NCBI RefSeq assembly: GCF_003790525.1
Contig: NZ_CP033635.1
DNA from: Escherichia coli
Lineage (GTDB): Bacteria; Pseudomonadota; Gammaproteobacteria; Enterobacterales; Enterobacteriaceae
Length of the DNA: 64,000 nt
Reading direction: 5' to 3' (one strand)
In this document: in pieces, positions 1 through 64,000 of the stretch
Position numbering within the stretch: the first letter of the stretch is position 1
How the letters are laid out: every line of letters begins with the position of its first letter
Position numbers and translations under genes: made by a program
The notes under the pieces: model-generated
Seen by the model: the letters and a program-made list of their open reading frames with translations, nothing else
Told to the model about the DNA's origin: nothing
Database searches by the model: none

Positions 1-2
1 GT

Positions 3-395
3 CTGAAATTGCCGCTGTTTGACGGTGGACGGTTGAATGCCAATCTCGAAGGCACGCGCGCCGCCAGCAACATGATGATTGAACGTTACAACCAGTCAGT
101 ACTGAACGCGGTGCGCGACGTTGCCGTCAACGGCACGCGTCTGCAAACGCTTAACGACGAGCGAGAGATGCAGGCTGAACGCGTGGAAGCAACGCGCTTC
201 ACCCAGCGCGCTGCCGAGGCCGCCTATCAACGCGGCTTAACCAGCCGCTTACAGGCCACCGAAGCCCGGTTGCCAGTGCTTGCCGAGGAGATGTCATTAC
301 TGATGCTGGACAGCCGCCGGGTGATCCAAAGCATTCAGTTGATGAAATCGCTGGGCGGCGGGTATCAGGCGGCTCCCGTCGTCGAGAAAAAATAA
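3..395 (+). CDS. mdtP: Outer-membrane efflux factor (TolC-like), C-terminal fragment; 5' end lies outside the window
   Basis: ORF 9..395 translation ends in a typical OMF C-terminus and sits directly upstream of fdhF as in E. coli; reading frame is open to the window edge. Confidence 0.75.
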   Translation: MKLPLFDGGRLNANLEGTRAASNMMIERYNQSVLNAVRDVAVNGTRLQTLNDEREMQAERVEATRFTQRAAEAAYQRGLTSRLQATEARLPVLAEEMSLLMLDSRRVIQSIQLMKSLGGGYQAAPVVEKK

Positions 396-525
396 AATGT
401 CTACCGCGTGATGGCTGTCACGCGGTATTTCGTTTCGTCACGTCAAAACTGACGACAGCCTGTTTTTCGTCAGAGTTTTGAATAAATAGTGCCCGTAATA
501 TCAGGGAATGACCCCAAATAAAATG

Positions 526-541
526 TGGCATAAAAGATGCA
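526..541 (+). promoter_or_regulatory. sigma54 (-24/-12) promoter of fdhF
   Basis: TGGCATaaaagATGCA matches the GG-N10-GC sigma54 consensus about 50 bp upstream of the fdhF ATG; direct repeats containing CGTC/GACG at about 421..473 resemble the FhlA upstream activating site. Confidence 0.6.
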
Positions 542-592
542 TACTGTAGTCGAGAGCGCGTATGCGTGATTTGATTAACTGGAGCGAGACCG

Positions 593-2740
593 ATGAAAAA
601 AGTCGTCACGGTTTGCCCCTATTGCGCATCAGGTTGCAAAATCAACCTGGTCGTCGATAACGGCAAAATCGTCCGGGCGGAGGCAGCGCAGGGGAAAACC
701 AACCAGGGTACCCTGTGTCTGAAGGGTTATTATGGCTGGGACTTCATTAACGATACCCAGATCCTGACCCCGCGCCTGAAAACCCCCATGATCCGTCGCC
801 AGCGTGGCGGCAAACTCGAACCTGTTTCCTGGGATGAGGCACTGAATTACGTTGCCGAGCGCCTGAGCGCCATCAAAGAGAAGTACGGTCCGGATGCCAT
901 CCAGACGACCGGCTCCTCGCGTGGTACGGGTAACGAAACCAACTATGTAATGCAAAAATTTGCGCGCGCCGTTATTGGTACCAATAACGTTGACTGCTGC
1001 GCTCGTGTCTGACACGGCCCATCGGTTGCAGGTCTGCACCAATCGGTCGGTAATGGCGCAATGAGCAATGCTATTAACGAAATTGATAATACCGATTTAG
1101 TGTTCGTTTTCGGGTATAACCCGGCGGATTCCCACCCAATCGTGGCGAACCACGTAATTAACGCTAAACGTAACGGGGCGAAAATTATCGTCTGCGATCC
1201 GCGCAAAATTGAAACTGCGCGCATTGCTGACATGCACATTGCATTGAAAAACGGCTCGAACATCGCGCTGTTGAATGCGATGGGCCATGTCATTATTGAA
1301 GAAAATCTGTACGACAAAGCGTTCGTCGCTTCCCGTACAGAAGGCTTTGAAGAGTATCGTAAAATCGTTGAAGGCTACACGCCGGAGTCGGTTGAAGATA
1401 TCACCGGCGTCAGCGCCAGTGAGATTCGTCAGGCGGCACGGATGTATGCCCAGGCGAAAAGCGCCGCCATCCTGTGGGGCATGGGTGTAACCCAGTTCTA
1501 CCAGGGCGTGGAAACCGTGCGTTCTCTGACCAGCCTCGCGATGCTGACCGGTAACCTCGGTAAGCCACATGCGGGTGTAAACCCGGTTCGTGGTCAGAAC
1601 AACGTACAGGGTGCCTGCGATATGGGCGCGCTGCCGGATACGTATCCGGGATACCAGTACGTGAAAGATCCGGCTAACCGCGAGAAATTCGCCAAAGCCT
1701 GGGGCGTGGAAAGCCTGCCTGCTCATACCGGTTATCGCATCAGCGAGCTGCCGCACCGCGCAGCGCATGGTGAAGTGCGTGCCGCGTACATTATGGGCGA
1801 AGATCCGCTACAAACTGACGCGGAGCTGTCGGCAGTACGTAAAGCCTTTGAAGATCTGGAACTGGTCATCGTTCAGGACATCTTTATGACCAAAACCGCG
1901 TCGGCGGCGGATGTCATTTTACCGTCAACGTCATGGGGCGAGCATGAAGGCGTGTTTACTGCGGCTGACCGTGGCTTCCAGCGTTTCTTTAAAGCAGTTG
2001 AACCGAAATGGGATTTGAAAACGGACTGGCAAATCATCAGTGAAATCGCCACCCGTATGGGTTATCCGATGCACTACAACAACACCCAGGAGATCTGGGA
2101 TGAGTTGCGTCATCTGTGCCCGGATTTCTACGGTGCGACTTACGAGAAAATGGGCGAACTGGGCTTCATTCAGTGGCCTTGTCGCGATACTTCAGATGCC
2201 GATCAGGGGACTTCTTATCTGTTTAAAGAGAAGTTTGATACTCCGAACGGTCTGGCGCAGTTCTTCACCTGCGACTGGGTAGCGCCAATCGACAAACTCA
2301 CCGACGAGTATCCGATGGTACTGTCAACGGTGCGTGAAGTCGGTCACTACTCTTGCCGTTCGATGACCGGTAACTGTGCGGCACTGGCGGCGCTGGCTGA
2401 TGAACCTGGCTACGCACAAATCAATACCGAAGACGCCAAACGTCTGGGGATTGAAGATGAGGCATTGGTTTGGGTGCACTCGCGTAAAGGCAAAATTATC
2501 ACCCGTGCGCAGGTCAGCGATCGTCCGAACAAAGGGGCGATTTACATGACCTACCAGTGGTGGATTGGTGCCTGTAACGAGCTGGTTACCGAAAACTTAA
2601 GCCCGATTACGAAAACGCCGGAATACAAATACTGCGCCGTGCGCGTCGAGCCGATCGCCGATCAGCGCGCCGCCGAGCAGTATGTGATTGACGAGTACAA
2701 CAAGTTGAAAACTCGCCTGCGCGAAGCGGCACTGGCGTAA
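593..2740 (+). CDS. fdhF: Formate dehydrogenase H (selenoprotein, Mo-bisMGD); in-frame UGA at 1010..1012 read as selenocysteine
   Basis: ORFs 593..1012 and 1061..2740 are in the same frame and separated only by TGA; N-terminal CxxC..C Fe-S motif and molybdopterin oxidoreductase-like sequence; combined length 715 aa. Confidence 0.93.
1013..1057 (+). promoter_or_regulatory. Bacterial SECIS stem-loop directing Sec insertion at the fdhF UGA
   Basis: Immediately 3' of the UGA: CACGGCCCATCGGTTGCAGGTCTGCACCAATCGGTCGG can fold into a hairpin with a GGUC apical loop, as in the known fdhF SECIS. Confidence 0.8.
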
Positions 2741-2752
2741 TACAGTCCTTTC

Positions 2753-2783
2753 TACAGCCTCCTTTCGGAGGCTGTTTTTTTAT
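2753..2783 (+). terminator. Rho-independent terminator after fdhF
   Basis: ACAGCCTCCtttcGGAGGCTGT stem followed by a T7 run. Confidence 0.8.
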
Positions 2784-2833
2784 CCATTCGAACTCTTTAT
2801 ACTGGTTACTCCCTACCCAATCGTATTATCAAA

Positions 2834-3523
2834 ATGAAAAAAATTATCGCATTGATGTTGTTTTTGACATTCTTTGCCCACGCGAACGACTCCGAGCCTG
2901 GCAGCCAGTATTTAAAGGCAGCAGAGGCTGGGGACCGACGCGCACAATATTTTCTTGCCGACAGCTGGTTTAGCTCCGGCGATTTGAGCAAAGCCGAATA
3001 TTGGGCACAGAAAGCCGCCGACAGCGGTGATGCTGATGCCTGCGCGCTGTTAGCGCAGATCAAAATCACCAATCCGGTCAGTCTGGACTATCCACAAGCA
3101 AAAGTTCTTGCAGAGAAAGCGGCGCAAGCGGGCAGTAAAGAAGGTGAAGTAACGCTGGCGCATATTCTGGTAAATACGCAAGCGGGTAAACCGGATTATC
3201 CAAAGGCGATTTCGCTGTTAGAAAACGCCTCGGAAGATCTGGAGAACGACTCTGCCGTCGATGCCCAAATGCTGCTTGGTTTGATTTACGCCAACGGCGT
3301 GGGCATTAAGGCCGACGATGACAAGGCAACCTGGTATTTCAAACGCAGCTCTGCGATTTCCCGAACCGGTTATTCCGAGTACTGGGCGGGAATGATGTTC
3401 TTAAACGGTGAAGAAGGTTTTATCGAGAAGAACAAACAGAAGGCGCTGCACTGGTTGAATCTGAGCTGTATGGAAGGGTTTGATACCGGGTGTGAAGAGT
3501 TTGAAAAATTAACTAACGGTTAA
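2834..3523 (+). CDS. yjcO: Sel1/TPR-like repeat periplasmic protein
   Basis: 229 aa ORF with signal peptide and repeated Sel1-like A-x-A-Q/YxLA motifs; position between fdhF and gltP. Confidence 0.85.
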   Translation: MKKIIALMLFLTFFAHANDSEPGSQYLKAAEAGDRRAQYFLADSWFSSGDLSKAEYWAQKAADSGDADACALLAQIKITNPVSLDYPQAKVLAEKAAQAGSKEGEVTLAHILVNTQAGKPDYPKAISLLENASEDLENDSAVDAQMLLGLIYANGVGIKADDDKATWYFKRSSAISRTGYSEYWAGMMFLNGEEGFIEKNKQKALHWLNLSCMEGFDTGCEEFEKLTNG

Positions 3524-3675
3524 TGTAGGCCTGATAAGACGCGTTAATCGTCGCATCAGGCGTTGATGTCGGATGCGGCGTAAACGCCTTATCCGACCTA
3601 CAAAATCACGCTAAATCAGGCTATTGCGCTGTCTGACGTAGGCCTGATAAGACGCGGCAAGCGTCGCATCAGGCA
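3524..3675. repeat. REP/BIME cluster (palindromic units)
   Basis: Repeated GTAGGCCTGATAAGACGCG...CGCATCAGGC and GCCGGATGCGGCGTAAACGCCTTATCCG units in inverted orientation. Confidence 0.85.
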
Positions 3676-3714
3676 TCCACACATTGCCGGGTGGATATCC
3701 CCGGCAATCTTCAA

Positions 3715-5028
3715 TTATTGATCCGCAGTTTTATCAAATTTGCCCAGCACTTCGCGCTCATAAGCCAGCGCTTTCTTACGGTCAAATTTGTGTTCCCACT
3801 TGGCAATCACCAGCACCGCCAGCGCATTACCCACCACGTTCAGCGCAGTACGCGCCATATCGAGGATACGGTCAACACCGGCAATAAATGCCAGACCTTC
3901 CAGCGGAATACCTACGCTACCCAGCGTTGCCAGCAGCACCACAAACGACACGCCCGGCACGCCAGCAATCCCTTTCGAGGTCACCATCAGCGTCAGCACC
4001 AGAATGATTTCCTGCCAGATGGACAGGTCAATGCCATACAACTGCGCGATGAAAATAGCGGCAATACTTTGATACAGCGTCGAACCATCAAGGTTAAAAG
4101 AGTAACCGGTCGGCACCACGAAACTGGTGATCGACGCCGGTGCACCGTAGGCTTCCATCTTCTCAATAATTCGCGGCAGCACGCTTTCAGAACTGGCAGT
4201 GGAGTACGCCAGAATCAGCTCATCTTTCAGAATACGAATCAGGATCCAGACGCTTAACCCGCACAGGCGCGCCACAATTCCCAGCACTACCAGCGCGAAG
4301 AACAGAATGGCGAAATGCACCAGCAGCACCAGTTTCGCCAGTGGCCACAGAGAAGAGAAACCAAAGTTAGCCACCGTCACCGCAATCAGCGCAAACACAC
4401 CCACCGGTGCATAACGCATCACCATGTGAGTCACTTTAAACATGGTTTCAGAGATGGAGCGGAACACGGTCACCAGCGGTTCACGATGCGTCGCGGGCAG
4501 GGATGAAAGCCCCAGACCAAACAGCACCGAGAAGAAGATGATCGGCAGCATTTCGCCTTTCGCCATCGACGCCACAATGTTCGTCGGCACCAGCGACAAA
4601 ATCGTGCCCATAATGCCGTGGGAACTGCTTTGTACCGCTTCCGTAGTGCTCTGATATTTCGAGATATCGACGGTCGCCAGCTGCGACATATCCACCCCGG
4701 CACCGGGCTGGAAGACGTTCGCCAGAGTAATCCCCAAAATGATGGCGACGGTGGTGATCACCTCGAAGTAAATAATGGTTTTCGCGCCAATACGCCCGAG
4801 CTGTTTGGCATCACCAACACCCGCGATACCCACCACCAGCGTGGAGATCACAATCGGCACAACAATCATTTTGATCAGATGGATGAAGATATCACCCGCC
4901 GGAGAGAGCAAATTGACGACCAGCCAGTCGCGACTGTCGCTATGGTAGTGCAGGTAGCTTCCCAGGAGAATGCCCAGCACCATAGCAAACAGAATCTGCC
5001 AGGCCAGGCTGAATTTTATATTTTTCAT
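3715..5028 (-). CDS. gltP: Glutamate/aspartate:proton symporter (DAACS family)
   Basis: 437 aa polytopic membrane protein matching GltP; hairpin terminator at about 3685..3705. Confidence 0.92.
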   Translation of the reverse strand: MKNIKFSLAWQILFAMVLGILLGSYLHYHSDSRDWLVVNLLSPAGDIFIHLIKMIVVPIVISTLVVGIAGVGDAKQLGRIGAKTIIYFEVITTVAIILGITLANVFQPGAGVDMSQLATVDISKYQSTTEAVQSSSHGIMGTILSLVPTNIVASMAKGEMLPIIFFSVLFGLGLSSLPATHREPLVTVFRSISETMFKVTHMVMRYAPVGVFALIAVTVANFGFSSLWPLAKLVLLVHFAILFFALVVLGIVARLCGLSVWILIRILKDELILAYSTASSESVLPRIIEKMEAYGAPASITSFVVPTGYSFNLDGSTLYQSIAAIFIAQLYGIDLSIWQEIILVLTLMVTSKGIAGVPGVSFVVLLATLGSVGIPLEGLAFIAGVDRILDMARTALNVVGNALAVLVIAKWEHKFDRKKALAYEREVLGKFDKTADQ

Positions 5029-5369
5029 CAGAATAACTTCCTCAATGGAGCGCCGTTCCCCGTTCAGAAACGCGAGAACGTGACATACTGCCAGGGCATG
5101 AATTGTGTTGCGTTGGTTTGTAGATTTTTTTAACGCTTATGATCAGTATCATTTGCGCGGTATGTTGCGCAACCCTTTAACAACAGAGCTTTTCGCTGCA
5201 TTAATGCATAATAACGCGAGTTTATGGCAGGATTAATGAATAACCATTTGTTATAGAAAGATTTTTATTTGTTTAATTTGCAATAATACTGATTAGTGAT
5301 TATTTTGGGCATATGTTCATTCGATTATTTTTTATGCAGCTCAATAACATAATCTTCATCACCAGATGA

Positions 5370-5966
5370 TTAATCTGATCTCCGCTGCAACAGTTTCGCC
5401 AAATTAATCGACTCGACCAGCTGTGTCCGGTTGATCCGGGGTGAGTTGAGATCCATCACTTTTTGCCATAGTTCGATGGCTTGCGCGTAATTCGCCTGCA
5501 TAAACGCATCGGAAGCCAGCAGCATCAGAGCGGTGATTTCGTTAGAGTCCAGCGCGAGGGCTTTGTCGATCATTGCGCGAGTCTGGGCGGTCATATGCTG
5601 GCTGGCCTGGTAATAAAGCACCGTCGCCAGCGCCGCATACAGTTCAGCGTTCTCACCACGTAGTTGCAACGCCTGACGGTACGCCAGCAGCGAATTGCTG
5701 TAATCGTTTTGCCACAGATAATACTCGCCCAGTAACGCCCATTGTTCGCTGTTTTGTGGATTAGCGCGGATTTTATCCTGCAATGCCTGAAGCTGCGCTT
5801 CCGGGGTTTGCTGGCTGGCAAACTGATGTAGCGGATCGCGCTGACGTTGATACTCCGCACGTACCGCCTGCCATTTTGGGCTTAACAGATAACTGCCGAT
5901 ACAGAGAAATACCATCAAAATCGTGAGTGTTGTCAGCATTTTCACCGGTATTTGAGGCTGTTTCAT
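5370..5966 (-). CDS. nrfG: TPR-repeat heme lyase accessory protein for NrfA
   Basis: ORF 5370..6032 contains [13 protein letters not shown] start giving 198 aa; overlaps nrfF stop (ATGA coupling). Confidence 0.85.
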
Positions 5967-6346
5967 CGCTTCGCCCTCACTCGCCAGAGGATCAGTGCCA
6001 TCAGCAGTAACAACACCACTGGCAGAGCCCACAATACCAGCGTCTGACCCGTTAACGGTGGGTTATAGCGAACAAAATCTCCGTAGCGTTCGGTCATCCA
6101 GCCAATGATTTCGACTTCACTTTTCCCCTCTTCCACCATGCTGTAAACCTGATGGCGCATACTGACCGCCACCGGCGCATTGGATTCCAGTAAGTTCTGA
6201 TTCTGACACTGCGGACAACGTAACTGGCTGGCAATATTTAACGCCTGTTGCTGTTGTTGCGGATTGGCGAATTGCCAGGTGTCTACGACCTGAGCACGCG
6301 CAAAACAGGTAAATAACAGCAGTAGCGTGAGAAGTCCTTTATTCAT
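5963..6346 (-). CDS. nrfF: CcmH-like thiol-disulfide cytochrome c biogenesis protein
   Basis: 127 aa, signal peptide, CPQCQNQ motif. Confidence 0.88.
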
Positions 6347-6391
6347 CGCGCTTCCTCCCCCGCCATCCGCTTAACAATGCGCCCGCAATCA

Positions 6392-8020
6392 TCAACAATC
6401 CTCCCCCCAGATCCAGCGCACACCGCTTTGTACATACAAACGAAAAGCGTAACGATCCGGCCCAGTTTTCTCCCCCATGACCGCATACCAGTCATGGATG
6501 CCGTTCCAGCGAATTGACGGTTCCATCATTTGCTGACGGCGTGCTTCATAAAAACGCCGCTCCGGCGTCAGTTCACCAATACGTTGCTGATGGTCAAACA
6601 GTGCCACTATCGCTTTTTCGCTGGTGTAATTGCCTCTGGCTTGCAGATCGAGACGCTCAAAACGGAAGGCGTATCCTGCCAGCGTCACCTGCTGACCCGG
6701 CTGTAAATTCAGGCTGATCTCCTGACGGCTGACGCTGGAGACCACGATCCCTGCGGCAAATAACAGCACGCCCGCATGCGCCAGCAGCGCCGGAAGCTGC
6801 ACGCGTTTGCCAGAGACAAACGTCGCCAGCACAATCACCACCAGCATCAACAGACCAAACGGTAACGTCGCACGGTTAAAATACGGCGCGCCAACGGAGA
6901 GGCGTCCCCAGCCCAGCAGGCCGTAAATCATCGGATAAAGCGTTCCCACCAGCACGATCAGTAGCACTGCGCAAAACAGCAACAGCGTAGCGAGGATTAA
7001 CATTTCCCGCGATAACCCCGAAAAACGCACCGCCGGGCCACCGTCCCGCGCTCGCCAGCCATACAGAGTCAGAGACGCAAGGCTAATCAGTGCAAACAGG
7101 CTGAACAACGGCACGGCGCGAACGTTATCCAGCGCGAACGCATGAACCGAAACCAGAATGCCAGAACGGACAATTAAGGTGCCCAGCAGCGACAGCATCA
7201 GAGTAACTATCGCCAGTAACAGCGACCAGTGGCGGAAAATCCCCCGCTGGCGTGTCAGGGACAAACTGTGCAGCAGCGCAGTGGCAGAAAGCCAGGGTAA
7301 TAAAGAGGCGTTTTCCACCGGATCCCAGAACCACCAGCCGCCCCAGCCCAGTTCGCAATAGGCCCACCAGGAACCGAGGATGATCCCCGCCGTTAATGCC
7401 CCCCAGCCTGGTAGTGCCCAGCGCCAGCAAATTCGGGCGCAGGTACCATCAAACTCGCCGCGCAGTAAACTCGCCAGCGCCACGCTCGCCGCCACCATCA
7501 AACCGCCGTAGCCGAGATAAAGCAGCGGTGGATGAAAGATAAGACCGGGATGTTGCAGCATCGGATTGAGATCGCGGCCTTCGATTGCTGGCGGAAATAT
7601 CCGCACGAAGGGATCGGACCACAGCACTACAAACAGTAGCAGTGCGGCGAGCATGAGAGATAAAACGGCTAGCGTCAGCGGAAATAGCGGATCGGTTTGC
7701 TGCCGATAATGCCAGGCAAACAGCGCGCTCCAGGCGGAAAGCAGCAGCACCCAAAGCAGCAGCGAACCTTCATGACCGCCCCACACCGCCGCCAGTTTGA
7801 GTTCCCACGACAGCAGGCTGTAGCTATGTTGGGCGACATAAATGACCGAGAAATCGCTGATGAGAAAACAATACGTCAGTACGCCAAAGGCGAGCAGCAG
7901 GAGCGCGAACTGCGCCAGAATGCCGATGCAAGTGAGTCGCATCATGGCAGGCCAGCGCAACCGCACTCCCGCAAAGGCCGTCAACGGGGTCAACACGTTG
8001 ACCCCGAGACTTAACAACAA
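6392..8020 (-). CDS. nrfE: CcmF-like heme lyase (cytochrome c nitrite reductase maturation)
   Basis: Large polytopic protein with WGGWWFWDPVEN heme-handling motif; longest ORF starts with TTG at 8020, in-frame ATG at 7945 is an alternative start. Confidence 0.85.
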   Translation of the reverse strand: MLLSLGVNVLTPLTAFAGVRLRWPAMMRLTCIGILAQFALLLLAFGVLTYCFLISDFSVIYVAQHSYSLLSWELKLAAVWGGHEGSLLLWVLLLSAWSALFAWHYRQQTDPLFPLTLAVLSLMLAALLLFVVLWSDPFVRIFPPAIEGRDLNPMLQHPGLIFHPPLLYLGYGGLMVAASVALASLLRGEFDGTCARICWRWALPGWGALTAGIILGSWWAYCELGWGGWWFWDPVENASLLPWLSATALLHSLSLTRQRGIFRHWSLLLAIVTLMLSLLGTLIVRSGILVSVHAFALDNVRAVPLFSLFALISLASLTLYGWRARDGGPAVRFSGLSREMLILATLLLFCAVLLIVLVGTLYPMIYGLLGWGRLSVGAPYFNRATLPFGLLMLVVIVLATFVSGKRVQLPALLAHAGVLLFAAGIVVSSVSRQEISLNLQPGQQVTLAGYAFRFERLDLQARGNYTSEKAIVALFDHQQRIGELTPERRFYEARRQQMMEPSIRWNGIHDWYAVMGEKTGPDRYAFRLYVQSGVRWIWGEDC

Positions 8021-8075
8021 CGCCAGAAAACCGACTTCAGGAAGGAATACGTCCAGAAACCACCTCTGTTCTGGC

Positions 8076-9032
8076 TTACGCCACCGTTAACTGCCCGGCG
8101 TAGAGAATGAAAAAGCGCAGCATCAACACGCCGACCAGGCTGGCCCCACACGCCGCCAGCACGGCAGGAATGCCGGAACTACGATTCACCCACGGTTTGA
8201 GCAACATTGGCACAATCAACCCCAGCCCGGCGACACCAAGCCAGAACCACCACGTCCAGAAACCGCCGCCCAATGCCGCCACCAGCGCACGCACTTTACC
8301 GTCATCGCCCAGCGCCAGACCGACAAAAAACGCCACCAGCAGGAAGATTTCGCCCCATACCACAGGGATCTCCATACGGTGTACAAAGTGCGCTTCCGTG
8401 GAATGCGGGTTACTGCGTTGGCGTATCGCCATGGCGATCAGCGCCACCGCCGCACCGGACGAGATGCCGGAGAAGAGGAACAGCACCGGCAGGATCGGGT
8501 TATTGAGGAACGGATACGATTTCAGCGCCGATAGCAGAAAGCCGGTATAAGCCCCCAGCAGCACCGCCAGCACCAGCATCAATGTTTCCAGTCCGCGATG
8601 AACGGGCGTCAGCAGGCTCAGAACCTTTTGCACGATCCCCAGCTTCGGCAACCAGCGTTGTTGCAGGGCAAGCAAATCATGTTCAAAGATTTTCGCCAGC
8701 CACAGCACCAGCACCACCATGTAAAGCTGAAACAGCATCACCCCCATCGACATCACCGAGGTAAAACTGTAGTGGAACATCAGCTTCCAGAAGGTCCACG
8801 GTCTTGTCAGGTGGAAGACGAGGATCAACAGACCGAGGATCACCGCGCCAGGTCCGACAATCAGCGTGGTGCGCAGCAACGTACTGTCTGCACCGCCCGC
8901 CTGCGGGTAGAAGCGACGTAACAGCACGGCCAGCGTCACCAGACCGGCAGAAATACCAATCAAAAACAGGTAGATGGCAATCGGCCAGTCCCACACCAGT
9001 GATTCAAAATGAAATGCGGAAGTCTGCGTCAT
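8076..9032 (-). CDS. nrfD: NrfD membrane quinol-oxidising subunit
   Basis: 318 aa polytopic membrane protein; overlaps nrfC by 4 bp. Confidence 0.9.
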   Translation of the reverse strand: MTQTSAFHFESLVWDWPIAIYLFLIGISAGLVTLAVLLRRFYPQAGGADSTLLRTTLIVGPGAVILGLLILVFHLTRPWTFWKLMFHYSFTSVMSMGVMLFQLYMVVLVLWLAKIFEHDLLALQQRWLPKLGIVQKVLSLLTPVHRGLETLMLVLAVLLGAYTGFLLSALKSYPFLNNPILPVLFLFSGISSGAAVALIAMAIRQRSNPHSTEAHFVHRMEIPVVWGEIFLLVAFFVGLALGDDGKVRALVAALGGGFWTWWFWLGVAGLGLIVPMLLKPWVNRSSGIPAVLAACGASLVGVLMLRFFILYAGQLTVA

Positions 9033-9700
9033 TGGCTCACCTCCCCGTATTTAAACGGTACGCGGTACAGCTTCGGTTTGGTTCCCAGCGCCAGCTTGTA
9101 GCGGTAAGTAGGCTTCTGGTGCAGCAGTTGCGAAATCTCACTGTTAGGATCGTCCAGATTGCCAAACGTCAGCGCCTTCGTCGGGCAAGCCTCAACGCAC
9201 GCGGGCAGCTTACCGGCCTGCAAATTGGTCTTACGGCAGAAATCGCATTTGTCCGCTGTCTTCGTGACCGGATGGATAAAGCGCACGCGGTACGGACAGG
9301 CGGCGATGCAGTACTGACAACCGACGCAGAGATCCGGATTTACATCGACAATCCCGCTGGCGGCATCGCGAAAAGACGCACCGGTCGGGCAGACGTCAAC
9401 GCACGGCGCACGATCGCAGTGCTGGCAAGACTTACGGAAGAAGCGATATTTCACATCAGGAAATTCGCCCTGCGGCTCGCTACGAATAATCGTCAGGCGC
9501 GAGACGCCTTCCGGCACCTTGTTCACTTTCCGACAAGCATCCATACAGGCGGTACAGCCGATGCATAACGACTCGTCATGCACCATGCCGTAACGCACAC
9601 CATTGATATTCAACGTTTTCGCCACCACGCGCCCTGCGGTGCCGCTGACGGCGGCCAGCACACCGACGCCGGTGAGAAACTGGCGACGTGACCAGGTCAT
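9029..9700 (-). CDS. nrfC: 4Fe-4S ferredoxin-type subunit NrfC
   Basis: 223 aa with Tat-like N-terminus and four CxxCxxCxxxCP clusters. Confidence 0.9.
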
Positions 9701-10263
9701 GGCTGCTCCTTAAGCAACGGAACAGACGCTGGGTTAAAGTTCGGATTGGTGCGCTGATCGCTGTGGCAATCGACGCAAATCTTAATCCGTCCTTTGTCAC
9801 TTAACGTCTGCATCGTATCTTGCTGTGGATGCAGGGAATGGCAACTGGCGCACGCCACTTTGGTTACGTGGACATCGTGCGGCCAGAACGCTTTTTGCAA
9901 CTGTTCCGGCAGATGGCAGGACATACAGACGCTGTTCTGCTCTCCAACCTTGTACATCGGCTCGTTAAAGCGCATCACATCTTTCACCCCTTCGCGGTGT
10001 TGCGGTGATGGCTGGCCGTGACAGTTGGTGCAGGTGACCGGCAGTTTGTTATTCGGGTTGATAACGGAAGCATGTTTGCCATGCATACCTTCGGTATCTG
10101 GTTTATGACAGTCCAGACAGGCGGCATCCGGGTTACGCTGCTGGGTAACTTCATAGCGATCACCAGATGCCTGCGCCGCAGGGGTAGCGGTAATTCCGTT
10201 CAGGCTCCACAACAGGCCCGACGCCAGCACCCCGGCAGTTAATAACGAACGTAATACGCTCAT
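9697..10263 (-). CDS. nrfB: Pentaheme cytochrome c NrfB
   Basis: 188 aa from MSVLRSLL; multiple CxxCH heme motifs. Confidence 0.9.
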
Positions 10264-10308
10264 ATTCACTCCATTGTGTTTTCCGCCCCTTGCGAGGCGG
10301 AACGGGGG

Positions 10309-12137
<1,829 letters not shown>

Positions 12138-14096
12138 ATGAGTCAAATTCACAAACACACCATTCCTGCCAACATCGCAGACCGTTGCCTGATAAACCCT
12201 CAGCAGTACGAGGCGATGTATCAACAATCTATTAACGCACCAGATACCTTCTGGGGCGAACAGGGAAAAATTCTCGACTGGATCAAACCTTACCAGAAGG
12301 TGAAAAACACCTCCTTTGCCCCCGGTAATGTGTCCATTAAATGGTACGAGGACGGCACGCTGAATCTGGCGGCAAACTGCCTTGACCGCCATCTGCAAGA
12401 AAACGGCGATCGTACCGCCATCATCTGGGAAGGCGACGACGCCAGCCAGAGCAAACATATCAGCTATAAAGAGCTGCACCGCGACGTCTGCCGCTTCGCC
12501 AATACCCTGCTCGAGCTGGGCATTAAAAAAGGTGATGTGGTGGCGATTTATATGCCGATGGTGCCGGAAGCCGCGGTCGCGATGCTGGCCTGCGCCCGCA
12601 TTGGCGCGGTGCATTCGGTAATTTTCGGCGGCTTCTCGCCGGAAGCCGTTGCCGGGCGCATTATCGATTCTAACTCACGGTTGGTGATCACTTCCGACGA
12701 AGGCGTGCGCGCCGGGCGTAGTATTCCGCTGAAGAAAAACGTTGATGACGCGCTGAAAAACCCGAACGTCACCAGCGTAGAGCATGTGGTGGTACTGAAG
12801 CGTACTGGCGGAAAAATTGACTGGCAGGAAGGGCGCGACCTGTGGTGGCACGACCTGGTTGAGCAAGCGAGCGATCAGCACCAGGCGGAAGAGATGAACG
12901 CCGAAGATCCGCTGTTTATTCTCTATACCTCCGGTTCTACCGGTAAGCCGAAAGGCGTACTGCACACTACCGGCGGTTATCTGGTGTACGCGGCGCTGAC
13001 CTTTAAATATGTCTTTGATTATCATCCGGGCGATATCTACTGGTGCACCGCCGATGTGGGTTGGGTTACCGGACACAGTTATTTGCTGTACGGCCCGTTG
13101 GCCTGCGGCGCGACCACGCTGATGTTTGAAGGCGTACCGAACTGGCCGACGCCTGCCCGTATGGCGCAGGTGGTGGACAAGCATCAGGTCAATATTCTCT
13201 ATACCGCGCCCACGGCGATTCGCGCGCTGATGGCGGAAGGCGATAAAGCGATTGAAGGCACCGATCGATCGTCGCTGCGCATTCTCGGTTCCGTGGGCGA
13301 GCCAATCAACCCGGAAGCGTGGGAGTGGTACTGGAAGAAGATCGGCAACGAGAAATGCCCAGTGGTCGATACCTGGTGGCAGACCGAAACTGGCGGTTTC
13401 ATGATCACCCCACTGCCTGGCGCTACCGAGCTGAAAGCCGGTTCGGCAACACGTCCGTTCTTCGGCGTACAACCGGCGCTGGTCGATAACGAAGGTCATC
13501 CGCTGGAGGGGGCCGCCGAAGGCAGTCTGGTGATCACCGACTCCTGGCCTGGTCAGGCGCGTACATTGTTTGGCGATCACGAACGCTTTGAACAGACCTA
13601 CTTCTCCACCTTCAAAAATATGTATTTCAGCGGCGACGGCGCGCGTCGTGATGAAGATGGCTATTACTGGATCACCGGGCGCGTGGACGACGTGCTGAAC
13701 GTCTCGGGTCACCGTCTGGGAACAGCGGAGATTGAGTCGGCGCTGGTGGCGCATCCGAAGATTGCCGAAGCCGCTGTCGTCGGTATTCCGCACAATATTA
13801 AAGGTCAGGCGATCTACGCCTACGTCACGCTTAATCACGGGGAGGAACCGTCACCAGAACTGTACGCAGAAGTCCGCAACTGGGTGCGTAAAGAGATTGG
13901 CCCGCTGGCGACGCCAGACGTGCTGCACTGGACCGACTCCCTGCCTAAAACCCGCTCCGGCAAAATTATGCGCCGTATTCTGCGCAAAATTGCGGCGGGC
14001 GATACCAGCAACCTGGGCGATACCTCGACGCTTGCCGATCCTGGCGTAGTCGAGAAGCTGCTTGAAGAGAAGCAGGCTATCGCGATGCCATCGTAA
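12138..14096 (+). CDS. acs: Acetyl-CoA synthetase
   Basis: 652 aa, AMP-binding motif [12 protein letters not shown]-terminal acetylatable [11 protein letters not shown]. Confidence 0.95.
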
Positions 14097-14103
14097 CCCA
14101 CAA

Positions 14104-14222
14104 TTGCCGGATGCGATCCGGGCAACAAGTCGGAAACGATTTGTAGGCCTGATAAGACGCGACAGCGTCGCATCAGGCATTGATTGCCGGATGCGGCATA
14201 TAACGCCTTATCCAGCCTACAT
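14104..14222. repeat. REP/BIME cluster
   Basis: GCCGGATGCG... and GTAGGCCTGATAAGACGCG...CGCATCAGGC units between acs and yjcH. Confidence 0.85.
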
Positions 14223-14308
14223 TCGGCGAGGGTTACCTGGGCGTTAACCCGCTCCCATAAGGGCGCGGGAATTAAAACAATCCCTACATTACCTCTGGAG
14301 AATCTGTG

Positions 14309-16269
<1,961 letters not shown>

Positions 16270-16303
16270 TCTCCACTAGCCTCTGGTCACCTGACCAACG
16301 GTA

Positions 16304-16333
16304 AAAAGGTGCGATGTACTGCACCTTTTTACC
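16304..16333. terminator. Bidirectional hairpin terminator between convergent actP and yjcE
   Basis: AAAAAGGTGCgatgtactGCACCTTTTT, A-run and T-run flanking a GC stem. Confidence 0.75.
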
Positions 16334-16350
16334 GATTACACCGCCAAGCG

Positions 16351-18000
16351 TTATTGGTTCTCTTCAATCAGCAACGCTTCAAGCAAATCGAGATCGTGCA
16401 ATAATTTTTGCAGCGTTTCGTTACTGATCTCCCGCGTGGCGCGCAGGTGGTACAGTTCAGCACGTTCAGAACGCAATGCCGCCAGACGGAAGCGACGCTC
16501 CAGGTTCTCTTCCAGGATTGAACTTTCTACATCATTACGTCCATCGGCGCGACGACGCAGGTTACCAATGACGCGAGAACTAACCTCTGTGAGCAGCTGG
16601 TTATCGATATTCTCTTCGGTATCCGCCGCCAGACGCTCCTCCATTTTCTGGATCGCCACAATCGCCACTTCTGCCGTTGCCGCTCGCGCAATACGTTCCT
16701 CTTTCAATTGTTGCGAATGGTCCGCGACTTCAATGTGTTGTAGCAGAATAGGCAACATCACCACGCCGACAAACAGCGAGAAGAGAATGACACCAGCCGC
16801 CAGGAACACCAGCTCATAGCGCGCCGGGAAGACGTTACCATCCGGCAAGAGCAGCGGGATAGAGAGCACACCGGCCAGAGTGATCGCCCCACGCACCCCG
16901 GCGAAAGACGCGATCAGGATTTCTCGTGTAGTCCACGAACCAAACTCCATCGGCTTCTTCTTCAGGAAGCGGTTGCTGAACTTTTTCATCGTCCACAGCC
17001 AGCCGAAACGGACCAGCATCAGCGCCGCATAAATCAGAATGATATCGGTAAACAGCATCCAGATTTCGACGTTAGGGTCGATTTCTGCCGCCATCAGCGA
17101 CGTCTCCAGAATACCCGGCAGCTGCAGACCTAACAGCAGGAATACCATGCCGTTAAAGACAAATTCCAGCATCGCCCAGGTACTGTTTGCGCGCAGGCGC
17201 ATTGCCAGCGGCGCACGGCGCATCACACCGGAGCGGGTGATGGTCATCCCGGCGGCAACCGCAGCGAGGATGCCGGAAACGCCAATATGTTCGGCAATCA
17301 GATAAGAAGCGAATGGCAGCAAGAACAGTAGAACAATCTGCGTCGCGGGTTCATCACCGCCCCAGCGGCTGAGGAATCGCAGCGAGCGACCGTACAGCCA
17401 GCTCACCACAAAACCGGCGAGAATACCGCCAATGGCCACTTTCATAAATTCGACCGTCGCACCACCGACGGTGAAGATCATCGTCCCCATCGCCACTGCC
17501 ACGGCAAACTTCAACGACACCAGACCGGAGGCGTCATTCATCAACGCTTCGCCCTGCAAAATGCCCATGATTTTTTTCGGGATGCGCCCTTCGCCAACAA
17601 TCCCGGAGAGCGCCACAGCATCGGTCGGAGAAAGCACCGCCGCCAGCGCAAAGGCGGGGATCAGCGGAATGCCCGGCACCACCCAGTAAATAAGGAAGCC
17701 AATGCCGACCACGGTGACCACCACCAGCGCCAGCGCGAGGCCGAAAATCTCTCGCCCATGTTCGAGAAATTCACGGGTCGGCGTTTTCCAGCCATCAGCG
17801 AACAGCAACGGCGGGATAAACAAGACTAAAAAGAGTTCAGGATCAAACTCCACATGCAAACCAAACGTCGGCCACGCCAGTAGCGCACCGATGGCGATTT
17901 GCATAAGCGGAAGCGGGATCTGAAAGGGCATGACACGAGTGACCACCCCGGACAGCGAGACCACGAGGGTCATTATCAGTATGGTGAAGAAGATTTCCAT
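16351..18000 (-). CDS. yjcE: CPA1 family Na+(K+)/H+ exchanger
   Basis: 549 aa polytopic membrane protein with cytoplasmic C-terminal domain. Confidence 0.9.
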   Translation of the reverse strand: MEIFFTILIMTLVVSLSGVVTRVMPFQIPLPLMQIAIGALLAWPTFGLHVEFDPELFLVLFIPPLLFADGWKTPTREFLEHGREIFGLALALVVVTVVGIGFLIYWVVPGIPLIPAFALAAVLSPTDAVALSGIVGEGRIPKKIMGILQGEALMNDASGLVSLKFAVAVAMGTMIFTVGGATVEFMKVAIGGILAGFVVSWLYGRSLRFLSRWGGDEPATQIVLLFLLPFASYLIAEHIGVSGILAAVAAGMTITRSGVMRRAPLAMRLRANSTWAMLEFVFNGMVFLLLGLQLPGILETSLMAAEIDPNVEIWMLFTDIILIYAALMLVRFGWLWTMKKFSNRFLKKKPMEFGSWTTREILIASFAGVRGAITLAGVLSIPLLLPDGNVFPARYELVFLAAGVILFSLFVGVVMLPILLQHIEVADHSQQLKEERIARAATAEVAIVAIQKMEERLAADTEENIDNQLLTEVSSRVIGNLRRRADGRNDVESSILEENLERRFRLAALRSERAELYHLRATREISNETLQKLLHDLDLLEALLIEENQ

Positions 18001-18150
18001 GCGTTCCCTGTTTGCGATGTTTTTTATGATCTGAGAAAGGCGTTATGCCTGAATTCTCATTTTTTCAGAATATCGCAAAAGCTCACACAATGTGCGGAGA
18101 AAATAAAAACGGGCAGCCATTGCCACCCGTTTTCAGAATCCTATGTAAGA

Positions 18151-19500
18151 TTAGATAGCCCAGCCACCCGCATAGAAGGTCACCAGCGCCACGGCAATAA
18201 CGACCGTACCGATGTTCAACTTGCGCCATTCGCCGGAAACCAGACGACCAATCACCAGAGTCGCGAAGCCGATCATGATGCCTGTTACGATGTTACAGGT
18301 CAGCACGATGAATACCGCCGTAACCAGACCCGCCATCGCATCAACAAAATCAGCAAAGTCGATTTTCGCCACGTTGCTCAGCATCAGCAGGCCAACGTAC
18401 ATCAACGCCGGAGCCGTTGCGTACCCCGGAACGAGGTAAGAGAGCGGAGAGAGGAACAGAATCAGCAGGAACAGCACGCCAACGGTGATAGCCGTCAACC
18501 CGGTTTTACCGCCCGCCGCCGTACCCGCCGCAGACTCGATGTATACCGCTGCCGGAGCTGCACCCACCAGGCCAGAGAAAACGCTGCTCATGGAGTCAGT
18601 GGTCAGTGCTTTCCCGCCGTCGATGATCTGCCCGTCTTTATCCAGCAGGTTCGCCTGACCGGCGACGGCGCGGATAGTTCCGGTGGCATCAAATACTGCC
18701 GTCATCACCAGCGCCAGAACGCTTGGCAGGACTACAGGATTCAGCGCGCCCATAATATCCAGGCTGCCAATCAGTGAATTGCCGTTTTCATCGCTCAATG
18801 AAGGCATAGCGAAAACGCCGGAGAAATGGACGTTAGGATCGAAGATCAAACCGACAATTGAGATACCGATAATGGTCAGCAGAATGCCACCAGGGACTTT
18901 CAGTTTTTCCAGGCCGATGATCACCGCCAGACCTACCAGTGACATCATCACCGGAAAGGTCGTGAAATCACCCAGCGCAACGGGCAGACCATCAAGCGGG
19001 TTTTTAATCACCAGACCGACACCATTCGCAGCAATCAGCAGCAGGAACAGACCGATACCGATCCCCGTGCCGTGCGCCACACCGTGCGGCAAGTTGCGCA
19101 AAATCCAGCTACGGATACCCGTGGCAGAAATGACCGTAAACAGCACACCCATCAGGAACACGGCACCCAGCGCGACAGGTACGCTAATATGTTGCCCCAG
19201 CACCAGACTGAATGCGGTAAACGCCGTCAGGGAGATGGCGCAACCAATCGCCAACGGCAGATTAGCCCACAGACCCATCACGATAGAACCGAGTCCGGCA
19301 ACCAGACAGGTCGCAACGAAAACTGCCGCAGGCGGGAAGCCCGCTTTACCCAACATGCCTGGAACGACGATAACCGAGTAGACCATCGCCAGAAACGTTG
19401 TTAACCCGGCAACCACTTCCTGACGGACAGTGCTTCCACGTTGTGAAATTTTAAACCAGGCGTCGAGTGAACCGCCGGTACGCGCTGATGGCGTAGACAT
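18151..19500 (-). CDS. ghxP: Guanine/hypoxanthine permease (NCS2/AzgA-like)
   Basis: 449 aa polytopic permease matching YjcD/GhxP. Confidence 0.9.
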
Positions 19501-19614
19501 AAGAAAACATCCCCTGAGAGTTTAATTTTCGTCAAGATGCGTGGCGGACAATCCCCTGCCAGCGAAACGTTATCTTCCTGCTCCAGGTTTGCGACAAATT
19601 GGTGCGTCGCAAAA

Positions 19615-19630
19615 AAGCAAACGTTTAGCT
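19615..19630. promoter_or_regulatory. Putative PurR operator upstream of ghxP
   Basis: AAGCAAACGTTTAGCT resembles the PurR box core GCAAACGTTT; additional GCAAACG repeats at about 19658 and 19753. Confidence 0.35.
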
Positions 19631-19911
19631 CCGCGCATACAAAACGGGTGGTAAAAAAGCAAACGATTATCCGGCGATCATAGCGGCTTTTTCAACCGAA
19701 GTTTGCTGCTTTTTTCTCTTTTATTGTCTTGACGATGAAAAACCAGGCAATTGATGCGCAAACGTTATCGTCGATGCGCAAGATTGCAGCGTTATCGAAC
19801 CGTATACCGTTCAGGATTGCGATAAAAAATCGCCTGAGATGACAAAAATATTGCGGCTAAAAAGTGTACTTTTACACTGGCGAAGAAACGCCGGTGACAT
19901 ACAATTAAAGC

Positions 19912-20052
19912 ATCAACACCAACCGGAACCTCCACCACGTGCTCGAATGAGGTGTGTTGACGTCGGGGGAAACCCTCCTGTGTACCAGCGGGATAGAGAG
20001 AAAGACAAAGACCGGAAAACAAACTAAAGCGCCCTTGTGGCGCTTTAGTTTT
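19912..20052 (+). ncRNA. sraL: Small RNA SraL (RyjA), convergent with and overlapping the 3' end of soxR
   Basis: Intergenic ghxP-soxR region ending in hairpin AAAGCGCCCttgtGGCGCTTT plus T-run on the + strand; sequence matches my recollection of SraL; 5' end approximate. Confidence 0.5.
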
Positions 20053-20509
20053 GTTCATCTTCCAGCAAGCGTGCGCCTGTGCCTTCTTCTCCTAAGCGGT
20101 CGCCCGGGTTACGCAATGGGCAATCACTGCGCGAAAGGCAGCCACAACCAATACATCCGTCCAGTTCGTCACGCAGCGCCACTAAGGTATGAATGCGCCG
20201 ATCCAACTCTTCTCGCCATTGGGACGAAAGCTGTTTCCACTCTTTCGCACTTAATGTATGCCCTTCGGGCAACACGCCAAATGCTTCACGAATGGTCGCC
20301 AGCGGAATGCCAATACGCTGAGCAATTTTGATGATTGCGACATATCGCAACACATCACGTTTATATCGCCGCTGATTGCCACTATTACGGATACTGCTAA
20401 TCAACCCTTTGCTTTCATAGAAATGCAGCGCCGATACCGCCACACCGCTGCGTTTTGCCACTTCGCCGGGGGTTAGCAGCGCTTTAATGCGGGGTAATTT
20501 CTTTTCCAT
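20045..20509 (-). CDS. soxR: Redox-sensing MerR-family regulator with [2Fe-2S] cluster
   Basis: 154 aa, HTH N-terminus, C-terminal [12 protein letters not shown] cluster motif. Confidence 0.95.
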
Positions 20510-20520
20510 AAATCGCTTTA

Positions 20521-20538
20521 CCTCAAGTTAACTTGAGG
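20521..20538. promoter_or_regulatory. SoxR operator within the soxS promoter
   Basis: Perfect 18-bp palindrome CCTCAAGTTAACTTGAGG between divergent soxR and soxS. Confidence 0.85.
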
Positions 20539-20594
20539 AATTATACTCCCCAACAGATGAATTAACGAACTGAACACTGAAAAGAGGCAGATTT

Positions 20595-20918
20595 ATGTCC
20601 CATCAGAAAATTATTCAGGATCTTATCGCATGGATTGACGAGCATATTGACCAGCCGCTTAACATTGATGTCGTCGCAAAAAAATCAGGCTATTCAAAGT
20701 GGTACTTACAGCGGATGTTCCGCACGGTGACGCATCAGACACTTGGTGATTACATTCGCCAACGCCGCCTGTTGCTGGCCGCCGTTGAGTTGCGCACCAC
20801 CGAGCGTCCGATTTTTGATATCGCAATGGACCTGGGTTATGTCTCGCAGCAGACCTTCTCCCGCGTTTTCCGTCGGCAGTTTGATCGCACTCCAAGCGAT
20901 TATCGCCACCGCCTGTAG
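20595..20918 (+). CDS. soxS: AraC-family superoxide response activator
   Basis: 107 aa double HTH protein. Confidence 0.95.
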   Translation: MSHQKIIQDLIAWIDEHIDQPLNIDVVAKKSGYSKWYLQRMFRTVTHQTLGDYIRQRRLLLAAVELRTTERPIFDIAMDLGYVSQQTFSRVFRRQFDRTPSDYRHRL

Positions 20919-20920
20919 TT

Positions 20921-22507
20921 TTATTGCCCGCGCGTTAACTCCCGCGCGGGTAATTGCTCCATCCATTGCATAAACACCTGCGGCGGCATCGCCTTCGCAA
21001 AGAACCATCCCTGGCAATAGCGCACGCCGCGTTTGCGCAGCCAGTTAACCTGTTCCTCAGTTTCGACGCCTTCAGCGATCGTTTTTAACCCCAGACTGTG
21101 CGCCAGCTCGATGATGTGTTCCGCAATCAAATGACTGGTTTTATGGGTGGTCAGCGTCTCAACAAACGATTTATCGATTTTCAAAATATCGACATTCAAT
21201 GATTTAAGGTTATGCAAGTTAGAGTAGCCAATACCAAAATCATCAATTGCCACTTCGTAACCAGCCTGGCGGAAAGCCAGAATAATTGGTGTCATTTTGT
21301 CGACATCAAGAAATGCATGTTCAGTCACTTCAAATTTAATTTGCTGTGGACGCACCGCGTATTGCTCTGTTTTCTGATTGGTTCGCGCTATCAACCGTGA
21401 CGTATGAAAATCGGAGGCCGACAGGTTAATAGAAACATAGCGATCGGCATGTGTTGCCAGGTATGCGCCCAGATCGCGGAAGACATTATCAATAACATAA
21501 TCAGTTACCTGTCCGATCATCCCCTCCTTTTCTGCCAGCGGAATAAACTCTGCCGGATTCATTACTTGCCCCTGCTCACCAGGCCAACGTAACAATGCTT
21601 CAGCCCCGATACATTTTTCTGTTTTGATATCGATTATTGGCTGGTAATAAAGGCAAAGTTGATGTTTTTCGAGGGCGCGTTGCAATTTGCGTTTGGGAGA
21701 CAAATAGTTTTGTCGAATACGTAGCCAGAGTAATAGCAGAACAAGACTCCCCAAAATACCGGCGGGTAACGCAAAAATAAGATGATTATAAAAATGCGCT
21801 ATAAGACGTTGATATGAAGTCGCAACAATGGCCGCAATTGGGCGTTTTGTCGAATAAACTGTCGCATATAAATAGCCATTTCTTTGTACAGTTAAATCCT
21901 TCAAATGAATCAGTGGAGAAAACGTTGCTGCCGAGGCCTCGTTGCTTAACGAGAAAAAGGTTTTCGTTACCGTATCATATACACCCCATTGCAATGTCGG
22001 ATCATCAGACATCACTTCACTCCAGAAGAGAGGGTTGATGACCGCCACATAATTTCCCCGCTGCATATAGGTCATTTTATAGCCAGAGAAAAAAGGCGTA
22101 TCGCGGTAATAATAGATAGAAACGTTAGGTTCACGCTTATAATCGGCCGGTGCAATCGTATAGCCGTTTACAGGCGCTATCAGCGATGAGCATAAAAAAT
22201 GGTTATCACGGGCATAGATCAATTCATTAATATAAAGATAGCCACGAATAATATTCAACATTCGCTTTTGATGGGCTGGGGTGCAAACTTGCCCCTGATA
22301 GCGTTCAGCTGCATCGCTCACTAAATCTGCCTGACGAATGACCAGCTCAGATTTATCCAACGCCAGCTGAGCAAAGGTTCGGAGCTGATTATTCACTTCT
22401 GATTTTGCCCAAAAGAAGGCAATCCATAGCGACAGAATGATGGGAAAGAGAACTAAAAAGATAATGCCCGGCAACGCCAGTAATTGGTGTCGTGCACGAT
22501 GACTCAT
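20921..22507 (-). CDS. pdeC: c-di-GMP phosphodiesterase with periplasmic sensor (CSS) and EAL domain
   Basis: 528 aa from MSHRARHQ; two TM segments, C-terminal EAL-like domain. Confidence 0.88.
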
Positions 22508-22936
22508 TGCTATCAATTTCCTGCCTGTTTATACCCGGTCATTGCAAGGCGAGAACCCTGGTTATCGACGTCTTTAGATAAATCTTACGGTATAAATAGC
22601 ACTTTTGCCTGATTTGAAATTGATACCTTTTTAATCGTCACCTGAATAAAAATAATTCATTGATATTCAAAACTAATTTCCTACAGGAATGCAGAGGCGG
22701 TGGGAAGATATACCCTTAATGCCCCTGAAAAACCACATAATCTGTACAGCAATAAAAGTCACGTCCTAATATGGCTAACAAACAATCAATTGTGATATAG
22801 TTCACAAAATCAATGAAACAAAAAGAGTGTTTCATTTTTGTGTTCTGCAAGCCCCGCGATAGCCAGAGTGTACCACGCCTCCCGTGAACAACGCCGCGCT
22901 GTCCAGGGCATCGGCTCTTTTCAGAGGAATTGTTTG

Positions 22937-23218
22937 ATGGCTACCCTCACCACTGGCGTGGTTCTTCTTCGCTGGCAACTTCTTAGTGCCGTAATGATGT
23001 TTCTGGCCAGCACACTCAACATCCGTTTTCGTCGGTCTGATTATGTCGGGCTTGCAGTGATCAGCAGCGGTCTGGGCGTGGTTTCTGCCTGCTGGTTCGC
23101 AATGGGGTTGCTTGGCATCACAATGGCGGATATCACCGCCATCTGGCACAACATCGAGTCGGTGATGATAGAAGAGATGAATCAGACACCGCCACAATGG
23201 CCAATGATTTTGACTTGA
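22937..23218 (+). CDS. yjcB: Small membrane protein YjcB
   Basis: 93 aa from MATLTTGVV; hydrophobic; followed by terminator hairpin 23225..23253. Confidence 0.75.
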   Translation: MATLTTGVVLLRWQLLSAVMMFLASTLNIRFRRSDYVGLAVISSGLGVVSACWFAMGLLGITMADITAIWHNIESVMIEEMNQTPPQWPMILT

Positions 23219-23316
23219 TATGTAGAAGCCTCCATAACGGAGGCTTCTTTTTTATGGTTGGCAGATGCTTTAATCATCCACCTTAACACAATATAACCTA
23301 TTGTTTTAATGACAAA

Positions 23317-23853
23317 TCAGAACGGAATGTCGTCATCAAAGTCCATCGGCGGCTCGTTAGACGGCGCTGCCGGAGCGGACTGCTGCGGGCGAGACTGCGC
23401 GCCGCCGCTGAACTGATTGCCACCCTGCGGCTGCTGAGGCTGACCCCAACCGCCCTGCGGCTGACCACCACCGATATTGCCACCTGCCGGAGCGCCACCA
23501 CCCTGACGACCACCCAGCATCTGCATGGTGCCGCCAACGTTCACCACGACTTCTGTGGTGTAGCGATCCTGACCGGATTGATCGGTCCATTTGCGGGTAC
23601 GCAGCTGACCTTCGATATAAACCTGAGAACCTTTACGCAGATATTCGCTGGCTACTTCTGCCAGTTTGCCGAACAGCACAACGCGGTGCCATTCAGTCTG
23701 CTCTTTCATCTCGCCGGTCGCTTTATCACGCCAGGATTCGGAAGTAGCCAGCGTAATGTTGGCAACAGCGCCACCATTTGGCATGTAGCGTACTTCCGGG
23801 TCCTGACCCAGATTACCAACGAGAATAACCTTGTTTACGCCTCTGCTGGCCAT
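23317..23853 (-). CDS. ssb: Single-stranded DNA-binding protein
   Basis: 178 aa, OB-fold N-terminus, Gly/Gln-rich linker, C-terminal DFDDDIPF tail. Confidence 0.96.
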
Positions 23854-24006
23854 GTTCGTGTCTCCTGAAAAAAAATCGTTCTGAATAAGTGTAAACGCGC
23901 GATTGTACCATTACCAATAGCGCTTTTACTATGTTGTGACCTCGGTTCCGGGAAACAAACCTGGCCAGACATTGTTACACAACACTCCGGGTAATGCATT
24001 CCAATA

Positions 24007-24022
24007 CTGTATATTCATTCAG
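24007..24022. promoter_or_regulatory. LexA (SOS) box in the divergent ssb-uvrA promoter region
   Basis: CTGTATATTCATTCAG matches the CTGT-N8-ACAG class. Confidence 0.8.
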
Positions 24023-24107
24023 GTCAATTTGTGTCATAATTAACCGTTTGTGATCGCCGGTAGCACCATGCCACCGGGCAAAAAAGCGTTTAATCCGGGA
24101 AAGGTGA

Positions 24108-26930
24108 ATGGATAAGATCGAAGTTCGGGGCGCCCGCACCCATAATCTCAAAAACATCAACCTCGTTATCCCCCGCGACAAGCTCATTGTCGTGACCGGG
24201 CTTTCGGGTTCTGGCAAATCCTCGCTCGCTTTCGACACCTTATATGCCGAAGGGCAGCGCCGTTACGTTGAATCACTTTCCGCCTACGCGCGGCAGTTTC
24301 TGTCACTGATGGAAAAGCCGGACGTCGATCATATTGAGGGGCTTTCTCCTGCCATCTCAATTGAGCAGAAATCAACGTCTCATAACCCGCGTTCTACGGT
24401 GGGGACAATCACCGAAATCCACGACTATTTGCGTTTGTTGTTCGCCCGCGTCGGCGAGCCGCGCTGTCCGGACCACGACGTCCCGCTGGCGGCGCAAACC
24501 GTCAGCCAGATGGTGGATAACGTGCTGTCGCAGCCGGAAGGCAAGCGTCTGATGCTGCTCGCGCCAATCATTAAAGAGCGCAAAGGCGAACACACCAAAA
24601 CGCTGGAGAACCTGGCAAGTCAGGGTTACATCCGTGCTCGTATTGATGGCGAAGTCTGCGATCTTTCCGATCCGCCGAAACTGGAACTGCAAAAGAAACA
24701 TACCATTGAAGTGGTGGTTGATCGCTTCAAGGTGCGTGACGATCTTACCCAACGTCTTGCCGAGTCGTTTGAAACCGCGCTGGAGCTTTCCGGTGGTACC
24801 GCGGTAGTTGCGGATATGGACGACCCGAAAGCGGAAGAGTTGCTGTTCTCCGCTAATTTCGCCTGCCCAATTTGCGGCTACAGTATGCGTGAACTGGAGC
24901 CGCGACTGTTTTCGTTTAACAACCCGGCAGGGGCCTGCCCGACCTGTGACGGCCTTGGCGTGCAGCAATATTTCGATCCTGACCGCGTGATCCAGAATCC
25001 GGAACTGTCGCTGGCTGGCGGTGCGATCCGTGGCTGGGATCGCCGCAACTTCTATTATTTCCAGATGCTGAAATCGCTGGCAGATCACTATAAGTTCGAC
25101 GTCGAAGCGCCGTGGGGCAGCCTGAGCGCGAACGTGCATAAAGTGGTGTTGTACGGTTCTGGCAAAGAAAACATTGAATTCAAATACATGAACGATCGTG
25201 GCGATACCTCCATTCGTCGTCATCCGTTTGAAGGCGTGCTGCACAATATGGAGCGCCGTTATAAAGAGACGGAGTCCAGCGCGGTACGCGAAGAATTAGC
25301 CAAGTTCATCAGCAATCGCCCGTGCGCCAGCTGCGAAGGGACGCGTCTGCGTCGGGAAGCGCGCCACGTGTATGTCGAGAATACGCCGCTGCCTGCTATC
25401 TCCGACATGAGCATTGGTCATGCGATGGAATTCTTCAACAATCTCAAACTCGCAGGTCAGCGGGCGAAGATTGCGGAAAAAATTCTTAAAGAGATCGGCG
25501 ATCGTTTGAAATTCCTCGTTAACGTCGGCCTGAATTACCTGACGCTTTCCCGCTCGGCAGAAACGCTTTCTGGCGGTGAAGCCCAGCGTATTCGTCTGGC
25601 GAGCCAGATTGGTGCGGGCCTGGTTGGCGTTATGTACGTGCTGGATGAGCCGTCTATCGGCCTGCACCAGCGCGATAACGAGCGCCTGTTGGGTACGCTT
25701 ATCCATCTGCGCGATCTCGGTAATACCGTGATTGTGGTGGAGCACGACGAAGACGCGATTCGCGCGGCTGACCATGTGATCGATATCGGTCCTGGTGCGG
25801 GTGTTCACGGCGGTGAAGTGGTCGCGGAAGGTCCACTGGAAGCGATTATGGCGGTGCCGGAGTCGTTGACCGGACAGTACATGAGCGGTAAACGCAAGAT
25901 TGAAGTGCCGAAGAAACGCGTTCCGGCGAATCCGGAAAAAGTGCTGAAGCTGACGGGTGCACGCGGTAATAACCTGAAAGACGTGACGCTAACGCTGCCA
26001 GTCGGTCTGTTTACCTGCATCACAGGGGTTTCAGGTTCCGGTAAATCGACACTGATTAACGACACACTGTTCCCGATTGCCCAACGCCAGTTGAATGGTG
26101 CGACCATCGCCGAACCGGCACCGTATCGCGATATTCAGGGACTGGAGCATTTCGATAAAGTGATCGATATCGACCAAAGCCCAATTGGTCGTACTCCGCG
26201 TTCTAACCCAGCGACCTATACCGGCGTGTTTACGCCTGTGCGCGAACTGTTTGCGGGCGTACCGGAATCCCGTGCGCGCGGCTATACGCCGGGACGTTTC
26301 AGCTTTAACGTCCGTGGCGGACGCTGCGAAGCCTGTCAGGGCGACGGCGTGATCAAAGTGGAGATGCACTTCCTGCCGGACATTTACGTACCGTGCGACC
26401 AGTGTAAAGGTAAACGCTATAACCGTGAAACGCTGGAGATTAAGTACAAAGGCAAAACCATCCACGAAGTGCTGGATATGACCATCGAAGAGGCGCGTGA
26501 GTTCTTTGATGCGGTGCCAGCTCTGGCGCGTAAGCTGCAAACGCTGATGGACGTTGGTCTGACGTACATTCGCCTGGGGCAGTCCGCAACCACCCTTTCA
26601 GGCGGTGAAGCCCAGCGCGTGAAGCTGGCGCGTGAGCTGTCAAAACGCGGCACCGGGCAGACACTGTATATTCTCGACGAGCCGACCACCGGTCTGCACT
26701 TCGCCGATATTCAGCAACTGCTCGACGTGCTGCATAAACTGCGCGATCAGGGCAATACCATTGTGGTGATTGAACACAATCTCGACGTGATCAAAACCGC
26801 TGACTGGATTGTCGACCTGGGACCGGAAGGCGGCAGTGGCGGCGGCGAGATCCTCGTCTCCGGTACGCCAGAAACCGTCGCGGAGTGCGAAGCTTCGCAT
26901 ACGGCACGCTTCCTCAAGCCGATGCTGTAA
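24108..26930 (+). CDS. uvrA: Excinuclease ABC subunit A
   Basis: 940 aa, two ABC ATPase modules (GxSGSGKS x2) and zinc-finger CxxC motifs. Confidence 0.96.
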
Positions 26931-26935
26931 TCGTT

Positions 26936-26960
26936 AAGGCCGCTTTCTGAGCGGCCTTTT
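26936..26960. terminator. Bidirectional terminator between uvrA and yjbR
   Basis: AAGGCCGCTttctgAGCGGCCTTTT hairpin. Confidence 0.75.
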
Positions 26961-26964
26961 CCTT

Positions 26965-27321
26965 TCAGAGTTGCACCAGCAATTTACGTTTTTCTTCCGG
27001 CAGCAAATTCACCGCCTGCTGATAAGACGCATCCACCAGATAATAGATTTGCGAATCCGGTAGCGATCCGTCGAGATAAACCGTGCTCCAGTGCGCTTTA
27101 TTCAGATGGCGGCTGGGGCGCACATCGCTGTGCTGCTGACGTAGCAGCTCCGCCAGCTCCGGGCTGGTTTTCAGCGAAACCGCCGGGCGATTTTCTACTT
27201 CTTTCACCATCGCAAACAGTACATCTTCCACTTTGATCTGCGTCGCTTTCCAGTCATTATGCACGCTCTGTTCTGCGCCTGGTTTTGCCATGCAATATTG
27301 TAGCAACTCCGAAATGGTCAT
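26965..27321 (-). CDS. yjbR: MmcQ/YjbR-family protein
   Basis: 118 aa ORF in conserved position. Confidence 0.8.
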   Translation of the reverse strand: MTISELLQYCMAKPGAEQSVHNDWKATQIKVEDVLFAMVKEVENRPAVSLKTSPELAELLRQQHSDVRPSRHLNKAHWSTVYLDGSLPDSQIYYLVDASYQQAVNLLPEEKRKLLVQL

Positions 27322-27324
27322 TTT

Positions 27325-27741
27325 TTACTCCCCTTGTAGTGTCGCGATAATGCGACGCGATCCGCCGTGGATGCGATGTTCCCCCAGCCAGATGCCTTGC
27401 CAGGTGCCGGTCTGAATACGCCCTTTATGCACCGGCAATACAAGCGATGTTCCCAGCATTGAGGATTTGATATGAGAAGGCATATCGTCTGCTCCCTCAT
27501 AGTCATGCTCATAATTTCCGTTGTCGGGAACGGTGCGGAGGAAAAAACGCTCCATGTCGTGGCGTACGGTGGGATCGCAGTTCTCATTAAGTGTCAGAGA
27601 GGCGGAGGTATGTTGCAGCAACAGATGCAGTAAACCGATGTTAACGCGCGGCATATCAGCCAGCTGATTCAGAATTTCATCCGTTACCAGATGAAACCCA
27701 CGAGATTTGGCGCTAAGCGTGAGCGTCTTTTGATACCACAT
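27325..27741 (-). CDS. yjbQ: UPF0047/YjbQ-family protein
   Basis: 138 aa ORF. Confidence 0.8.
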
Positions 27742-27851
27742 GTGCTGCTCCTTGATAAAACTCTCTTAATCAGTTTGCAGCAAGACAGAGAAAGGATAAA
27801 GGTGTGATTAAAAAAACAGCATTCGGGAGAGTGTCACGCTCTCCCGCTCTG

Positions 27852-28754
<903 letters not shown>

Positions 28755-28965
28755 TCAATGAAGGATACATTAATTTTACGTTTATTATGATGAATCCTCT
28801 GCAAATGAGCGAAATTTGATAGAACATTTATCTGCTGTACGATTTAATGAACTTAATGATACAGCATTACAAAAACAATCGAAGTTTATAAAGATGATTT
28901 CTGGTTGACCAGAACCCTACCCTACAATGGTGACTAATTTTATTACTCTCGAAGGAGATGATGAT

Positions 28966-29469
28966 ATGAATATATCATATGTGAATAGCAACAAAATGAC
29001 ATCTTTACCTGTTGAGCTAGATGCACTAAATAATAAAGATATCTCTTATTCCAAAGATTTTTCTTATGCCAGAGATTTCTTTTTATATATAGAAACACAG
29101 TTAAAAATTGCAAAAGATTTTTGTAGACCTGGAGAAGAAGTATCAAGTTCTATTGCAAGTACAGTTTTTCATGCATTTATTGATTTAGTTAACAAAATCA
29201 GAGGCAAGAAAGATTGTATGTATATTTGCACACTTTGCTGTTTTGCCGAGGAGGTTAAAGGTGATTATTCTCATTACAGGACCTTTTTATTTGATATTGG
29301 TAATCAATATAAGGTTAAACTTACACAAAGCGGAAAAAAAGAGTTCTCTTTAACATTAGAATTTAACGATACTATAATTGAATCTCAGAAAGTCACAGGC
29401 AATAAGGCAAAGCATATTCTTGAGGATATAGAAATATTCTATCGTAACAAACCCGATACTTATTATTAA
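28966..29469 (+). CDS. Orphan hypothetical protein in AT-rich islet (167 aa; longest ORF from 28927)
   Basis: ORF with strong SD GAAGGAG 8 nt upstream of the in-frame ATG at 28966; AT-rich, atypical codon usage; Cys-rich CMYICTLCC segment; no recognisable family. Confidence 0.45.
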   Translation: MNISYVNSNKMTSLPVELDALNNKDISYSKDFSYARDFFLYIETQLKIAKDFCRPGEEVSSSIASTVFHAFIDLVNKIRGKKDCMYICTLCCFAEEVKGDYSHYRTFLFDIGNQYKVKLTQSGKKEFSLTLEFNDTIIESQKVTGNKAKHILEDIEIFYRNKPDTYY

Positions 29470-29691
29470 ATTTAATAATGGTTAGATGTGCAAAAATTAT
29501 TACTCCACACGAAAAAACAGGGAAAGGAATTCCAGATAATTGGGATAAACTTAACAATAAAAGAACTGACAACCTTTTATTATCCCTCACGTAAAACGAT
29601 GGCATCAAAAAAATCATCTATAAAGCAAGAGTGAAAGCGACGACAGTTTAATTTCACTGCAGGCTGGGTAGCTCCAGCCTGCTTTCCTGCA

Positions 29692-30885
29692 TTACATCAC
29701 CGCAGCAAACGCCTTTGCCACACGTTGTACATTTGCCGTATTTAACCCGGCGACACACATGCGCCCGCTAGTAATCAGGTAAACACCAAACTCCTCACGT
29801 AGTCGGTCAACCTGAGCGGCACTTAAACCGGTATAACTGAACATGCCGCGCTGATTAAGCAGATAATCGAAATTGCGTTCTGGCATCTCTGTGCTTAATA
29901 CCTTCACCAGTTCCTGACGCATTGCCAAAATGCGAGTACGCATCTCTTCTACTTCCGCCAGCCAGCTGGCTTTCAATGCCTCGTCATTCAGCACCGCTGC
30001 CACCACCTGCGCACCAAAATTCGGCGGGCTGGAGTAGTTGCGGCGAACTGTTGCTTTCAATTGCCCCAGTACGCGGTCTGCAGCTTCGGCATCTTCACAC
30101 AGAACAGAAAGTCCGCCGACGCGCTCGCCGTAAAGGGAGAAAATTTTCGAGAACGAATTGCTCACCAGAGCGGGTAATCCAGCGCTGGCAATGGCGCGAA
30201 TGGCGTAGGCATCCTCTTCCATACCGGCACCAAATCCTTGATAGGCAATATCAAGAAATGGGATAAGCTCGCGGGCTTTGAGAATTTCAATCACCGCATC
30301 CCACTGGTTATTAGTGAGATCGGCACCCGTTGGGTTGTGGCAACATGGATGCAGCAACACAATACTGCGGGCAGGTAATGTTTTCAGCGTCGCCAACAGG
30401 TCATTAAAGCGCACGCCGTTAGTCGCTTCGTCATACCAGGGGTAAGTACTTACTTCGAATCCAGCCCCGGCGAATATTGCTACGTGGTTTTCCCATGTAG
30501 GATCGCTGACCCAGACGCCTGATTCCGGGAAGTAGCGTTTCAGGAAATCTGCGCCCACTTTCAATGCCCCTGAGCCGCCAAGGGTTTGAATGGTTGCTAC
30601 GCGCTGTTGTTGCAGTACCGGATGGTCGGCACCAAACAGCAGCGGCGCAATGGCATGGCGATAGCTGTTAAGCCCTTCCATCGGTAAATAAAGCGAAGCG
30701 CCATGAGGCTGCGCATTCAGGCGCGCTTCTGCATCCGCCACGGCTTTCAGTTGTGGAATAATTCCCTCTTCGTTGTAGTACAGACCGATACTTAAATTCA
30801 CTTTGTCGCTGCGAGGGTCTTCTTTAAAACGCTCCATAAGCGTAAGAATCGGGTCGCCAGCGTAGGCGTCAACTTTTTGAAACAC
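29692..30885 (-). CDS. tyrB: Aromatic amino acid aminotransferase
   Basis: 397 aa from a GTG start ([13 protein letters not shown]); PLP aminotransferase class I motifs. Confidence 0.93.
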
Positions 30886-31080
30886 GCGATGGTTCTCCAG
30901 GTTTACGGGCAGGTGGTTAAAACACAATAAACCGGAAGAAGGCGAAGATCGAGTGGATGTTCAGGGGCGAACGGCAATTAGCAACAGAGTGAGACTCATG
31001 ACAAACGTACATCCGCCAGAGGCACGACCTTCATAAGAGCATGAAAGAATATCAACTTATTGAATTGGTAGGCTTTTATT

Positions 31081-31112
31081 GGCCGGATAAGGCATTCACG
31101 CCGCATCCGGCA
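31081..31112. repeat. Single REP element
   Basis: GGCCGGATAAGGCATTCACGCCGCATCCGGCA palindromic unit between tyrB and alr. Confidence 0.8.
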
Positions 31113-31137
31113 CAGACAATCAAATATTACAGAACGA

Positions 31138-32217
31138 TTAATCCACGTATTTCATCGCGACCCTTGAAGTCAGGCGCGTGATAAGTTCGTAAGCGCTTAC
31201 TTTCGTCATTTCAGCGATACGTTCTACGGGCAAACCTTCGCCCCATAAAATGACCGGGTCCCCGGCTTTATCCTGCGCCTGTGGACCTAAGTCTACGCAG
31301 ATCATATCCATCGCGACTCGCCCGACAATCGGCACTTCGCGACCGTTCACCAGCACTGGCGTACCGGACGGCGCGGCGCGCGGATAACCATCGCCATAAC
31401 CCATCGCGACTACGCCCAGGCGGGTATCACGTTCGCTTACCCAGGTTCCACCATAACCGACAGGCTCTCCGGCTTTGTGCTCACGCACGGCAATCAGGCT
31501 GGAGGTTAGTGACATCACTGGCTGACAGCCAAAATCGGCACCGGTGGAACGATCTTCCAGCGGCGAGACGCCGTAAAGAATGATGCCCGGACGCACCCAG
31601 TCAAAATGCGACTGTGGCCACAGCAGAATGCCACCCGATGCGGCAATGGAACGTTGACCTGGTTTGCCTTCGCAAAAGGTATTAAAGATAGCGAGTTGTT
31701 TCTCGGTTGCGCCGCATTTTGGTTCATCCGCGCGCGCAAAATGGCTGACGATATTCACCGGCTGACGAACGTTTTTACACTGGGTCAGGCGATGATAAAA
31801 CGCCTCAGCCTGTTCCGGCCTTACGCCCAGACGGTGCATACCGGTATCGAGTTTCATCCAGACGGTAACCGGCTCGTCCAGGCTGGCCTCTTCCAGCGCA
31901 GCCAGCTGTTCTTCGTTATGCACGGCGGTATGAAAATGTTGCGCAGAAATCGTCGGCAGATCTCTGGCATCAAAAAAGCCTTCGAGTAACAGTACAGGTT
32001 TGGTGATTCCCCCCGCACGCAGTCGCAGAGCTTCTTCGAGACGGGCTACGCCAAAGGCGTCAGCATCGGGGAGCGTTCGCGCGGTCTCAAGAAGACCGTG
32101 ACCATAAGCGTTCGCTTTCACCACCGCAACCATTTTACTGGCAGGTGCCAGTTCACGAAGACGTTGCAGGTTGTGTCGCAGAGCGCGGCGGTTAATCACA
32201 ACAGTTGCCGCTTGCAT
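31138..32217 (-). CDS. alr: Alanine racemase (biosynthetic)
   Basis: 359 aa, PLP-binding [10 protein letters not shown] motif. Confidence 0.94.
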
Positions 32218-32269
32218 TTGTGTTCCTTGATAAGTGTTTGCTTTAATTACCTAATTCATAAAATAATTA

Positions 32270-33685
32270 TTATTCGTCGTCGTACTGCGGCCCCGCATAG
32301 TTGTCGAAGCGCGACCATTGACCGTTAAAGGTCAGGCGTACCGTCCCGATTGGGCCGTTACGTTGTTTACCGATAATAATTTCCGCGATGCCTTTTAAAT
32401 CACTGTTTTCGTGATACACCTCATCACGATAGATAAACATGATCAAGTCCGCATCCTGCTCGATAGAGCCAGATTCACGCAGGTCGGAGTTGACCGGGCG
32501 TTTGTCGGCACGTTGTTCCAGAGAACGGTTCAACTGGGACAGCGCCACCACCGGCACGTTCAGTTCTTTCGCCAGTGCTTTCAGCGAGCGGGAGATTTCT
32601 GCAATTTCCAGCGTACGGTTATCGGAAAGCGCCGGTACGCGCATCAGTTGCAGGTAGTCGATCATGATAAGCCCGATGCCGCCGTGTTCACGGGCAATAC
32701 GGCGTGCGCGGGAACGCACTTCCGTTGGCGTCAGGCCGGAGGAGTCATCGATATAGATATTGCGTTTTTCGAGCAAAATACCCATGGTGCCGGAAATACG
32801 TGCCCAGTCTTCATCATCGAGCTGCCCGGTACGGATTTTAGTCTGGTCAACGCGCGACAGCGACGCCAAAGAACGCATCATAATCTGTTCTGATGGCATC
32901 TCCAGCGAGAAGATAAGTACTGGTTTATCCTGCAACATCGCCGCGTTTTCGACGAGGTTCATCGCAAATGTTGTTTTACCCATCGACGGACGCGCGGCGA
33001 CGATGATCAAATCCGACGGCTGCAAGCCAGCGGTTTTTTTGTTGAGATCGTCATAACCGGTGTTTACCCCGGTAACGCCATCGTGTGGCTGCTGAAACAA
33101 CTGCTCAATACGCGCCACCGTGGCGTCGAGCACATCGGCGATGTTCTTCGGCCCTTCGTCTTTGTTTGCACGACTTTCGGCAATTTTAAAGACGCGGGAT
33201 TCAGCCAGGTCCAGCAGATCTTCGCTGGTACGCCCCTGCGGATCAAAACCGGCTTCGGCAATCTCATTCGCAACCGAAATCATCTCGCGAACAACGGCAC
33301 GTTCACGCACGATGTCAGCATAAGCACTGATGTTCGCCGCACTTGGCGTATTTTTTGACAGCTCCGCCAGATAAGCGAAACCACCGACGCTATCAAGTTG
33401 CCCCTGGCGTTCCAGCGATTCCGCAAGGGTAATCAGATCGATAGGACTACCGCTTTCCTGCAAACGCGCCATTTCAGTAAAGATATGACGGTGTGGGCGG
33501 GTGTAAAAGTCGTCTGCCACCACACGCTCGGCTACATCATCCCAGCGTTCGTTATCCAGCATTAAACCGCCCAACACCGACTGCTCCGCTTCGATCGAGT
33601 GCGGAGGCACTTTCAGCCCGGCAACTTGTGGATCGCGTTCGCGGGGTTCAGCCTGCTGTTTGTTGAAGGGTTTATTTCCTGCCAT
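32270..33685 (-). CDS. dnaB: Replicative DNA helicase
   Basis: 471 aa, Walker A GARPSMGKTTF, DnaB family motifs. Confidence 0.96.
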   Translation of the reverse strand: MAGNKPFNKQQAEPRERDPQVAGLKVPPHSIEAEQSVLGGLMLDNERWDDVAERVVADDFYTRPHRHIFTEMARLQESGSPIDLITLAESLERQGQLDSVGGFAYLAELSKNTPSAANISAYADIVRERAVVREMISVANEIAEAGFDPQGRTSEDLLDLAESRVFKIAESRANKDEGPKNIADVLDATVARIEQLFQQPHDGVTGVNTGYDDLNKKTAGLQPSDLIIVAARPSMGKTTFAMNLVENAAMLQDKPVLIFSLEMPSEQIMMRSLASLSRVDQTKIRTGQLDDEDWARISGTMGILLEKRNIYIDDSSGLTPTEVRSRARRIAREHGGIGLIMIDYLQLMRVPALSDNRTLEIAEISRSLKALAKELNVPVVALSQLNRSLEQRADKRPVNSDLRESGSIEQDADLIMFIYRDEVYHENSDLKGIAEIIIGKQRNGPIGTVRLTFNGQWSRFDNYAGPQYDDE

Positions 33686-33767
33686 AGTGAATGGAGTTAC
33701 CGAGATAAAGAATGGGTCGAAACTTTACCATATGAAGCAGACCCTGACGATACGTTCTGGAGGACAC

Positions 33768-34751
33768 ATGGCAACACGAATTGAATTTCACAAGCACGGT
33801 GGCCCGGAAGTACTTCAAGCCGTAGAGTTCACTCCTGCCGATCCGGCGGAGAATGAAATCCAGGTCGAAAATAAAGCCATCGGCATCAATTTTATCGACA
33901 CGTATATCCGCAGCGGCCTTTACCCGCCGCCATCGCTCCCCAGCGGATTAGGTACCGAAGCGGCAGGCATCGTGAGTAAAGTCGGCAGTGGTGTAAAGCA
34001 TATTAAGGCAGGCGATCGTGTAGTCTATGCGCAGTCGGCGTTAGGCGCTTACAGCTCGGTGCATAACATTAATGCGGATAAAGCGGCGATTCTGCCTGCG
34101 GCAATTTCTTTTGAGCAAGCGGCGGCATCCTTCCTGAAAGGCTTAACGGTTTATTATCTGCTGCGCAAAACCTATGAAATTAAACCCGATGAGCAGTTCC
34201 TGTTCCACGCAGCGGCTGGCGGCGTTGGCTTAATTGCCTGCCAGTGGGCAAAAGCCCTGGGCGCGAAACTTATCGGCACCGTAGGAACCGCGCAAAAAGC
34301 GCAGAGCGCGCTAAAAGCCGGCGCGTGGCAGGTTATTAACTATCGTGAAGAGAATCTGGTCGAGCGATTGAAAGAGATCACCGCTGGTAAGAAAGTGCGC
34401 GTGGTGTACGATTCCGTGGGCAGAGACACCTGGGAACGGTCGCTGGATTGCCTGCAACGCCGCGGCTTAATGGTGAGTTTTGGCAACTCATCAGGTGCGG
34501 TTACCGGTGTGAACTTAGGCATTCTCAATCAGAAAGGCTCGTTGTATGTGACACGCCCTTCCCTGCAAGGCTATATCACCACGCGGGAGGAATTAACCGA
34601 GGCCAGTAATGAACTGTTCTCTTTGATTGCCAGCGGTGTGATTAAGGTCGATGTCGCCGAGCAGCAGAAATATCCGCTGAAGGATGCGCAGCGTGCGCAT
34701 GAGATTCTGGAAAGCCGGGCGACGCAAGGTTCCAGCCTGTTGATTCCATAA
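33768..34751 (+). CDS. qor: NADPH:quinone oxidoreductase (zeta-crystallin family)
   Basis: 327 aa from MATRIEFHKHGGPEVL; MDR fold; terminator hairpin 34760..34790. Confidence 0.93.
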   Translation: MATRIEFHKHGGPEVLQAVEFTPADPAENEIQVENKAIGINFIDTYIRSGLYPPPSLPSGLGTEAAGIVSKVGSGVKHIKAGDRVVYAQSALGAYSSVHNINADKAAILPAAISFEQAAASFLKGLTVYYLLRKTYEIKPDEQFLFHAAAGGVGLIACQWAKALGAKLIGTVGTAQKAQSALKAGAWQVINYREENLVERLKEITAGKKVRVVYDSVGRDTWERSLDCLQRRGLMVSFGNSSGAVTGVNLGILNQKGSLYVTRPSLQGYITTREELTEASNELFSLIASGVIKVDVAEQQKYPLKDAQRAHEILESRATQGSSLLIP

Positions 34752-34916
34752 AAGAAATAGGGCTTCCACCTGGGAAGCCCTTTCTTTTTATAGTTCGGCT
34801 GTATGTAGGGTACAGCACGATGAATCTGTTAGAGGCGCAATAGTGACAGATTTGATTATCAATTCCTATTTTGTTCTAAGGATAAAACCTTAGGTTGTGA
34901 TCATCCGCACAATCCA

Positions 34917-35159
34917 TTAGTAACGCCAGCGGTCATAACGCTGATATTTCGGCACTTTTGGTGCTTTAATCGCCTTAATAACCCACACCACCGCAACCGC
35001 CAGTAGTAACCACGGCAGCAACTTAATCATCAATGCCAGCATACCGCCGAGGAACATAATGGCCGTCGCCACAACCAGCGCGGCGATAATGCCCAGCAAC
35101 GAAACGCCGGTGACCATCAGCATGACAAAAAAGCCAATCACAAAAAGTAGTTCCAGCAT
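34917..35159 (-). CDS. pspG: Phage shock protein G
   Basis: 80 aa hydrophobic protein MLELLFVIGFF... ending KYQRYDRWRY. Confidence 0.85.
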   Translation of the reverse strand: MLELLFVIGFFVMLMVTGVSLLGIIAALVVATAIMFLGGMLALMIKLLPWLLLAVAVVWVIKAIKAPKVPKYQRYDRWRY

Positions 35160-35193
35160 GATGCTCTCCCAAATATGAAATCTCTTGCAGGCA

Positions 35194-35210
35194 TTACAAG
35201 AATCATGCCA
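35194..35210 (-). promoter_or_regulatory. sigma54 promoter of pspG
   Basis: Minus-strand TGGCATgattcTTGTAA (GG-N10-G[TC]) about 35 bp upstream of the pspG start. Confidence 0.55.
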
Positions 35211-35292
35211 AAAATAATCTATTGATTTAACAGCAAAACGCCCCGCGACGGTGCGCAGGGCGTGGTGAATTTGACTACTTTTTGGTGAAAAG

Positions 35293-36336
35293 TTAACGCT
35301 TATCCGCCACCAGTTTGAGCGCGTGTTCCAGCACATTAATGTCTGCACCCGCTTTATGGGCATTTTCACTTAAATAACGCCGCCACTGCCGCGCGCCAGG
35401 AATACCCTGGAACAAGCCCAGCATATGCCGGGTAATATGGCCGAGATACGTCCCCTGGCTGAGTTCACGCTCAATGTACGGATACATGGCGCGCACTACC
35501 GCCACCGGATCGGCATCGGTATCCGAGGAACCAAAAATCTCTCGGTCTACCGCCGCCAGAATCCCCGGATTCTGATACGCTTCGCGCCCGACCATCACGC
35601 CATCCATATGTTGCAAATGCGCTTTAGCCTCTTCCAGCGACTTGATACCACCGTTAATCGACATTGTCAGATGCGGAAAGTCACGCTTCAGTTGATACAC
35701 ACGCGGATAATCGAGCGGCGGGATTTCACGGTTTTCTTTCGGGCTTAACCCCGAAAGCCAGGCTTTACGTGCGTGGATGATGAACATCTCACACTCGCCT
35801 TTGCCGGAAACGGTGTTGATGAAATCGCAGAGAAATTCATAGCTGTCCTGGTCGTCAATGCCAATACGCGTTTTCACCGTCACCGGAATCGACACCACAT
35901 CGCGCATCGCTTTCACGCAGTCGGCAACCAGCTGCGCATTACCCATCAGACACGCCCCAAACATGCCGTTCTGCACCCGGTCAGACGGGCAGCCGACATT
36001 CAGGTTGATCTCATCATATCCGCGCGCTTCTGCCAGCTTTGCACACTGCGCCAGCGCCGCCGGATCGCTACCGCCCAGTTGCAATGCTACCGGATGTTCT
36101 TCTTCACTGTACGCCAGGTAATCACCTTTACCGTGAATAATCGCCCCTGTAGTCACCATTTCGGTATACAGCAACGTATTGCGGGAAAGCAGACGCAAGA
36201 AATAGCGGCAATGTCTGTCCGTCCAGTCGAGCATTGGTGCAACGCTAAACCGACCACTCCAGTGAACGTCAGTTTTTTCAGGCATTGCGCTGGTTTGGTT
36301 GATTTTTTGCATTTCAGAATTACCGTGCATTTTCAA
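35293..36336 (-). CDS. dusA: tRNA-dihydrouridine synthase A
   Basis: Dus family TIM-barrel flavoenzyme; longest ORF 347 aa, true start may be one of the in-frame Met codons a few residues downstream. Confidence 0.9.
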
Positions 36337-36691
36337 ATGTAGAGATTATTTTATCGATATATCATTGAGTTATGTTATTCAGCATCACTGTTCAGGAGGC
36401 TCAATAGCGGGGTACTATACCATAACAACAGGAAGCGCCTGTCTCATTGCAAAAGAAAATTGAGATCCTCTCAAGGCATGAAGCTCTCACGAAGTGATGG
36501 AAATAATCTTATTAGCCGTTAGCTTTGTTAAGGCCAATGATAAACAATCCAGGTTCGACGATAAATAAAAATCACACATTAAACTACGGTGATATCTCTC
36601 CCTGCTAATAGCACTGATAGAGAAAAAAGAACCCAATCAATATTGGGTTCTTTTATGTAAAAACTTCCATGCTATAGGGAAAATTCACATT

Positions 36692-37696
36692 TTATTTTTC
36701 TAACTCAGTACCTAATAGGACATAAATGAACTTAATAATATCTTCGTTAATTAGATCGTTGTCATTTATATTTTTGTCATCCATATCTTTACCAATTATA
36801 ATTGGTCCCGTTGAGTCCGGGTCAAATGATTGAATAAATTTAATTAAAGTCTCACCTGCAGCCTGCATTTTTGTAATGTTTTTGATGTCTTCTTTTTCTT
36901 CTCCGGCCTGATTTTTCATCTCCTGCAGAATTACATTAAAATCCAATTCTTTTTTATCTATCAAGTCTTTCAGCTCCGCCAGGTTTTTTTTCATCACTTG
37001 ACGAGATAATATTTTTATCTGACTTTTTATGTAGTTTTCACAATCATCATTAACTCTCTCTGCTGCTCCTATGATATCTGCTGATGCACTATCATATGAA
37101 AATGAAAGTAAAAGGGAGGCCAGGGGTTTTAAGCGAGTATCTTTCTTTACATTATATGCATTTTCCAAATTTAAAAAGCCTTCGCTTACTGTTTTTAGAT
37201 GTAATGACGCTACAGGTGCTTTACAATAGGATTTATCATAAAATAGCTGAATCGTGGAGGGAAGGCCATTATGATTTATTACGTCGAAAGTACACTTGTC
37301 TATTAGAGTTACATCGCTATTTTCCATTGGATTACAAACAAAATTCATCGCGTAATGAAAAATCGCCCGATCCACAAATGCAGAAATATAGTCACGATCA
37401 CCTAATTGCTCATTAGTGCACTGATCAATACACTCCTCAACCCAATTTTTGAGAGCATCTATTCGCTTAATTAAGGAAACATTATTATCACTTGCAGTCC
37501 ATAAATTATGGGTGATTCTCTGAATAAACAAATCTATTTTTGCAATAATCGCAGCGCGATTACTCATCGTTGCATAATCAACCGATTTATTATATATATC
37601 CTTTATTTTTTCTTTGCTCGCATCTTTAATTTCGTATTGATTTGAATGGAGTGTATTATTGAAGAATTCTGTTGCACTTGAAATTATACCTGACAT
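36692..37696 (-). CDS. Orphan hypothetical protein in AT-rich islet (334 aa)
   Basis: Single intact ORF, K/D/E/N/I-rich, no signal peptide or TM segment, visibly AT-rich with atypical codon usage; occupies the dusA-zur interval where K-12 carries the uncharacterised yjbL/yjbM (from memory). Confidence 0.5.
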
Positions 37697-50116: not shown

Positions 50117-51232
50117 TTAAACGCCCGGCTCCTTATGCAGTCGACGACATGCAGTGCCATCCTCACGGAACAGATGGCAACGCTCTGGCGGCAGGCCGAT
50201 AGCGAATGTGGCACCTTCTTCTACCAACACCACGTCGTTCTGGCGGTACACCAGGTTTTGACGAATGGAAGGGATCTGGATATGGATTTGGGTTTCGTTG
50301 CCGAGTTGCTCGACGACCTGAACTTCACCCTCAAGGATGACGTCAGCGATATCACTCGGCAGTAGATGTTCCGGGCGAATACCCAGCGACATATTGGCTC
50401 CAACCTGGACATCACGGCTTTCAACCGGCAGCCAGACTTGCTGACGATTTGGCATCGGCAGCTCCACCTGCACTTGATCGATTGCAGTGGCGGTCACTTT
50501 TACTGGCAGGAAGTTCATCTTTGGCGAACCGATAAATCCGGCGACAAAACGGTCTGCCGGATAGTGGTACAGCTCCAGCGGTTTCCCAACCTGCGCCACG
50601 CGACCAGCGTCCAGCACCACGATTTTGTCGGCCAGCGTCATCGCTTCGACCTGATCGTGGGTGACGTAAATCATTGTGCGGCCCAGGCGTTTATGCAGAC
50701 GGGAGATTTCGATACGCATTTGCACACGCAGTGCAGCATCGAGGTTGGAGAGCGGTTCATCGAGCAAAAATACGCTTGGCTCGGCCACCAGCGTACGGCC
50801 AATCGCCACACGCTGACGCTGACCACCGGAGAGCGCTTTCGGTTTGCGATCCAGCAAATGCGCCAGTTGCAGCACTTCCGCTACCTGGTTGACGCGTTGG
50901 TTAATCACCTCTTTTTTTGCGCCTGCCAGTTTCAGGCCAAATGACATGTTTTCTGCTACTGACAGGTGGGGATAGAGCGCGTAAGACTGAAACACCATAC
51001 CAACGCCGCGTTCTGCTGGCGGAGTGTCATTCATCCGTTTCTCACCGATGAACAGGTCGCCGCTGGTGATCGTCTCAAGCCCGGCAATCATGCGCAGTAA
51101 AGTCGACTTACCGCAGCCAGACGGTCCGACAAACACCACGAATTCACCTTCATGGATATCGAGATTGATATCTTTCGATACCACGACCTCGCCCCAGGCT
51201 TTCGTTACATTTTGCAGCTGTACGCTCGCCAT
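50117..51232 (-). CDS. malK: Maltose ABC transporter ATP-binding protein
   Basis: 371 aa from [14 protein letters not shown]; Walker [17 protein letters not shown] signature. Confidence 0.96.
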
Positions 51233-52787
<1,555 letters not shown>

Positions 52788-52798
52788 TGCTGTGAAAT

Positions 52799-52922
52799 GC
52801 CGGATGCGGCGTGAACGCCTTGTCCGGCCTACAAAACCGAAACGTATGTAGGCCTGGTAAGGCGCGTCAGCGTCGCATCAGGCAGTTGTTGTCGGATAAG
52901 GCGTGAAAGCCTTATCCGTCCT
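52799..52922. repeat. REP/BIME cluster in the malE-malF intergenic region
   Basis: Inverted palindromic units GCCGGATGCGGCGTGAACGCCTTGTCCGGCCTAC / GTAGGCCTGGTAAGGCGCG...CGCATCAGGC. Confidence 0.85.
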
Positions 52923-52940
52923 GGAATGAGGAAGAACCCC

Positions 52941-54485
52941 ATGGATGTCATTAAAAAGAAACATTGGTGGCAAAGCGACGCGCTGAAATGGTCAGTGTTA
53001 GGTCTGCTCGGCCTGCTGGTGGGTTACCTTGTTGTTTTAATGTACGCACAAGGGGAATACCTGTTCGCCATTACCACGCTGATATTGAGTTCAGCGGGGC
53101 TGTATATTTTCGCCAATCGTAAAGCCTACGCCTGGCGCTATGTTTACCCGGGAATGGCTGGAATGGGATTATTCGTCCTCTTCCCTTTGGTCTGCACCAT
53201 CGCCATTGCCTTTACCAACTACAGCAGCACTAACCAGCTGACTTTTGAACGTGCGCAGGAAGTGTTGTTAGATCGCTCCTGGCAAGCAGGCAAAACCTAT
53301 AATTTTGGTCTTTACCCGGCGGGCGATGAGTGGCAACTGGCGCTCAGCGACGGCGAAACCGGCAAAAATTACCTCTCCGACGCGTTTAAATTTGGCGGCG
53401 AGCAAAAACTGCAACTGAAAGAAACGACCGCCCAGCCCGAAGGCGAACGCGCGAATCTGCGCGTGATTACCCAGAATCGTCAGGCACTGAGTGACATTAC
53501 CGCCATTCTGCCGGATGGCAACAAAGTGATGATGAGCTCCCTGCGCCAGTTTTCTGGCACGCAGCCGCTCTACACACTCGACGGTGACGGCACGCTGACG
53601 AATAATCAGAGCGGCGTAAAATATCGTCCAAACGACCAGATTGGTTTTTACCAGTCCATCACTGCTGACGGCAACTGGGGTGATGAAAAGCTAAGCCCCG
53701 GTTACACCGTGACCACCGGCTGGAAAAACTTTACCCGCGTCTTTACCGACGAAGGCATTCAGAAACCGTTCCTCGCCATTTTCGTCTGGACCGTGGTGTT
53801 CTCGCTGATCACTGTCTTTTTAACGGTGGCGGTCGGCATGGTTCTGGCGTGTCTGGTGCAGTGGGAAGCGTTGCGCGGCAAAGCGGTCTATCGCGTCCTG
53901 CTTATTCTGCCCTACGCGGTGCCATCGTTCATTTCAATCTTGATTTTCAAAGGGTTGTTTAACCAGAGCTTCGGTGAGATCAACATGATGTTGAGCGCGC
54001 TGTTTGGCGTGAAGCCCGCCTGGTTCAGCGATCCGACCACCGCCCGAACGATGCTGATTATCGTCAATACCTGGCTGGGTTATCCGTACATGATGATCCT
54101 CTGCATGGGCTTGCTGAAAGCGATTCCGGACGATTTGTATGAAGCCTCAGCAATGGATGGCGCAGGTCCGTTCCAGAACTTCTTTAAGATTACGCTGCCG
54201 CTGCTGATTAAACCGCTGACGCCGCTGATGATCGCCAGCTTCGCCTTTAACTTTAACAACTTCGTGCTGATTCAACTGTTAACCAACGGCGGCCCGGATC
54301 GTCTTGGCACGACCACGCCAGCCGGTTATACCGACCTGCTTGTTAACTACACCTACCGCATCGCTTTTGAAGGCGGCGGGGGTCAGGACTTCGGTCTGGC
54401 AGCAGCAATTGCCACGCTGATCTTCCTGCTGGTGGGTGCGCTGGCGATAGTGAACCTGAAAGCCACGCGAATGAAGTTTGATTAA
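52941..54485 (+). CDS. malF: Maltose ABC transporter permease
   Basis: 514 aa from [10 protein letters not shown]; large periplasmic P2 loop; EAA motif region. Confidence 0.95.
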
Positions 54486-54499
54486 GGGAGATAACAAAA

Positions 54500-55390
54500 A
54501 TGGCAATGGTCCAACCGAAATCGCAAAAAGCACGTTTGTTTATTACTCACCTGCTACTGCTACTTTTTATCGCGGCGATTATGTTCCCGCTGCTGATGGT
54601 CGTCGCCATCTCGCTGCGTCAGGGGAACTTCGCGACTGGCAGCCTGATCCCGGAGCAAATCTCCTGGGATCACTGGAAACTGGCGTTAGGTTTTAGTGTG
54701 GAACAGGCTGATGGTCGCATTACGCCACCGCCATTCCCGGTACTGCTGTGGCTGTGGAACTCGGTAAAGGTCGCCGGGATTTCCGCGATTGGCATTGTGG
54801 CGCTCTCCACCACCTGCGCCTACGCTTTCGCCCGTATGCGCTTTCCAGGCAAAGCGACGCTGCTGAAAGGAATGCTGATTTTCCAGATGTTCCCGGCAGT
54901 ACTTTCACTGGTCGCGTTGTATGCGTTGTTTGATCGTCTGGGTGAGTACATTCCATTCATTGGTCTGAATACTCACGGCGGCGTAATTTTCGCGTATCTG
55001 GGCGGGATTGCGCTGCATGTCTGGACCATCAAAGGTTATTTCGAAACCATCGACAGTTCGCTGGAAGAAGCGGCGGCGCTGGATGGTGCGACACCGTGGC
55101 AGGCCTTCCGCCTTGTCCTGTTGCCGCTGTCAGTACCGATTCTGGCGGTGGTGTTCATCCTGTCGTTTATCGCTGCCATTACTGAAGTTCCGGTCGCGTC
55201 GCTATTACTGCGTGACGTAAACAGCTACACCCTGGCTGTGGGGATGCAGCAATACCTCAACCCGCAAAACTACCTGTGGGGTGACTTTGCCGCCGCTGCC
55301 GTGATGTCTGCATTACCGATCACCATCGTCTTCCTGCTGGCTCAACGCTGGCTGGTCAACGGCCTGACGGCAGGTGGTGTGAAAGGTTAA
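54500..55390 (+). CDS. malG: Maltose ABC transporter permease
   Basis: 296 aa; [23 protein letters not shown] loop. Confidence 0.95.
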
Positions 55391-55460
55391 AGATGTTGTT
55401 CTGCCAATGTTATGCCGCTGCACCCTCAACTTACGTTATCCCAACTTGTGACTGTTATTC

Positions 55461-55485
55461 GGCGCTCCACGGAGCGCCTTTTTTT
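55461..55485. terminator. Terminator hairpin between malG and psiE
   Basis: GGCGCTCCacggAGCGCC followed by T7. Confidence 0.75.
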
Positions 55486-55894
55486 ACTCCCGCTTCAGCC
55501 GTTTCGAATTACACAGCCACAGGGTGATCACCAGTAACAGGATCGCTGCCGAGTAGATCAACACATCCAGTGGCGATTTATGATCGACGATGATCAAGCG
55601 CACAATGGCGGTGATCCCAATATAGACAAAGTAACGTAGCGGGAAGTGAAAACCGGACTGAAAGTACTTCACAATCAGCGCGATAAATTCGAAATAGAGA
55701 AAGTAAACCACCAGCCCTTCTACCAGCTCATATTTGCTGGTTTGTTCTGGCGCGAACAGCACATCAGCCAGATGCACCGTTTCTTTGCCGAGGAAGACAA
55801 CCAAAATAAGGCCGAGGCACAGCAGGCCAAGATTGAGTACGGTCTGCAAAATGGTGGAGATAAACTCCACGCGCGGACGAGAGAGTGACGTCAT
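55484..55894 (-). CDS. psiE: Phosphate-starvation-inducible membrane protein
   Basis: 136 aa four-TM protein [14 protein letters not shown]. Confidence 0.92.
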
Positions 55895-56108
55895 AGCAGT
55901 ACCTCCTTCACAGTGGCGAGCTTCCTGTATAACGCAAAAATGTGACGGAGATCTATATTTTTTGTGTATGTTTTGTTCAGCTCAATTAAGTGGGCATCTC
56001 CCATCAACGTCGCATCTGGCAAAACACACAGCCCAAAAAAATCACCCATTCAGGTGATTCCCAGCCACCAGCAATGCGCGAAAAATCGACAATGTTCCTC
56101 TGGAACAA

Positions 56109-56387
56109 ATGAAACGTAACCTGATAAAGGTGGTAAAAATGAAGCCTTATTTTGCTGCTTTGATGTTATCAGTCTCTGTTCTTCCTGCTTATGCCGGTCC
56201 GCTCGGTACTGCTGATAAAGCCGACCTACCGCAAAGCAATGTCTCCAGCCCAATGATGGCCCAGTCGCTCAGGCAACCAGACCTGCAACCAATATCGACG
56301 GACAGGAAGACAGAATGTTTTCGCCTTTACACACCAGATCGCAAACCGGGGGTGAACTGCGTTCCTGATGGCTCGACAGGCCATTAA
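56109..56387 (+). CDS. yjbT: Small secreted protein YjbT
   Basis: 92 aa ORF with signal peptide (second Met at 56139 is an alternative start); two Cys. Confidence 0.6.
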   Translation: MKRNLIKVVKMKPYFAALMLSVSVLPAYAGPLGTADKADLPQSNVSSPMMAQSLRQPDLQPISTDRKTECFRLYTPDRKPGVNCVPDGSTGH

Positions 56388-56433
56388 GAATAAAGGTGCC
56401 AGTGAGTGCGAAAACTGGCACCTTTCCCATGAC

Positions 56434-58530
56434 TTAGCGGAAATTGACGCTACGGTCGCTGGTCATGTCATACAACTGGAACTTACGCCCAAGTTGCTGA
56501 CCACCGTCACGCGTCAGCGGCGTCCAGCCAATTGCCGCACGACTGCGTGTTGGGCCAGACGAGAAGAGATCCAGCGGTACAGAGACATATACGCCTTTGG
56601 TGAAGTCCCCTTCGCCGTACTCCTCTTTCGAAACATTGGTGATCGTGGCATAGCCACCCACCACCACGCCGCTATCAAAGCGTTTGGCGATCTCCAGCGT
56701 GCCGCCTTTATCCCCTGCCAGATACTGCCCGATGCTGGCTTTCACTAACACATCCTGAGCGAAAGATGGCGTCCAGTAGGCGGTCAGATGTCCGGTTTTC
56801 ACGCTGTAATCGGTGAATTTCATCATATCTTTTGCGCTACGCCAGTCGCGCTGTTTAACGTAGTTGGCATCCAGACCAAACGCCCAGTTGCTGTCCAGCG
56901 GGCGATACAACACTTCAGCCCCCACGCCGCCAAACATGGTTTCGAGATAACCTCCGTAGACCTGACCGTAGAAGCCGTTGCCCAGATGCTGGAAGTAGTT
57001 GGCTTGCAGGTTATTCACATAGACATCATTCTGCACATACTCGCGCACATGGGTACGAACGCGCGGTAAGTGCGAGTCCTGCGGTGGATTGGTGTAGTTA
57101 AACTTGTCGTAGTTGTTGGCAAGGTTAGCAAACAGGCTGCCGGTGGTGAGCAGATGCTCCGTCAGCCACAAATCCGCCGTTCCCATCACGCCCAGCTGAT
57201 ACATGTAAAAGTTTTCCGGGCCACCGACCGACTGGTTCAGCACCGGATCGATATGGAAATCAAAGCGTGATTTGTCAATATACCAGCCCTGCTCGGTGGA
57301 CTTCGGAACCACTGGCTCGACGCGTTTTTGCGCCAGCTTCGTTTCGTGGCCCAACGGCTCTCCGGCGAGATGATTTTTCAGGCTGGCGACATCGGTTTCC
57401 GTCGTCACCTGCGGCATGTTAAGGCGATTTTCCGTAATGCGGATCGTTTTGATCCCATCCGGCAGATCGTTCATCACGATCCGATTAGCACGGATGATCC
57501 CTTCGCGCGAATCACGATATTTCACCTGCTCGCCGGTAACATACAGCGTATCGCCTTTCGCCTGGATCTGCGGATCGGCCAGTCCGGCGTTGTATTTCAA
57601 CAGCGTTAACTGATTCGCCACCACCGAATGCTGCAAAATGGCATCCTGTGGCTGCGGTTGATATTGCGGGCGGGCGTTATCGTTATACGAAGGACGCAGA
57701 TCGTTAAAGTTGGTGCGCAGCGTGACGCCAAACATAAAGGTGTTGCCACGTTCATAGCTAAGGTTAACGTCGGCCCAATCGGTAACGCGATAAATCGCCC
57801 CGACGTTAAACTTACTTTTTTGCTCCAGCTTCCCGGCAAAATCCTGCTGATAATTATTGCCTTCATACTCCAGTTTCAGGCGCAGCGGTTGCCAGGGCGT
57901 CTGGTATTCCACGCCGCCAAACAGTGAGGCCGGGCCGTGGAACATCTGGCTACCGTCGATAGATCCCGCCTGTTTATAGCTGTTATCGCGATAGCAATAT
58001 TTATCACTGGCTGAACAGAGCGGATTTTTCACATTACCGCTGGTGCCCAGATATCCCCAGCCCAGGCCGAGCGTAAAATCGAACGGCCCCCAGGCTTTGC
58101 TGGCGACAAGATATTCCGCATCAAACAGCCCCGTACCGCCGATATCCCGCGCACCAACCGCCACTTGCGGCAGCCAATAACTCTCTTCCCACAAACGCAG
58201 TTTGAGATCGAAGGCTTTATCTTTATACGTTTGATCACCAGAGAACGCTTCGACGCTGCTGTACTGCCGGGTGCGCACGTCGGTGTAGCGCAGCGTTGTT
58301 TCCAGCCACGGGAAGAGTTGCACTGAAGCTGAGTAATAACGGTACTGATCGTTATCGCGATAGTTCAGGCTCAACTCCCCTTCCCGCGCCATGCGCGCGG
58401 TGGGCGTTTGTAATAATCCTACGCCACCGAAATCCGACTGCGACGGACCAATGGGCGCAGGATATGTTTCGCCGTAGCAAGCTGTGCTAATGCCCAGCGC
58501 CAGTAAGCTAAGCAGATGTCTTTTTTTCAT
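56434..58530 (-). CDS. yjbH: Outer-membrane beta-barrel lipoprotein-like protein (exopolysaccharide locus)
   Basis: 698 aa, signal peptide with lipobox-like LGISTAC, C-terminal aromatic residue. Confidence 0.85.
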
Positions 58531-59267
58531 TATTGAGGTATCCGCTGCGTCAGAGTCTGAAGAATGTCGGCGTTAAGGGCATCAGACGTCTCACTCCAGA
58601 CGGAGTCCGCGAGGCCAACATAAATAATGCTGCCGGGCATCGGCTCTACGTGACGCTTGTTCCAGTAAGCCACCGGCGCTTTTTGCGTGCGTCCGTCCGG
58701 GTAAACCACCCACGCGTAGCTGCGATCCGCACCGCTAAGCAGGTTCTGCCCGGAGAGATAGCTCGCCACGTCGCGACCTGGAGTGAATGGCTGCTTGCCA
58801 GGACGGCTTATAAGCCCGAATAACGTGACCGTGGACGGCGGTGGTCCGACCCACAGCGTGTAGTTGCCCTGCAACGGCGGGTTACCGCGTTCGGCAACGC
58901 GGACGATATCAGGATCAAGATTGATTTTTTGCCTGCCCGTCACTTTCAACGCCTGAATTTGCTGGCGTAAGGCGTTAATTGCGGCGGCATCGTCGGCGCT
59001 GGAATCTGCAGCCAGTTCTGCCAGCCGTGTCAGCAACGCCTGCTGCTGACGCAATGCTGCCGCCGTGGCCAGCTCTTCGCTAATCACCGCACCAGGCCAC
59101 CAGCTGTTTGCCAGCTGCGGTTGGCCTACCAGATCGATTAAATGCTCTGCGCCCGTCAGCGTTTTAGCCTCACTGCTGCCATTGCTGAACACCTTGACGG
59201 TTCCCGCCGCGAAGACTGATGACGCCCCCGCACTCAAAAGCAACGCGACAATAGTTTGTTTAATCAT
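58530..59267 (-). CDS. yjbG: Periplasmic protein YjbG
   Basis: 245 aa with signal peptide; 1-bp stop/start overlap with yjbH. Confidence 0.85.
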
Positions 59268-59932
59268 TGTTTTGCCGCCTTGATGAGGGTGGTTTTCACC
59301 GGGAAATAATCCGCGCCGAGATACTGTTCCGACTGGCGAATTTGCCCTTCGCTGTCGATCCAGTAGCGGTTATGCCAGCGCGCCTGGTCGGTGGAGACTT
59401 CTTCGTCCAGCATGCGAACCGGGGTTTCATCGCTGCCGACCTTGACGGTATCGGTGCCATCCCATTTGAAGACTGAGCGTGCGGTGGCGTAGCGTACCTG
59501 CTGGTACTCGGTCCAGCCCATCGTGCGCGTCCAGGTTGCACCATCAACAATTTGTGCGGGTTTAATCAGCGGGTCGGCAGCAAGGTTATTCACTTCAATC
59601 AGGTTGTCGCCGCCAAGCAAAGTCTTCACCAGACGACCATGTTGTGTGACAAGGGTGGCCTGATCCTGAGTGACCCATTTTTGTTGTCCGTCTTCAGCGA
59701 AGGCCAGCACCACAAATAACTGCGGCCCGCCATTAAGCTGCATGTACTGGCTGGCGTAGGGCATATTTTGAATATCATCGTCCGTCAGTTGTACGCCTGG
59801 CGTACCGAACAGACTGTCCCACAGTGAATTGCCCAGCTCTTTAGTCGTGGCTGAACAGGCCTGTAATAGCAGGCAGATAAGAATGAGTGCAGGTCGCTTC
59901 ACGACTCTTCTCCAGAGGGGCAGAATAACCAC
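59264..59932 (-). CDS. yjbF: Lipoprotein YjbF
   Basis: Lipobox LLQAC; overlaps yjbG by 4 bp; N-terminal start uncertain. Confidence 0.82.
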   Translation of the reverse strand: MVILPLWRRVVKRPALILICLLLQACSATTKELGNSLWDSLFGTPGVQLTDDDIQNMPYASQYMQLNGGPQLFVVLAFAEDGQQKWVTQDQATLVTQHGRLVKTLLGGDNLIEVNNLAADPLIKPAQIVDGATWTRTMGWTEYQQVRYATARSVFKWDGTDTVKVGSDETPVRMLDEEVSTDQARWHNRYWIDSEGQIRQSEQYLGADYFPVKTTLIKAAKQ

Positions 59933-60015
59933 ACCGGAGTGTGGTTATGGTAAATCCCTTCATACTTCAAGCCACAGATGCGATGACTCGAATTATTTTG
60001 GGGATACATACTTTA

Positions 60016-60258
60016 TTACTGGGTACTGGTGGTCGTGGTTGTGGTGGTCCCGGTATTAGAACCATCACCGCCACCGGTTGCCGCGAGCGCGACACCCACC
60101 GCCGAGCTTACGGTGCTGACGCTGGTCGCGGAGGAACTCCCCGCCGAAACCGACGTTGCTGCCGACCCTGCCGCTTCGCCCACCTGTACAGGTGCAGCCC
60201 ACGCAGAAGTCGCCGCAAGCGCAGATATGGCAAAAATGCCATACAGAACTTTTTTCAT
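60016..60258 (-). CDS. yjbE: Secreted low-complexity Ala/Ser/Thr/Gly-rich protein YjbE
   Basis: 80 aa, signal peptide then [15 protein letters not shown]...[10 protein letters not shown]; first gene of yjbEFGH. Confidence 0.8.
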
Positions 60259-60568
60259 AACAATTTCCCTTCATTGAATGAATGGAGATTTACCCAAAAA
60301 CATTTCGGGCGGGATCGAGTATACACAACTAAAGCATGCGAATTACGGCGCGGGTAATTAGTGATGGGGTTTTAGGATAATTGGAATGAATATCAAATAT
60401 AAGCTTCAGATTATATATAAATAACACTAAAAATCATAAGCTTAAAATAAAAATAAAAGTAATTAATCTGCGTATTTTCCGAAATCAATCACGATTAAAA
60501 ATCTATTTTAGGATTAACCTCACGGTATGATTTCCGTTAAATCACAGACAAGGGGATTTATCTGATAA

Positions 60569-60600
60569 AAAATGCCGACATAACGTCGGCATTTTTATTA
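60569..60600. terminator. Bidirectional terminator downstream of pgi
   Basis: AAAAAATGCCGACataaCGTCGGCATTTTTATT. Confidence 0.8.
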
Positions 60601-60611
60601 GGGTTATTTAA

Positions 60612-62261
60612 TTAACCGCGCCACGCTTTATAGCGGTTAATCAGACCATTGGTCGAGCTATCGTGGCTGCTGATTTCTTTGTCATCTTTCAGCTCTGGCA
60701 GAATACGGTTCGCCAGTTGTTTACCCAGCTCCACGCCCCACTGGTCGAAGGTGAAGATGTTCAGGATCACGCCCTGAGTAAAGATTTTGTGCTCATACAG
60801 CGCAATCAACGCACCCAGGCTGAACGGAGTGATTTCACGCAGCAGGATGGAGTTGGTCGGGCGGTTACCTTCGAACACTTTGAACGGCACCACGTAGTCA
60901 AGCGTTGCCGGATCTTTACCCTGATCGCGATATTCCTGCTCAACCACTTCGCGGGATTTACCAAACGCCAGCGCTTCGGTCTGAGCGAAGAAGTTAGACA
61001 GCAGTTTCTGGTGATGATCAGAGAGCGGGTTATGGGTGATAGCCGGAGCGATGAAATCGCACGGTACCATTTTGGTTCCCTGGTGGATCAGCTGGTAGAA
61101 CGCGTGCTGACCGTTAGTACCTGGTTCACCCCAGATAATCGGGCCAGTCTGGTAATCCACAACGTTACCGTTACGGTCAACATACTTACCGTTGGACTCC
61201 ATATTGCCCTGCTGGAAGTACGCCGCGAAACGGTGCATATACTGGTCATACGGCAGAATCGCTTCAGTTTCCGCACCAAAGAAATTGTTGTACCAGATGC
61301 CAATCAGCGCCAGCAAGACAGGCAGGTTTTTCTCGGCAGGCGTGGTGGAGAAATGCTTGTCCATCGCGTGTGCGCCAGAAAGCAGTTCAACGAAGTTATC
61401 AAAGCCGATGGAGAGAACAATCGACAGGCCAATCGCTGACCACAAAGAGTAACGACCGCCGACCCAGTCCCAGAATTCGAACATGTTGGCAGTATCAATA
61501 CCAAACTCGCCAACGGCTTTGGCATTGGTGGAAAGCGCCGCAAAGTGTTTCGCAACGTGTTTCTCATCACCTGCCGCTTTCAGGAACCAGTCACGCGCGC
61601 TATGGGCGTTGGTCATGGTTTCCTGAGTGGTGAAGGTTTTAGATGCTACCAGGAACAGCGTGGTTTCCGGGTTTACTTTTTTCAGCACTTCCGCGATGTG
61701 AGTCCCATCGACGTTAGAAACAAAGTGCATGTTCAGGTGGTTTTTGTACGGACGCAGTGCTTCGGTCACCATGTACGGGCCGAGGTCAGAACCACCGATC
61801 CCGATGTTCACTACGTCAGTGATTGCTTTGCCGGTATAGCCTTTCCACTCACCGGAAATAATCGCTTCCGAGAAGGTTTTCATCTTCTCCAGCACCGCGT
61901 TGACTTCCGGCATAACATCTTTGCCATCAACCAGAATCGGGGTATTGCTACGGTTACGCAGCGCTACGTGCAGTACGGCGCGGTTTTCAGTGCGGTTGAT
62001 CTTCTCGCCAGAGAACATCGACTTAATCGCGCCCGCCAGATCGCACTCTTTCGCCAGATCTTGTAATTTCGCCAGCGTCTCTTCAGTGATGCGGTTTTTG
62101 GAGTAATCCACCAGCATCTGATCGTCGAAGGTTACGGAGAACTTAGAAAAACGATCGCCGTCTTTAGCAAAAAGATCGGCGATCGTAACGTCTTTCATTT
62201 CATCGAAGTGTTTCTGTAGTGCCTGCCAGGCAGCGGTCTGCGTTGGATTGATGTTTTTCAT
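60612..62261 (-). CDS. pgi: Glucose-6-phosphate isomerase
   Basis: 549 aa from [15 protein letters not shown]; PGI family signatures. Confidence 0.96.
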
Positions 62262-62504
62262 TAGCAATACTCTTCTGATTTTGAGAATTGTGACTTTGGA
62301 AGATTGTAGCGCCAGTCACAGAAAAATGTGATGGTTTTAGTGCCGTTAGCGTAATGTTGAGTGTAAACCCTTAGCGCAGTGAAGCATTTATTAGCTGAAC
62401 TACTGACCGCCAGGAGTGGATGAAAAATCCGCATGACCCCATCGTTGACAACCGCCCCGCTCACCCTTTATTTATAAATGTACTACCTGCGCTAGCGCAG
62501 GCCA

Positions 62505-62700
62505 GAAGAGGCGCGTTGCCCAAGTAACGGTGTTGGAGGAGCCAGTCCTGTGATAACACCTGAGGGGGTGCATCGCCGAGGTGATTGAACGGCTGGCCAC
62601 GTTCATCATCGGCTACAGGGGCTGAATCCCCTGGGTTGTCACCAGAAGCGTTCGCAGTCGGGCGTTTCGCAAGTGGTGGAGCACTTCTGGGTGAAAATAG
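62505..62700 (+). ncRNA. Lysine riboswitch (L-box) in the lysC leader
   Basis: Long structured 5' leader (about 320 nt) upstream of lysC containing AGAGGCGC...TTGCC...GGAGGAGCCAG L-box-like core; aptamer boundaries approximate. Confidence 0.65.
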
Positions 62701-62785
62701 TAGCGAAGTATCGCTCTGCGCCCACCCGTCTTCCGCTCTTCCCTTGTGCCAAGGCTGAAAATGGATCCCCTGACACGAGGTAGTT

Positions 62786-64000: not shown

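Follow-up and report, generated by a model that had tools for sequence, protein, structure and literature searches.

The window analysed here, a 64-kb stretch of Escherichia coli DNA, opens with the 3' end of mdtP and continues across a 197-bp intergenic region into fdhF. RefSeq annotation of matching E. coli DNA gives mdtP and then 'fdhF, formate dehydrogenase H subunit alpha, selenocysteine-containing', and the gene order mdtP, fdhF, yjcO is common to the window and K-12. The selenocysteine codon of fdhF is an in-frame TGA at 1010-1012, and a bacterial SECIS hairpin at 1005-1059 matches Rfam SECIS_2 with 87.1 bits against a gathering score of 70. The mdtP–fdhF intergenic stretch is present in 5419 of 5426 complete E. 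coli genomes (megablast of positions 300-800), with at least 99% identity in 5345 records. K-12 MG1655 differs from the window at 2 of the 221 positions between 380 and 600, A403G in the stem of a terminator hairpin and A516C in the spacer, and both differences fall outside the enhancer and −24/−12 elements described below. Because this segment is near-identical and the elements are untouched, the experimental literature on K-12 transfers directly to the window. The features of the region are as follows, with distances given from the predicted transcription start.

9-395, + strand: 3' end of mdtP (outer-membrane efflux subunit), stop codon TAA at 393-395; from the open reading frame list and RefSeq annotation
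402-437, + strand: intrinsic terminator of mdtP, hairpin arms 402-411 and 418-427, then the T-rich tail TTTCGTTTCG
416-422, + strand: putative distal enhancer half-site TGTCACG (containing the first GTCACG), at about −133; column conservation about 70-80%, flanks unconserved
434-457, + strand: enhancer core TTCGTCA-CGTCAAAACTGACG-ACA; a conserved island and the best FhlA-matrix match in the region
463-482, + strand: putative proximal enhancer element TTTTTCGTCAG, then AGTTTTGA; CGTCA at 468-472, about −82; from conservation of 463-473 and the repeats
494-504, + strand: conserved spacer block CGTAATATCAG, at about −58, halfway from the enhancer to the −24 element
525-541, + strand: sigma-54 (RpoN) −24/−12 promoter GTGGCATAAAAGATGCA; from exact match, RpoN matrix, ChIP-seq identity and conservation
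552-592, + strand: predicted transcription start (552 ± 1) and 41-nt 5' UTR, with Shine-Dalgarno GGAG at 581-584
593-2740, + strand: fdhF coding sequence (formate dehydrogenase H, 715 codons); open reading frames 593-1012 and 1061-2740 share a frame, and RefSeq agrees

mdtP is the upstream neighbour and lies outside the fdhF control module. We take a minus-strand open reading frame at 418-609 (63 aa) to be spurious, since it runs across both the promoter and the start of fdhF and has nothing in its support. Rfam identifies no RNA family within the mdtP–fdhF intergenic region; its other matches in the window are the sraL sRNA (19912-20052), the STnc430 sRNA (60455-60603), a lysine riboswitch (62498-62694) and three REP-like naRNA4 elements (3528-3598, 14146-14217 and 48622-48692). 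The junction just 3' of fdhF is strain-variable: yjcO, encoding a Sel1-repeat protein (window 2834-3523, as in K-12), is replaced in strain SK1144 by an ABC-transporter substrate-binding gene (locus L001, 5816-6501).

The sigma-54 promoter

An earlier note, made from the letters of this DNA, had placed a −24/−12 match at 526-541, and TGGCATAAAAGATGCA (TGGCAT-AAAAG-ATGCA) is found there on the plus strand, at precisely that position. It is the sole exact match in the window, with 0.08 expected by chance, and the GG at 527-528 and GC at 539-540 have the canonical sigma-54 spacing of exactly 10 bp between them. Relative to TGGCAC-N5-TTGCW the fdhF promoter departs at two positions, C6 to T and T12 to A. 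We scanned the whole 64 kb with an RpoN matrix derived from 186 promoters and an FhlA matrix derived from 13 sites (both from PMC7658346), the two scans that the earlier note had proposed. With the RpoN matrix, 526-541 is the top site of the 64 kb at 13.5 bits; the margin is small, as several other sites score 13.0-13.2, chance or intragenic ones reaching 13.2. Similarly, the sigma-54 consensus with one mismatch allowed occurs at 12 sites in the window against 12.3 expected. By itself the motif is not significant, only suggestive, and the fdhF site is convincing because it is conserved and is occupied in published data, rather than because of the motif alone.

GTGGCATAAAAGATGCA is the sequence of the intergenic ChIP-seq peak OS41, which Bonocora et al. 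2015 (PMC4591121) assigned to fdhF at high occupancy (FAT 41); they predict the start 41 nt from the gene and mark the promoter as one with experimental confirmation in EcoCyc. RpoN holoenzyme also binds the fdhF-mdtP spacer in genomic SELEX (gSELEX peak, PMC8743547). In Salmonella the orthologous sequence TGGCATAAAACATGCATA is bound by sigma-54 in ChIP-chip, fdhF mRNA is 29-fold sigma-54 dependent, and FhlA is named as the activator (PMC3844500). Together with conservation in 77 of 80 orthologous loci (see below), these three sets of observations bear out the assignment of a sigma-54 promoter to fdhF.

The promoter is intergenic and points toward fdhF, whose ATG at 593 leaves only a short leader. 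From the position of the GC at −13/−12 we infer a transcription start at 552. Bonocora et al. place the start 19 nt beyond the motif centre (PMC4591121), which gives 533 + 19 = 552, and 593 − 552 = 41, in exact agreement with both their rule and their listed distance. The finding that the earlier note had named as refuting, a mapped start that does not fit the −12 element, is made less likely by the EcoCyc flag. A promoter scan of positions 300-700 found no sigma-70-like promoter.

There is a second sigma-54 promoter in the window, TTGGCATGATTCTTGTA at 35195-35211 on the minus strand, located upstream of pspG (ATG at 35159) and downstream of dusA. It is the third-ranked RpoN-matrix match in the window and is identical to the published ChIP-seq site OS40 (PMC4591121), with a predicted start 25 nt from the pspG ATG.

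The upstream repeat cluster

The earlier note had also described an array of GTCACG- and CGTCA-type repeats in inverted orientation between 421 and 473. The repeats are real, including the inverted pairs, but the left edge needs correction: the cluster begins at 416/417, and a boundary at 421 cuts through the first GTCACG. TGTCA is present at 416, CGTCA at 436, 441 and 468, TGACG at 450 and CGACA at 453. GTCACG recurs as a direct repeat at 417 and 437, and TTTCGTCA does so at 433 and 465; the inverted pairs include CTGACGA/TCGTCAG and TCAAAACT/AGTTTTGA, the AGTTTTGA of the proximal element being the inverted copy of TCAAAACT at 443-450. This density is not random. The segment 416-473 contains six YGTCR words, both strands counted together, which is the maximum of all 63,943 58-bp windows in the 64 kb and is reached here only, and its four CGTCA/TGACG words within 38 bp are likewise a unique maximum of the 64 kb.

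The core of the cluster has a compact organization. The CGTCA at 436-440, which overlaps the second GTCACG (437-442), abuts a perfect palindrome CGTCA-N4-TGACG at 441-454, and the CGACA at 453-457 overlaps the right end of this palindrome. Its centre lies at approximately −104.5 from the predicted start.

At its left end the cluster runs into the terminator of mdtP. The terminator contains a 10-nt perfect inverted repeat, is matched in a terminator scan, and has a predicted RNA fold of −18.1 kcal/mol (z = −4.1), with none of 200 shuffled sequences equally stable. The GTCACG of the distal half-site (417-422) sits in the 3' arm of this hairpin, so that in E. coli the bases at 417-422 serve two purposes. 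K-12 has G rather than A at 403, giving a G-U pair in the terminator stem.

The 1989 deletion analysis by Birkmann and Böck reportedly located the UAS at roughly −143 to −110. We take this to correspond to approximately 409-442 in the window, presumably spanning both GTCACG hexamers. The phylogenetic footprint described below reaches further downstream than that interval, to 473.

Conservation of the control region and relationship to the FhlA regulon

We scanned one genome per species and recovered 80 fdhF loci from more than 20 genera of Enterobacterales, including Escherichia, Salmonella, Citrobacter, Klebsiella, Enterobacter, Kosakonia, Kluyvera, Shimwellia, Atlantibacter, Franconibacter, Arsenophonus and others. 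The 78 distinct upstream regions were aligned with MAFFT and conservation was computed for each column. TGGCAT-N5/6-TGCAT is kept in 77 of the 80 loci, 51-84 bp before the ATG, and column identity over 525-543 is 88% in the 78-sequence alignment. Two islands stand out upstream of it, 434-456 with a mean conservation of 82% and most columns at 90% or above, and 463-473, which is conserved at a level of at least 80-90%; the Shine-Dalgarno region is 85% conserved. The background, measured upstream of 416 in the mdtP 3' end and terminator region, is approximately 31-33%.

Of the 78 promoter-bearing sequences, 77 have the core pattern YGWCR-N4-TGWCG within the first island. Its half-sites are fixed and its central four bases are free (12 spacer variants), which we read as the hallmark of a protein that binds DNA as a dimer. 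Core and TGGCA are separated by either 85/86 bp (69 loci) or 76/77 bp (8 loci), and no other value is found; the enhancer–promoter spacing is thus quantised by one helical turn, as is expected if the activator on the DNA has to be turned towards the polymerase across a short loop. Further half-sites are placed with similar regularity: in 72 of 77 loci a TCGWCA follows the start of the core at exactly 26 bp, and in 64 of 77, most of them loci without mdtP, a GTCAY precedes the core by 21-25 bp.

Three of the eighty loci have lost the promoter. The −24/−12 element is destroyed in Entomohabitans, a Leclercia sp. and Enterobacter sp. BIGb0383 (at approximately 1200-1500 in loci L076, L080 and L083), and the same three eroded loci keep remnants of the enhancer and of a CCCGTAA block. 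Phytobacter massiliensis (L057) has a weakened control region, with TGGCAA and the core CGTCAAATCTGGCG. These eroded regions suggest that regulation of fdhF has been lost or rewired in those lineages.

The spacer between enhancer and promoter contains a further conserved segment at 494-504. In 59 of the 78 sequences the pattern CGTAWNVTC precedes TGGCA by a constant 32-33 bp; it corresponds to an alignment block at approximately 492-503. A strict IHF consensus is found in the spacer of just 2 of the 78 sequences, and on that count an IHF site was rejected as the explanation for 494-504. The literature that we searched contains no assigned factor or function for this block, and a search on ModE and molybdate yielded no site in fdhF. 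Effects of nitrate, oxygen and molybdate on fdhF have been reported. To judge from its conservation and position, the block might be an undescribed third control element, a reading that we regard as doubtful and put forward tentatively. An architectural protein or a repressor might bind there, perhaps one through which nitrate, oxygen or molybdate acts on fdhF; alternatively, the block could be a further low-affinity FhlA contact. If there were such a third element, the one-turn spacing would reflect a three-part nucleoprotein complex and not a simple loop.

In many genera the sequence ATACCCACAAT lies directly upstream of the −24 element (window 507-524), and TACCCAC is found 17-18 bp before TGGCA in 26 of the 78 sequences. 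TACCCAC resembles a NarL-type heptamer (TACYYMT). Escherichia has diverged at this position (ATGACCCCAAAT).

The activator to which these elements point is FhlA, which is reported to bind upstream of fdhF and hyc and to be activated by formate (PMC11291172), and whose C-terminal helix-turn-helix binds one face of the DNA (PMC11291172; PMC11841067). fdhF is a member of the formate-FhlA regulon (PMC11841067), the activity of the Proteus mirabilis fdhF promoter needs both fhlA and rpoN (PMC7658346), and, according to a citing paper, Birkmann & Böck (1989) characterised a cis element that formate induction requires. We compared the fdhF enhancer with three other regulon promoter regions of K-12, the hyc-hyp intergenic region and the regions upstream of hydN and hyfA. 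YGWCR words are abundant at hyc-hyp (7, with 1.9 expected) and hydN (6, with 1.3 expected), whereas the region upstream of hyfA is not enriched (2, with 2.3 expected). The 14-bp pattern YGWCR-N4-TGWCG is present at all three, as TGTCGATGATGTCG, CGTCACTAGTGTCG and CGACACGGGTGTCG respectively, and lies upstream of TGGCA by 87 bp at hycA, 75 bp at hydN and 109 bp at hyfA, compared with 85 bp at fdhF. By chance this pattern is expected at a rate of about 1 in 65,536 for each position and strand, and the 64-kb window contains it once; because it was formulated after viewing these sequences, finding it again at the other regulon promoters is in part a circular argument.

The fdhF control region thus resembles those of hycA, hypA, hydN-hypF and hyfA in combining a sigma-54 −24/−12 promoter with a cluster of YGWCR words that includes YGWCR-N4-YGWCR, located 75-109 bp upstream of TGGCA. 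The spelling and number of the half-sites differ, however, with TGTCG/CGACA predominating at hyc-hyp and hyf and CGTCA at fdhF. Moreover, hyc and hyp share one divergent intergenic region, unlike fdhF, and IHF reportedly acts at hyc and hyp, whereas the fdhF spacer lacks a good IHF consensus.

The published descriptions of FhlA sites fit the fdhF enhancer poorly. The FhlA half of the matrix scans proposed in the earlier note did not single out the region: the best enhancer site, at 441-454, scores 8.06 of 17.3 bits, and many chance matches elsewhere score higher, up to 13.98, so the matrix was dropped as a discriminating test. The consensus of Leonhartsberger et al. 2000, CATTTCGTACGAAATG in the form quoted in PMC4987338, has no full match in the fdhF enhancer, where the best alignment has mismatches at 7 of 16 positions, and it fits hyc-hyp, hydN and hyfA in their native form no more closely (6-7 mismatches). 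Half-site-like words that resemble this consensus do occur, TATTTCGT at 426-433, CGTTTCGT at 431-438 and TTTTTCGT at 463-470, and three of the 38 copies of TTTCGT in the whole window are in the enhancer. We read the poor fit as a weakness of the published descriptors and not as evidence against FhlA. The suggestion of an FhlA-type enhancer made in the earlier note accords with the footprinted cluster, its helical phasing to the −24 element, its likeness to other FhlA-regulon promoters and the FhlA binding reported in the literature.

E. coli has about 12 enhancer-binding proteins (PMC8743547), which raises the question as to whether another of them is the main or an additional user of this enhancer. 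The most plausible candidate is the FhlA paralogue HyfR, since the same core pattern lies upstream of hyfA, whose operon encodes HyfR; some other factor recognizing CGTCA words could be proposed in the same way, and the weak fit of the FhlA matrix and consensus to fdhF would be accommodated by either. However, the literature consistently gives fdhF to FhlA, fhlA is required in both E. coli and Proteus, and the sharing of a motif is to be expected for paralogues and does not displace FhlA. We therefore consider it very unlikely that the enhancer serves such a protein in this sense; use by HyfR as an addition to FhlA is possible.

The proximity of the mdtP terminator offers a different account, in which the repeats are no more than terminator sequence plus the chance recurrence of short GC-containing words, and there is no enhancer. 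The hairpin (402-427) and the T-rich tail do overlap the first GTCACG and the TTTCGT repeats, and short repeats in two copies are often due to chance. Nevertheless, the most conserved part of the cluster, 434-473, is outside the hairpin, the word density is the maximum of the window, and the cluster lies at distances from the −24 element that differ by one helical turn. The decisive comparison is with genomes that have other neighbours. mdtP is upstream of fdhF in only 14 of the 80 loci; the other 66 have different upstream genes, in either orientation, and keep the core, the half-site at +26 and in most cases the GTCAY at −21 to −25. The control module therefore belongs to fdhF, and because it is conserved in loci without mdtP the explanation by terminator and chance is excluded for practical purposes, with scarcely any probability left to it. 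That the −24/−12 match is a transcriptionally silent sigma-54 site, with fdhF transcribed from some other promoter, is the least credible account of all, for while most E. coli sigma-54 ChIP sites are intragenic and without known function (PMC4591121), and the matrix score here is no better than that of non-promoter matches in the window, the fdhF site is intergenic, correctly oriented, carries the EcoCyc-confirmed flag with a predicted start 41 nt from the ATG, is kept at a near-fixed distance in 77 of 80 orthologues and paired with a phased enhancer, and has no sigma-70-like competitor in 300-700, and fdhF of Salmonella is 29-fold sigma-54 dependent (PMC3844500).

Formate-dependent activation of fdhF

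We conclude that this is almost certainly the native control region of E. coli fdhF, consisting of a sigma-54 promoter and an FhlA enhancer. Sigma-54 RNA polymerase would occupy 525-541 as a closed complex, unable to open the DNA alone. FhlA, an AAA+ ATPase enhancer-binding protein active at millimolar cytoplasmic formate, would bind the CGTCA-type half-sites within approximately 416-473 and oligomerise on the cluster centred on the palindrome at 441-454, about 104 bp upstream of the start. Looping of the spacer of approximately 50 bp would then allow FhlA to touch sigma-54, with its ATP hydrolysis opening the promoter, and the transcript, begun near 552, would carry a leader of 41 nt ahead of the ATG at 593. 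The present analysis shows the sequence elements, with their non-random density, conservation and helically phased spacing, and their presence at other FhlA-regulon promoters. In this scheme the occupancy by sigma-54 and the dependence on FhlA and formate are taken from the literature; the particular half-sites contacted by FhlA, the exact start nucleotide and the geometry of the loop are predictions.

The general arrangement is shared with other sigma-54 promoters such as glnAp2 (NtrC), norV (NorR), and pspA and pspG (PspF), all of which have GG-N10-GC, a silent closed complex, and an activator located 70-150 bp upstream that acts through looping and ATP hydrolysis. What differs at fdhF is the recognition sequence and the formate signal, which are specific to FhlA, and a −12 region that reads ATGCA compared with the TTGCW consensus of the generic promoters. 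The fdhFp promoter and FhlA UAS of K-12 (Birkmann & Böck 1989; Schlensog et al. 1994; Leonhartsberger et al. 2000) are the same locus, and nothing substantive differs between them and the elements described here.

Both the promoter and the enhancer of fdhF are already known, and the result is confirmatory and carries little weight as a discovery. Among the enhancer-dependent sigma-54 systems that do not serve nitrogen control, the fdhF promoter is a classical one; work on it goes back to the late 1980s, and it serves as the standard reporter of intracellular formate. The earlier note recognised a real regulatory module from raw sequence, and the comparative data show which of its bases are under selection: the palindrome CGTCA-N4-TGACG, the half-sites at approximately −22 and +26, and the helical phasing to the −24 element. 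This description fits the native sites better than do the FhlA matrix and the idealised consensus in print, and might be useful for predicting FhlA sites in other Enterobacterales or for designing formate biosensors.

Follow-up and report, generated by a model that had tools for sequence, protein, structure and literature searches.

The fdhF gene and its surroundings

The window, by which we mean the whole 64,000-nucleotide stretch of Escherichia coli DNA that was analysed, carries the coding sequence of fdhF at 593..2740 on the plus strand. The product of this gene, formate dehydrogenase H (FDH-H), contains molybdenum and selenocysteine and is the catalytic subunit of the formate hydrogenlyase complex. 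A program-made ORF list breaks the region into two ORFs in the same frame of the plus strand, one at 593..1012 (139 aa) and one at 1061..2740 (559 aa). Translated as a whole, 593..2740 comprises 716 codons, namely 715 amino-acid codons and the terminal stop (TAA, 2738..2740). The sole internal stop is the TGA at 1010..1012, which is codon 140, and no other disruption of the frame was found in 593..2740. The ATG at 1061, where the second ORF begins, is Met157 of the continuous frame. The initial annotation had described these two same-frame ORFs, parted by the TGA, as a single gene of 715 codons. All of its coordinates proved exact when compared with the ORF list and the translation, and its view of one gene agrees with both the continuous frame and the protein alignment described below.

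With X written for codon 140, the predicted product is identical to chain A of PDB entry 1AA6 ('formate dehydrogenase H') at 715 of 715 positions, and the two align as a single stretch from residue 1 to 715. The 1AA6 chain also has X, that is selenocysteine, at residue 140, so that the in-frame UGA is aligned with X140. Further PDB entries exist for the same protein (1FDI, 1FDO, 2IV2 and 7Z0T), and at the protein level there is no difference from FDH-H of E. coli K-12 (fdhF, b4079), the Sec position included. The NCBIfam equivalog model for the alpha subunit, TIGR01591 (Fdh-alpha), matches residues 6-685 with 1089 bits (cut-off 666.25). An N-terminal motif of four cysteines (C8, C11, C15 and C42), identical to that of 1AA6, is present in the translation, and we take these residues to be the ligands of a [4Fe-4S] cluster. 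Sec140 is the ligand of the molybdenum, and its catalytic role is established.

The distant formate dehydrogenases that we compared were likewise each aligned as one stretch across the TGA junction. Homology across this junction, on which the initial annotation had made its one-gene reading depend, is thus present both in 1AA6 and in remote relatives. In a search with residues 99-244, the column of residue 140 was occupied by X in 9T1S_L, an F420-dependent enzyme, and by C in 7QV7_S, 9WXB_B and 7BKB_D. The expectation that relatives of FdhF would have U or C at this place was therefore borne out, and the next residue is His in every one of these homologues, as it is in the fdhF product (U140-H141). 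The stretch ARV-X-HGPS of the latter is aligned with ARL-X-H, ARL-C-H, ARV-C-H and ARI-C-H of the solved homologues. FdhF of the HDCR (7QV7), the F420-dependent formate dehydrogenase (9T1S), FdsA (6TG9) and FdnG (1KQF) belong to the same fold family as FDH-H and have the Mo/W-ligand position, followed by His, in common with it. They differ in their partner subunits and electron acceptors, and several of them have a Cys encoded by a sense codon at the ligand position, so that neither a UGA nor a SECIS is needed.

From 400 to 2800, the window has 100% identity with E. coli SMS-3-5 and with several other strains. In the RefSeq annotation of SMS-3-5, fdhF is a single CDS without any flag, located in window coordinates at exactly 593..2740. 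Upstream of it lies mdtP, and downstream follow yjcO, gltP and the nrf operon; the order mdtP-fdhF-yjcO-gltP-nrf is as annotated in E. coli. Among the matches listed, 14EC007 as well as SMS-3-5 included, RefSeq has a single fdhF CDS. The prediction that naive pipelines would mis-annotate the gene therefore has to be divided: it holds for a bare ORF caller, which splits fdhF, but not for RefSeq, whose current annotation is already correct. This is also the practical point of the case. Just after fdhF, yjcO (2834..3523, plus strand) carries the annotation 'Sel1 family TPR-like repeat protein'. The name Sel1 is, to our knowledge, unrelated to selenium, and yjcO should not be taken for a selenoprotein-linked neighbour.

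Of 5426 complete E. coli genomes, 5419 have a match to fdhF (window 400..2800), in each case under a feature that bears the name fdhF, and the other seven have none. When the matches were compared over 2.4 kb, 2025 records were at least 99% identical to the window and 3395 were 95–99% identical. At the DNA level, the copy in the window is one allele among the fdhF genes of E. coli. We also noticed that four of the fdhF matches in the genome collection lie on records classed as plasmids and that one genome has two copies.

Upstream of fdhF, a sigma-54 (-24/-12) promoter motif, GTGGCATAAAAGATGCA, is located at 525..541 on the plus strand. It was picked up by a pattern search at 526..541 and does not differ from the sigma-54 motif that a ChIP-seq table (PMC4591121) gives for K-12 fdhF (b4079). 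A search of the whole window with the consensus TGGCAC-N5-TTGCA, allowing up to two mismatches, returned 16 matches, compared with 27 expected by chance. Since such a search has no statistical power, the promoter call rests on the exact match to the motif from the ChIP-seq table. One further pattern match fell inside the SECIS (1015..1030) and was rejected as a chance match. No sigma-70-like promoter was found in 380..2850. Direct reading of the sequence revealed repeats of the TCGTCA/TGACGA type at 433..476, about 60–110 nt upstream of the sigma-54 motif, which form a candidate FhlA upstream activating region. These repeats are likely FhlA activating sites. A Shine-Dalgarno-like GGAG was read at 581..584 (plus strand), 8 nt before the ATG. 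At the other end of the gene, a G+C-rich stem of 9 bp (2754..2775) followed by TTTTTTT constitutes an intrinsic terminator of fdhF (2754..2782, plus strand). Between mdtP and fdhF, at 402..427, there is a perfect hairpin of 10-11 bp, bordered on either side by T runs. Both strands score as a terminator here, and the hairpin probably terminates mdtP.

The SECIS element

Directly at the UGA, the Rfam model SECIS_2 (RF01988; bacterial, fdhF type) matches 1005..1059 on the plus strand over its full length (model positions 1-55 of 55), with 87.1 bits (gathering score 70) and E = 1.7e-18. All consensus pairs of the model are formed and no difference from it was observed. The predicted RNA fold of 1005..1059 (-19.7 kcal/mol) is paired in the same way as the Rfam consensus. 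Most of the sequences behind the model are presumably enterobacterial fdhF, and for this reason the score has to be read as a near identity match and not as independent evidence.

Counted from the U of the UGA, the element of roughly 40 nt covers 1010..1050 on the plus strand. The part that is bound by SelB is the upper stem-loop. For the fdhF SECIS, the determinants described (PMC8659212) comprise an upper stem-loop of 17 nt (nt 15-31) located 11 nt from the UGA, a bulged U17, and G23/U24 in the loop. All of these are found at the expected positions in the window. By position count, the minimal upper stem-loop, GGUUGCAGGUCUGCACC, lies at 1024..1040 (plus strand) and is 17 nt long, the spacer between it and the UGA is 11 nt (nt 4-14), nt 17 is U, and nt 23 and 24 are G (1032) and U (1033), respectively. 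The bulged U may be either nt 17 or nt 18 (window 1026 or 1027), as the two structures are equal at -4.2 kcal/mol. A GGUC four-base loop is found at 1031..1034, corresponding to nt 22-25. The fold and the RF01988 match thus agree with the initial annotation, which had placed a SECIS directly after the TGA with a GGUC loop about 20 nt from the UGA.

The region 1010..1060 does fold into a stem-loop (-14.9 kcal/mol). In stability, this hairpin does not surpass dinucleotide-preserving shuffles of the same sequence, which had a mean of -15.17 (z = 0.10) and folded at least as well in 103 of 200 cases. Stability does not discriminate here because shuffled sequence of such G+C-rich composition folds equally well, and stability beyond that given by composition is not a defining feature of the bacterial SECIS family. 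Consequently, the evidence for the element lies in the specific motif and in the identity of the protein, not in the folding energy. Of the stable hairpin that had been expected 3' of the UGA, the hairpin itself is there, but it does not exceed shuffled sequence in stability.

Decoding of the UGA codon

We regard it as virtually certain that 593..2740 is the E. coli fdhF gene and that its UGA140 is decoded as selenocysteine with the help of a SECIS directly 3' of it. This is an already known property of a well-known E. coli gene and involves no new biology. Both the recoding of UGA to selenocysteine in bacteria and the SECIS were elucidated with fdhF as the model gene. The detection of its UGA is of value as a correctness check, showing that recoding signals can be recognised from raw sequence.

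The proposed course of events would begin with transcription of fdhF from the sigma-54 promoter at 525..541. As the ribosome arrives at UGA140 (1010..1012), the mRNA directly 3' of the codon would form the SECIS hairpin, and the upper stem-loop at 1024..1040, with its bulged U and G23/U24, would bind SelB carrying Sec-tRNA(Sec). Sec would then be inserted at UGA140 in place of termination by RF2, and translation would run on to the TAA at 2738. It is established that SelB with Sec-tRNA(Sec) on the upper stem-loop delivers Sec at UGA140 and that the efficiency of recoding is partial. The dependence of fdhF on SelA, SelB, SelC and SelD, which the initial annotation had also invoked, is likewise established knowledge, not something derived from the window. 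A segment of fdhF comprising codons 130-179, and thus UGA140 and the SECIS, gave 30–40% recoding in vivo in a SECIS- and selenium-dependent manner (PMC4513850). No tRNA gene was found in the 64-kb window, and none of selA, selB, selC and selD is annotated in the equivalent region of SMS-3-5. Since tRNA-Sec occurs species-wide (5424 of 5426 complete E. coli genomes), we infer that the source strain has the Sec machinery.

The nucleotide sequence around the UGA shows little variation. A segment of 111 nt centred on the UGA and the SECIS (975..1085) is at least 99% identical to the window in 5419 of 5420 records; over this length, an identity below 99% means more than one difference. Two control segments of fdhF, also of 111 nt, reach 99% identity in only 4382 and 174 records. 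The recoding region is therefore markedly less variable than the two controls, which themselves vary widely. Such low variability is what overlapping constraints on protein and RNA would predict. The most divergent copy of 975..1085 is that of strain 14EC007, with three changes at window positions 1006, 1054 and 1072. Each of them affects a third codon position, is synonymous and falls outside nt 1-41 of the SECIS. At 1006, a U-G pair in the outer Rfam helix has become C-G. We consider it very unlikely that some constraint in addition to SelB binding and the active-site peptide underlies the unusually strong conservation of nucleotides in 975..1085. A candidate for such a constraint might be the extended lower helix (1005-1009/1055-1059), with a possible effect on the efficiency of recoding or on pausing of the ribosome. 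The U-G to C-G change in 14EC007 is a single event and is compatible with the lower helix being maintained.

A different explanation of the interrupted frame would be that fdhF is a pseudogene with a nonsense mutation at codon 140. The break that a bare ORF caller makes at the TGA fits this idea, but a nonsense mutation should be specific to a strain and have neutral flanks. Instead, the TGA and the sequence around it hardly vary at all across 5419 of 5426 complete E. coli genomes, and the near-uniformity of the 111-nt segment among the records leaves no sign of neutral flanks. Moreover, the stop falls exactly where the family has its catalytic Sec or Cys, a full SECIS comes after it, and the frame has no further disruptions. 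RefSeq does not flag fdhF as a pseudogene, whereas nrfE of strain 300709 is flagged as frameshifted. Taken together, we judge inactivation of fdhF to be exceedingly improbable. That the region might contain two genes, one for an N-terminal Fe-S protein of 139 aa (593..1012) and one for a protein of 559 aa starting with the ATG at 1061, is practically inconceivable. Both ORFs do appear in the ORF list, but the intervening 48 nt keep the frame and code for residues 141-156, which are aligned one by one with the crystal structure and with distant homologues. In addition, the homologues are single polypeptides across the junction, and neither a ribosome-binding site nor a promoter was noted ahead of 1061.

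It is also highly improbable that the UGA of an intact fdhF is read for the most part by a standard tRNA that is near-cognate (Trp or Cys) and not by Sec-tRNA(Sec). Against such a mode of reading stands the crystallised protein, which has Sec at residue 140 (X in 1AA6). For K-12, Sec as the dominant species at residue 140 has already been reported. The title of Liu et al. (1999) does speak of a selenium-independent activity of part of the fdhF SECIS, which would favour some read-through by standard tRNAs, but efficient recoding needs both selenium and the SECIS (PMC4513850).

A homopolymer difference in nrfE and other elements of the window

Over the first 50 kb, the window is 99.998% identical to SMS-3-5, with a single gap of 1 nt. 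This sole difference lies at 6403..6408, where the plus strand has a run of six C residues (a G run in nrfE, which is on the minus strand) and SMS-3-5 has seven. As a result of the C6 run, the reading frame changes close to the 3' end of nrfE, and the ORF ends at 6392 and not at about 6339, without overlapping nrfF. The 66-nt segment of the window with this run has a match of at least 99% in only 77 of 5321 records. Most other E. coli differ from the window in this segment, and those sampled align over 67 nt, which is consistent with C7. Strain 300709 has the same C6 allele, and its nrfE is annotated as a frameshifted pseudogene. Either a genuine slip in the homopolymer or an error in sequencing could account for the C6 run.

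Several further elements were identified in the window. Rfam naRNA4 (CssrE) matches occur at 3528..3598, 3641..3706, 14146..14217 and 48622..48692, some of them on both strands. They are palindromic intergenic repeats of the REP/BIME type, which occur between yjcO and gltP as well as at other sites. At 35195..35210 on the minus strand, the sequence TGGCATGATTCTTGTA matches the sigma-54 motif of pspG in the K-12 ChIP-seq table (PMC4591121), and pspG is annotated in the corresponding region of SMS-3-5. Three plus-strand RNAs gave Rfam matches at gathering level: the sRNA sraL at 19912..20052 (153 bits), STnc430 at 60455..60603 (84.5 bits) and a lysine riboswitch at 62498..62694 (99.5 bits), which is the one annotated upstream of lysC in SMS-3-5.

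Follow-up and report, generated by a model that had tools for sequence, protein, structure and literature searches.

In the 64,000-nt window analysed here, which is from Escherichia coli SMS-3-5 and carries nrfABCDEFG on its minus strand, comparison of sequences indicated that nrfE is most probably translated from a non-canonical CUG codon at 8056-8054, 12 codons 5' of TTG 8020. RefSeq/PGAP already annotates this CTG as the start, and the annotation question is largely settled; some minor use of downstream starts may occur besides the CTG. The literature was searched for N-terminal sequence, initiation-site ribosome profiling and mutational data on the nrfE start, which were not found, and for the nrfE start codon or CTG, which returned nothing relevant.

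The nrfE product is assigned to the NrfE subfamily of the CcmF/NrfE haem lyase family by family-model cut-offs passed over its full length: NF007691 matched NrfE with 1162 bits (cut-off 394) over residues 2-572 and TIGR00353 with 827 bits (cut-off 569), and Pfam PF01578 and PF16327 are recorded on NrfE homologues. The operon order in the RefSeq annotation is nrfABCD-nrfEFG, with CcmH-like NrfF and the TPR protein NrfG encoded downstream, and is likewise found in Salmonella and Citrobacter. After the in-frame TAA at 8089-8087, the nrfE frame on the minus strand reads CGG TGG CGT AAG CCA GAA CAG AGG TGG TTT, then the 12 codons LDVFLPEVGFLA (8056-8021), then TTG 8020. The ORF listing gives 6392..8020, a TTG ORF of 542 aa. 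Our reading of the strand confirmed the initial annotation in that neither ATG nor GTG precedes TTG 8020 and that the first ATG is at 7945 (ATG ATG CGA, MMRLTCIG); the 4-nt overlaps it gave for nrfB/nrfC, nrfC/nrfD and nrfF/nrfG agree with the RefSeq coordinates. It had further set nrfE apart from this tightly coupled operon by a gap of about 55 nt after nrfD. That distance is correct when measured to TTG 8020, but with the CTG start the gap is only 19 nt, and little remains of the apparent departure from tight coupling.

The peptide encoded by the LDVFLPEVGFLA codons is conserved in Escherichia, Salmonella, Citrobacter and an Enterobacter sp. and lines up with the M-x-PExG N-terminus of CcmF/NrfE proteins. 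The amino acids of codons 2-12 are retained in E. albertii, Salmonella, three Citrobacter species and the Enterobacter sp.; three of the 11 codons vary only synonymously, two show conservative replacements, and the stretch as a whole is better conserved than codons 13-45. The TIGR03145 alignment begins at NrfE residue 5 and that of NF007691 at residue 2. A tblastn search of genome contigs with NrfE returned at least 4 close NrfE loci and at least 76 more distant CcmF/NrfE-family loci; the more distant CcmF loci among them were used to survey start positions across the family. Among the matches listed, those to CcmF genes start at residues 2-5, and 59 of 80 homologous loci have a PExG motif near the match start; almost all of the 59 have the start codon one or a few codons 5' of this motif. 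Other species therefore do show clear homology 5' of 8020, the result that the initial annotation had named as speaking against a start at this position, and this homology points to the non-canonical CTG.

The start codons were compared in nine distinct sequences only (eight enteric and one diverged), with those of Salmonella, C. sedlakii and the diverged homologue recovered by exact-protein look-up. CTG is invariant at the 8056 codon in all eight enteric sequences, and at this very position GTG stands in the diverged metagenomic NrfE. None of the downstream candidates at 8020, 8017, 7996, 7993, 7960, 7945 and 7942 remains a start codon in all species compared. The sequence of Salmonella and C. 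werkmanii is TGA TAT CTG, which places an in-frame TGA two codons 5' of the CTG, so that an in-frame initiator 5' of the conserved residues is impossible there other than the CTG itself. Indels 5' of the CTG are not multiples of 3, and the nrfD stop and the CTG are separated by 19, 8, 1 or 30 nt, the first three values being those of E. coli, of Salmonella and Citrobacter, and of C. sedlakii, respectively. A 32-mer spanning the Shine-Dalgarno sequence, the CTG and six codons was found exactly in 5413 of 5421 E. coli records (99.85%), compared with 59.5%, 84% and 96.5% of records for three control 32-mers; this near-invariance, only modestly above one control (96.5%), is taken as supporting evidence, short of decisive.

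The in-frame CTG follows a strong Shine-Dalgarno sequence, GAGGUGGUU, a combination that was overlooked in the initial annotation. The predicted duplex of GAGGUGGUU with the 3' tail of 16S rRNA has an energy of -12.8 kcal/mol, a value reached by 0.44% of all background 20-mers and the third strongest among the 53 annotated starts in the window. For the seven in-frame candidates 3' of the CTG that were scored, the energies range from -2.7 to -7.3 kcal/mol. An equivalent sequence, AAGGUGAU, occurs at the same spacing in Salmonella, Citrobacter and the Enterobacter sp. (-9.7 to -10.2 kcal/mol); in all, conservation of the site extends to four other genera. C. sedlakii lacks the Shine-Dalgarno sequence and has canonical TTG and GTG codons on either side of the CTG, so that the CTG may not be in use in all lineages. 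RNA folding of 8110-8000 gave no distinctive structure around the Shine-Dalgarno sequence and the CTG (-34.6 kcal/mol, z = -1.46).

Table 1 Features of the nrfE locus in the 64,000-nt window.
Feature	Position	Strand	Remark
First in-frame stop 5' of nrfE, TAA, inside nrfD	8087..8089	-	TGA in K-12
nrfD stop codon TAA	8076..8078	-
Shine-Dalgarno sequence GAGGUGGUU	8058..8066	-	GAGG core ends 6 nt before CTG
CTG, most likely nrfE initiation codon	8054..8056	-	RefSeq/PGAP start, 572 aa in intact allele
Codons 2-12, DVFLPEVGFLA, conserved coding sequence	8021..8053	-	PExG motif and start of transmembrane helix 1
TTG, start of maximal canonical ORF	8018..8020	-	Polymorphic Leu codon
GTG, start in K-12 reference annotation	7994..7996	-	b4074, 552 aa
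TTG, start of 540-aa models	7958..7960	-	ENA, Logan, NCBI and UniRef records
First in-frame ATG	7943..7945	-	535-aa model, without Shine-Dalgarno sequence
nrfE frame as present in window, 554 codons from CTG	6392..8056	-	Premature TGA 6394-6392
G6 homopolymer	6403..6408	-	G7 in NC_010498.1, K-12 and closest relatives; 1-nt deletion, frame shifted
Rest of nrfE, 21 residues	6339..6402	-	Readable only with missing G restored

The initial annotation regarded the nrfE start as ambiguous. Among canonical codons the ambiguity is real and public annotations disagree, but neither of the two candidates that it weighed, TTG 8020 and ATG 7945, is supported. RefSeq/PGAP places the start at CTG 8056 (572 aa) both in SMS-3-5 and in a K-12 assembly; this is not independent evidence, because PGAP follows the family model NF007691, which was built from sequences to which this start had already been assigned. 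The reference annotation of K-12 (NC_000913.3, b4074) uses GTG 7996. TTG 8020 would be the first ATG, GTG or TTG past the in-frame stop, is directly followed by a second TTG at 8017 and would give a protein of 560 aa in the intact allele. Nevertheless, E. albertii, Salmonella, C. werkmanii, C. sedlakii and the Enterobacter sp. carry CTG or CTA at this codon, and 432 complete E. coli records (about 8% of genomes), O157:H7 among them, carry CTG, behaviour expected of an ordinary Leu codon. Its Shine-Dalgarno match is weak (-5.7 kcal/mol), a start here would leave 12 conserved codons with the family PExG motif untranslated, and none of the annotations in the best 120 database matches uses it; we consider initiation at TTG 8020 very unlikely. 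Initiation at GTG 7996 or the adjacent TTG 7993 is slightly less so, though still improbable: these codons are conserved in most enteric relatives, but GTG 7996 is replaced by CTG in the Enterobacter sp. and by GCG in the diverged homologue, its Shine-Dalgarno match (-7.1 kcal/mol) lies merely about 2 nt away, and it falls in the middle of transmembrane helix 1, with loss of 20 conserved residues homologous to CcmF N-termini. The chances of the still shorter models, from TTG 7960 (540 aa) or from ATG 7945 or 7942 (535 or 534 aa), appear as slim as those of TTG 8020. The 540-aa model stands in thousands of database entries, a GGGAG motif precedes TTG 7960 (-7.3 kcal/mol), and ATG 7942 is conserved in most relatives. 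Against them, other genera have CAG, CGG, CTG or TCC at the 7960 codon, ATG 7945 is GTG, GTT or ATA elsewhere, ATG 7942 is ACG in the Enterobacter sp., both ATGs are without a Shine-Dalgarno sequence (-2.9 and -2.7 kcal/mol), and all three starts would remove the whole of helix 1. The choice of start thus decides whether the first hydrophobic helix is complete, as the initial annotation had stated. For a start downstream of helix 1, loss of this helix can be claimed and a topology conflict cannot; the idea that topology would be inverted was dropped, as the positively charged loop after helix 1 would stay cytoplasmic either way.

Two explanations involving frameshifts were also considered. Translation could begin at the out-of-frame GTG 8063-8061 and shift by +1 into nrfE before TGA 8039-8037, or, as a variant, a shift at the nrfD stop could yield an NrfD-NrfE fusion. 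This GTG lies exactly 7 nt 5' of the CTG in E. coli, Salmonella, Citrobacter, the Enterobacter sp. and the metagenomic homologue, and the arrangement resembles the +1 frameshifting known generally from prfB in having a Shine-Dalgarno-like GGUG just 5' of a short out-of-frame ORF ending in TGA. Unlike prfB, the junction has no recognisable slippery codon, and it is the nrfE frame that is conserved: the substitutions are synonymous or conservative there but radical (I/S/T) when read in the frame of GTG 8063. The GTG is itself part of the Shine-Dalgarno GGUG, is not preceded by a Shine-Dalgarno sequence (-1.7 kcal/mol) and is absent in C. sedlakii, and in Salmonella and Citrobacter an in-frame TGA bars the way to nrfE after a shift at the nrfD stop. 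Both forms, including a prfB-like programmed +1 frameshift, were rejected and have a negligible probability. A different frameshift affects the 3' end of the gene. The G6 run at 6403-6408, G7 in the reference record NC_010498.1 of the same strain, is the sole difference from that record in 64 kb, and it replaces the last 21 residues, which form the last transmembrane helix, by EDC, so that the C-terminal helix is not intact. There is an even chance that nrfE in this window is a frameshifted pseudogene or a sequencing error, for which the start-site question would have no functional consequence in this copy: the only base that differs cuts the last helix, PGAP labels the same G6 allele 'frameshifted', and the eight closest genomes all have G7. 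On the other side, nrfE is intact in the reference record, the G6 could be a homopolymer assembly error, found in 63 of 5321 records including assemblies of DH5alpha and strain C, and the frameshift has no bearing on where translation starts. In the intact gene the stop is TAA 6341-6339, which gives an 8-nt overlap with nrfF (ATG 6346-6344). The initial annotation overlooked that its 3' limit at 6392 is due to this 1-nt deletion relative to the reference genome, and its nrfE ORF boundaries hinge on one homopolymer call.

With CUG 8056 as the start, a mechanism can be proposed. NrfE is the CcmF-like haem lyase subunit through which NrfEFG joins haem to the CXXCK motif of NrfA. The strong Shine-Dalgarno GAGGUGGUU (8066-8058) would set the 30S subunit on CUG 8056, and ribosomes ending nrfD, the stop of which lies only 19 nt 5' of the CUG, may re-initiate at nrfE; this stop-start spacing is compatible with translational coupling of nrfD and nrfE. 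The product would begin fMet-Asp-Val-Phe-Leu-Pro-Glu-Val-Gly and have a complete first transmembrane helix. The initiator tRNA can read CUG, which gives 1-2% of AUG expression in E. coli reporters (bioRxiv 10.1101/063800; 10.1101/520783); as an initiation codon CUG performs poorly in E. coli, and the initiation machinery discriminates against it (PMC11497404). At about 1-2% of the AUG rate, synthesis of NrfE would probably be low relative to NrfABCD, and the weak CUG together with the strong Shine-Dalgarno sequence would probably hold it below that of these structural proteins. NrfF and NrfG would probably likewise be kept low through coupling to NrfE by the 8- and 4-nt overlaps. It is conceivable, though rather doubtful, that nrfE is among the very few E. 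coli and Salmonella genes in which CUG is the sole physiological start and has been selected across several enteric genera, the CUG and Shine-Dalgarno sequence after the nrfD stop forming a fixed translational valve that would give a low NrfEFG:NrfABCD ratio sensitive to initiation-fidelity factors such as IF3.

The consequences are practical more than conceptual. Three nrfE starts are present in public annotation, giving 572, 552 and 540 aa, and the 552- and 540-aa models, the K-12 reference included, lose part or all of the first transmembrane helix together with the PExG N-terminus, so that topology models, expression constructs and structure predictions of NrfEFG would be misled. If the CTG start is correct, nrfE would offer a clean natural case of conserved CUG initiation in E. 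coli and a handy reporter for initiation fidelity and for the setting of subunit ratios in an operon.

Conserved near-cognate AUU starts are classically known from infC (IF3) and pcnB of E. coli, and autoregulation is experimentally established for infC. nrfE resembles them in having a conserved non-canonical codon on a bona fide gene, with weak initiation presumably tuning expression; the codon is AUU in infC and pcnB and would be CUG in nrfE. CUG-initiated N-terminal proteoforms have been detected in Salmonella Typhimurium (PMC11005335), which demonstrates in vivo use of CUG in an enteric bacterium. Those proteoforms are alternatives beside annotated canonical starts, whereas the CUG of nrfE would be the sole or primary start; the nrf genes are unmentioned in that study (PMC11005335). 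The System I haem lyase CcmF is a paralogue of NrfE with the same family and fold, shares PF01578 and PF16327 with it, and has an M-x-PExG N-terminus followed by a hydrophobic helix. A sequence search of solved structures returned only Thermus CcmF (6zmq_A), which aligned from residue 46 and left the N-terminus uncovered; the C-terminal helix lost in the G6 allele aligns with this chain. Among the matches listed, CcmF genes start at ATG, rarely at GTG or TTG, one codon before PExG. In enteric nrfE, by contrast, the CcmF-type ATG has been lost (now TTC or CTC) and the putative CTG start lies three codons farther upstream.

Public gene models disagree on where nrfE translation starts. RefSeq (PGAP) begins the gene at CTG 8056 in SMS-3-5 and in one K-12 assembly, giving 572 aa, whereas the K-12 MG1655 reference model (b4074, NP_418498.1; NC_000913.3 4291512) begins 20 codons later at GTG 7994-7996, midway through the first hydrophobic helix, giving 552 aa; a 540-aa model from TTG 7960 represents thousands of entries (ENA, Logan, NCBI and UniRef records). 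The initial annotation had weighed TTG 8020, the start of the mechanical ORF (6392..8020, 542 aa), against ATG 7945. Its sequence facts are correct: on the minus strand an in-frame TAA lies at 8089-8087, ATG and GTG are absent between it and TTG 8020, 55 nt separate TTG 8020 from the nrfD stop, and 7945 is the earliest in-frame ATG. After the TAA, the frame reads CGG TGG CGT AAG CCA GAA CAG AGG TGG TTT CTG GAC GTA TTC CTT CCT GAA GTC GGT TTT CTG GCG and then TTG 8020. The ambiguity was only partly borne out, as coding continues upstream of TTG 8020. None of the best 120 database matches is annotated from TTG 8020, and no discussion of the nrfE start site was found in the literature searched.

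CTG 8056 was tested independently of PGAP. An alignment of nrfD-nrfE junctions covered E. coli (3 strains), E. albertii, Salmonella enterica, Citrobacter werkmanii, Citrobacter sp. FP75, C. sedlakii, Enterobacter sp. BIGb0383 and one diverged metagenomic NrfE. Strong protein conservation starts at the CTG, LDV[FL]LPE[VAI]GFLALLLSLGVN[VL]LTP, and collapses directly 5' of it. Codons 2-12 (synonymous-only variation at 3, conservative replacements at 2) are more conserved than codons 13-45. The CTG is invariant in 8/8 enteric sequences, and the diverged metagenomic homologue has GTG at exactly this codon. Depending on the lineage, 19, 8, 1 or 30 nt separate the nrfD stop from the CTG, differences that are not multiples of three. 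The nrfE frame of Salmonella and C. werkmanii reads TGA TAT CTG, and the conserved residues therefore have no other possible in-frame initiator. A 32-mer that covers the Shine-Dalgarno sequence together with the CTG and six codons has an exact match in 5413/5421 E. coli records, compared with 59.5%, 84% and 96.5% of records for three control 32-mers nearby.

PEVG at NrfE residues 6-9 is the PExG motif of the CcmF/NrfE family, which was found near the match start in 59/80 loci among the matches listed; nearly all of these 59 carry an ATG (occasionally GTG/TTG) one or a few codons upstream of the motif. Profile alignments to NrfE begin at residue 5 (TIGR03145) and residue 2 (NF007691), and tblastn matches to CcmF genes start at residues 2-5 among the matches listed. 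Clear homology, both within the family and across genera, therefore lies upstream of 8020, the very observation that the initial annotation had named as its refutation. A hydropathy scan placed helix 1 at roughly residues 3-31, so that the helix is complete from the CTG and is partly or wholly lost from 7996 onward; the start choice does affect the first transmembrane segment, as the initial annotation had proposed.

For each candidate start, Shine-Dalgarno strength was scored by pairing the preceding 20 nt with the 3' tail of 16S rRNA. The site before CTG 8056 outscored those before TTG 8020 and ATG 7945, the two positions for which the initial annotation had suggested such scoring. It ranks third among 53 annotated window starts (median -7.0), and its score is reached by only 0.44% of all 20-mers on both strands. 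In Salmonella, Citrobacter and Enterobacter sp. the spacing is unchanged but the sequence differs, AAGGUGAU (-9.9 to -10.2), and the GTG-starting metagenomic homologue scores -9.7. C. sedlakii (locus L086, 590-620) is the exception: the nrfD-nrfE spacer is deleted, leaving TAA-C-CTG, and a Shine-Dalgarno sequence was absent from this junction in the same scoring. Its CTG is flanked by canonical codons, an in-frame TTG three codons upstream that overlaps nrfD and a GTG two codons downstream, and this lineage may have shifted to a canonical, purely coupled start. Folding of the nrfD-nrfE junction RNA revealed no unusual structure (z = -1.46).

Coordinates of nrf genes and candidate nrfE starts in the window
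Feature	Position	Strand	Shine-Dalgarno score (kcal/mol)	Remark
nrfD	9032-8076	minus		RefSeq
nrfF	6346-5963	minus		RefSeq
nrfG	5966-5370	minus		RefSeq
CTG	8056	minus	-12.8	GAGGUGGUU; GAGG core 6 nt from codon
TTG	8020	minus	-5.7	
GTG	7996	minus	-7.1	only about 2 nt from codon
TTG	7960	minus	-7.3	
ATG	7945	minus	-2.9	
ATG	7942	minus	-2.7	

No downstream candidate is kept as a start codon in all of the species compared. The position of TTG 8020 is CTG or CTA in five relatives, and is CTG rather than TTG in 432 complete E. coli records, O157:H7 among these. GTG 7996 is replaced by CTG in Enterobacter sp., TTG 7960 by CAG, CGG or CTG and ATG 7945 by GTG, GTT or ATA in other species, and ATG 7942 by ACG in Enterobacter sp. 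Entry by frameshifting from the out-of-frame GTG 8063 was rejected, since this GTG belongs to the Shine-Dalgarno sequence and conservation tracks the nrfE frame; an NrfD-NrfE fusion was likewise rejected, as the TGA in Salmonella blocks it. Shine-Dalgarno-directed initiation at CUG 8056 is the best-supported reading. This conserved, putative CTG start is already in the RefSeq annotation but conflicts with the K-12 reference model. Initiator tRNA can decode CUG (10.1101/520783), and some Salmonella proteoforms are initiated at CUG (PMC11005335). CUG expression in E. coli reporters is ~1-2% of that from AUG (10.1101/063800), and CUG initiation complexes are less stable (PMC11497404). We infer that the Shine-Dalgarno sequence would direct the 30S subunit to CUG 8056, 19 nt past the nrfD stop, with probable assistance from ribosomes terminating on nrfD. 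A plausible purpose would be to keep the haem-lyase module synthesised at a low level compared with NrfABCD; haem attachment to the NrfA CXXCK motif needs NrfEFG (PMC12285233).

At the other end of the gene, nrfE does not normally terminate at the stop at 6392. The window is the reverse complement of NC_010498.1 about 4,581,566-4,645,566 (E. coli SMS-3-5), and BLAST gave one 64,001-column alignment with 0 mismatches and a single 1-nt gap. This sole difference in 64 kb is a run of G6 at 6403-6408 (minus strand); the run is G7 in NC_010498.1, in K-12 and in each of the eight closest complete genomes. The 1-nt deletion converts the NrfE C-terminus to ...WIWGEDC*, and the terminal helix, which aligns with Thermus CcmF chain 6zmq_A, is lost. 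RefSeq orders nrfD, nrfE, nrfF and nrfG, all part of the nrfABCDEFG operon, on the minus strand, with nrfF and nrfG coupled to nrfE through overlaps of 8 and 4 nt; the 4-nt overlaps between neighbouring nrf genes in the initial annotation agree with these coordinates. G6 moves the nrfE stop from the 8-nt nrfF overlap to 45 nt upstream of nrfF, uncoupling the two genes. The missing G may be a private mutation, or else the source from which the window derives may contain a homopolymer error. The G6 71-mer occurs in 63/5321 complete E. coli records, assemblies of DH5alpha and strain C included, and PGAP labels such alleles 'frameshifted' (pseudogenes).

E. coli NrfE-NrfF fusions of 650-665 aa also occur in the protein collection (P0003, P0005, P0013, P0015 and P0022). 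Their origin lies in small deletions or frameshifts near the nrfE stop (6339-6365, the last ~8 codons), through which the ribosome enters the overlapping nrfF frame. Salmonella (S. enterica nrfE-nrfF junction, locus L085, about 2290-2420; P0106) and C. werkmanii carry a palindromic insert between nrfE and nrfF, GCCTGATGGCGCTGCGCTTATCAGGCCTAC ... GCCGGATAAGGCGTTCACGCCGCCATCCGGC, which resembles a REP/BIME element. Because the insert keeps the reading frame open, annotation treats nrfE and nrfF as a single 737-aa protein; NrfE is 575 aa in other Salmonella records. The NrfE of L087 (metagenome contig ERZ27312852 k141_2243; P0028), whose gene has GTG where E. coli has CTG, is a mosaic with a diverged N-terminal third and C-terminal two thirds ~identical to E. 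coli, a pattern that suggests recombination within nrfE. The Shine-Dalgarno duplex of nrfD (upstream, 9033-9052; -16.9 kcal/mol) is the strongest predicted among the 53 annotated window starts, despite the 4-nt overlap of nrfD with nrfC.

Follow-up and report, generated by a model that had tools for sequence, protein, structure and literature searches.

Three predicted PurR operators around the promoter of the guanine/hypoxanthine transporter gene ghxP in Escherichia coli

The three GCAAACG(T/A)T motifs found upstream of ghxP in the window (the whole 64-kb stretch of E. coli DNA that was analysed) are very likely PurR operators, grouped around a single ghxP promoter and serving feedback repression of the gene by purines. 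The preliminary description of this DNA had proposed PurR operators and a multi-site purine repression of ghxP, and the proposal is supported here by matrix scores and conservation as well as by published ChIP-chip, RegPrecise and expression evidence. Control of ghxP by PurR at the level of the gene is already published, as are two of the three boxes (S1 and S3); the remaining box (S2) and the three-site layout find no mention in the literature searched. What may be new, then, is S2 as an operator overlapping the promoter, the 99-bp spacing between S3 and S2, and a leader RNA that overlaps S1. In its main part, the finding confirms a textbook-style feedback in which the purine repressor turns off a guanine/hypoxanthine importer, a result that helps annotation without adding new biology. 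S2, the 99-bp spacing and the shared leader/operator could reveal PurR cooperativity at a distance, together with an RNA layer of purine-uptake control in the relatives of E. coli.

The ghxP locus and the sequences compared

The regulated gene, ghxP (yjcD, b4064; 18151..19500, minus strand), is a 449-aa open reading frame for a guanine/hypoxanthine transporter, its name being taken from the annotation of E. coli genomes of 100% identity. Positions 19300-20200 are 100% identical to E. coli SMS-3-5, where the annotated genes beneath the match are ghxP and soxR (20045..20509, minus strand). The ghxP upstream region comprises 19501..19911 and is read along the minus strand. Beyond it lies the gene of the SraL/RyjA sRNA (19912-20052, plus strand; Rfam RF01408, 153 bits), which is divergent from ghxP and convergent with soxR; the SraL/RyjA terminator hairpin (20021-20051) is readable on either strand and sits directly after the soxR stop codon.

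For comparison, we used 81 sequences, consisting of the window and its 80 closest relatives (one genome per species, GhxP identity of at least 90%). They cover more than 20 genera of the Enterobacteriaceae, among them Escherichia, Salmonella, Citrobacter, Enterobacter, Klebsiella, Raoultella, Kosakonia, Kluyvera, Buttiauxella, Cedecea and Atlantibacter. One member (L002, JAEWQV010000038.1) carries the label 'MAG: Bacillota bacterium'. This contig of 2.9 kb has the E. coli GhxP at 100% identity, preceded by DNA like that of K-12, and in all likelihood stems from E. coli and was put in the wrong bin. In the alignment, K-12 equals the window at S1, S2, S3 and a fourth box-like sequence, S4, considered below.

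Sequence and matrix scores of the three boxes

Each of the three predicted operators is an imperfect palindrome of 16 bp with a central CG and a GCAAAC-type half-site. S1 (O1) occupies 19615-19630 (AAGCAAACGTTTAGCT on the plus strand, AGCTAAACGTTTGCTT on the minus strand), S2 (O2) occupies 19657-19672 (AAGCAAACGATTATCC and GGATAATCGTTTGCTT, respectively), and S3 (O3) occupies 19756-19771 (GCGCAAACGTTATCGT and ACGATAACGTTTGCGC, respectively). All three motifs picked out in the preliminary description are present. For S1 its coordinates hold exactly, while S2 and S3 are shifted by 1-3 bases: the S2 motif GCAAACGATTATCC starts at 19659, and the third motif GCGCAAACGTTATCG, which had been placed at about 19753, starts at 19756. 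The orientation also needed correction, in that ghxP is a minus-strand gene and the boxes are therefore read along transcription as AGCTAAACGTTTGCTT, GGATAATCGTTTGCTT and ACGATAACGTTTGCGC.

Two matrices were used for scoring. The first is a log-odds matrix derived from 27 PurR ChIP-chip motifs (Cho et al. 2011), with the yjcD site left out; the second, independent one is the RegPrecise PurR matrix as printed in the supplement of a paper. With the ChIP-derived matrix, S1 (18.9 bits, iid p 2.3e-7) and S3 (18.3 bits, iid p 3.7e-7) rank first and second among 127,970 positions and fall inside the range of the training sites (12.2-24.8 bits). S2 ranks eighth (11.2 bits, iid p 3e-5) and is borderline, lying slightly under the weakest training site (12.2 bits), and the best unrelated site in the window reaches 12.4 bits. 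The RegPrecise matrix gives 17.3 bits for S3, 15.7 for S1 and 14.8 for S2, whereas no unrelated site of the window exceeds 9.1. A PurR matrix scan, which the preliminary description had suggested as a check, thus returns S1 and S3 as the top two sites of the window and, with the RegPrecise matrix, lifts S2 above background as well. Sites as good as S1 or S3 are expected by chance about 2-3 times per E. coli genome. The GCAAACGWT 9-mer occurs in three copies in the 64 kb (both strands), all of them belonging to S1, S2 and S3; the count as such is not above chance (2.2 expected), whereas three random matches inside 150 bp would have P of ~1e-5 under random placement.

Promoter and transcription start

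A scan of the region returns TTGAAA-N18-GATAAT as the sole promoter-like match, assigned to ghxP as a sigma-70 promoter (19666..19695, minus strand) with the -35 hexamer TTGAAA at 19695-19690, a spacer of 18 bp and the -10 hexamer GATAAT at 19671-19666. Both hexamers are invariant and the spacer is variable. SMRT-Cappable-seq, under two conditions, gives a transcription unit of b4064 alone at NC_000913.3 4278317-4279876. Mapped via the K-12 alignment, the start of this unit (K-12 position 4278317, or 4278318 if the table is 0-based) corresponds to 19660..19661 on the minus strand; the published start is located 5-6 nt downstream of GATAAT. Relative to the start, S3 spans -110..-95, S2 spans -11..+5 and overlaps both the -10 hexamer and the transcription start, S1 spans +32..+47, S4 spans +86..+101, and the ghxP ATG is at +162. 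The positions of S2 and S1 suit a block of initiation or elongation; that of S3 alone does not, for S3 is too far upstream for promoter occlusion.

A second promoter near S3 or S1 was considered, and scanning as well as inspection by eye gave no acceptable -35/-10 pair. Also rejected was TTGTCG-N17-GATAAC at S4, an unconserved sequence that does not end in the expected T. An open reading frame of 35 codons starting on the plus strand at 19737 is unconserved and has an early stop in the consensus sequence. Beside the -35 hexamer (19697-19706, minus strand) there is a strongly conserved GCAAAC in E. coli, GCAAAG in other genera, that resembles an isolated PurR half-site, and the A-rich stretch upstream of the -35 is UP-element-like.

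A conserved fold in the ghxP leader

The 5' leader of ghxP (19501..19661, minus strand; 161 nt) has a conserved RNA fold. A long-range helix P1 pairs 19640-19631 with 19544-19536; helix P1b pairs 19630-19621, the 5' half of S1, with 19570-19561 in S4; hairpin P2 pairs 19613-19606 with 19595-19588; P3 lies at about 19556-19544; and the Shine-Dalgarno sequence AGGGGA is at 19515-19510, all on the minus strand. P1 and P2 are predicted by RNAalifold on the aligned leaders, with compensatory changes in both. In a MAFFT alignment of 22 diverse leader sequences, made without reference to structure, standard pairs fill 93-95% of the cells, compared to 29-51% when the partners are slid by 1-3 columns; double changes occur in 9 of the 30 pairs, and the observed values were reached by none of 500 shuffles. 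A covariance model was built on this alignment, P1b not being part of the model, and used to align 79 distinct leader sequences, in which 18 of the 30 pairs show changes on both sides (compensatory). Across 553 kb of sequence, the model finds exactly one match per source, always the ghxP leader, and no second copy.

P1b was left out of the model and is nonetheless paired in 91% across the 79 sequences. The sole variable position of S1 (C/U) tracks its S4 partner, with UA in 34 sequences, CG in 25, UG in 12 and no pair in 5. All of P1, P1b and P2 reappear when single sequences of ten genera are folded by minimum free energy. The E. coli leader taken alone is of unremarkable stability (thermodynamic z-score -0.17), and the case for structure therefore rests on covariation. 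An Rfam 15 scan of 19300-20300 (E<=1) returns only sraL and no family for the leader.

The apical loop of P2 (19596-19605) is C-rich (CCCCU), CCC being present in 62 of the 79 sequences. In most genera, 5-7 nt of the invariant Shine-Dalgarno sequence AGGGGA find their complement in this loop. The E. coli loop, GCACCAAUUU or GCAGCAAAUU, is without the C run, and P3 is degenerate there too. No terminator follows any of the leader hairpins, and the leader offers no clear expression platform. A leader peptide from the ATG in GTATGCGCGG is rejected, since other genera have AAG, CTG or TTG in place of the ATG, with compensation on the opposite strand of the helix. The paralogue ghxQ, too, is discounted as a carrier of this leader motif: it lies inside a xanQ-guaD-ghxQ cluster with a gap of only 35 bp before it and has no leader of its own.

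S4 and a possible double role of S1

The published PurR site prediction at -76 of yjcD is S4 (19561..19576, minus strand; AAGATAACGTTTCGCT), which in the leader forms the 3' strand of P1b. It scores at background with both matrices (ChIP-derived, 8.1 bits, rank 23; RegPrecise, 8.5 bits, rank 12), is without the GCAAAC half and is not PurR-like in most genera. With scores at background and no box-like sequence in most genera, S4 is not retained as a fourth PurR operator. To judge from its scores and its covariation with S1, S4 is probably the RNA pairing partner of S1 rather than a protein-binding site, and its box-like appearance is explained by complementarity to one half of S1, which is itself a palindromic box. 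The published -76 'PurR site' is corrected in this sense.

S1 differs from S4 in that 15 of its 16 positions are nearly fixed, whereas the adjoining P1 and P2 covary freely. Such a pattern would be expected if DNA binding to a specific sequence were required on top of base pairing. S1 is therefore retained here as a PurR operator, and the box seems to be under both constraints. One may argue, alternatively, that S1 (and S4) is conserved mainly as a helix of the leader RNA, with the PurR resemblance secondary and PurR acting via S2 and S3 only. Such an explanation would account for the pairing of the S1 5' half with 19570-19561 in 91% across the 79 sequences, the covariation of the variable S1 base with its partner and the paired state of S1 in the single-sequence folds. 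It is unlikely, given that S1 ranks best or third-best among the PurR matches in 64 kb (p 2.3e-7) and that ghxP is a demonstrated PurR target in ChIP-chip. A helix alone would, moreover, allow compensatory changes throughout, and the near-fixation of S1 points to an added sequence constraint at the level of the DNA.

Taking S1 as operator and helix strand at once, we tentatively suggest that the leader could be an undescribed cis-regulatory RNA of the Enterobacteriaceae. It would consist of a long P1-P1b-P2 rod, backed by covariation, with a side hairpin, a conserved purine-rich internal loop and a C-rich apical loop able to pair with the Shine-Dalgarno sequence, and O1 would be read both as DNA, by PurR, and as RNA, in P1b. 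This possibility is a doubtful one; if true, transcriptional and post-transcriptional purine control would be layered on one sequence. In a stronger version, the leader RNA would sense a purine-related ligand.

Conservation and spacing of the boxes

Upstream of ghxP, S1 is found in 81, S2 in 80 and S3 in 81 of the 81 sequences; L077 is without a recognisable S2. A conservation profile anchored on S3 (80 distinct sequences) shows the boxes and both promoter hexamers near-invariant between variable flanks. The -35/-10 spacer and most of the interval between S3 and the promoter drift, with a mean of 1.0 bit per position compared to 1.9 bits inside S3. In the case of S2, one half is the -10 hexamer and would be conserved in any case. 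Its block GATAATCGTTTGC, invariant in 80 of 81 sequences, includes CGTTTGC outside the hexamer; the invariance thus reaches 7 bases past the -10 and is not accounted for by promoter function alone.

In 80 of the 81 sequences S3 and S2 lie exactly 99 bp apart; Mangrovibacter is the exception, its spacing being 100 bp and its S2 having lost the right half. The S2-S1 distance, by comparison, is 42-46 bp in 60 sequences, and an insertion shifts S1 to 78-156 bp from S2 in another 20; the distance from S1 to the ATG stays at ~128 bp in most of these 20. This combination of a near-fixed distance to the ATG and a variable distance to S2 fits a position-independent role of S1, for example as an elongation block. 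Given that neighbouring non-coding segments change length often, the S3-S2 distance appears constrained, and the frozen spacing could possibly reflect cooperation of PurR dimers or interference with an upstream activator.

The early leader of Klebsiella, Raoultella, Kluyvera, Pseudocitrobacter and their relatives is longer by 45-110 nt, the added stretch lying between S2 and S1 (loci L030, L033, L034, L041, L043, L045, L046, L048, L050, L052, L054, L056-L059, L062, L068, L076 and L079). The extra segments contain lineage-specific inverted repeats that would form hairpins.

Directly upstream of S3 lies a further conserved element, TGTTGC-N4-TTGCGCA-N3 (19772-19795, minus strand). Its TTGCGCA is a direct repeat of the S3 3' end, 20 bp apart, and in the S3-anchored profile of 80 distinct sequences it is near-invariant, with no conservation farther upstream; L032 lacks the element. 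On inspection, neither a further PurR operator nor a CRP, FNR, RutR or CytR site fits it.

The placement of S3 between ghxP and sraL, the label 'ryjA/yjcD' of the peak in the ChIP-chip table, and the conserved element abutting S3 on the sraL side might suggest that S3 controls sraL/ryjA, or else an unknown divergent transcript, and not ghxP. We consider this very unlikely. Between S3 and the sraL 5' end (19912) there are 141-156 bp, too many for occlusion; the scan gives no promoter-like site near S3; and the distance conserved in 80 of 81 sequences is the one to S2 at the ghxP promoter, whereas the sequence toward sraL is unconserved.

Published evidence for PurR control

In the ChIP-chip study of Cho et al. 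2011, PurR gives a peak at ryjA/yjcD (U00096.2 4275855-4276485, log2 2.08) that was seen with adenine only. The motif assigned to it, ACGATAACGTTTGCGC, is S3 as read along the minus strand. The peak is ~630 bp wide and does not resolve single boxes; the occupancy of each of the three sites, and the contribution of each, we infer. In the arrays of the same authors, yjcD is missing from the significantly changed genes. A 2015 regulon-inference paper gives AGCTAAACGTTTGCTT (S1) at -130 among the sites that it has in common with RegPrecise, and adds AAGATAACGTTTCGCT (S4) at -76, which it calls "novel". In Sastry et al. 2019, ghxP is a member of the PurR-1 iModulon and has a PurR motif upstream. 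ghxP is repressed by exogenous adenine, and Kozmin et al. 2013 are a secondary source for PurR-dependent adenine repression of yjcD; a 2021 paper has PurR repressing ghxP in response to hypoxanthine.

These data bear on the identity of the repressor. Another protein of the LacI family (e.g. RbsR, CytR, Cra) could in principle bind the boxes instead of PurR, the AACGTT core being common to LacI-family operators. The left half of S4, AGCGAAACG, resembles the RbsR operator. Binding by such a relative is highly improbable, with S1, S2 and S3 carrying the PurR-type GCAAAC half-site and scoring high with PurR-specific matrices, PurR itself being cross-linked to the ghxP region in vivo, and ghxP co-varying with the pur genes. 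That the motifs are a functionless chance cluster, as their unremarkable count (3 versus 2.2 expected) might suggest, is already ruled out by their conservation in more than 20 genera and the in vivo occupancy of the region by PurR, in line with the clustering (P ~1e-5) and top ranks of the sites.

Discussion

PurR control of ghxP is understood as negative feedback on purine uptake, which would run parallel to the repression of de novo synthesis. Upon build-up of hypoxanthine or guanine, the PurR-corepressor complex would bind and the importer gene ghxP would be shut down. Judging from its position over the -10 hexamer and +1, a PurR dimer bound at O2 should exclude RNA polymerase, in the classical mode of PurR action. 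O1, situated in the transcribed leader, would most likely provide a downstream block or added occupancy, as at purB and purR. O3 is a strong distal site, and its distance of 99 bp from O2 across the family suggests a position-dependent auxiliary role. PurR is known as a dimer without a tetramerisation domain, and at purB and purR, where a promoter has several operators, it acts on polymerase during elongation. With the repressor dimeric and S3 distant, a looping role of S3 would be speculative. On an equally tentative footing, the invariant O3-O2 spacing would mean that PurR dimers cooperate over distance.

Comparison with known systems places the ghxP upstream region between several precedents. 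Like the purine riboswitches (guanine/adenine, xanthine) of other bacteria, the ghxP leader is a structured and conserved leader before a purine permease gene, and it shares with them covarying helices and conserved unpaired purine-rich segments. It differs from the riboswitches in having no Rfam family match and no clear expression platform, and in that the C-rich loop and P3 are degenerate in E. coli. Another parallel is offered by gal (OE/OI) and lac (O1/O2/O3), where, as at ghxP, strong auxiliary operators are located on both sides of the promoter and one inter-operator distance is conserved. In contrast to gal and lac, the S2-S1 distance of ghxP varies over 42-156 bp, and only S3-S2 could be phased. 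Looping requires repressor oligomerisation or HU, neither of which is known for PurR.

Closer analogies exist within the PurR regulon of E. coli itself. The gene purR, with two operators downstream of the promoter, and purB, with an operator inside the coding region, have PurR sites 3' of the start site, like S1 of ghxP; the downstream sites of both have been described as an elongation block. Compared to purR and purB, ghxP additionally has one site over the promoter and another far upstream, and its downstream site belongs to a folded leader RNA. Most PurR targets have been assigned a single operator between -35 and +1, whereas ghxP has three sites from -110 to +47, of which the promoter-overlapping S2 is the weakest. 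In the operators themselves, ghxP matches the regulon: those of purF, purHD, purMN, purT, xanP, purP/yieG and other genes are likewise imperfect 16-bp palindromes, with CG at the centre and GCAAAC as half-site, and ghxP shares with these genes both the repressor/corepressor logic and the class of function, purine synthesis and transport.

Follow-up and report, generated by a model that had tools for sequence, protein, structure and literature searches.

SraL (RyjA) of Escherichia coli: a known small RNA gene that converges on soxR, and its overlap with the end of the soxR frame

Introduction

In the stretch of E. coli DNA analysed here (the window; 64,000 nt of contig NZ_CP033635.1), the spacer between ghxP and soxR ends in a strong hairpin that runs into the soxR stop codon. 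The locus therefore raises the question of whether the spacer encodes a small RNA (sRNA), and whether the overlap of such an RNA with soxR has a function of its own. A first-pass annotation, made from the letters alone, had named the candidate SraL and had pointed to convergent transcription that might act in antisense on the soxR 3′ end.

SraL, also called RyjA, was discovered in E. coli in 2001 and accumulates in stationary phase. An RNA of about 140 nt has been detected in E. coli and Salmonella by Northern blots and RNA-seq (PMC2190706, PMC3753932, PMC6315103, PMC5389530). In Salmonella, SraL is polyadenylated and is strongly stabilised when PAP I is missing (PMC2190706); E. coli RyjA is polyadenylated as well, and in a pcnB mutant its level is higher by log2 3.84 (PMC5389530). 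Hfq stabilises SraL (PMC2190706). Salmonella SraL is furthermore associated with ProQ and dependent on sigma-S, and its levels depend in part on ProQ (PMC6315103). As for targets, SraL represses tig in Salmonella through a pairing of 7+3 bp that was validated by compensatory mutations (Silva 2013, PMC3753932). For a second Salmonella target, published work describes pairing of SraL with the rho leader, by which premature Rho-dependent termination is blocked, with ProQ and/or Hfq involved.

Results

Identity and surroundings of the sRNA gene

Over positions 19700..20200 the window matches E. coli SMS-3-5 and several other strains with 100% identity. The genes follow in the order yjcE (minus strand), ghxP, a 544-nt spacer, soxR, soxS and pdeC (minus strand), and sraL sits between ghxP and soxR, as in K-12.

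18151..19500, minus strand: ghxP
19912..20052, plus strand: sraL (ryjA) sRNA gene, 141 nt (Rfam RF01408; K-12 ryjA, b4459)
20045..20509, minus strand: soxR coding sequence, 154 aa, an open reading frame annotated as soxR in SMS-3-5 on 100% identical DNA; convergent with sraL
20595..20918, plus strand: soxS

We scanned the whole window with Rfam 15. The sraL family RF01408 matched at 19912..20052 (+) with 153.3 bits and E = 1.1e-34, where the gathering score of the family is 39, and the match was full length (model positions 1-142 of 142). Such a match is far beyond chance. The sequence is also identical to the K-12 ncRNA ryjA (b4459) at 141 of 141 positions, with no differences. In the curated MG1655 record, ryjA occupies 4277926..4278066 of NC_000913.3 (141 nt) and soxR ends at 4277933, which gives the same 8-nt overlap as in the window. 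The earlier proposal that the roughly 140 nt before the end of the hairpin are SraL is thus confirmed, both by the Rfam search that had been suggested as a check on it and by the 100% identity to b4459. The start given for it, 19900, belongs to the −10 box of the promoter, and the RNA itself starts at 19912. Transcription is convergent as supposed, with soxR on the minus strand and sraL on the plus strand.

Of 5426 complete E. coli genomes, 5408 carry the 181-nt stretch 19880..20060 (at least 80% coverage), and 4739 carry it with an identity of at least 99%. In SMS-3-5, whose locus is identical, PGAP annotates soxR alone and no RNA gene. The sRNA is therefore missing from the automatic annotation, not from the genome. 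Compared with SraL/RyjA b4459, the window has the same sequence, position, 8-nt soxR overlap, promoter features and terminator, and its tig-pairing nucleotides are those known from Salmonella; there are no sequence differences, whereas the PGAP annotation of the strain's genome omits the sRNA. We conclude that the feature is SraL (RyjA), an ordinary and already known gene that is annotated in E. coli K-12.

In the remainder of the spacer, a search for PurR boxes upstream of ghxP gave one match (at most 3 mismatches) at 19756..19771, which is not clearly above chance for the window as a whole.

Promoter region

Two elements of the predicted promoter lie upstream of 19912.

19877..19882, plus strand: degenerate −35-like element CTGGCG, 17 nt upstream of the −10 hexamer
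19900..19905, plus strand: −10 hexamer TACAAT (positions −12 to −7), followed by TAA at 19906..19908; sigma-S-type −10 region

In all 17 species, the Rfam start is preceded at a fixed distance by a variant of the hexamer (TACAAT, TACACT, CACAAT or TATACT), which is followed by TAA or TAC except in two Atlantibacter sequences (TGA or TCA). The −35-like element is weakly conserved; it forms part of a (C)TGGCgAA block whose position is shared by Escherichia, Salmonella, Citrobacter and Atlantibacter, and CTGGCG agrees with TTGACA at only 3 of 6 positions. A scan with the sigma-70 consensus found no promoter upstream of 19912. We attribute this to a sigma-S promoter with a weak −35 element (the 3/6 match); weak −35 elements are typical of RpoS promoters (Silva 2013, PMC3753932). 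For Salmonella, experiments with Northern blots, a lacZ fusion and ChIP demonstrated that sraL depends on RpoS, and their authors indicate the same −10 and TAA features for sraL (Silva et al. 2013, PMC3753932). RyjA is listed among the RpoS-regulated RNAs in E. coli as well. The predicted promoter features of the window agree with the RpoS-type promoter of Silva et al. 2013.

Terminator hairpin

The hairpin at the end of the spacer consists of the following parts.

20021..20051, both strands: hairpin of 13 pairs, 6 of them G-C; terminates sraL (+) and presumably soxR (−)
20021..20033, plus strand: 5′ arm, AAACTAAAGCGCC
20034..20038, plus strand: loop, CTTGT
20039..20051, plus strand: 3′ arm, GGCGCTTTAGTTT, followed by T at 20052, G and TTC
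20013..20020, minus strand: U-tract of the soxR transcript, GUUUUCCG (an A-rich tract on the plus strand); putative 3′ end region of the soxR mRNA

A plus-strand hairpin closing the ghxP-soxR spacer had been noticed in the first-pass annotation at 20026..20052, and this segment proved to be the core of the full 13-bp hairpin at 20021..20051. The statement that it overlaps the soxR stop also holds, since the TAA at 20045..20047 lies inside the 3′ arm.

On the plus strand, the terminator scan identified the 13-bp stem with its T-rich tail as a Rho-independent terminator at the 3′ end of sraL. The same hairpin can form in both transcripts, with −19.0 and −20.1 kcal/mol, and it is followed by UUUU-G-UUC on the plus strand and by (UUU)GUUUUCC on the minus strand. 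The minus-strand tail past the stem is TGTTTTCC, and nearly all loci keep it as GTTTTCC or TGTTTCC. On the minus strand the hairpin was not called by the consensus terminator scan, as the full-length stem has only 4 T after it. Overlap of the SraL and soxR terminators was described by Viegas et al. 2007 (PMC2190706). The hairpin is best read as a shared bidirectional intrinsic terminator, with its use on the soxR strand judged from the sequence. Like the bidirectional intrinsic terminators of other convergent genes, it is a G+C-rich hairpin with an A-tract on one side and a T-tract on the other, at which the two converging genes end; it differs from the usual case in that one partner is an sRNA gene and the stem contains the stop codon of the other.

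RNA structure and conservation across genera

Homologous loci were gathered by exact matching of a 20-mer from the central domain, GACGTCGGGGGAAACCCTCC, in one genome per species; this sample covers close relatives only. The search gave 25 loci in Escherichia, Citrobacter, Klebsiella, Raoultella, Enterobacter, Atlantibacter and Salmonella. In the window sraL adjoins soxR in convergent orientation, and of 25 loci in other strains and genera, 24 showed the same arrangement. All 16 loci submitted to Rfam (from Salmonella, Citrobacter, Klebsiella, Raoultella, Enterobacter, Atlantibacter and E. albertii) contained full-length sraL, with 112-165 bits. The conserved segments upstream of the terminator are as follows.

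19913..19960, plus strand: 5′ domain, closed by helix 1
19923..19933, plus strand: CCGGAACCUCC (nt 12-22), invariant; the Rfam structure leaves most of it unpaired
19959..20006, plus strand: central domain (GACGUCGGGGGAAACCCUCC, helix 6 and the closure of helix 4), highly conserved

When the Rfam structure was laid on the alignment of 17 sequences, 93.9% of the cells were in standard pairs; in the control, in which the 3′ partners were slid by 1-3 columns, 41-53% were paired. Changes on both sides were observed in five pairs, four of them in the 5′ stem and one in helix 6. Helix 1 (nt 2-8 with nt 43-49, that is, 19913..19919 with 19954..19960) is paired in 95% of the cells, and four of its seven pairs have changed on both sides, for example from A-U to G-C. 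Helix 6, with its single compensatory pair, is paired in 99%. The first 20 nt of the central domain are the search pattern itself, so that their invariance is by construction. Helix 3 of the Rfam structure (nt 31-34 with nt 37-40) is poorly supported, with 66% paired. RNAalifold favours an invariant CCUC/GAGG pairing over it, together with a long-range CCGG/CCGG pairing; both of these are invariant, so covariation neither supports nor refutes them. The fold of the single sequence is uninformative alone (z = −1.94; 7 of 200 shuffles fold as well or better). Thus, the evidence for a structured RNA is homology and covariation, not thermodynamics.

Two segments stand out by their lack of change. 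CCGGAACCUCC is unchanged in the 17 sequences from 7 genera and lies outside the search pattern; we regard it as a candidate seed or protein-binding site. In the terminator stem, 12 of the 13 pairs never vary across the 7 genera, loci with a distant soxR included; the 5′ stem, by contrast, covaries freely. Since the terminator lies outside the search pattern, this invariance is not an artefact of ascertainment. It may hint, speculatively, at a sequence-specific role of the stem beyond termination, perhaps in recognition by ProQ or Hfq.

Predicted pairing with the tig and rho leaders

RNAduplex with the full-length sRNA proved meaningless for both leaders, as 53 of 200 sRNA shuffles paired as well with the tig leader and 190 of 200 with the rho leader. 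It was replaced for both by a local search with 22-nt windows, which placed the tig-pairing region as follows.

19935..19946, plus strand: tig-pairing region, SraL nt 24-35, CCACGUGCUCGA

SraL nt 24-35 can form 7+3 bp with positions −30..−18 of K-12 tig, CCGAGCACUGUGA, at −16.4 kcal/mol, a value that describes complementarity only. In the K-12 tig leader, the site found by this search is directly upstream of the GAGG Shine-Dalgarno sequence. The pairing geometry published for Salmonella is thus present in the E. coli sequences. Conservation of the tig-pairing segment is limited to Escherichia, Salmonella and Citrobacter, and in Klebsiella, Raoultella, Enterobacter and Atlantibacter the sequence differs and contains indels. 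Because these nucleotides are not conserved in the latter four genera, tig cannot explain the deep conservation of SraL, and the tig seed is restricted to a clade. For rho, the best predicted duplex joins SraL 39-59 with rho −287..−266 at −25.1 kcal/mol; this prediction is uncontrolled and not reliable.

SraL resembles ProQ-associated structured sRNAs such as RaiZ in that it is highly structured and has a long terminator hairpin after an A-rich stretch. It differs from them in being also stabilised by Hfq, and in being an intergenic primary transcript that is not derived from a 3′ UTR.

Position of the soxR stop relative to sraL

The coding sequence of soxR and the sRNA gene share eight nucleotides in the window.

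20045..20052, both strands: sRNA/soxR overlap, 8 nt, covering Gln153 in part, Asn154 and the stop TAA (20045..20047)

SoxR ends in ...LLEDEQN*, and its stop TAA is the reverse complement of 20045..20047. We compared the distance from the 3′ end of the sRNA to the soxR stop in 26 sequences, 25 of which have soxR downstream.

soxR stop at −8 nt: 8 sequences, Escherichia and C. amalonaticus
soxR stop at −2 or −1 nt: 4 sequences, Raoultella and one Enterobacter
soxR stop at 0 or +1 nt: 8 sequences, Klebsiella, Atlantibacter and others
soxR stop at +15 nt: 1 sequence, a Klebsiella MAG
soxR stop at +31 nt: 1 sequence, S. enterica diarizonae
soxR stop at +95, +105 and +185 nt: 3 sequences, Citrobacter and Enterobacter
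soxR absent downstream: 1 sequence, C. sedlakii

Among the 26 sequences, the 8-nt overlap with the soxR frame is confined to Escherichia and C. amalonaticus. In Klebsiella, soxR ends in ...GAG GAT TAA at the T-run; in Escherichia it ends in ...GAT GAA CAA AAC TAA, two codons past the end of the Klebsiella frame and into the stem. In Citrobacter sedlakii, a LysR-family gene (Pfam HTH_1 and LysR_substrate) converges on sraL in the place of soxR. This gene stops at the same TAA within the stem, again with an overlap of 8 nt, and sraL is intact there (149 bits).

The overlap is therefore not conserved wherever sraL is: the stop ranges from −8 to +185, and soxR is absent in C. sedlakii. Since sraL is intact where soxR is distant or absent, its conserved function is not antisense control of soxR, and we conclude that the conservation of sraL is independent of soxR. 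The overlap with the coding sequence is, in our reading, a lineage-specific by-product of tight packing, in which a frame that enters the hairpin stops at its TAA.

Discussion

The results are explained, with a probability of roughly 0.86, by a SraL gene at 19912..20052 (+) that has its own sigma-S-type promoter and intrinsic terminator and acts mainly in trans, the overlap with soxR being a matter of compact convergent organisation. SraL would be transcribed from the promoter with its −10 region at 19900..19908 and would end at the terminator at 20021..20052. It would then work mainly in trans, by imperfect base pairing aided by Hfq and/or ProQ. Nucleotides of about 25-34 may pair just upstream of the Shine-Dalgarno sequence of tig and so lower the expression of trigger factor, and pairing with the rho leader, as in Salmonella, would prevent premature Rho-dependent termination. 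Decay of SraL would follow polyadenylation of its 3′ end. A single hairpin between an A-tract and a U-tract would end both the sraL and the soxR transcripts. In this explanation, the identity of the gene, the covariation, the conservation of promoter and terminator, the tig pairing in E. coli and the variability of the soxR overlap were computed here; RpoS dependence, the regulation of tig and rho, the association with Hfq and ProQ and polyadenylation are taken from published work. We infer that the tig and rho mechanisms of Salmonella operate in E. coli.

The strongest competitor, which we nevertheless consider unlikely, is that SraL also acts in cis on soxR. The complementary 3′ ends would pair, and RNase III cleavage or altered 3′ stability of either RNA would follow; stationary-phase induction of SraL by sigma-S would then tune SoxR levels, or the soxR mRNA would tune SraL. 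For Escherichia this can be put, with equally modest expectations, as a cis-antisense module built on the shared terminator, in which SraL would pair with the soxR 3′ end including the last codons and the stop, with RNase III- or ProQ-dependent changes of stability or termination. If such a module existed, the general stress response would be coupled to the level of the superoxide sensor.

Energies and published observations lend this idea some weight. The two transcripts would be perfectly complementary over about 37-40 nt, provided that the soxR mRNA ends past the shared hairpin, as its U-tract suggests. A full SraL-soxR duplex would gain 24-33 kcal/mol in stability over the two hairpins taken separately, and the 5-nt loops, CUUGU and ACAAG, are complementary to each other. 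In a Salmonella RNase III mutant, SraL accumulated as a single larger band, and the authors suggested cleavage in the terminator that overlaps soxR (Viegas et al. 2007, PMC2190706); antisense action with RNase III cleavage at this overlap was thus already proposed in 2007, as a hypothesis. In 20 of the 26 sequences the hairpin and the soxR stop are at most 8 nt apart, so that overlap at the transcript level is common. The terminator stem is unusually invariant. SraL is bound by ProQ, a protein with a preference for structured RNAs and 3′ ends and with a 12-bp hairpin as its consensus motif.

The comparison across genera nevertheless speaks against this idea. Both sraL and its invariant terminator are kept at the three loci where soxR is 95-185 nt away and at the one where it is absent; therefore, the invariance of the stem is not due to soxR. 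The overlap of coding sequence, found only in Escherichia and C. amalonaticus, is explained by a frame two codons longer than that of Klebsiella. Pairing would also be kinetically hindered, as both partners are folded in stable 13-bp hairpins (−19 and −20 kcal/mol) with 5-nt loops. Literature searches on SraL/RyjA combined with soxR, RNase III, RIL-seq, Term-seq or bidirectional terminators found no soxR experiment. A cis-antisense effect on soxR is possible, at most as an add-on.

The arrangement resembles that of GadY and gadX, where a small RNA gene likewise converges on the gene of a regulator, giving two transcripts with complementary 3′ ends. The overlap of GadY with the gadX 3′ UTR is a functional pairing site. 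SraL is unlike GadY in that its overlap consists only of the terminator hairpin and varies between genera, and in that its documented targets, tig and rho, lie elsewhere in the genome.

Far less probable still is that there is no independent sRNA here, the hairpin being the soxR terminator and the sequence upstream of it a soxR 3′ UTR or a ghxP regulatory region. The lack of an RNA gene at the locus in the PGAP annotation of the identical SMS-3-5 sequence and the empty sigma-70 scan upstream of 19912 would fit this idea, but the covariation fits a plus-strand RNA, the −10 element is kept at a fixed distance, K-12 carries a curated ncRNA annotation, and sraL persists without soxR in C. sedlakii. 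The RNA of about 140 nt seen in published Northern blots and RNA-seq of E. coli and Salmonella refutes it. A small mRNA, with an ATG at 19947 and a frame of 26 codons (MRCVDVGGNPPVYQRDREKDKDRKTN) that ends at 20027, is just as improbable: the frame is open in E. coli, as the distal part of an open reading frame at 19839..20027, but the 26-codon protein was rejected because the ATG has no Shine-Dalgarno sequence upstream and is not conserved, being CTG or TTG in C. amalonaticus, Klebsiella, Raoultella, Enterobacter and Atlantibacter, with indels nearby and a pattern of conservation that follows helices, not codons.

With SraL as a mainly trans-acting sRNA, the locus holds little new biology: PGAP omits a well-characterised sRNA that is present in the curated K-12 record, and the comparison across genera marks the soxR overlap as incidental to the conservation of SraL. 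The shared sequence does have a practical side. Because 8 nt and the terminator are shared, deletion of sraL in E. coli may alter the SoxR C-terminus or the termination of soxR; in the genome-reduced strain DGF-298, 8 residues of SoxR were lost through a deletion of sraL (PMC11481515). Therefore, sraL phenotypes in E. coli would need a soxR control, and promoter mutations would be safer than deletions for the genetics of sraL in this organism.

Conservation of the sraL terminator stem

The terminator stem of sraL (window 20021..20051) corresponds to columns 140-172 of alignment A1, which contains 17 sraL sequences. In this alignment, 12 of the 13 base pairs are invariant across seven genera, in contrast to the 5' stem of the sRNA, which covaries. 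The invariance was also observed where soxR is absent or lies 95-185 nt away. A constraint imposed by protein recognition is a possible explanation for the invariance of the terminator stem.

At the locus of Citrobacter sedlakii NBRC 105722 (L007), soxRS is missing from the stretch downstream of sraL. In its place, a gene for a LysR-family regulator (L007 698..1742) converges on sraL. The stop codon of this gene is the identical TAA within the terminator stem, and the gene overlaps sraL by 8 nt.

The ghxP side of sraL

In most genera, a glutathione-S-transferase-like gene (Pfam GST_N/GST_C) is located between ghxP and sraL, as follows.

L007 1843..2532, and the equivalent place in other loci: GST-like gene
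Window 19501..19911: the counterpart interval in Escherichia

In the loci with this gene, ghxP ends at a distance of 1140-1250 nt upstream from the sRNA core, compared with about 460 nt in Escherichia and 502 nt in C. amalonaticus ku-bf3. The GST-like gene appears to have been lost in Escherichia.

Several GCAAACGTT-type repeats were detected in the region upstream of ghxP (window 19540..19800), namely the following pairs.

19606-19627 with 19648-19669: repeat pair
19565-19577 with 19760-19772: repeat pair
19561-19576 with 19615-19630: inverted pair

These repeats are similar to PurR operator half-sites. When the 16-bp PurR consensus was searched with three or fewer mismatches, only 19756..19771 was detected in the ghxP upstream region, a result not clearly above chance window-wide.

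Occurrence and annotation of sraL

The sraL-soxR region gave no match in six of 5426 E. coli genomes. Three matches in the same collection came from plasmid-typed records, and in a single genome (NZ_CP095510.1) the sRNA region is present without an annotated soxR beneath the match. The sRNA (window 19912..20052) is annotated as sraL/ryjA in the curated K-12 record. The feature is absent from the RefSeq/PGAP annotation of the identical locus in E. coli SMS-3-5 (NC_010498.1 4625366..4625866), and none was found under the match in any of the 50 E. coli records listed.

Two loci carry doubtful source labels. The 2.9-kb contig JAEWQV010000038.1 (L014), from a MAG labelled 'Bacillota bacterium', is E. 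coli-like: its sraL is identical to that of the window, and its GhxP, SoxR and SoxS show 99.6%, 98.7% and 100% identity, respectively. Its presence in this MAG is probably due to contamination or misbinning. In NZ_JAALBX010000001.1 (L022), labelled Citrobacter freundii M-21, the sraL, promoter and soxR tail cluster with the two Atlantibacter sequences and not with Citrobacter, and the species label may be wrong.

An Rfam scan of the window gave the following further matches beyond the gathering score, all of which are already known in E. coli.

1005..1059, +: SECIS_2 element (87 bits)
62498..62694, +: lysine riboswitch (99.5 bits)
60455..60603, +: STnc430 (84.5 bits)
3528..3598, 14146..14217 and 48622..48692, -: three naRNA4 repeat-derived elements (69-80 bits)

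The soxR-soxS spacer and the SoxR C-terminus

A perfect 18-bp palindrome, CCTCAAGTTAACTTGAGG, occupies window 20521..20538 in the spacer that separates soxR from the divergently oriented soxS. It corresponds to the SoxR operator already known from the spacer of the soxS promoter.

SoxR proteins truncated at the C-terminus are known constitutive alleles. In the genome-reduced E. coli DGF-298, removal of ryjA made SoxR eight residues shorter, and this strain has a constitutively active SoxS regulon; the authors dismissed a link between the two (PMC11481515). The affected part of SoxR is equivalent to the following interval.

Window 20045..20070: SoxR part affected in DGF-298

In view of the known constitutive alleles, a tie between the SoxR shortening and the constitutive SoxS regulon in DGF-298 may be worth a second look.

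Follow-up and report, generated by a model that had tools for sequence, protein, structure and literature searches.

Gene content of the soxR-soxS locus

The window analysed here is a 64,000-nucleotide stretch of Escherichia coli DNA (contig NZ_CP033635.1), within which two divergently transcribed regulatory genes, soxR and soxS, lie back to back on either side of a short control region (Table 1). The minus-strand protein was assigned to the SoxR equivalog TIGR01950 of NCBIfam, scoring 247.6 bits against a cut-off of 116.9, and it fell below the cut-offs of all other MerR-family models in NCBIfam, including those for CueR (55 versus 147.4 bits) and ZntR (41.2 versus 167.95 bits). Its residues 1-154 aligned with SoxR of PDB entries 2ZHG and 2ZHH (E = 1.3e-99) and 152 of 154 were identical to the 2ZHG chain, the substitutions T38S and G74R being the sole differences from the K-12 / PDB 2ZHG protein. 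Furthermore, residues 119-130 carry the cluster motif CX2CXCX5C, and the [2Fe-2S] ligands of SoxR are Cys119, Cys122, Cys124, and Cys130 (review PMC9909328).

The plus-strand protein matched the SoxS equivalog NF007584 (NCBIfam) over residues 1-107 of 107, with 228 bits against a cut-off of 174, and gave a full-length match (residues 1-107) to SoxS of PDB 7W5W (E = 1.5e-69). It belongs to the MarA/Rob/SoxS subgroup of the AraC/XylS family, is made up of a DNA-binding domain alone (~107 residues), and is identical to K-12 SoxS. The soxR ATG on the minus strand ends at position 20509 and the soxS ATG starts at 20595, leaving a gap of exactly 85 bp, and a preliminary description of this DNA, which had placed a divergent soxR/soxS pair on either side of an 85-bp spacer between the start codons, was therefore exact in its coordinates.

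At the other end of soxR, an Hfq-binding small RNA, sraL/ryjA, was matched on the plus strand at 19912-20052 (Rfam RF01408, 153 bits). It is convergent with soxR and overlaps the final 8 nt of that gene, the stop codon at 20045-20047 included. A hairpin with a 13-bp stem (20021-20051) lies at the 3' end of sraL/ryjA, just beyond the soxR stop, and looks like a shared bidirectional terminator. Elsewhere in the window, Rfam matches above the gathering score were obtained for the selenocysteine insertion element SECIS_2 (1005-1059), for three copies of naRNA4 (3528-3598, 14146-14217, and 48622-48692), for the small RNA STnc430 (60455-60603), and for a lysine riboswitch in the lysC leader (62498-62694).

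Table 1. Features of the soxR-soxS locus, in window coordinates
Feature	Position	Strand	Basis and remarks
soxR CDS, 154 aa	20045..20509	-	ORF list and profile match; MerR-family [2Fe-2S] redox sensor
soxR-soxS intergenic control region, 85 bp	20510..20594		Between divergent start codons
soxS -35 hexamer TTTACC	20517..20522	+	Hexamer scan; last two bases are the first two of the operator
SoxR operator (SoxR box) CCTCAAGTTAACTTGAGG, perfect 9+9 palindrome	20521..20538		Sequence match to published box
soxS promoter spacer, 19 bp	20523..20541	+	Hexamer scan; contains 16 of the 18 operator bases
soxR -10 hexamer TATAAT	20540..20545	-	Hexamer scan; 4-bp overlap with soxS -10
soxS -10 hexamer TATACT	20542..20547	+	Hexamer scan
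Candidate soxR -35 hexamer TCGTTA	20563..20568	-	Consensus match only; 17 bp from TATAAT
soxS Shine-Dalgarno-like GAGG	20584..20587	+	Read from the sequence; 7 nt 5' of ATG
soxS CDS, 107 aa	20595..20918	+	Profile and structure match; AraC/XylS-family activator of the superoxide regulon

A SoxR operator fills the spacer of the soxS promoter

The gap contains a perfect palindrome, CCTCAAGTTAACTTGAGG, whose two 9-bp arms are ungapped and meet at a dyad centre between positions 20529 and 20530, with the symmetry ending exactly at the borders. The E. coli SoxR box quoted in PMC4411124 consists of the same 18 bases (18/18). The perfect 18-bp palindrome of the preliminary description, its identification as the SoxR operator, and the check proposed for it, namely motif comparison with characterised SoxR operators, were thus all borne out. 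Within the window the 18-mer occurs once, even with three mismatches allowed (0.01 expected).

Other perfect palindromes with arms of at least 9 bp are scattered over the window. The longest is AAAGCCGGATGATCATCCGGCTTT (12+12, 44096-44119), which lies between the convergent genes ubiA and plsB and looks like a bidirectional terminator. ATTATTAAATTTAATAAT (9+9, 29462-29479) is intergenic, composed of A and T only, and located downstream of tyrB, while CGTTATTGGTACCAATAACG (10+10, 970-989) lies ~15 bp upstream of the SECIS element.

The promoter hexamers of the gap were located with a scan that allowed spacers of 15-21 bp. A standard promoter scan limited to spacers of 16-18 bp found no promoter in 19900-21100, because the spacer between the soxS hexamers is 19 bp, 2 bp above the 17-bp optimum. 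The SoxR box overlaps the soxS -35 by 2 bp and ends 3 bp short of the -10, and so fills this spacer. The gap had also been described as holding an unusually long-spacer promoter; this is correct for the 19 bp between TTTACC and TATACT, whereas the 85 bp between the start codons are not the relevant spacer. On the soxR strand, the TCGTTA/TATAAT pair matches the consensus at 9 of 12 positions with a 17-bp spacer.

From the positions of the -10 hexamers we infer that soxS transcription would start ~6-8 nt downstream of its -10, near 20553-20555, and that soxR transcription would start near 20532-20534, inside the operator. Since the box lies in the soxS spacer and at the same time just downstream of the soxR -10, one site can activate soxS and repress soxR, and the arrangement fits a role of the SoxR box in soxR autorepression as well. 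Such a layout has been described: the SoxR site covers the soxR +1, and a single site gives both activation and autorepression (PMC4411124), and the divergent soxR promoter found here agrees with the layout reported in PMC6612552 and PMC4411124. A site for negative autoregulation by SoxS in its own promoter was sought with the marbox/soxbox consensus AYNGCACNNWNNRYYAAAY and up to 2 mismatches, and no match was found in 20400-20700; this consensus is degenerate, and the whole window held 10 matches where 17 were expected.

The control region is identical to that of K-12

In K-12 MG1655 the soxRS locus (soxR b4063, soxS b4062) has the same gene order, ghxP - sraL/ryjA - soxR <> soxS - pdeC, and its 85-bp gap is base-for-base identical to that of the window, the nucleotide differences from MG1655 numbering 13 in soxR, 9 in soxS, and 0 in the gap. 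All 9 differences in soxS are silent, one of them changing the stop codon from TAA in K-12 to TAG here. Because the control region is identical, results obtained in K-12 carry over directly to this locus. In K-12, deletion of soxR is reported to abolish soxS induction.

The region from 20000 to 20950 is 100% identical to the corresponding region of E. coli SMS-3-5 and several other strains, where the genes are annotated soxR, soxS, and pdeC; the K-12 annotation likewise names soxR and soxS. The window is colinear with the SMS-3-5 record NC_010498.1, in which the record position equals 4645566 minus the window position. When a 95-bp query across the gap was compared with complete E. coli genomes, 5378 of the 5420 matching genomes showed at least 99% identity; for the 951-bp locus, just 756 of 5425 matching E. 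coli records reached this level.

The two substitutions that set the window's SoxR apart from that of K-12 have been listed together in a levofloxacin-susceptible isolate (MIC 0.016 ug/mL) and also in resistant ones (PMC4317672). This occurrence of T38S/G74R in susceptible and resistant isolates alike makes the pair look like a lineage marker or polymorphism rather than a constitutive mutation.

In E. coli E138 (NZ_AP022351.1, locus 2211-3065), an IS1-family element, IS1X4, interrupts the soxS -10 hexamer, its insertion point lying directly after ...CCTCAAGTTAACTTGAGGAATTA, and parts soxS from the SoxR box and the -35. Expression of soxS in E138 may depend on the insertion sequence rather than on SoxR. 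A mobile or plasmid-borne origin of the locus was considered and rejected: nine "plasmid" matches to soxR were all E. coli records of 0.37-4.9 Mb that were predicted to be non-mobilizable. Apparently these are whole or fragmentary chromosomes labelled as plasmids, and they thus give no sign of mobility.

Conservation of the operator beyond E. coli

A scan of bacteria, with one genome per species, for the pattern CCTCAAGN4CTTGAGG, which fixes 14 of the 18 operator bases, yielded at least 120 loci, a biased sample. Among the matches listed, at least 12 other enteric species carry the box flanked by homologues of soxR and soxS, one to each side; the enteric taxa represented in these matches are Escherichia albertii, Citrobacter, Enterobacter, Superficieibacter, Klebsiella, Pantoea, and Rosenbergiella. 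In tblastn alignments of the 12 other enteric loci among the matches listed, the box lies 12-13 bp from soxR in 11 and 52-127 bp from soxS in the 12. Moreover, a 32-bp block, CTTTACCTCAAGTTAACTTGAGGAATTATACT, which runs from the -35 to the -10 (CTTTACC...TATACT), is invariant in 13 of 13 aligned enteric sequences (the window and the 12 listed species), and in these 13 sequences conservation falls off immediately on both sides of it. Because the search pattern fixed only 14 of the 32 positions, the finding that neither the central TTAA nor the -35 nor the -10 varies is independent evidence of constraint.

Across bacteria, a TT[GT]ACC -35 (TTGACC or TTTACC) is joined to one arm in the same register at 81 of the 119 usable sites among the matches listed, where chance would give about 2 (2 orientations x 2/256 x 119). 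A soxR homologue was found within 400 bp at 28 of 121 sites among the matches listed, and in these matches the box adjoins soxR homologues also in Alphaproteobacteria, Vibrio, and Actinobacteria. Seven sites among the matches listed have A-runs and T-runs at their flanks and resemble terminators; together with 31 unclassified sites they are a background of unrelated matches.

The operator arm next to soxR reads CTTGAGG on the soxR strand (window 20510-20524, minus strand), and contains a GAGG 11 nt ahead of the soxR start codon; nothing else in the short soxR leader resembles a Shine-Dalgarno sequence. It is conceivable, if rather doubtful, that this arm doubles as the soxR Shine-Dalgarno sequence, in which case the operator would be constrained by SoxR binding as well as by soxR translation. 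If true, such double use could contribute to the enteric invariance of the 32-bp block.

Alternative readings of the palindrome

The palindrome might lack any regulatory function and be symmetric by chance or in a generic way, for example by merely containing an HpaI site (GTTAAC). At this scale, perfect palindromes whose arms reach 9 or more are indeed not rare: 0.25 are expected in 64 kb of the window's composition, 14 of 50 mononucleotide shuffles of the window gave such an arm, and the window itself holds four, the SoxR box included. The symmetry alone is only mildly unusual at the 64-kb scale. However, the expectation for a palindrome of this size centred in the 85-bp gap is only 3 x 10^-4, and a chance origin, which we regard as exceedingly improbable, would also have to account for a sequence that equals the published SoxR box (PMC4411124), that is invariant together with the -35 and -10 in the 12 other listed enteric species while the flanks diverge, and that recurs across phyla joined to a -35. 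It is the identity to a characterised operator, the place between the promoter hexamers, and the cross-species conservation that settle the identification of the operator, and not the symmetry itself.

A symmetric sequence could instead act as RNA, either as a terminator or, in the soxR 5' UTR, as a leader structure governing translation, and not as protein-binding DNA. If transcribed in full, the palindrome would give a 7-bp stem with a 4-nt loop (-9.1 kcal/mol, z = -3.5), and one of its arms holds the GAGG that lies 11 nt from the soxR ATG. Yet the site is upstream of the soxS -10 and hence absent from soxS mRNA, and with soxR transcription expected to begin within the palindrome a transcript would include just one arm, leaving a 24-nt leader that is predicted to be unfolded (-0.2 kcal/mol). 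Neither strand has a T-run after the stem and no Rfam family matched in the gap, so that we give a functional hairpin next to no credence. There is as little chance that the site is a DNA operator for a different E. coli member of the MerR family (CueR, ZntR, MlrA, or EcmrR, for example). Regulators of this family all use dyad sites in 19-20 bp spacers (PMC8113463, PMC9909328), and SoxR is weakly similar in sequence to CueR, ZntR, and MerR, but the 18-mer is the SoxR box of the literature (PMC4411124), the neighbouring regulator clears only the SoxR equivalog cut-off, and the box adjoins soxR in the 12 other listed enteric loci and soxR homologues in Alphaproteobacteria, Vibrio, and Actinobacteria.

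Discussion

The locus is almost certainly the native E. coli soxRS control region, in which a MerR-type distortion promoter activated by SoxR drives soxS and SoxR represses its own gene; binding, redox dependence, and distortion are adopted here from published work on K-12, whose control region is identical. No feature of the sequence speaks against this reading. It is an already known, textbook MerR-type promoter of "activation by DNA distortion" and nothing new, in agreement with the preliminary description, which had called the arrangement textbook.

In this soxRS switch, a SoxR homodimer would occupy the operator in either oxidation state of its [2Fe-2S] clusters. While the bound dimer is reduced, soxS would be nearly off, because the length of a 19-bp spacer would keep sigma-70 RNA polymerase from engaging both hexamers in phase. 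The conformation of SoxR would change when the clusters undergo one-electron oxidation by redox-cycling compounds or superoxide, or when they are nitrosylated, and the activated dimer would then kink and under-twist the operator at its dyad centre (the central TTAA). Such distortion would shorten and re-phase the spacer and allow the polymerase to open the soxS promoter, and the SoxS made would activate the superoxide and multidrug-resistance regulon. On the opposite strand, the bound dimer would sit just downstream of the soxR -10 and over the expected soxR start, and since it would cover this start we propose that soxR is autorepressed regardless of redox state.

These steps follow published work. 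The affinity of SoxR for its site is similar in the reduced and the oxidised state, with activation only when it is oxidised, and, reduced or oxidised, the bound dimer blocks the divergent soxR promoter (PMC4411124, PMC6612552). Activated MerR-family dimers kink and under-twist a 19-bp spacer so that the -35 and -10 come to be spaced and phased as in a promoter with 17 bp between them (PMC8113463). According to the review PMC9909328, the crystal structure of SoxR-[2Fe-2S] with DNA shows MerR-like distortion, and the way in which oxidation of the cluster leads to distortion of the DNA is only partly worked out.

Apart from K-12, a close parallel is the soxR-mfsA pair of Stenotrophomonas maltophilia (PMC4411124), in which, as here, the target promoter has a 19-bp spacer with a single SoxR box in it, the box covers the divergent soxR start, and the -10 elements of the two promoters overlap. 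The S. maltophilia box shares 14 of 18 bases with that of the window, and its -35 is TTGACC as opposed to TTTACC here; furthermore, the target there is an efflux pump gene and not a second regulator (PMC4411124). More widely, Tn501 merR/merT, CueR-copA, BmrR-bmr, and EcmrR likewise place a dimer on a dyad in a 19-20 bp spacer, and in such distortion promoters of the MerR family the dimer represses or is inactive without a signal and kinks and under-twists the spacer once activated (PMC8113463, PMC9909328). In contrast to these systems, the signal here is the redox state of [2Fe-2S] clusters rather than a metal ion or drug, and the operator sequence is specific to SoxR.

The locus itself matters only as a correct annotation and raises no new question. 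In synthetic biology, the soxRS switch has found wide use as a redox-inducible promoter. In the cell it controls the response to superoxide and redox-cycling drugs and, via SoxS, contributes to multidrug tolerance through AcrAB-TolC and micF.

Follow-up and report, generated by a model that had tools for sequence, protein, structure and literature searches.

The spacer between dusA and pspG in the 64-kb stretch of Escherichia coli DNA analysed here (the window) carries the sigma-54 promoter 17-mer TTGGCATGATTCTTGTA at positions 35195..35211 of the minus strand, and we conclude, with a probability of roughly 97%, that this site is the sigma-54 promoter of pspG already known to depend on PspF and IHF, pspG being a gene of the phage-shock (Psp) regulon. 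The motif belongs to the few sigma-54 promoters that are confirmed, and neither the observation nor its interpretation is new. The evidence comes from two sources—the sequence elements of the spacer, how they are conserved and spaced, the covarying stem of the dusA terminator, and the likeness of an upstream block to the pspA enhancer were observed here; sigma-54 occupancy, PspF binding, 20-fold induction, and in-vitro activity are taken from the literature. Nothing was seen in the sequence that contradicts this reading.

Locus and spacer layout

The spacer measures 133 bp (35160..35292), exactly the range given by an earlier sequence-only reading of this DNA, and runs from the TAA stop codon of dusA (35293..35295, minus strand; open reading frame list and RefSeq) to the ATG of the co-directional pspG (35157..35159, minus strand). 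Both genes had been named correctly by that reading: the pspG coding sequence (34917..35159, minus strand; open reading frame list and RefSeq) encodes an envelope stress response membrane protein of 80 aa and matches the Pfam family Phageshock_PspG (PF09583, E = 2.1e-25), the dusA frame matches Pfam Dus (E = 8e-105), and RefSeq annotates the flanking genes as dusA and "pspG: envelope stress response protein PspG". The start of dusA is a TTG in the mechanical open reading frame list (347 aa) and lies two codons later in RefSeq (345 aa; 36330 vs 36336, minus strand). Over 601 bp around the spacer, the sequence agrees 100% with that of E. coli SMS-3-5. Among 5,426 complete E. coli genomes, 5,424 contain this stretch at 95% identity or above.

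Read 5' to 3' on the minus strand, the spacer region presents in turn the dusA stop, a putative PspF enhancer, a terminator, an IHF consensus site, the -24/-12 promoter, a Shine-Dalgarno sequence, and the pspG ATG; from 35295 to 35157 the order is TAA, CT, TTTCACCAAAAAGTAGTCAAATTCACCACG, CCCTGCGCACCGTCGCGGGGCGTTTTGCTGTTA, AATCAATAGATTA, TTT, TTGGCATGATTCTTGTA, ATGCCTGCAAGAGATTTCATATTT, GGGAGAG, CATC, and ATG. On the far side of pspG, between the convergent genes pspG and qorA, a terminator scan of both strands found a hairpin that has T-runs on either strand (34759..34781) and is probably the terminator of a monocistronic pspG transcript and common to qorA.

An Rfam scan of 34500..35700 (E <= 1) gave no RNA family in the dusA-pspG spacer. 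Two matches elsewhere in that interval—CRISPR-DR31 within dusA and, on the pspG/qorA terminator hairpin, ctRNA_p42d—scored well below the gathering score and were taken as chance. Above the gathering score, the window holds the sraL sRNA (19912..20052, plus strand), STnc430 (60455..60603, plus strand), a lysine riboswitch (62498..62694, plus strand), and three minus-strand copies of the repeat-derived family naRNA4 (3528..3598, 14146..14217, and 48622..48692).

Upstream of dusA lies a 334-aa open reading frame of the DUF2713 family (36692..37696, minus strand; Pfam E = 9e-58), annotated likewise in SMS-3-5. Its GC content of 31-35%, against 54-56% in dusA, suggests that this frame is horizontally acquired DNA. 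At the same position K-12 presumably carries the shorter genes yjbL and yjbM.

Sigma-54 promoter motif

The 17-mer was located by weight matrix, pattern search, conservation, and identity to a ChIP-seq motif. Its -24 element has GG at 35209/35208, and its -12 element, like that of pspA, reads GT (35197/35196) where the consensus has GC; the sigma-54 consensus TGGCAC-N5-TTGCW, with GG and GC 10 bp apart, therefore appears here as TGGCAT-N5-TTGTA (35210..35195). The sequence-only reading had placed its version of the motif, TGGCATGATTCTTGTAA, at 35210..35194 on the minus strand, a position that proved exactly right, and its distance of about 35 bp to the pspG ATG compares with the 34 bases that we count between the two.

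The site lies on the pspG strand, with its predicted transcription start 25 nt before the ATG. This start, 35184 on the minus strand, is placed by the rule of 19 bp downstream of the motif centre and by the distance of "25" in Table 1 of PMC4591121; the exact base is a prediction, and the pspG leader would be 25 nt long. A Shine-Dalgarno sequence, GGGAGAG (35164..35170, minus strand), ends 4 nt before the ATG, and GGGAGA directly upstream of the ATG is kept in most orthologues.

How much the motif says by itself can be judged from shuffled sequence. The pattern TGGCAYN5TTGYW has this single match on both strands of the 64-kb window; with 0.56 matches expected by chance, and at least one in 41 of 100 shuffles, the bare pattern is not significant. 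We also built a sigma-54 weight matrix from the 41 intergenic-sense ChIP-seq motifs in Table 1 of Bonocora et al. 2015 (PMC4591121), with pspG left out. Such matrix scoring had been named beforehand as a check, and the pspG site ranks first on both strands of the window, with 17.5 bits (35211..35195) against a training median of 15.7; a score of 17.5 bits is reached somewhere by 17% of Markov shuffles of 64 kb. The motif alone is thus unexceptional in 64 kb, and the case for it therefore rests on its position, its conservation, and published experiments.

The second-best matrix match in the window, GTGGCATAAAAGATGCA (525..541, plus strand), is the known fdhF promoter, ChIP-seq site OS41, and belongs to the training set. 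The fdhF frame follows at 593..2740 (plus strand), starting at 593 and interrupted by its selenocysteine TGA at 1010..1012, with an Rfam SECIS_2 match of 87 bits within the gene (1005..1059, plus strand). Four further matches are taken as chance because they score below the mean maximum of shuffled sequence: TTGGCGAAACTGTTGCA (5386..5402, minus strand, 14.9 bits) and CTGGCGCGTAAGCTGCA (26523..26539, plus strand, 14.3 bits), both probably accidental, together with 1227..1243 and 44249..44265. None of the four appears in the main text of the ChIP-seq paper (PMC4591121).

Conservation across Enterobacterales

A PspG protein scan of species-representative genomes yielded 80 orthologous loci from about 30 genera, among them Escherichia, Citrobacter, Salmonella, Enterobacter, Klebsiella, Raoultella, Kluyvera, Leclercia, Lelliottia, Yersinia, Rahnella, Brenneria, and Biostraticola. 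The order dusA-pspG is kept in 79 of these loci, the exception being a fragment of 547 bp, and a sigma-54 site stands upstream of pspG in all 80 (10.4-19.2 bits, median 16.65). When the 74 distinct Enterobacteriaceae sequences are aligned on the promoter (alignment A1), the bases T.G.CA.G..T.TTG are invariant and the TAA that follows is more than 90% conserved.

Individual loci depart from this picture in several ways. In Citrobacter werkmanii NBRC 105721 (L026:1449-1465) the -24 element reads TTGTCAT rather than TTGGCAT, so that the second G of the GG is lost; its 10.4 bits are the lowest score among all loci, and the change may reflect a weakened promoter or a sequencing error. The pspG leaders of Salmonella enterica subsp. 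arizonae (L017:1446-1500) and diarizonae (L029:1447-1500) are about 33 nt longer, with 68-69 nt from the 17-mer to the ATG vs 34-36 in Escherichia and most Citrobacter loci. What lengthens them is an inserted GC-rich palindrome, GACCCGGTAAGCGC.GT.CCGCCGGGC, that resembles a REP-type element. The diarizonae locus also has TTGCT, with the canonical GC, in place of TTGTA in its -12 region. Much longer leaders, of 59-190 nt, are found in the five distant loci from Yersinia, Biostraticola, Rahnella, and Brenneria (L077-L080 and L082).

Spacing varies by lineage as well. From the start of the putative enhancer block to the -24 G there are 82 bp in Enterobacteriaceae and 90, 91, 92, 104, and 104 bp in the five distant loci—Biostraticola and Brenneria account for 90-92 bp, Yersinia and Rahnella for 104 bp—and the increments amount to approximately one or two helical turns.

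Published evidence for the promoter

Letter for letter, TTGGCATGATTCTTGTA upstream of pspG is OS40, a ChIP-seq peak for sigma-54, listed with a fold-above-threshold (FAT) value of 15, a start predicted to lie 25 bp from the gene, and a "C" that marks experimental confirmation in EcoCyc (Bonocora et al. 2015, PMC4591121). In the same work pspG rises on sigma-54 overexpression, as one of only five such genes with intergenic sites, with "pspA and pspG by PspF" (PMC4591121). The orthologous Salmonella site, TGGCATGATTTTTGTAAG, is 39-fold enriched in sigma-54 ChIP-chip, and microarray induction of Salmonella pspG by a promiscuous activator is only 1.4-fold (PMC3844500). The pspG promoter has also served as a template for in-vitro sigma-54 transcription, in a study that remarks on the identity of its -12 and -24 elements with those of pspA (PMC4641871). 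The claim of the sequence-only reading that pspG has a sigma-54 promoter here is therefore right, and is established knowledge (PMC4591121; PMC3844500; PMC4641871).

These data also bear on whether the motif could be a functionless chance match to the sigma-54 consensus. The pattern expectation and the shuffle frequencies given above allow for such a match; however, the site is correctly oriented towards a known sigma-54-dependent gene in the 133-bp spacer ahead of it, it recurs with invariant core bases in all 80 loci from about 30 genera, and sigma-54 binds it in vivo in both E. coli (PMC4591121) and Salmonella (PMC3844500). We regard a chance origin as next to impossible, and as already refuted by the published ChIP data together with the conservation.

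Regulation by PspF is documented for both Psp promoters: PspF binds the upstream activating sequences (UASs) of the pspA and pspG promoters, and whereas pspA has two UASs and is induced 100-fold, pspG has one UAS and is induced 20-fold (Mehta et al. 2013, PMC3709507). Deletion of the pspG promoter alters PspF dynamics and basal pspA expression (PMC3709507). The Psp regulon comprises pspABCDE, pspF, and pspG, and PspF is not known to have sites elsewhere (Huvet et al. 2011, PMC3041696). For the coordinates of the UAS and the IHF site of pspG, literature searches gave secondary statements only.

IHF site

A perfect match to the IHF consensus WATCAANNNNTTR, namely AATCAATAGATTA, was found by pattern scan at 35215..35227 (minus strand), with 3 bases between its end and the 17-mer (counted as a gap of 4 in the orthologue count). 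A 2004 abstract by Lloyd and co-workers reportedly describes pspG as sigma-54-, PspF- and IHF-dependent, with IHF as an activator and with negative control by PspA. Among the papers accessible here we found no direct statement that IHF activates pspG, and the main text of a genome-wide IHF ChIP paper mentions neither pspG nor dusA (PMC3333857).

The match alone is weak evidence, because the consensus is short and has 7 matches in the window vs 2.5 expected. Conservation adds to it. The strict consensus is found in 33 of the 80 loci, and a looser pattern, ..WCA[A/T/G]....TTR, stands 4-5 bp (6 in L052) from the 17-mer in 71 of 74 Enterobacteriaceae loci, with no match in L024, L028, and L029; the five distant loci have 14-15 bp here by the orthologue count. 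The CA and TTA of the site are invariant or nearly so in alignment A1. These observations point to an IHF core at 35227..35215, in which the exact bases contacted by IHF are putative.

Putative PspF enhancer

Directly 3' of the dusA stop codon lies a conserved 30-bp block, TTTCACCAAAAAGTAGTCAAATTCACCACG (35261..35290, minus strand), for which alignment A1 gives the consensus TTTCACTAAAAGTTAGTCAAATTCACCACG with a central ACTAA-N3-TTAGT dyad. Unlike the adjacent terminator hairpin, the block is conserved in primary sequence and shows no covariation. Several lines of evidence connect it with PspF. The heptamer TTCACCA occurs twice in the block, 20 bp apart, and TTCRCYA-N13-TTCRCYA has no other match in the 64-kb window; in the K-12 pspF-pspA intergenic region TTCGCCA and TTCGCTA are likewise 20 bp apart, around a TAGT that is central to both enhancers. 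When a matrix built from the pspG block alone was run on a 3-kb K-12 pspF-pspA locus, the two best matches, on both strands, fell inside the pspF-pspA intergenic region with 16.0 and 9.8 bits, compared with a null maximum from 300 shuffles of -8.7 on average (sd 4.7, highest 11.3). The stretch 35277..35260 reads TAGTCAAATTCACCACGC and agrees at 11 of 18 positions with the PspF enhancer consensus TAGTGTAATTCGCTAACT, which a review tabulates and attributes to Lloyd et al. (PMC4987338). Matrix, consensus agreement, and 20-bp spacing together suggest a PspF-related UAS upstream of the pspG promoter, and we infer that the block is that UAS and which bases in it PspF would contact.

The block could conceivably serve another purpose, as a dusA 3'-UTR element or a piece of the terminator, in which case PspF would bind at another place, such as inside the end of the dusA coding sequence. 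Its 3' end does overlap the first 3 bases of the terminator stem, and its agreement with the published consensus is only 11/18; against this, it is conserved as primary sequence beside a hairpin that covaries, its matrix picks out, on both strands and far above the null, the pspF-pspA intergenic region that contains the pspA enhancer, and its repeats share the spacing of those at pspA. Moreover, in Yersinia, Rahnella, and Brenneria, where the flanks have diverged, what is kept upstream of pspG is the ACTAA-N3-TTAGT-type dyad (e.g., GACTAACTGTTAGTC in Brenneria roseae). We consider a role unrelated to PspF quite unlikely and retain the block as the candidate enhancer. The sequence-only reading had suggested that AT-rich sequence upstream of the promoter could hold both the IHF and the PspF sites; this holds for IHF (35227..35215) but not for PspF, whose putative site (35290..35261) lies beyond the GC-rich terminator.

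dusA terminator and read-through

Between the enhancer block and the IHF site, a terminator scan, folding, and covariation converge on the hairpin at 35238..35263 (minus strand), whose 10-bp stem contains 8 GC pairs and closes a loop of 6 nt, with UUUU directly after it (35237..35234). The RNA folds with -19.1 kcal/mol (z = -2.96). Across 74 orthologues 96.5% of cells are paired, compensatory changes occur in 8 of the 10 pairs, none of 500 shuffles is as good, and no slid register comes close. By structure, U-run, and conservation the hairpin is an intrinsic terminator of dusA, with termination itself a prediction. Klebsiella indica (L074:1393-1420) is the sole aligned locus in which unrelated AT-rich sequence replaces the hairpin; its enhancer block, IHF site, and promoter are kept.

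The terminator is relevant to whether pspG might be expressed mainly by read-through from dusA, or from a sigma-70 promoter in the spacer, with a sigma-54 site that is as non-productive as many intragenic ones. Most of the 135 sigma-54 ChIP-seq sites are intragenic and their productivity is unknown (PMC4591121), pspG begins only 133 bp behind dusA on the same strand, and some basal read-through of any terminator is plausible. However, a GC-rich, covarying hairpin with a U-run separates dusA from the pspG promoter, a sigma-70 scan of 34700..35600 gave no candidate on the pspG strand, EcoCyc lists the promoter as confirmed by experiment, and pspG responds both to sigma-54 overexpression (PMC4591121) and, 20-fold, to induction via PspF (PMC3709507). 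This alternative is very improbable and can be treated as effectively excluded. The independent, stress-inducible promoter proposed by the sequence-only reading is, in turn, supported by the PspF-dependent induction (PMC3709507), and the covarying terminator speaks against transcription that reads through from dusA only.

We leave open a role for the terminator beyond termination because it is kept inside the enhancer-promoter loop across Enterobacterales and because the lineage distances step by approximately one or two helical turns. Its DNA might act as a phased spacer or insulator, with dusA transcription through the enhancer tuning PspF occupancy or basal pspG expression; dusA transcription would then stop about 30 bp before the closed complex. 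We offer this as a speculation that is unlikely to prove correct—the evidence here is neither for nor against a coupling of dusA to the enhancer.

Comparison with known promoters

The closest relative is the K-12 pspG (yjbO) promoter, pspGp, which is the same element in another strain: the 17-mer TTGGCATGATTCTTGTA, the dusA/pspG flanks, and the predicted 25-nt leader are identical. There is no substantive difference between the two; the window strain is identical to SMS-3-5 here, and the region lies in reverse orientation.

The pspA promoter shares the -24 and -12 elements of pspG, including the unusual T at -12 (TTGGCACGCAAATTGTA in pspA vs TTGGCATGATTCTTGTA in pspG). An IHF-like site, AATCAAAAAGATA, ends 5 bp before the pspA 17-mer, compared with 3 bp for the pspG site, and both enhancers consist of TTCRCYA repeats. 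Upstream of the -24 G, these repeats stand at a distance of 94 and 74 bp in pspA and of 81 and 61 bp in pspG, that is, 13 bp closer. The surroundings differ as well: the pspA enhancer is also the operator of the divergent pspF promoter, whereas the pspG enhancer sits at the 3' end of a co-directional gene, dusA, whose terminator falls inside the loop.

Like glnAp2, nifH, hycA, and other promoters of this type, pspG has a -24 GG and a -12 element at fixed spacing, with an IHF bend between these and an upstream enhancer at about -80 to -110. It differs from those promoters in that its IHF site, centred near -37, abuts the -24 element and its -12 dinucleotide is GT, not GC. Its activator is also distinct, since PspF, unlike generic bacterial enhancer-binding proteins (bEBPs), lacks a sensory domain and is controlled in trans by PspA (PMC4987338). 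The conserved terminator inside the enhancer loop, the IHF site abutting -24, and the lineage distances in approximately whole helical turns are slightly unusual; nothing in them contradicts the known picture, and a new mechanism behind them is unlikely.

Mechanism and significance

From the layout and the literature, the following sequence of events can be proposed. Sigma-54 RNA polymerase would bind the -24 GG and -12 GT elements (35211..35195) as a closed complex that is unable to open alone. PspF, an enhancer-binding ATPase, would occupy the block after the dusA stop (35290..35261, about -78 to -107), and an IHF-induced bend at 35227..35215 (about -31 to -43) would bring it to the polymerase. 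ATP hydrolysis by PspF would then open the promoter, and transcription starting near 35184 would give a short monocistronic pspG mRNA. In the absence of envelope stress PspA would keep PspF inactive, and secretin mislocalisation or loss of the proton-motive force would release it. The dusA transcript would end at 35263..35238, inside the enhancer-promoter loop, so that pspG expression would be uncoupled from dusA.

The significance of these results lies in annotation, with little import beyond it: the base-level map of the spacer, and a layout that is kept across about 30 genera, help to annotate pspG in other Enterobacterales.

Follow-up and report, generated by a model that had tools for sequence, protein, structure and literature searches.

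The xylE-less malG–psiE junction of Escherichia coli SMS-3-5: probably an originally empty site

The absence of xylE from between malG and psiE in the E. coli DNA analyzed here is an ordinary presence/absence polymorphism at the phylogroup level, which has already been reported. Probably, the lineage of strain SMS-3-5 never carried xylE at this position, and the arrangement malG–malH–psiE is the original enterobacterial layout. According to this proposal, malEFG would have ended ancestrally in the MalH 3′UTR and its terminator, with the T-run directly adjoining the stop codon of psiE, which is transcribed convergently. A self-contained cassette of 1.8 kb, consisting of a XylR/CRP-type promoter region, xylE, and a terminator, would then have been inserted here, separating the T-run from the psiE stop codon. 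This event would date to the common ancestor of phylogroups A, B1, E, and probably C, that is, of the K-12 side of E. coli. Phylogroups B2, D, F, and probably G, as well as the other Escherichia species, would have kept the empty site. SMS-3-5 would take up xylose via the XylFGH ABC transporter, the low-affinity proton symporter being absent.

The malG–psiE junction and the malH gene

The gene malG occupies positions 54500–55390 on the plus strand of the window, i.e., of the whole 64-kb stretch of DNA analyzed here. It is the last gene of malEFG and encodes a maltose ABC transporter permease of 296 aa, identified from the open reading frame (ORF) list and its translation; the corresponding RefSeq protein of SMS-3-5 (WP_001252058.1) is identical. 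The phosphate-starvation-inducible protein PsiE (136 aa; RefSeq WP_000202902.1), recognized in the same way, is encoded on the minus strand at 55484–55894. The two genes are convergent and separated by a spacer of 93 bp (55391–55483). Between positions 54900 and 55950, the sequence matches E. coli SMS-3-5 (NC_010498.1) at 100% identity, and the RefSeq annotation of that genome lists malG and psiE as neighbors, followed by yjbH and yjbG. A terminator scan revealed a single terminator-like site within the spacer, the Rho-independent terminator of malEFG/MalH (55461–55485, plus strand). Scan and RNA fold agree on the hairpin GGCGCTC-CACG-GAGCGCC, with a 7-bp stem and the 4-nt loop CACG at 55461–55478, followed by a T7 run at 55479–55485. 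The psiE stop codon (55484–55486, minus strand) shares the last two T residues of this tail on the opposite strand.

Searches of the 64-kb window with E. coli XylE (tblastn) and with the xylE cassette (blastn) yielded no match to a XylE-like sequence. Between malG and psiE, neither the ORF list nor a similarity search revealed an ORF of ~491 aa that would encode a Sugar_tr/MFS_1 domain. At the junction itself, we saw no IS element, inverted repeats, target-site duplication, extra sequence, or remnant. The initial annotation of this region had placed malG and psiE about 90 bp apart, with one hairpin terminator followed by the psiE stop codon, no MFS transporter ORF, xylE apparently absent, and neither an IS element nor an obvious scar at the junction; it had also given the K-12 order as psiE, xylE, malG. 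Its coordinates hold, the terminator is borne out by scan and fold, and the MG1655 annotation confirms the gene order. The absence of xylE agrees with the searches of the window and with the complementary genome counts described below, and no extra sequence was found that would indicate a scar. The reading of the spacer as a bare terminator has to be amended: the terminator is present, but the spacer is an annotated sRNA gene.

[quoted passage not shown] At the homologous position of K-12 MG1655, the ncRNA b4807 is annotated as the last 8 nt of malG plus the next 95 nt, and the window matches all 103 nt of K-12 malH, terminator included, with 100% identity. A scan of positions 55200–56500 with Rfam 15 gave no family match, MalH included. 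MalH has been described as an Hfq-binding sRNA derived from the malG 3′UTR; in K-12, for which alone it is known, a stable Hfq-bound fragment represses porin mRNAs (PMC8081044). A perfect hairpin plus T-run is found in 56 of 57 distinct enterobacterial versions of the malH terminator, and the changes in the stem are compensatory among these versions (GGCGCTC/GAGCGCC, GGCGGCC/GGCCGCC, and AGCGGCC/GGCCGCT). Because the spacer is the malH gene, it is conserved across the family, and the xylE indel stops to the base at the malH 3′ end. K-12 carries the xylE upstream region 3′ of malH, whereas the malH U-tail of the window runs into the psiE stop codon, with an overlap of 2 nt in the xylE-less haplotype. 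The physical overlap of the MalH terminator with the psiE stop codon in xylE-negative strains would place the site under constraint.

In both K-12 MG1655 and BL21, the gene order is psiE–xylE–malG. The 93-bp spacer corresponds base for base to the malG-proximal intergenic sequence of these strains through the last T of the T-run, after which psiE follows immediately in the window. Compared with K-12 and BL21, malH is 100% identical, the PsiE protein is identical, and the yjbH flank is common to both arrangements; the divergence between K-12/BL21 and SMS-3-5 up to the junction is ordinary for one species. In the xylE-positive strains BL21 and K-12, the malH T-run is separated from the psiE stop codon by an additional 1797 bp. 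This cassette is composed of a 57-nt filler, an upstream regulatory region, xylE (491 aa), and a hairpin of its own (−20.4 kcal/mol, z = −5.4, from folding) with a T5 run. The left junction of BL21 reads ...GAGCGCC-T7-CTTTCGTC... (GCGCC-T7-CTTTCG) and the right junction ...GGCGTGCTGAC-T5-ACTCCCGC (GCTGAC-T5-ACTCCC), while that of SMS-3-5 reads ...GAGCGCC-T7-ACTCCCGC. The unoccupied xylE site lies at 55479–55486 (strand not applicable): BLAST alignments of xylE-positive genomes break at 55481–55485, and the exact point is ambiguous within the T-run. Short direct repeats flanking xylE in positive strains, which the initial annotation had proposed to look for, are indeed present in BL21 and K-12 as the T7 run to the left and the T5 run to the right of the cassette, corresponding to 5 nt of microhomology.

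Next to the junction, BL21 and SMS-3-5 are nearly identical: three differences were counted in the final 200-nt window scored for the left flank and one in the initial 200 nt of the right flank. When flank divergence was calculated in sliding windows for BL21 versus SMS-3-5 and versus the outgroups, no imported tract was seen at the junction. A local peak of flank divergence between BL21 and SMS-3-5 lies upstream of psiE at ~55975–56065, between the psiE start (55894) and a yjbT-like ORF (56109–56387); this region is ~55 bp shorter than in K-12. The REP-like element that K-12 carries upstream of psiE (..gccggataagccgcgcctggcggcgcatccggca..) is missing or different in SMS-3-5.

Distribution of xylE in E. 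coli and in the outgroups

Among 5426 complete E. coli genomes, malG and psiE are contiguous in 1786, about a third, and the xylE segment is present in 3639, with an xylE coverage of at least 80% in 3626. Together, the 1786 and 3639 genomes make up all 5425 that match the locus. Since the contiguous and the xylE-bearing sets are complementary, no xylE-negative genome has xylE elsewhere. The order seen in K-12 cannot be taken as the default of the species at malG–psiE.

The gene arpA, located ~18 kb from the xylE locus, is a Clermont phylogroup marker, and arpA-negative strains belong to B2, F, or G. The distribution of xylE was linked to phylogroup by using arpA and xylE, fused into a single query, of which at least one half matched in 4118 genomes, with 7748 matching places in all. 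From these two numbers, we derived that both genes are present in about 3628 genomes, arpA without xylE in 479, and neither gene in 1308 (n = 5426). The arpA-only genomes form one group; all six that were sampled carry an intact espL4-type allele, only 96–97% identical to BL21 arpA. Given these arpA/xylE classes and the arpA allele type, xylE tracks the deep clonal structure of the species. The divergent arpA-positive, xylE-negative group is most likely phylogroup D, judging from the allele type and from the Clermont scheme.

Representative strains conform to this pattern. SMS-3-5, which we take to belong to phylogroup F and which is arpA-negative here, is devoid of xylE, and its aceK and iclR genes are adjacent (5967–8532 of the fetched locus). 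CFT073 (B2) is likewise xylE-negative, with aceK next to iclR, no arpA, and a psiE–malG gap of 93 nt, and a gap of the same length was observed in the xylE-negative strain SCU-313, in which arpA/espL4 is present. The 93-nt spacer is 100% identical in CFT073, SMS-3-5, and SCU-313, and RefSeq annotates the malG/psiE adjacency in all three. The presence of xylE was verified in K-12, BL21, ATCC 8739, W, O104:H4, O157:H7 EDL933, and O55:H7. In the literature, xylE is listed as one of the genes for which B1A, a sublineage of the EB1A lineage, is enriched (PMC6896753). Outside the window, the SMS-3-5 genome harbors an L-sorbose (sor) PTS operon between pepE and rluF (15168–21686 of the fetched locus), which is absent from BL21 and K-12 and occurs also in CFT073 and SCU-313.

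For the outgroups, species-representative genomes were scanned with PsiE, and 80 loci were kept, E. fergusonii not being among them; a literature search on xylE in E. fergusonii found nothing. The succession of malG, terminator, T-run, and psiE stop codon without xylE was observed in E. albertii, E. whittamii, Escherichia sp. E1V33, and Escherichia sp. MOD1-EC7003, whose malG is 97% identical to that of E. coli. Enterobacter, Citrobacter koseri, Leclercia, Lelliottia, Trabulsiella, Pluralibacter, Phytobacter, Cedecea, Klebsiella pneumoniae, and others have the empty layout as well, and most of the Enterobacteriaceae sampled show the terminator/T-run/psiE-stop junction without xylE. Because the same empty junction occurs in four other Escherichia species and in most Enterobacteriaceae sampled, the xylE gene of K-12 was most likely gained in the E/A/B1/C lineage, a direction that we infer by parsimony from the outgroups. 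Long malG–psiE spacers were found in Enterobacteriaceae sp. RIT691 (1780 nt), Escherichia sp. ESNIH1 (562 nt), and Pseudescherichia vulneris (724 nt). They have no similarity to the xylE cassette beyond the malG-proximal (malH) end and contain other inserted sequence.

The initial annotation had considered a clean deletion and, alternatively, that xylE is an insertion of the K-12 lineage and its absence ordinary strain variation. It is the latter to which the distribution in E. coli and the outgroup junctions point. A clean deletion is unsupported, since the same junction is present in a third of E. coli, in other Escherichia species, and in most Enterobacteriaceae examined.

Gain versus loss of the xylE cassette

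We regard it as unlikely that the ancestor of E. coli, or already that of the genus, possessed xylE at this site and that the gene was excised exactly when the T-run behind the malH terminator recombined with the one behind the xylE terminator. Such a deletion would have to be assumed for the ancestor or ancestors of phylogroups B2, D, F, and G and, independently, for the remaining Escherichia species. The T7 and T5 direct repeats bracket the 1797-bp cassette, and a deletion between them would leave exactly the scar-free junction of SMS-3-5, which speaks for a loss and against a gain. The flanks bear in the same direction, being native and near-identical in both haplotypes with no foreign flank visible. 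However, a deletion would require at least five independent, identical, scar-free events (in E. albertii, E. whittamii, E1V33, MOD1-EC7003, and one to three E. coli lineages), whereas a gain is a single event. A xylE-positive ancestry is not borne out by the sampled non-coli Escherichia or by the B2, D-like, and F representatives, which all share the xylE-less junction. In a spread sample, moreover, all 53 rows that carried a BL21-type arpA also had xylE, which limits clean loss to less than ~2% of the ~3600 genomes of the xylE-positive clade, and the losses that were seen in this clade are IS1-mediated or partial.

These losses have left marks. In E. coli PCN061, IS1A replaces xylE, psiE, and yjbT through yjbE, and the xylE upstream region is joined to the pgi side (2905–4282 of the fetched locus); this is a scarred secondary loss inside the xylE-positive clade. 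In E. coli strains 961 and PRO_A-1478-6M-A, IS1 resides inside xylE. Beyond E. coli, the 388-nt malG–psiE spacer of Citrobacter braakii ATCC 51113 is a decayed xylE (4409–4796 of the fetched locus); what remains of the Citrobacter cassette are its upstream region, two short stretches from its interior, and its 3′ end with the terminator. Salmonella enterica has an identical PsiE protein with and without xylE at the same malG–psiE locus. The indel comprises 1698 bp between TTTAT repeats. Of the sequence on either side of xylE in the positive allele, the common xylE-negative allele retains 72 nt, made up of a left piece of 27 nt and a hairpin of 45 nt. By its sequence, the xylE-negative Salmonella allele looks like a TTTAT microhomology deletion of xylE, a resemblance that favors a deletion also in E. 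coli. The indel boundaries differ between Salmonella and E. coli, however, and the empty site of the latter is without extra sequence. The SMS-3-5 site bears no mark of the PCN061, IS1, C. braakii, or Salmonella kinds. An IS- or transposon-mediated rearrangement was rejected on account of the missing extra sequence at the junction, with which the IS1 loss in PCN061 contrasts.

A further point against a gain is that a protein search in clusters of 90% identity identified no donor of the E. coli xylE. The nearest named non-coli XylE proteins, from Salmonella, Citrobacter, K. oxytoca, and Entomohabitans, show 88–94% protein and 82–85% nucleotide identity. Compared with Citrobacter, Salmonella, and K. 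oxytoca, the E. coli gene has 82–85% nucleotide identity overall and about 57–61% at third codon positions. malG is equally diverged between the genera, as a long vertical residence of xylE in Escherichia, and hence a later deletion, would give. Yet the comparison of xylE with malG was rejected as a test of vertical descent versus transfer: the genera are approximately equidistant, and the inserted K. oxytoca copy appears equally "host-like." The divergence of xylE therefore fits a transfer from any unsampled genus, too. The GC and GC3 values of xylE versus its flanks proved uninformative for E. coli; for K. oxytoca, a GC3 of 57% for xylE versus 73% for malG is only suggestive. No natural plasmid vehicle was seen in a plasmid search with the cassette, which returned megabase E. 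coli records labeled as plasmid, engineered P. putida vectors, and distant homologues.

Very improbable is an allelic replacement, by which a xylE-positive ancestor of SMS-3-5 would have taken up the empty allele through homologous recombination in malG and psiE in a recent, lineage-specific event. A scar-free junction would be expected in this case as well, and the locus is flanked by highly conserved genes. The absence of xylE, however, spans essentially all arpA-negative genomes (1308) and a coherent arpA-positive group (479), the spacers of the B2, D-like, and F strains are identical, and no block of unusual divergence surrounds the junction. An assembly or sampling artefact, in which a real xylE was collapsed or lost from the sequence, can practically be dismissed, given that 1786 complete genomes, each assembled independently, show this junction, that it is annotated by RefSeq in SMS-3-5, CFT073, and SCU-313, and that nothing repetitive spans it that could have collapsed.

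The cassette in other genera and xylose uptake

The xylE cassette occupies the malG–psiE gap in subsets of four genera, namely the E/A/B1/C lineage of E. coli, some Salmonella, the Citrobacter freundii complex, and K. oxytoca. On the left, the malH T-run is followed by no filler in the C. freundii complex, a 22-nt filler in some strains of S. enterica, a 57-nt filler in the E. coli E/A/B1/C lineage, and 172 nt, including a 16-nt psiE duplicate, in K. oxytoca. In BLAST searches against all fetched loci, the 57-nt, 22-nt, and 172-nt fillers matched their own lineage only. The right-hand hairpin family (CACGCCGC...GCGGCGTG) is common to E. coli, Citrobacter, and K. oxytoca and is not found in Salmonella. 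The differing junctions and hairpins in the four genera indicate at least two insertion events and several losses at the site within the family.

In K. oxytoca, the 16-nt duplicate of the Klebsiella-type psiE 3′ end (TTATTCGCGTTTCAGG) lies directly after the malG terminator, to the left of xylE. Beyond it follow ~156 nt of further sequence (left side of the insert, ~6149–6320 of the fetched locus). Read from the sequence, the duplicate is the signature of an insertion anchored in psiE. The closest relatives of K. oxytoca, its sister species, have an empty site. The gap can thus receive an insert, as the proposed gain in E. coli requires. An ERIC-like element is located between malG and the terminator in K. 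oxytoca.

It is conceivable, if rather doubtful, that the gap between the malH T-run and the psiE stop codon is a recurrent target for a self-contained promoter–xylE–terminator cassette. If so, it would represent a favored intergenus route for a single chromosomal gene without mobile-element machinery, either by microhomology of terminator T-tracts or by illegitimate recombination anchored by psiE homology. The same cassette in the same gap of four genera is a modest example of accessory genes that come and go at a fixed chromosomal position.

XylE is a low-affinity D-xylose:H+ symporter. The xylFGHR region is present in 5424 of the 5426 complete E. coli genomes and is near-universal, so that xylE-negative strains keep the ABC transporter. 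The absence of xylE takes away the low-affinity proton symporter only; XylFGH stays. The absence of xylE together with the retention of xylFGH was published in 2010 for the enteroaggregative E. coli (EAEC) strain 042 of phylogroup D, which metabolized xylose less well than MG1655 in phenotype arrays, a deficit attributed to the missing symporter (PMC2808357). Strains 042 and SMS-3-5 both lack xylE but differ in phylogroup, with D for the former and an arpA-negative F for the latter. By analogy with the phenotype reported for 042, a somewhat weaker use of xylose would be expected for B2, D, and F strains.

Follow-up and report, generated by a model that had tools for sequence, protein, structure and literature searches.

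The region under study holds a known operon of E. coli, the stress-induced yjbEFGH, and the best explanation (probability of about 0.6) is that this paralogue of gfcABCD encodes an accessory outer membrane export or anchoring machine, working by the mechanism proposed below. The operon lies in a 64,000-nucleotide stretch of E. coli DNA (the window), in which an earlier note had singled it out. That finding was correct but ordinary: it contains nothing beyond the existing annotation, and our re-analysis adds a few conserved regulatory details. These comparative details (Rcs-like boxes, a hairpin, the YjbE sequence, and the gene junctions) were drawn from 64 orthologous loci.

Organization of the operon

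Gene coordinates from the list of open reading frames were cross-checked against the RefSeq annotation of strain SMS-3-5 (NC_010498.1), to which the window is 100% identical, and all genes agreed. The minus strand carries, in the order E-F-G-H, yjbE (60016-60258, 80 aa), yjbF (59264-59902, 212 aa, with a GTG start), yjbG (58530-59267, 245 aa), and yjbH (56434-58530, 698 aa); in the mechanical list, the yjbF frame runs on to 59932. The four genes, their positions and overlaps, and the AT-rich DNA upstream of them were all reproduced as the earlier note had given them. The overlap between yjbF and yjbG is 4 bp (ATGA) and that between yjbG and yjbH is 1 bp (TAATG). Since they are kept in 55/63 and 57/63 orthologous loci, respectively, these overlaps are not due to chance, and most loci that depart from the usual overlap have a 1- or 4-bp overlap instead. 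Translational coupling of yjbF, yjbG, and yjbH through these conserved junctions is strongly supported, as is transcription from the pgi-yjbE intergenic region to a bidirectional terminator past yjbH. This terminator hairpin (56392-56425) lies between the stop codons of yjbH and yjbT; an A-run and a U-run border its 12-bp stem, and its folding energy is -22.7 kcal/mol (z = -4.0) on one strand and -22.5 kcal/mol (z = -4.5) on the other. The gene yjbT (56109-56387, plus strand, 92 aa) had been called divergent, which is wrong, as it lies tail-to-tail with yjbH on the opposite strand and is convergent with it. It was seen only in Escherichia when 64 loci from other species were compared, and it is outside the Yjb system.

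The operon was found in 5413 of 5426 complete E. coli genomes; its neighbors here are pgi, yjbT, and psiE. It belongs to the core genome, and its synteny is fixed across the Enterobacteriaceae, unlike that of typical variable capsule loci. It is hardly credible that the four genes are unrelated neighbors that are not co-transcribed, which the earlier note had named as the outcome that would overturn its reading. The 113-nt spacer with strong secondary structure that separates yjbE from yjbF could be taken in that sense; however, the gene order and overlaps are conserved in at least 15 genera, the paralogous gfcABCD set shows the same layout, all four genes are co-induced according to the literature, and the operon was established by published RT-PCR (Ferrieres et al. 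2007, Microbiology 153:1070, as cited in later papers). Co-transcription and related function therefore stand.

Proteins of the Yjb module

All four Yjb proteins match Pfam families of their own, all far above the curated cut-offs. YjbF carries a lipobox (LLQAC|S) and matches YjbF/GfcB (PF11102, E = 1.3e-63) as well as the solved structure of YmcC/GfcB (PDB 2IN5, E = 8e-43), which strongly supports an outer membrane lipoprotein with the GfcB fold. YjbG matches GfcC_N (PF20616) and GfcC_C (PF06251), with E-values of 1e-49 and 2.1e-42, and the GfcC structure (PDB 3P42, E = 3.9e-55); its identity as a periplasmic protein with the GfcC fold is equally well supported. YjbH matches the family of that name (PF06082, E = 1.9e-270). 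An AlphaFold2 model (pLDDT 91.5, pTM 0.90), with strands assigned by DSSP, confirmed the barrel suggested in the earlier note and strongly supports a predicted two-barrel outer membrane protein, in which a 12-strand KdgM/FapF-like barrel is followed by a periplasmic alpha/beta domain (residues 301-388) and a 13-strand barrel. This model agrees with the two-barrel fold already published for the family (PMC8346858, PMC11494523). The locus thus contains the four Pfam families, the GfcB-fold lipoprotein, the GfcC-fold periplasmic protein, and the two-barrel protein of a YjbEFGH/GfcABCD module, encoded on one strand with overlaps of 1-4 bp at the F/G and G/H junctions.

The first gene encodes a protein with a Sec signal peptide (…SAWA|AP) and a mature part of 59 aa composed of T (22%), S (20%), A (19%), G (15%), and V (12%), in agreement with the secreted Ala/Ser/Thr/Gly-rich product that had been described. 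YjbE matches PF11106 (E = 5e-33), and its low-complexity sequence is near-invariant among 51 unique orthologues. When fused to YjbH in AlphaFold2, it was unstructured (pLDDT 22-37), and the model of this fusion gave no sign of YjbE-YjbH binding.

The YjbH/GfcD family comprised 2,666 representatives at 50% clustering. This family, for which 4,187 proteins have been reported (PMC8346858), is the largest known family of multi-barrel outer membrane proteins. Among distant homologues, YjbG (GfcC) is found fused to YjbH, and YjbG-YjbH-PAP2 fusion proteins were also recovered; many distant homologues carry a PAP2 phosphatase domain, whereas YjbH does not. Judged from these sequences, the fusions would favor a lipid-phosphate-linked cargo.

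Control region and conserved hairpins

The pgi-yjbE intergenic region (60259-60611, 353 bp) has a GC content of 31.7%, and 200-bp windows upstream of yjbE fall to 27.5%, as opposed to about 52-58% in the flanking genes. The AT-richness of the proposed control region was therefore confirmed, but the region is not purely a promoter, as it also holds the pgi terminator and a match to the STnc430 RNA family. Its first ~45 bp are taken up by the intrinsic terminator of pgi, a bidirectional hairpin (60567..60596; -16.6 kcal/mol, z = -5.2) with three compensatory base pairs across genera that doubles as the 3' hairpin of the STnc430 model. At the other end, RNAalifold on 23 sequences placed two hairpins in the minus-strand yjbE 5' leader (60266..60310): L1 (60292-60310), paired in 137/138 cells with one compensatory pair and G-C/G-U changes, and L2 (60266-60286), which is invariant and pairs with the Shine-Dalgarno sequence GAAGGGA of yjbE. 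Just upstream on the same strand, the block TTGTGTATACTCGA (60315..60328), at least 90% conserved in 51 loci, contains the -10-like sequence TATACT (60318-60323) and is a candidate proximal promoter element.

Induction of yjbEFGH dependent on RcsB and RcsA, including co-induction of the genes, has been reported, in line with the Rcs control expected by the earlier note. H-NS control is an assumption, AT-richness being the feature seen here, and a literature search on H-NS and yjbE gave no evidence for or against it. The search for RcsAB boxes gave a mixed result. The strict 14-mer TaAGaatatTCctA had no match within 3 mismatches in the intergenic region, and single-sequence matches did not rise above shuffles. 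Three degenerate RcsB/RcsAB matches are, however, conserved across 51 loci. Box A (TCAGATAAATCCCC, 60552..60565, minus strand) adjoins the pgi terminator and has one mismatch to TN(G/A)GAN4TC(T/C)NA; its pattern TnRGAnnnnTCY is conserved in most loci. Box B (TGAGGTTAATCCTA, 60509..60522, listed on the minus strand) matches an RcsB box variant exactly on the plus strand; T1, A3, G4, T10, C11, and A14 are invariant in 51/51 loci and positions 5-9 and 12-13 vary, making it the best candidate RcsAB box by sequence. Box C (TCGGAAAATACGCA, 60469..60482, minus strand) has one mismatch to TN(G/A)GAN4(A/C)CTNA, and its block TTTyRGAnnnnACGnA is kept in other genera. If TATACT is the -10 element, the positions of boxes A-C are about -160 to -250, over 150 bp upstream of the start.

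These boxes are overlapped by a full-length match to Rfam RF02053 (STnc430; 60455..60603, plus strand), antisense to the yjbE upstream region. It is possible, if somewhat doubtful, that the blocks are conserved as this antisense sRNA and not as Rcs operators. The match scores 84.5 bits against a gathering threshold of 47 and exceeds that threshold in 8/10 other genera; a promoter-like site on the plus strand (60421-60448), with a conserved TAAAAT, would start the RNA near 60455, and a strong terminator closes its 3' end. On the other hand, the model helix between boxes C and B is not maintained: standard pairing at its variable pairs is limited to 7/51 and 31/51 loci, and the C:B core is fully paired in only 3/51. 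RNAalifold backs only the terminator helix, the internal helices being without covariation support, whereas the pattern of invariant half-site bases around a free spacer is that expected of a dimeric DNA-binding protein. No RNA is annotated at this position in K-12 or SMS-3-5, and our literature search found no description of STnc430. It is important to note that the sRNA and operator readings are compatible with each other.

A further RNA hairpin lies 3' of yjbE (59925..59948, minus strand), with the structure (A)UAACCACAC-UNCG-GUGUGGUUA(U) followed by a U-rich tail, which is UUAUUUUG in most genera and the weak U-tract UUAUUCUG in E. coli. Its stem of 9-10 bp is identical in 60/60 spacers, and the loop varies solely at the N of UNCG; because the stem never varies, there is no covariation evidence for it. 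There is one copy per yjb locus and no other in the window, and a simple consensus terminator scan did not call it. The complete yjbE-yjbF spacer folds at -36.8 kcal/mol (z = -4.1). We regard the hairpin as a candidate partial terminator or 3' stabilizer; any termination here can only be partial, since yjbF is reported to be induced as strongly as yjbE. Spacer length is bimodal (~63 nt vs 85-187 nt), and sequence comparison points to ~63 nt as the ancestral length. In Escherichia, the 5' part of the spacer (59949..60015, minus strand) holds an insertion of ~50 nt resembling an ERIC element with an internal deletion, and in a Citrobacter locus an ERIC-like element of full length occupies this site.

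Related systems and proposed function

The locus is the one described in E. coli K-12 (Ferrieres et al. 2007): nucleotide identity to MG1655 is 97.6%, the genes and overlaps are the same, and pgi and psiE flank it in both strains. Two elements of K-12 are missing from SMS-3-5, a ~145-bp REP/BIME block separating the pgi stop codon from the pgi terminator, and xylE beyond psiE; the organization is otherwise identical. The group 4 capsule operon gfcABCD repeats this layout: the four families come in the order seen here, the overlaps are again 4 bp and 1 bp, a hairpin lies past the first gene, and the two-barrel protein has 698 aa, with identities of 64% (H/D), 42% (G/C), 39% (F/B), and ~30% (E/A). 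In contrast to gfcABCD, which is followed by gfcE, etp, and etk, yjbH is not followed by Wza-, Wzb-, or Wzc-type genes. YjbE (80 aa) is shorter than GfcA (101 aa) and lacks its long hydrophobic Val/Ala/Gly stretch. The yjbEFGH operon belongs to the core genome and is induced by Rcs, whereas the product exported by gfc is O-antigen capsule. Homologous modules of a small gene, a lipoprotein, and GfcC-like and YjbH-like proteins are linked to capsule or EPS in Vibrio (orf1-wbfDCB) and Burkholderia (OtnG) (PMC8592465); the parts are separate genes in E. coli but fused as GfcC-GfcD in OtnG.

No Poly_export, SLBB, or Wza_C domain was detected by Pfam in the four Yjb proteins, and no Wzx/Wzy/Wzc genes adjoin the operon as in the group 1 capsule translocon (Wza/OPX), nor does a tyrosine kinase or phosphatase gene. 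Wza/Wzb/Wzc (OPX-PCP) export was thus rejected; of the Wza- and GfcC-type systems put forward for comparison, the likeness to GfcABCD held (30-64% identity) and that to Wza did not. Unlike the synthase-dependent porins PgaA, BcsC, AlgE, and PelB, the Yjb proteins have no TPR scaffold and no adjacent synthase. Fap-type amyloid secretion was also rejected, as Fap amyloid subunit genes are absent. The 12-strand porins FapF and KdgM/NanC are only 12-14% identical to YjbH, whose barrel, unlike theirs, is part of one polypeptide with a second barrel and a periplasmic domain.

With no glycosyltransferase, flippase, or polymerase, yjbEFGH is not a biosynthetic pathway. We propose that the periplasmic domain of YjbH is a docking site for YjbF and YjbG, on the pattern measured for GfcB/C/D, for which alone a physical complex at the outer membrane has been shown (PMC8592465); the GfcC-YjbH fusion proteins and the coupling overlaps lend indirect support to such a complex. 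The glycan that the Yjb complex would move across the outer membrane, or into it, would be lipid-(pyro)phosphate-linked and made by enzymes that other loci encode; in a published computational model of GfcD, the 13-strand barrel has an open seam by which the lipid leaves. The disordered, sequence-invariant, secreted YjbE would be made in excess over YjbFGH, because the conserved UNCG hairpin and U-tract may attenuate read-through or stabilize the upstream RNA, and would serve the machine as partner, carrier, or substrate. A defective machine would perturb the envelope and turn on Rcs, leading to colanic acid over-production and mucoidy. Loss-of-function mutants are mucoid, and published work has linked the operon to an uncharacterized exopolysaccharide; that it is required to produce or export an extracellular polysaccharide is reported in the literature (Ferrieres et al. 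2007; PMC5461412). The gene identities, operon structure, and predicted locations given in the earlier note all hold in view of the Pfam matches, paralogue structures, YjbH model, and literature, with which its dedicated export or assembly pathway for a poorly defined polymer is also in line.

Two other readings must be weighed against this export machine. The cargo could be YjbE itself, an abundant peptide that YjbH would secrete through its N-terminal, FapF/KdgM-like barrel and that would form a surface layer or anchor one; YjbE would then possibly be glycosylated, and the reported 'EPS' would be a YjbE-linked glycan or a secondary effect of Rcs. We consider this unlikely. It is improbable, too, that YjbFGH is mainly a structural or sensing part of the outer membrane whose loss and over-production would both disturb it and feed back on Rcs, making the polysaccharide link indirect. 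In favor of such a role, mucoidy or colanic acid phenotypes have been tied in several independent studies to mutations in yjbE, F, G, or H (among them an IS1 in the yjbE-yjbF spacer), and the fixed core-genome position and the missing biosynthetic genes also suit it. Yet the relatives gfcABCD, Vibrio wbfBCD, and Aeromonas gfc are needed for specific capsules (PMC8592465), a Salmonella yjb deletion abolishes the residual uronic-acid EPS of a wza mutant (PMC5461412), and the fusions to GfcC and PAP2 domains suggest substrate handling.

The operon is among the strongest responders to envelope damage, be it from antibiotics, colicin M, LolCDE inhibition, phage, or predation. The accepted picture of it is so far unchanged; the invariant yjbE hairpin, the invariant YjbE, the three Rcs-type boxes, and the PAP2 fusions provide handles on the cargo and mechanism of the machine. 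A bolder version of the export reading, to which we give little credence, is that YjbE, like GfcA, is a sequence-specific, disordered, Thr-rich carrier or partner peptide, produced in hairpin-driven excess, loaded with a lipid-phosphate-linked glycan or coupled to one, and handed to the two-barrel YjbH. If true, surface polysaccharide would here be anchored with the help of a peptide, by a route separate from those of Wza, the synthase-dependent systems, and Lpt, and the GfcC-YjbH-PAP2 fusions would be a single-polypeptide version of it that also removes the lipid phosphate.

The yjbEFGH operon, its neighbours and its paralogue

The yjbEFGH cluster is a core-genome operon that has already been described and annotated. 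The 5.3 kb around it match Escherichia coli SMS-3-5 (NC_010498.1) at 100% identity, and this region was found at an identity of at least 95% in 5425/5426 complete E. coli genomes (coverage of at least 80% in 5413 of those). A mechanical ORF list and the RefSeq annotation gave concordant coordinates for the four minus-strand genes yjbE (60016-60258, 80 aa), yjbF (59264-59902, 212 aa, GTG start), yjbG (58530-59267, 245 aa), and yjbH (56434-58530, 698 aa), as well as for yjbT on the plus strand (56109-56387, 92 aa). The pgi gene (60612-62261, minus strand) lies upstream of yjbE on the same strand, and psiE is located past yjbT. The earlier note had described overlaps of 4 bp (yjbF/yjbG) and 1 bp (yjbG/yjbH), which are exact, an AT-rich upstream region, and a first protein rich in Ala, Ser, Thr, and Gly. 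Indeed, the 353-bp pgi-yjbE intergenic region has a GC content of 31.7%, with 200-bp windows down to 27.5%, compared with about 52-58% in the genes, and mature YjbE is composed of 22% Thr, 20% Ser, 19% Ala, and 15% Gly. As the coordinates, overlaps, GC content, and YjbE composition all agree, the observation is confirmed; the identity of the locus was correct and its description fair (ORFs, RefSeq, and Pfam being concordant). The sole descriptive error concerned yjbT, which was called divergent and is in fact convergent with yjbH, a 12-bp bidirectional terminator hairpin (56392-56425) separating the two stop codons.

We scanned one genome per species and obtained 64 loci, from Escherichia, Citrobacter, Salmonella, Enterobacter, Lelliottia, Kluyvera, Trabulsiella, Buttiauxella, Cedecea, Atlantibacter, Mangrovibacter, and other genera. 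The pgi-yjbEFGH-psiE synteny is kept across these loci. The ATGA overlap of yjbF and yjbG is kept in 55/63 loci and the TAATG/TGATG overlap of yjbG and yjbH in 57/63, while most of the loci lacking either show a 1- or 4-bp overlap instead. This conservation is strong evidence that yjbF, yjbG, and yjbH are translationally coupled. Conservation among the proteins is highest for YjbH (77-99% identity) and lowest for YjbG (51-95%). Among the 64 loci, yjbT is restricted to Escherichia (E. coli and E. whittamii), and elsewhere psiE or other inserts directly follow yjbH; yjbT is a lineage-specific neighbour outside the yjbEFGH system.

Some loci depart from this picture. In Citrobacter koseri NCTC10786 (L006) and C. 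amalonaticus (L011), the YjbH alignment stops at residue ~531-538, and in the latter the matches to yjbE, yjbF, and pgi are also interrupted; frameshifts, pseudogenes, or misassembly could account for these breaks. In SMS-3-5, the malG-psiE gap is only 93 bp (55391-55483 in the window), the place where K-12 has xylE together with the region annotated as MalH sRNA; xylE is also absent between malG and psiE in some other E. coli genomes. On the other side of the operon, a lysine riboswitch (RF00168, 99.5 bits, 62498-62694, plus strand), also annotated by RefSeq, was found upstream of lysC.

All five proteins matched their Pfam families far above threshold: YjbE (PF11106), YjbF/GfcB (PF11102), GfcC_N and GfcC_C for YjbG, YjbH (PF06082), and YjbT (PF17089), the last being a small secreted protein. 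None of the five matched a model of NCBIfam release 20, although RefSeq names them all. YjbF is related to GfcB/YmcC, whose structure has been solved (2IN5, E 8e-43), and YjbG to GfcC (3P42, E 3.9e-55). No solved relative was detectable in the PDB by sequence with the YjbH profile, its matches to designed TIM barrels being spurious (E > 0.5). In the group 4 capsule locus gfcABCD of K-12, the genes stand in the identical order and again overlap by 4 bp and 1 bp, a 106-nt spacer follows gfcA, and GfcD has exactly the 698 aa of YjbH. Identities between the paralogues are 64% for YjbH/GfcD, 42% for YjbG/GfcC, 39% for YjbF/GfcB, and ~30% for YjbE/GfcA. In contrast to gfc, yjbEFGH has no wza-, wzb-, or wzc-type genes after it, and no glycosyltransferase, flippase, or polymerase is encoded in its RefSeq neighbourhood. 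The operon therefore encodes an outer-membrane and periplasmic module rather than a biosynthetic pathway. It should be noted that the K-12 RefSeq record still labels YjbH a 'putative lipoprotein'; its paralogue GfcD is non-acylated by experiment (PMC8592465).

The AT-rich region upstream of yjbE

What the earlier note had described as an AT-rich control region is composite. Its pgi-proximal part is the intrinsic terminator of pgi (60567-60596; z = -5.2), which is backed by three compensatory base pairs when genera are compared. Ahead of this terminator, after the pgi stop codon, K-12 and E. whittamii carry a further REP/BIME block (~145-157 bp) that is absent from SMS-3-5; the position of the block corresponds to the 60611/60612 junction in the window and to 1909-2055 in the orthologous locus L067.

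The earlier note had called this region typical of H-NS/Rcs-controlled envelope loci and had suggested looking for RcsAB boxes; we found no paper supporting H-NS control of yjbE. With the strict RcsAB 14-mer TAAGAATATTCCTA and up to three mismatches, there was no match upstream of yjbE, and the seven matches in the window represent no enrichment over shuffles. The strict 14-mer was replaced by the degenerate RcsB consensus, TN(G/A)GAN4TC(T/C)NA or TN(G/A)GAN4(A/C)CTNA (PMC7913699), combined with phylogenetic footprinting, which yielded three conserved candidates: box A (60552-60565, TCAGATAAATCCCC), box B (60509-60522, TGAGGTTAATCCTA), and box C (60469-60482, TCGGAAAATACGCA). Each has 0-1 mismatch to the consensus variants; judged from one sequence only, these matches do not reach significance. 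In box B, T1, A3, G4, T10, C11, and A14 are invariant in the 51 aligned loci and the degenerate positions vary, and boxes A and C show a similar pattern. This footprint is evidence for candidate Rcs-type boxes. Closer to yjbE, a stretch with at least 90% conservation (TTGTGTATACTCGA, 60315-60328) holds a -10-like TATACT and is a candidate promoter element. Two minus-strand leader hairpins follow: L1 (60292-60310), paired in 137/138 cells with one compensatory pair, and L2 (60266-60286), which does not vary. The pairing of this invariant L2 with the Shine-Dalgarno sequence suggests post-transcriptional control.

The upstream blocks could also be conserved on account of an RNA. Indeed, positions 60455-60603 on the plus strand form a full-length match to the STnc430 sRNA family (Rfam RF02053; 84.5 bits vs a gathering score of 47), which is antisense to the yjbE upstream region, overlaps boxes A-C, and ends at the pgi terminator. 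The family is above its gathering threshold in 8/10 other genera, and a promoter-like site (60421-60448, plus strand) would place the RNA 5' end at ~60455. Pair counts argue against the STnc430 helix between boxes C and B as the reason for the conservation of these two boxes: of the two pairs in it that vary, one is standard in 7/51 loci and the other in 31/51, and its 7-bp core is fully paired in only 3/51. RNAalifold supported only the terminator, the internal STnc430 helices having no covariation support. What is conserved in the blocks is therefore their sequence, as would be expected of protein-binding half-sites. No antisense RNA is annotated at the match in the SMS-3-5 and K-12 RefSeq records, and we found no paper discussing one; an antisense transcript from 60455-60603 may nevertheless exist.

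The yjbE-yjbF spacer and the YjbE peptide

Directly after yjbE lies a hairpin, (A)UAACCACAC-UNCG-GUGUGGUUA(U) (59925-59948, minus strand), with an identical stem in 60/60 spacers; these differ in the hairpin solely by the base at the N position of its UNCG loop (U, C, A, or G). It is followed by UUUUG, or UUCUG in E. coli. As the hairpin occurs once in the 64-kb window and once per yjb locus, it is not a dispersed repeat. The spacer is ~63 nt in most genera, and the longer spacers of Escherichia and of some Citrobacter and Enterobacter loci result from insertions of two types. An ERIC-like element inserted upstream of the hairpin is truncated in E. coli (~50 nt, 59949-60010, minus strand, resembling an internally deleted ERIC element) and full-length at the same site in the Citrobacter locus L007 (~4150-4320). 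A REP-like palindrome is found downstream of the hairpin in other Citrobacter and Enterobacter loci. Neither type ever interrupts the hairpin. IS1 insertions into this spacer that arose in the laboratory have been reported (PMC8117528).

The complete E. coli spacer has a folding energy of -36.8 kcal/mol (z = -4.1), and the gfcA-gfcB spacer likewise has a GC-rich hairpin followed by a U-run. We infer that the post-yjbE hairpin is a partial terminator or a 3'-end stabiliser raising YjbE relative to YjbFGH. A consensus terminator scan did not call it, there is no covariation evidence for it because its stem never varies, and we found no paper describing it. Published fold-changes proved unsuitable as a test of this polarity, as they are alike for yjbE and yjbF and do not address absolute stoichiometry.

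The YjbE peptide itself is 80-83 aa long in all 51 unique orthologues, and its C-terminal stretch, ending (Q/R), is essentially invariant in these, even where YjbG is only 51-60% identical. An AVGVA…SGDG…NT.TTTSTT ending is common to YjbE and GfcA. YjbE is thus under a constraint that is specific to its sequence, an unusual property among disordered peptides rich in Ser and Thr. The possibility that YjbE provides by beta-augmentation the 'missing' 14th strand of the open 13-strand YjbH barrel was modelled with AF2 on a YjbH-(GGS)12-YjbE fusion (alignment with 15 species paired and 42 further homologues unpaired). This was unsupported: the YjbE segment was coil (pLDDT 22-37) and the YjbH part had the same fold as without YjbE, a negative that was judged from pLDDT and secondary structure and that depends on a linker trick and shallow pairing.

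Domain fusions, phenotypes and possible roles

Sixteen long YjbH homologues (941-1422 aa) were scanned for domains. A GfcC-like N-terminus, the known OtnG-type fusion, is present in 13/16, and a C-terminal PAP2 lipid-phosphate-phosphatase domain in 12/16, of which 11 are above the Pfam cut-off. Fusions of GfcC-like, YjbH, and PAP2 parts (1150-1420 aa) are found in the homologues P0034, P0055, P0060, P0061, P0065, P0083, P0112, P0116, P0122, P0133, and P0141, with P0071 as a weak PAP2-fusion member. The PAP2 domain is not mentioned in any of three key papers on the YjbH family. The genomic context retrieved for one PAP2-fusion homologue was uninformative (contigs of 5-8.5 kb). Fusion of the barrel protein to a YjbG-like domain supports a physical G-H complex, and fusion to PAP2 speaks for a cargo bearing a lipid (pyro)phosphate.

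According to the parts of Ferrieres 2007 relayed by later papers (PMC5461412, PMC5651002, PMC8592465, PMC11494523), yjbEFGH is an RcsA/RcsB-dependent operon that affects the production of an exopolysaccharide other than colanic acid. Colicin M co-induces all four genes (log2 5.74, 5.67, 4.29, and 5.23), as does a LolCDE inhibitor. In a Salmonella wza mutant, the residual uronic-acid EPS is lost on yjb deletion. Mutations in yjbE, yjbG, or yjbH, or IS1 in the yjbE-yjbF spacer, are linked with mucoidy or colanic-acid-dependent sedimentation resistance.

The four genes are therefore co-regulated and induced by Rcs according to the literature, the translation of the last three is coupled, and their products comprise a two-barrel outer-membrane YjbH with GfcB-fold and GfcC-fold partners. 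From this, a mechanism can be proposed. Rcs would act via boxes A-C, and the 3' hairpin would cause YjbE to be over-produced relative to the machine, of which YjbE may be a partner, carrier, or substrate. YjbF and YjbG would dock onto the periplasmic domain of YjbH, and the complex would export or anchor a glycan that is synthesised elsewhere and linked to a lipid phosphate, the kind of cargo to which the PAP2 fusions point. In published molecular dynamics, the open seam of the 13-strand barrel appears to offer lipid A a way out. Published speculation casts GfcA as a glycosylated cargo or has the FapF-like barrel secrete an amyloid. Alternatively to the proposed mechanism, YjbE itself might be secreted through the FapF/KdgM-like barrel. 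The role of yjbEFGH might instead be mainly structural or homeostatic. The mucoid mutants can be read in this way, and in the proposed export or anchoring mechanism a defective machine would perturb the envelope and trigger Rcs and colanic acid; the uronic-acid EPS lost in Salmonella fits the export or anchoring of a glycan.

For this known operon, the new details are incremental: the invariance of the post-yjbE hairpin and of the YjbE sequence, conserved boxes of Rcs type that lie within an Rfam sRNA family, the confinement of yjbT to Escherichia, and the fusions to PAP2.
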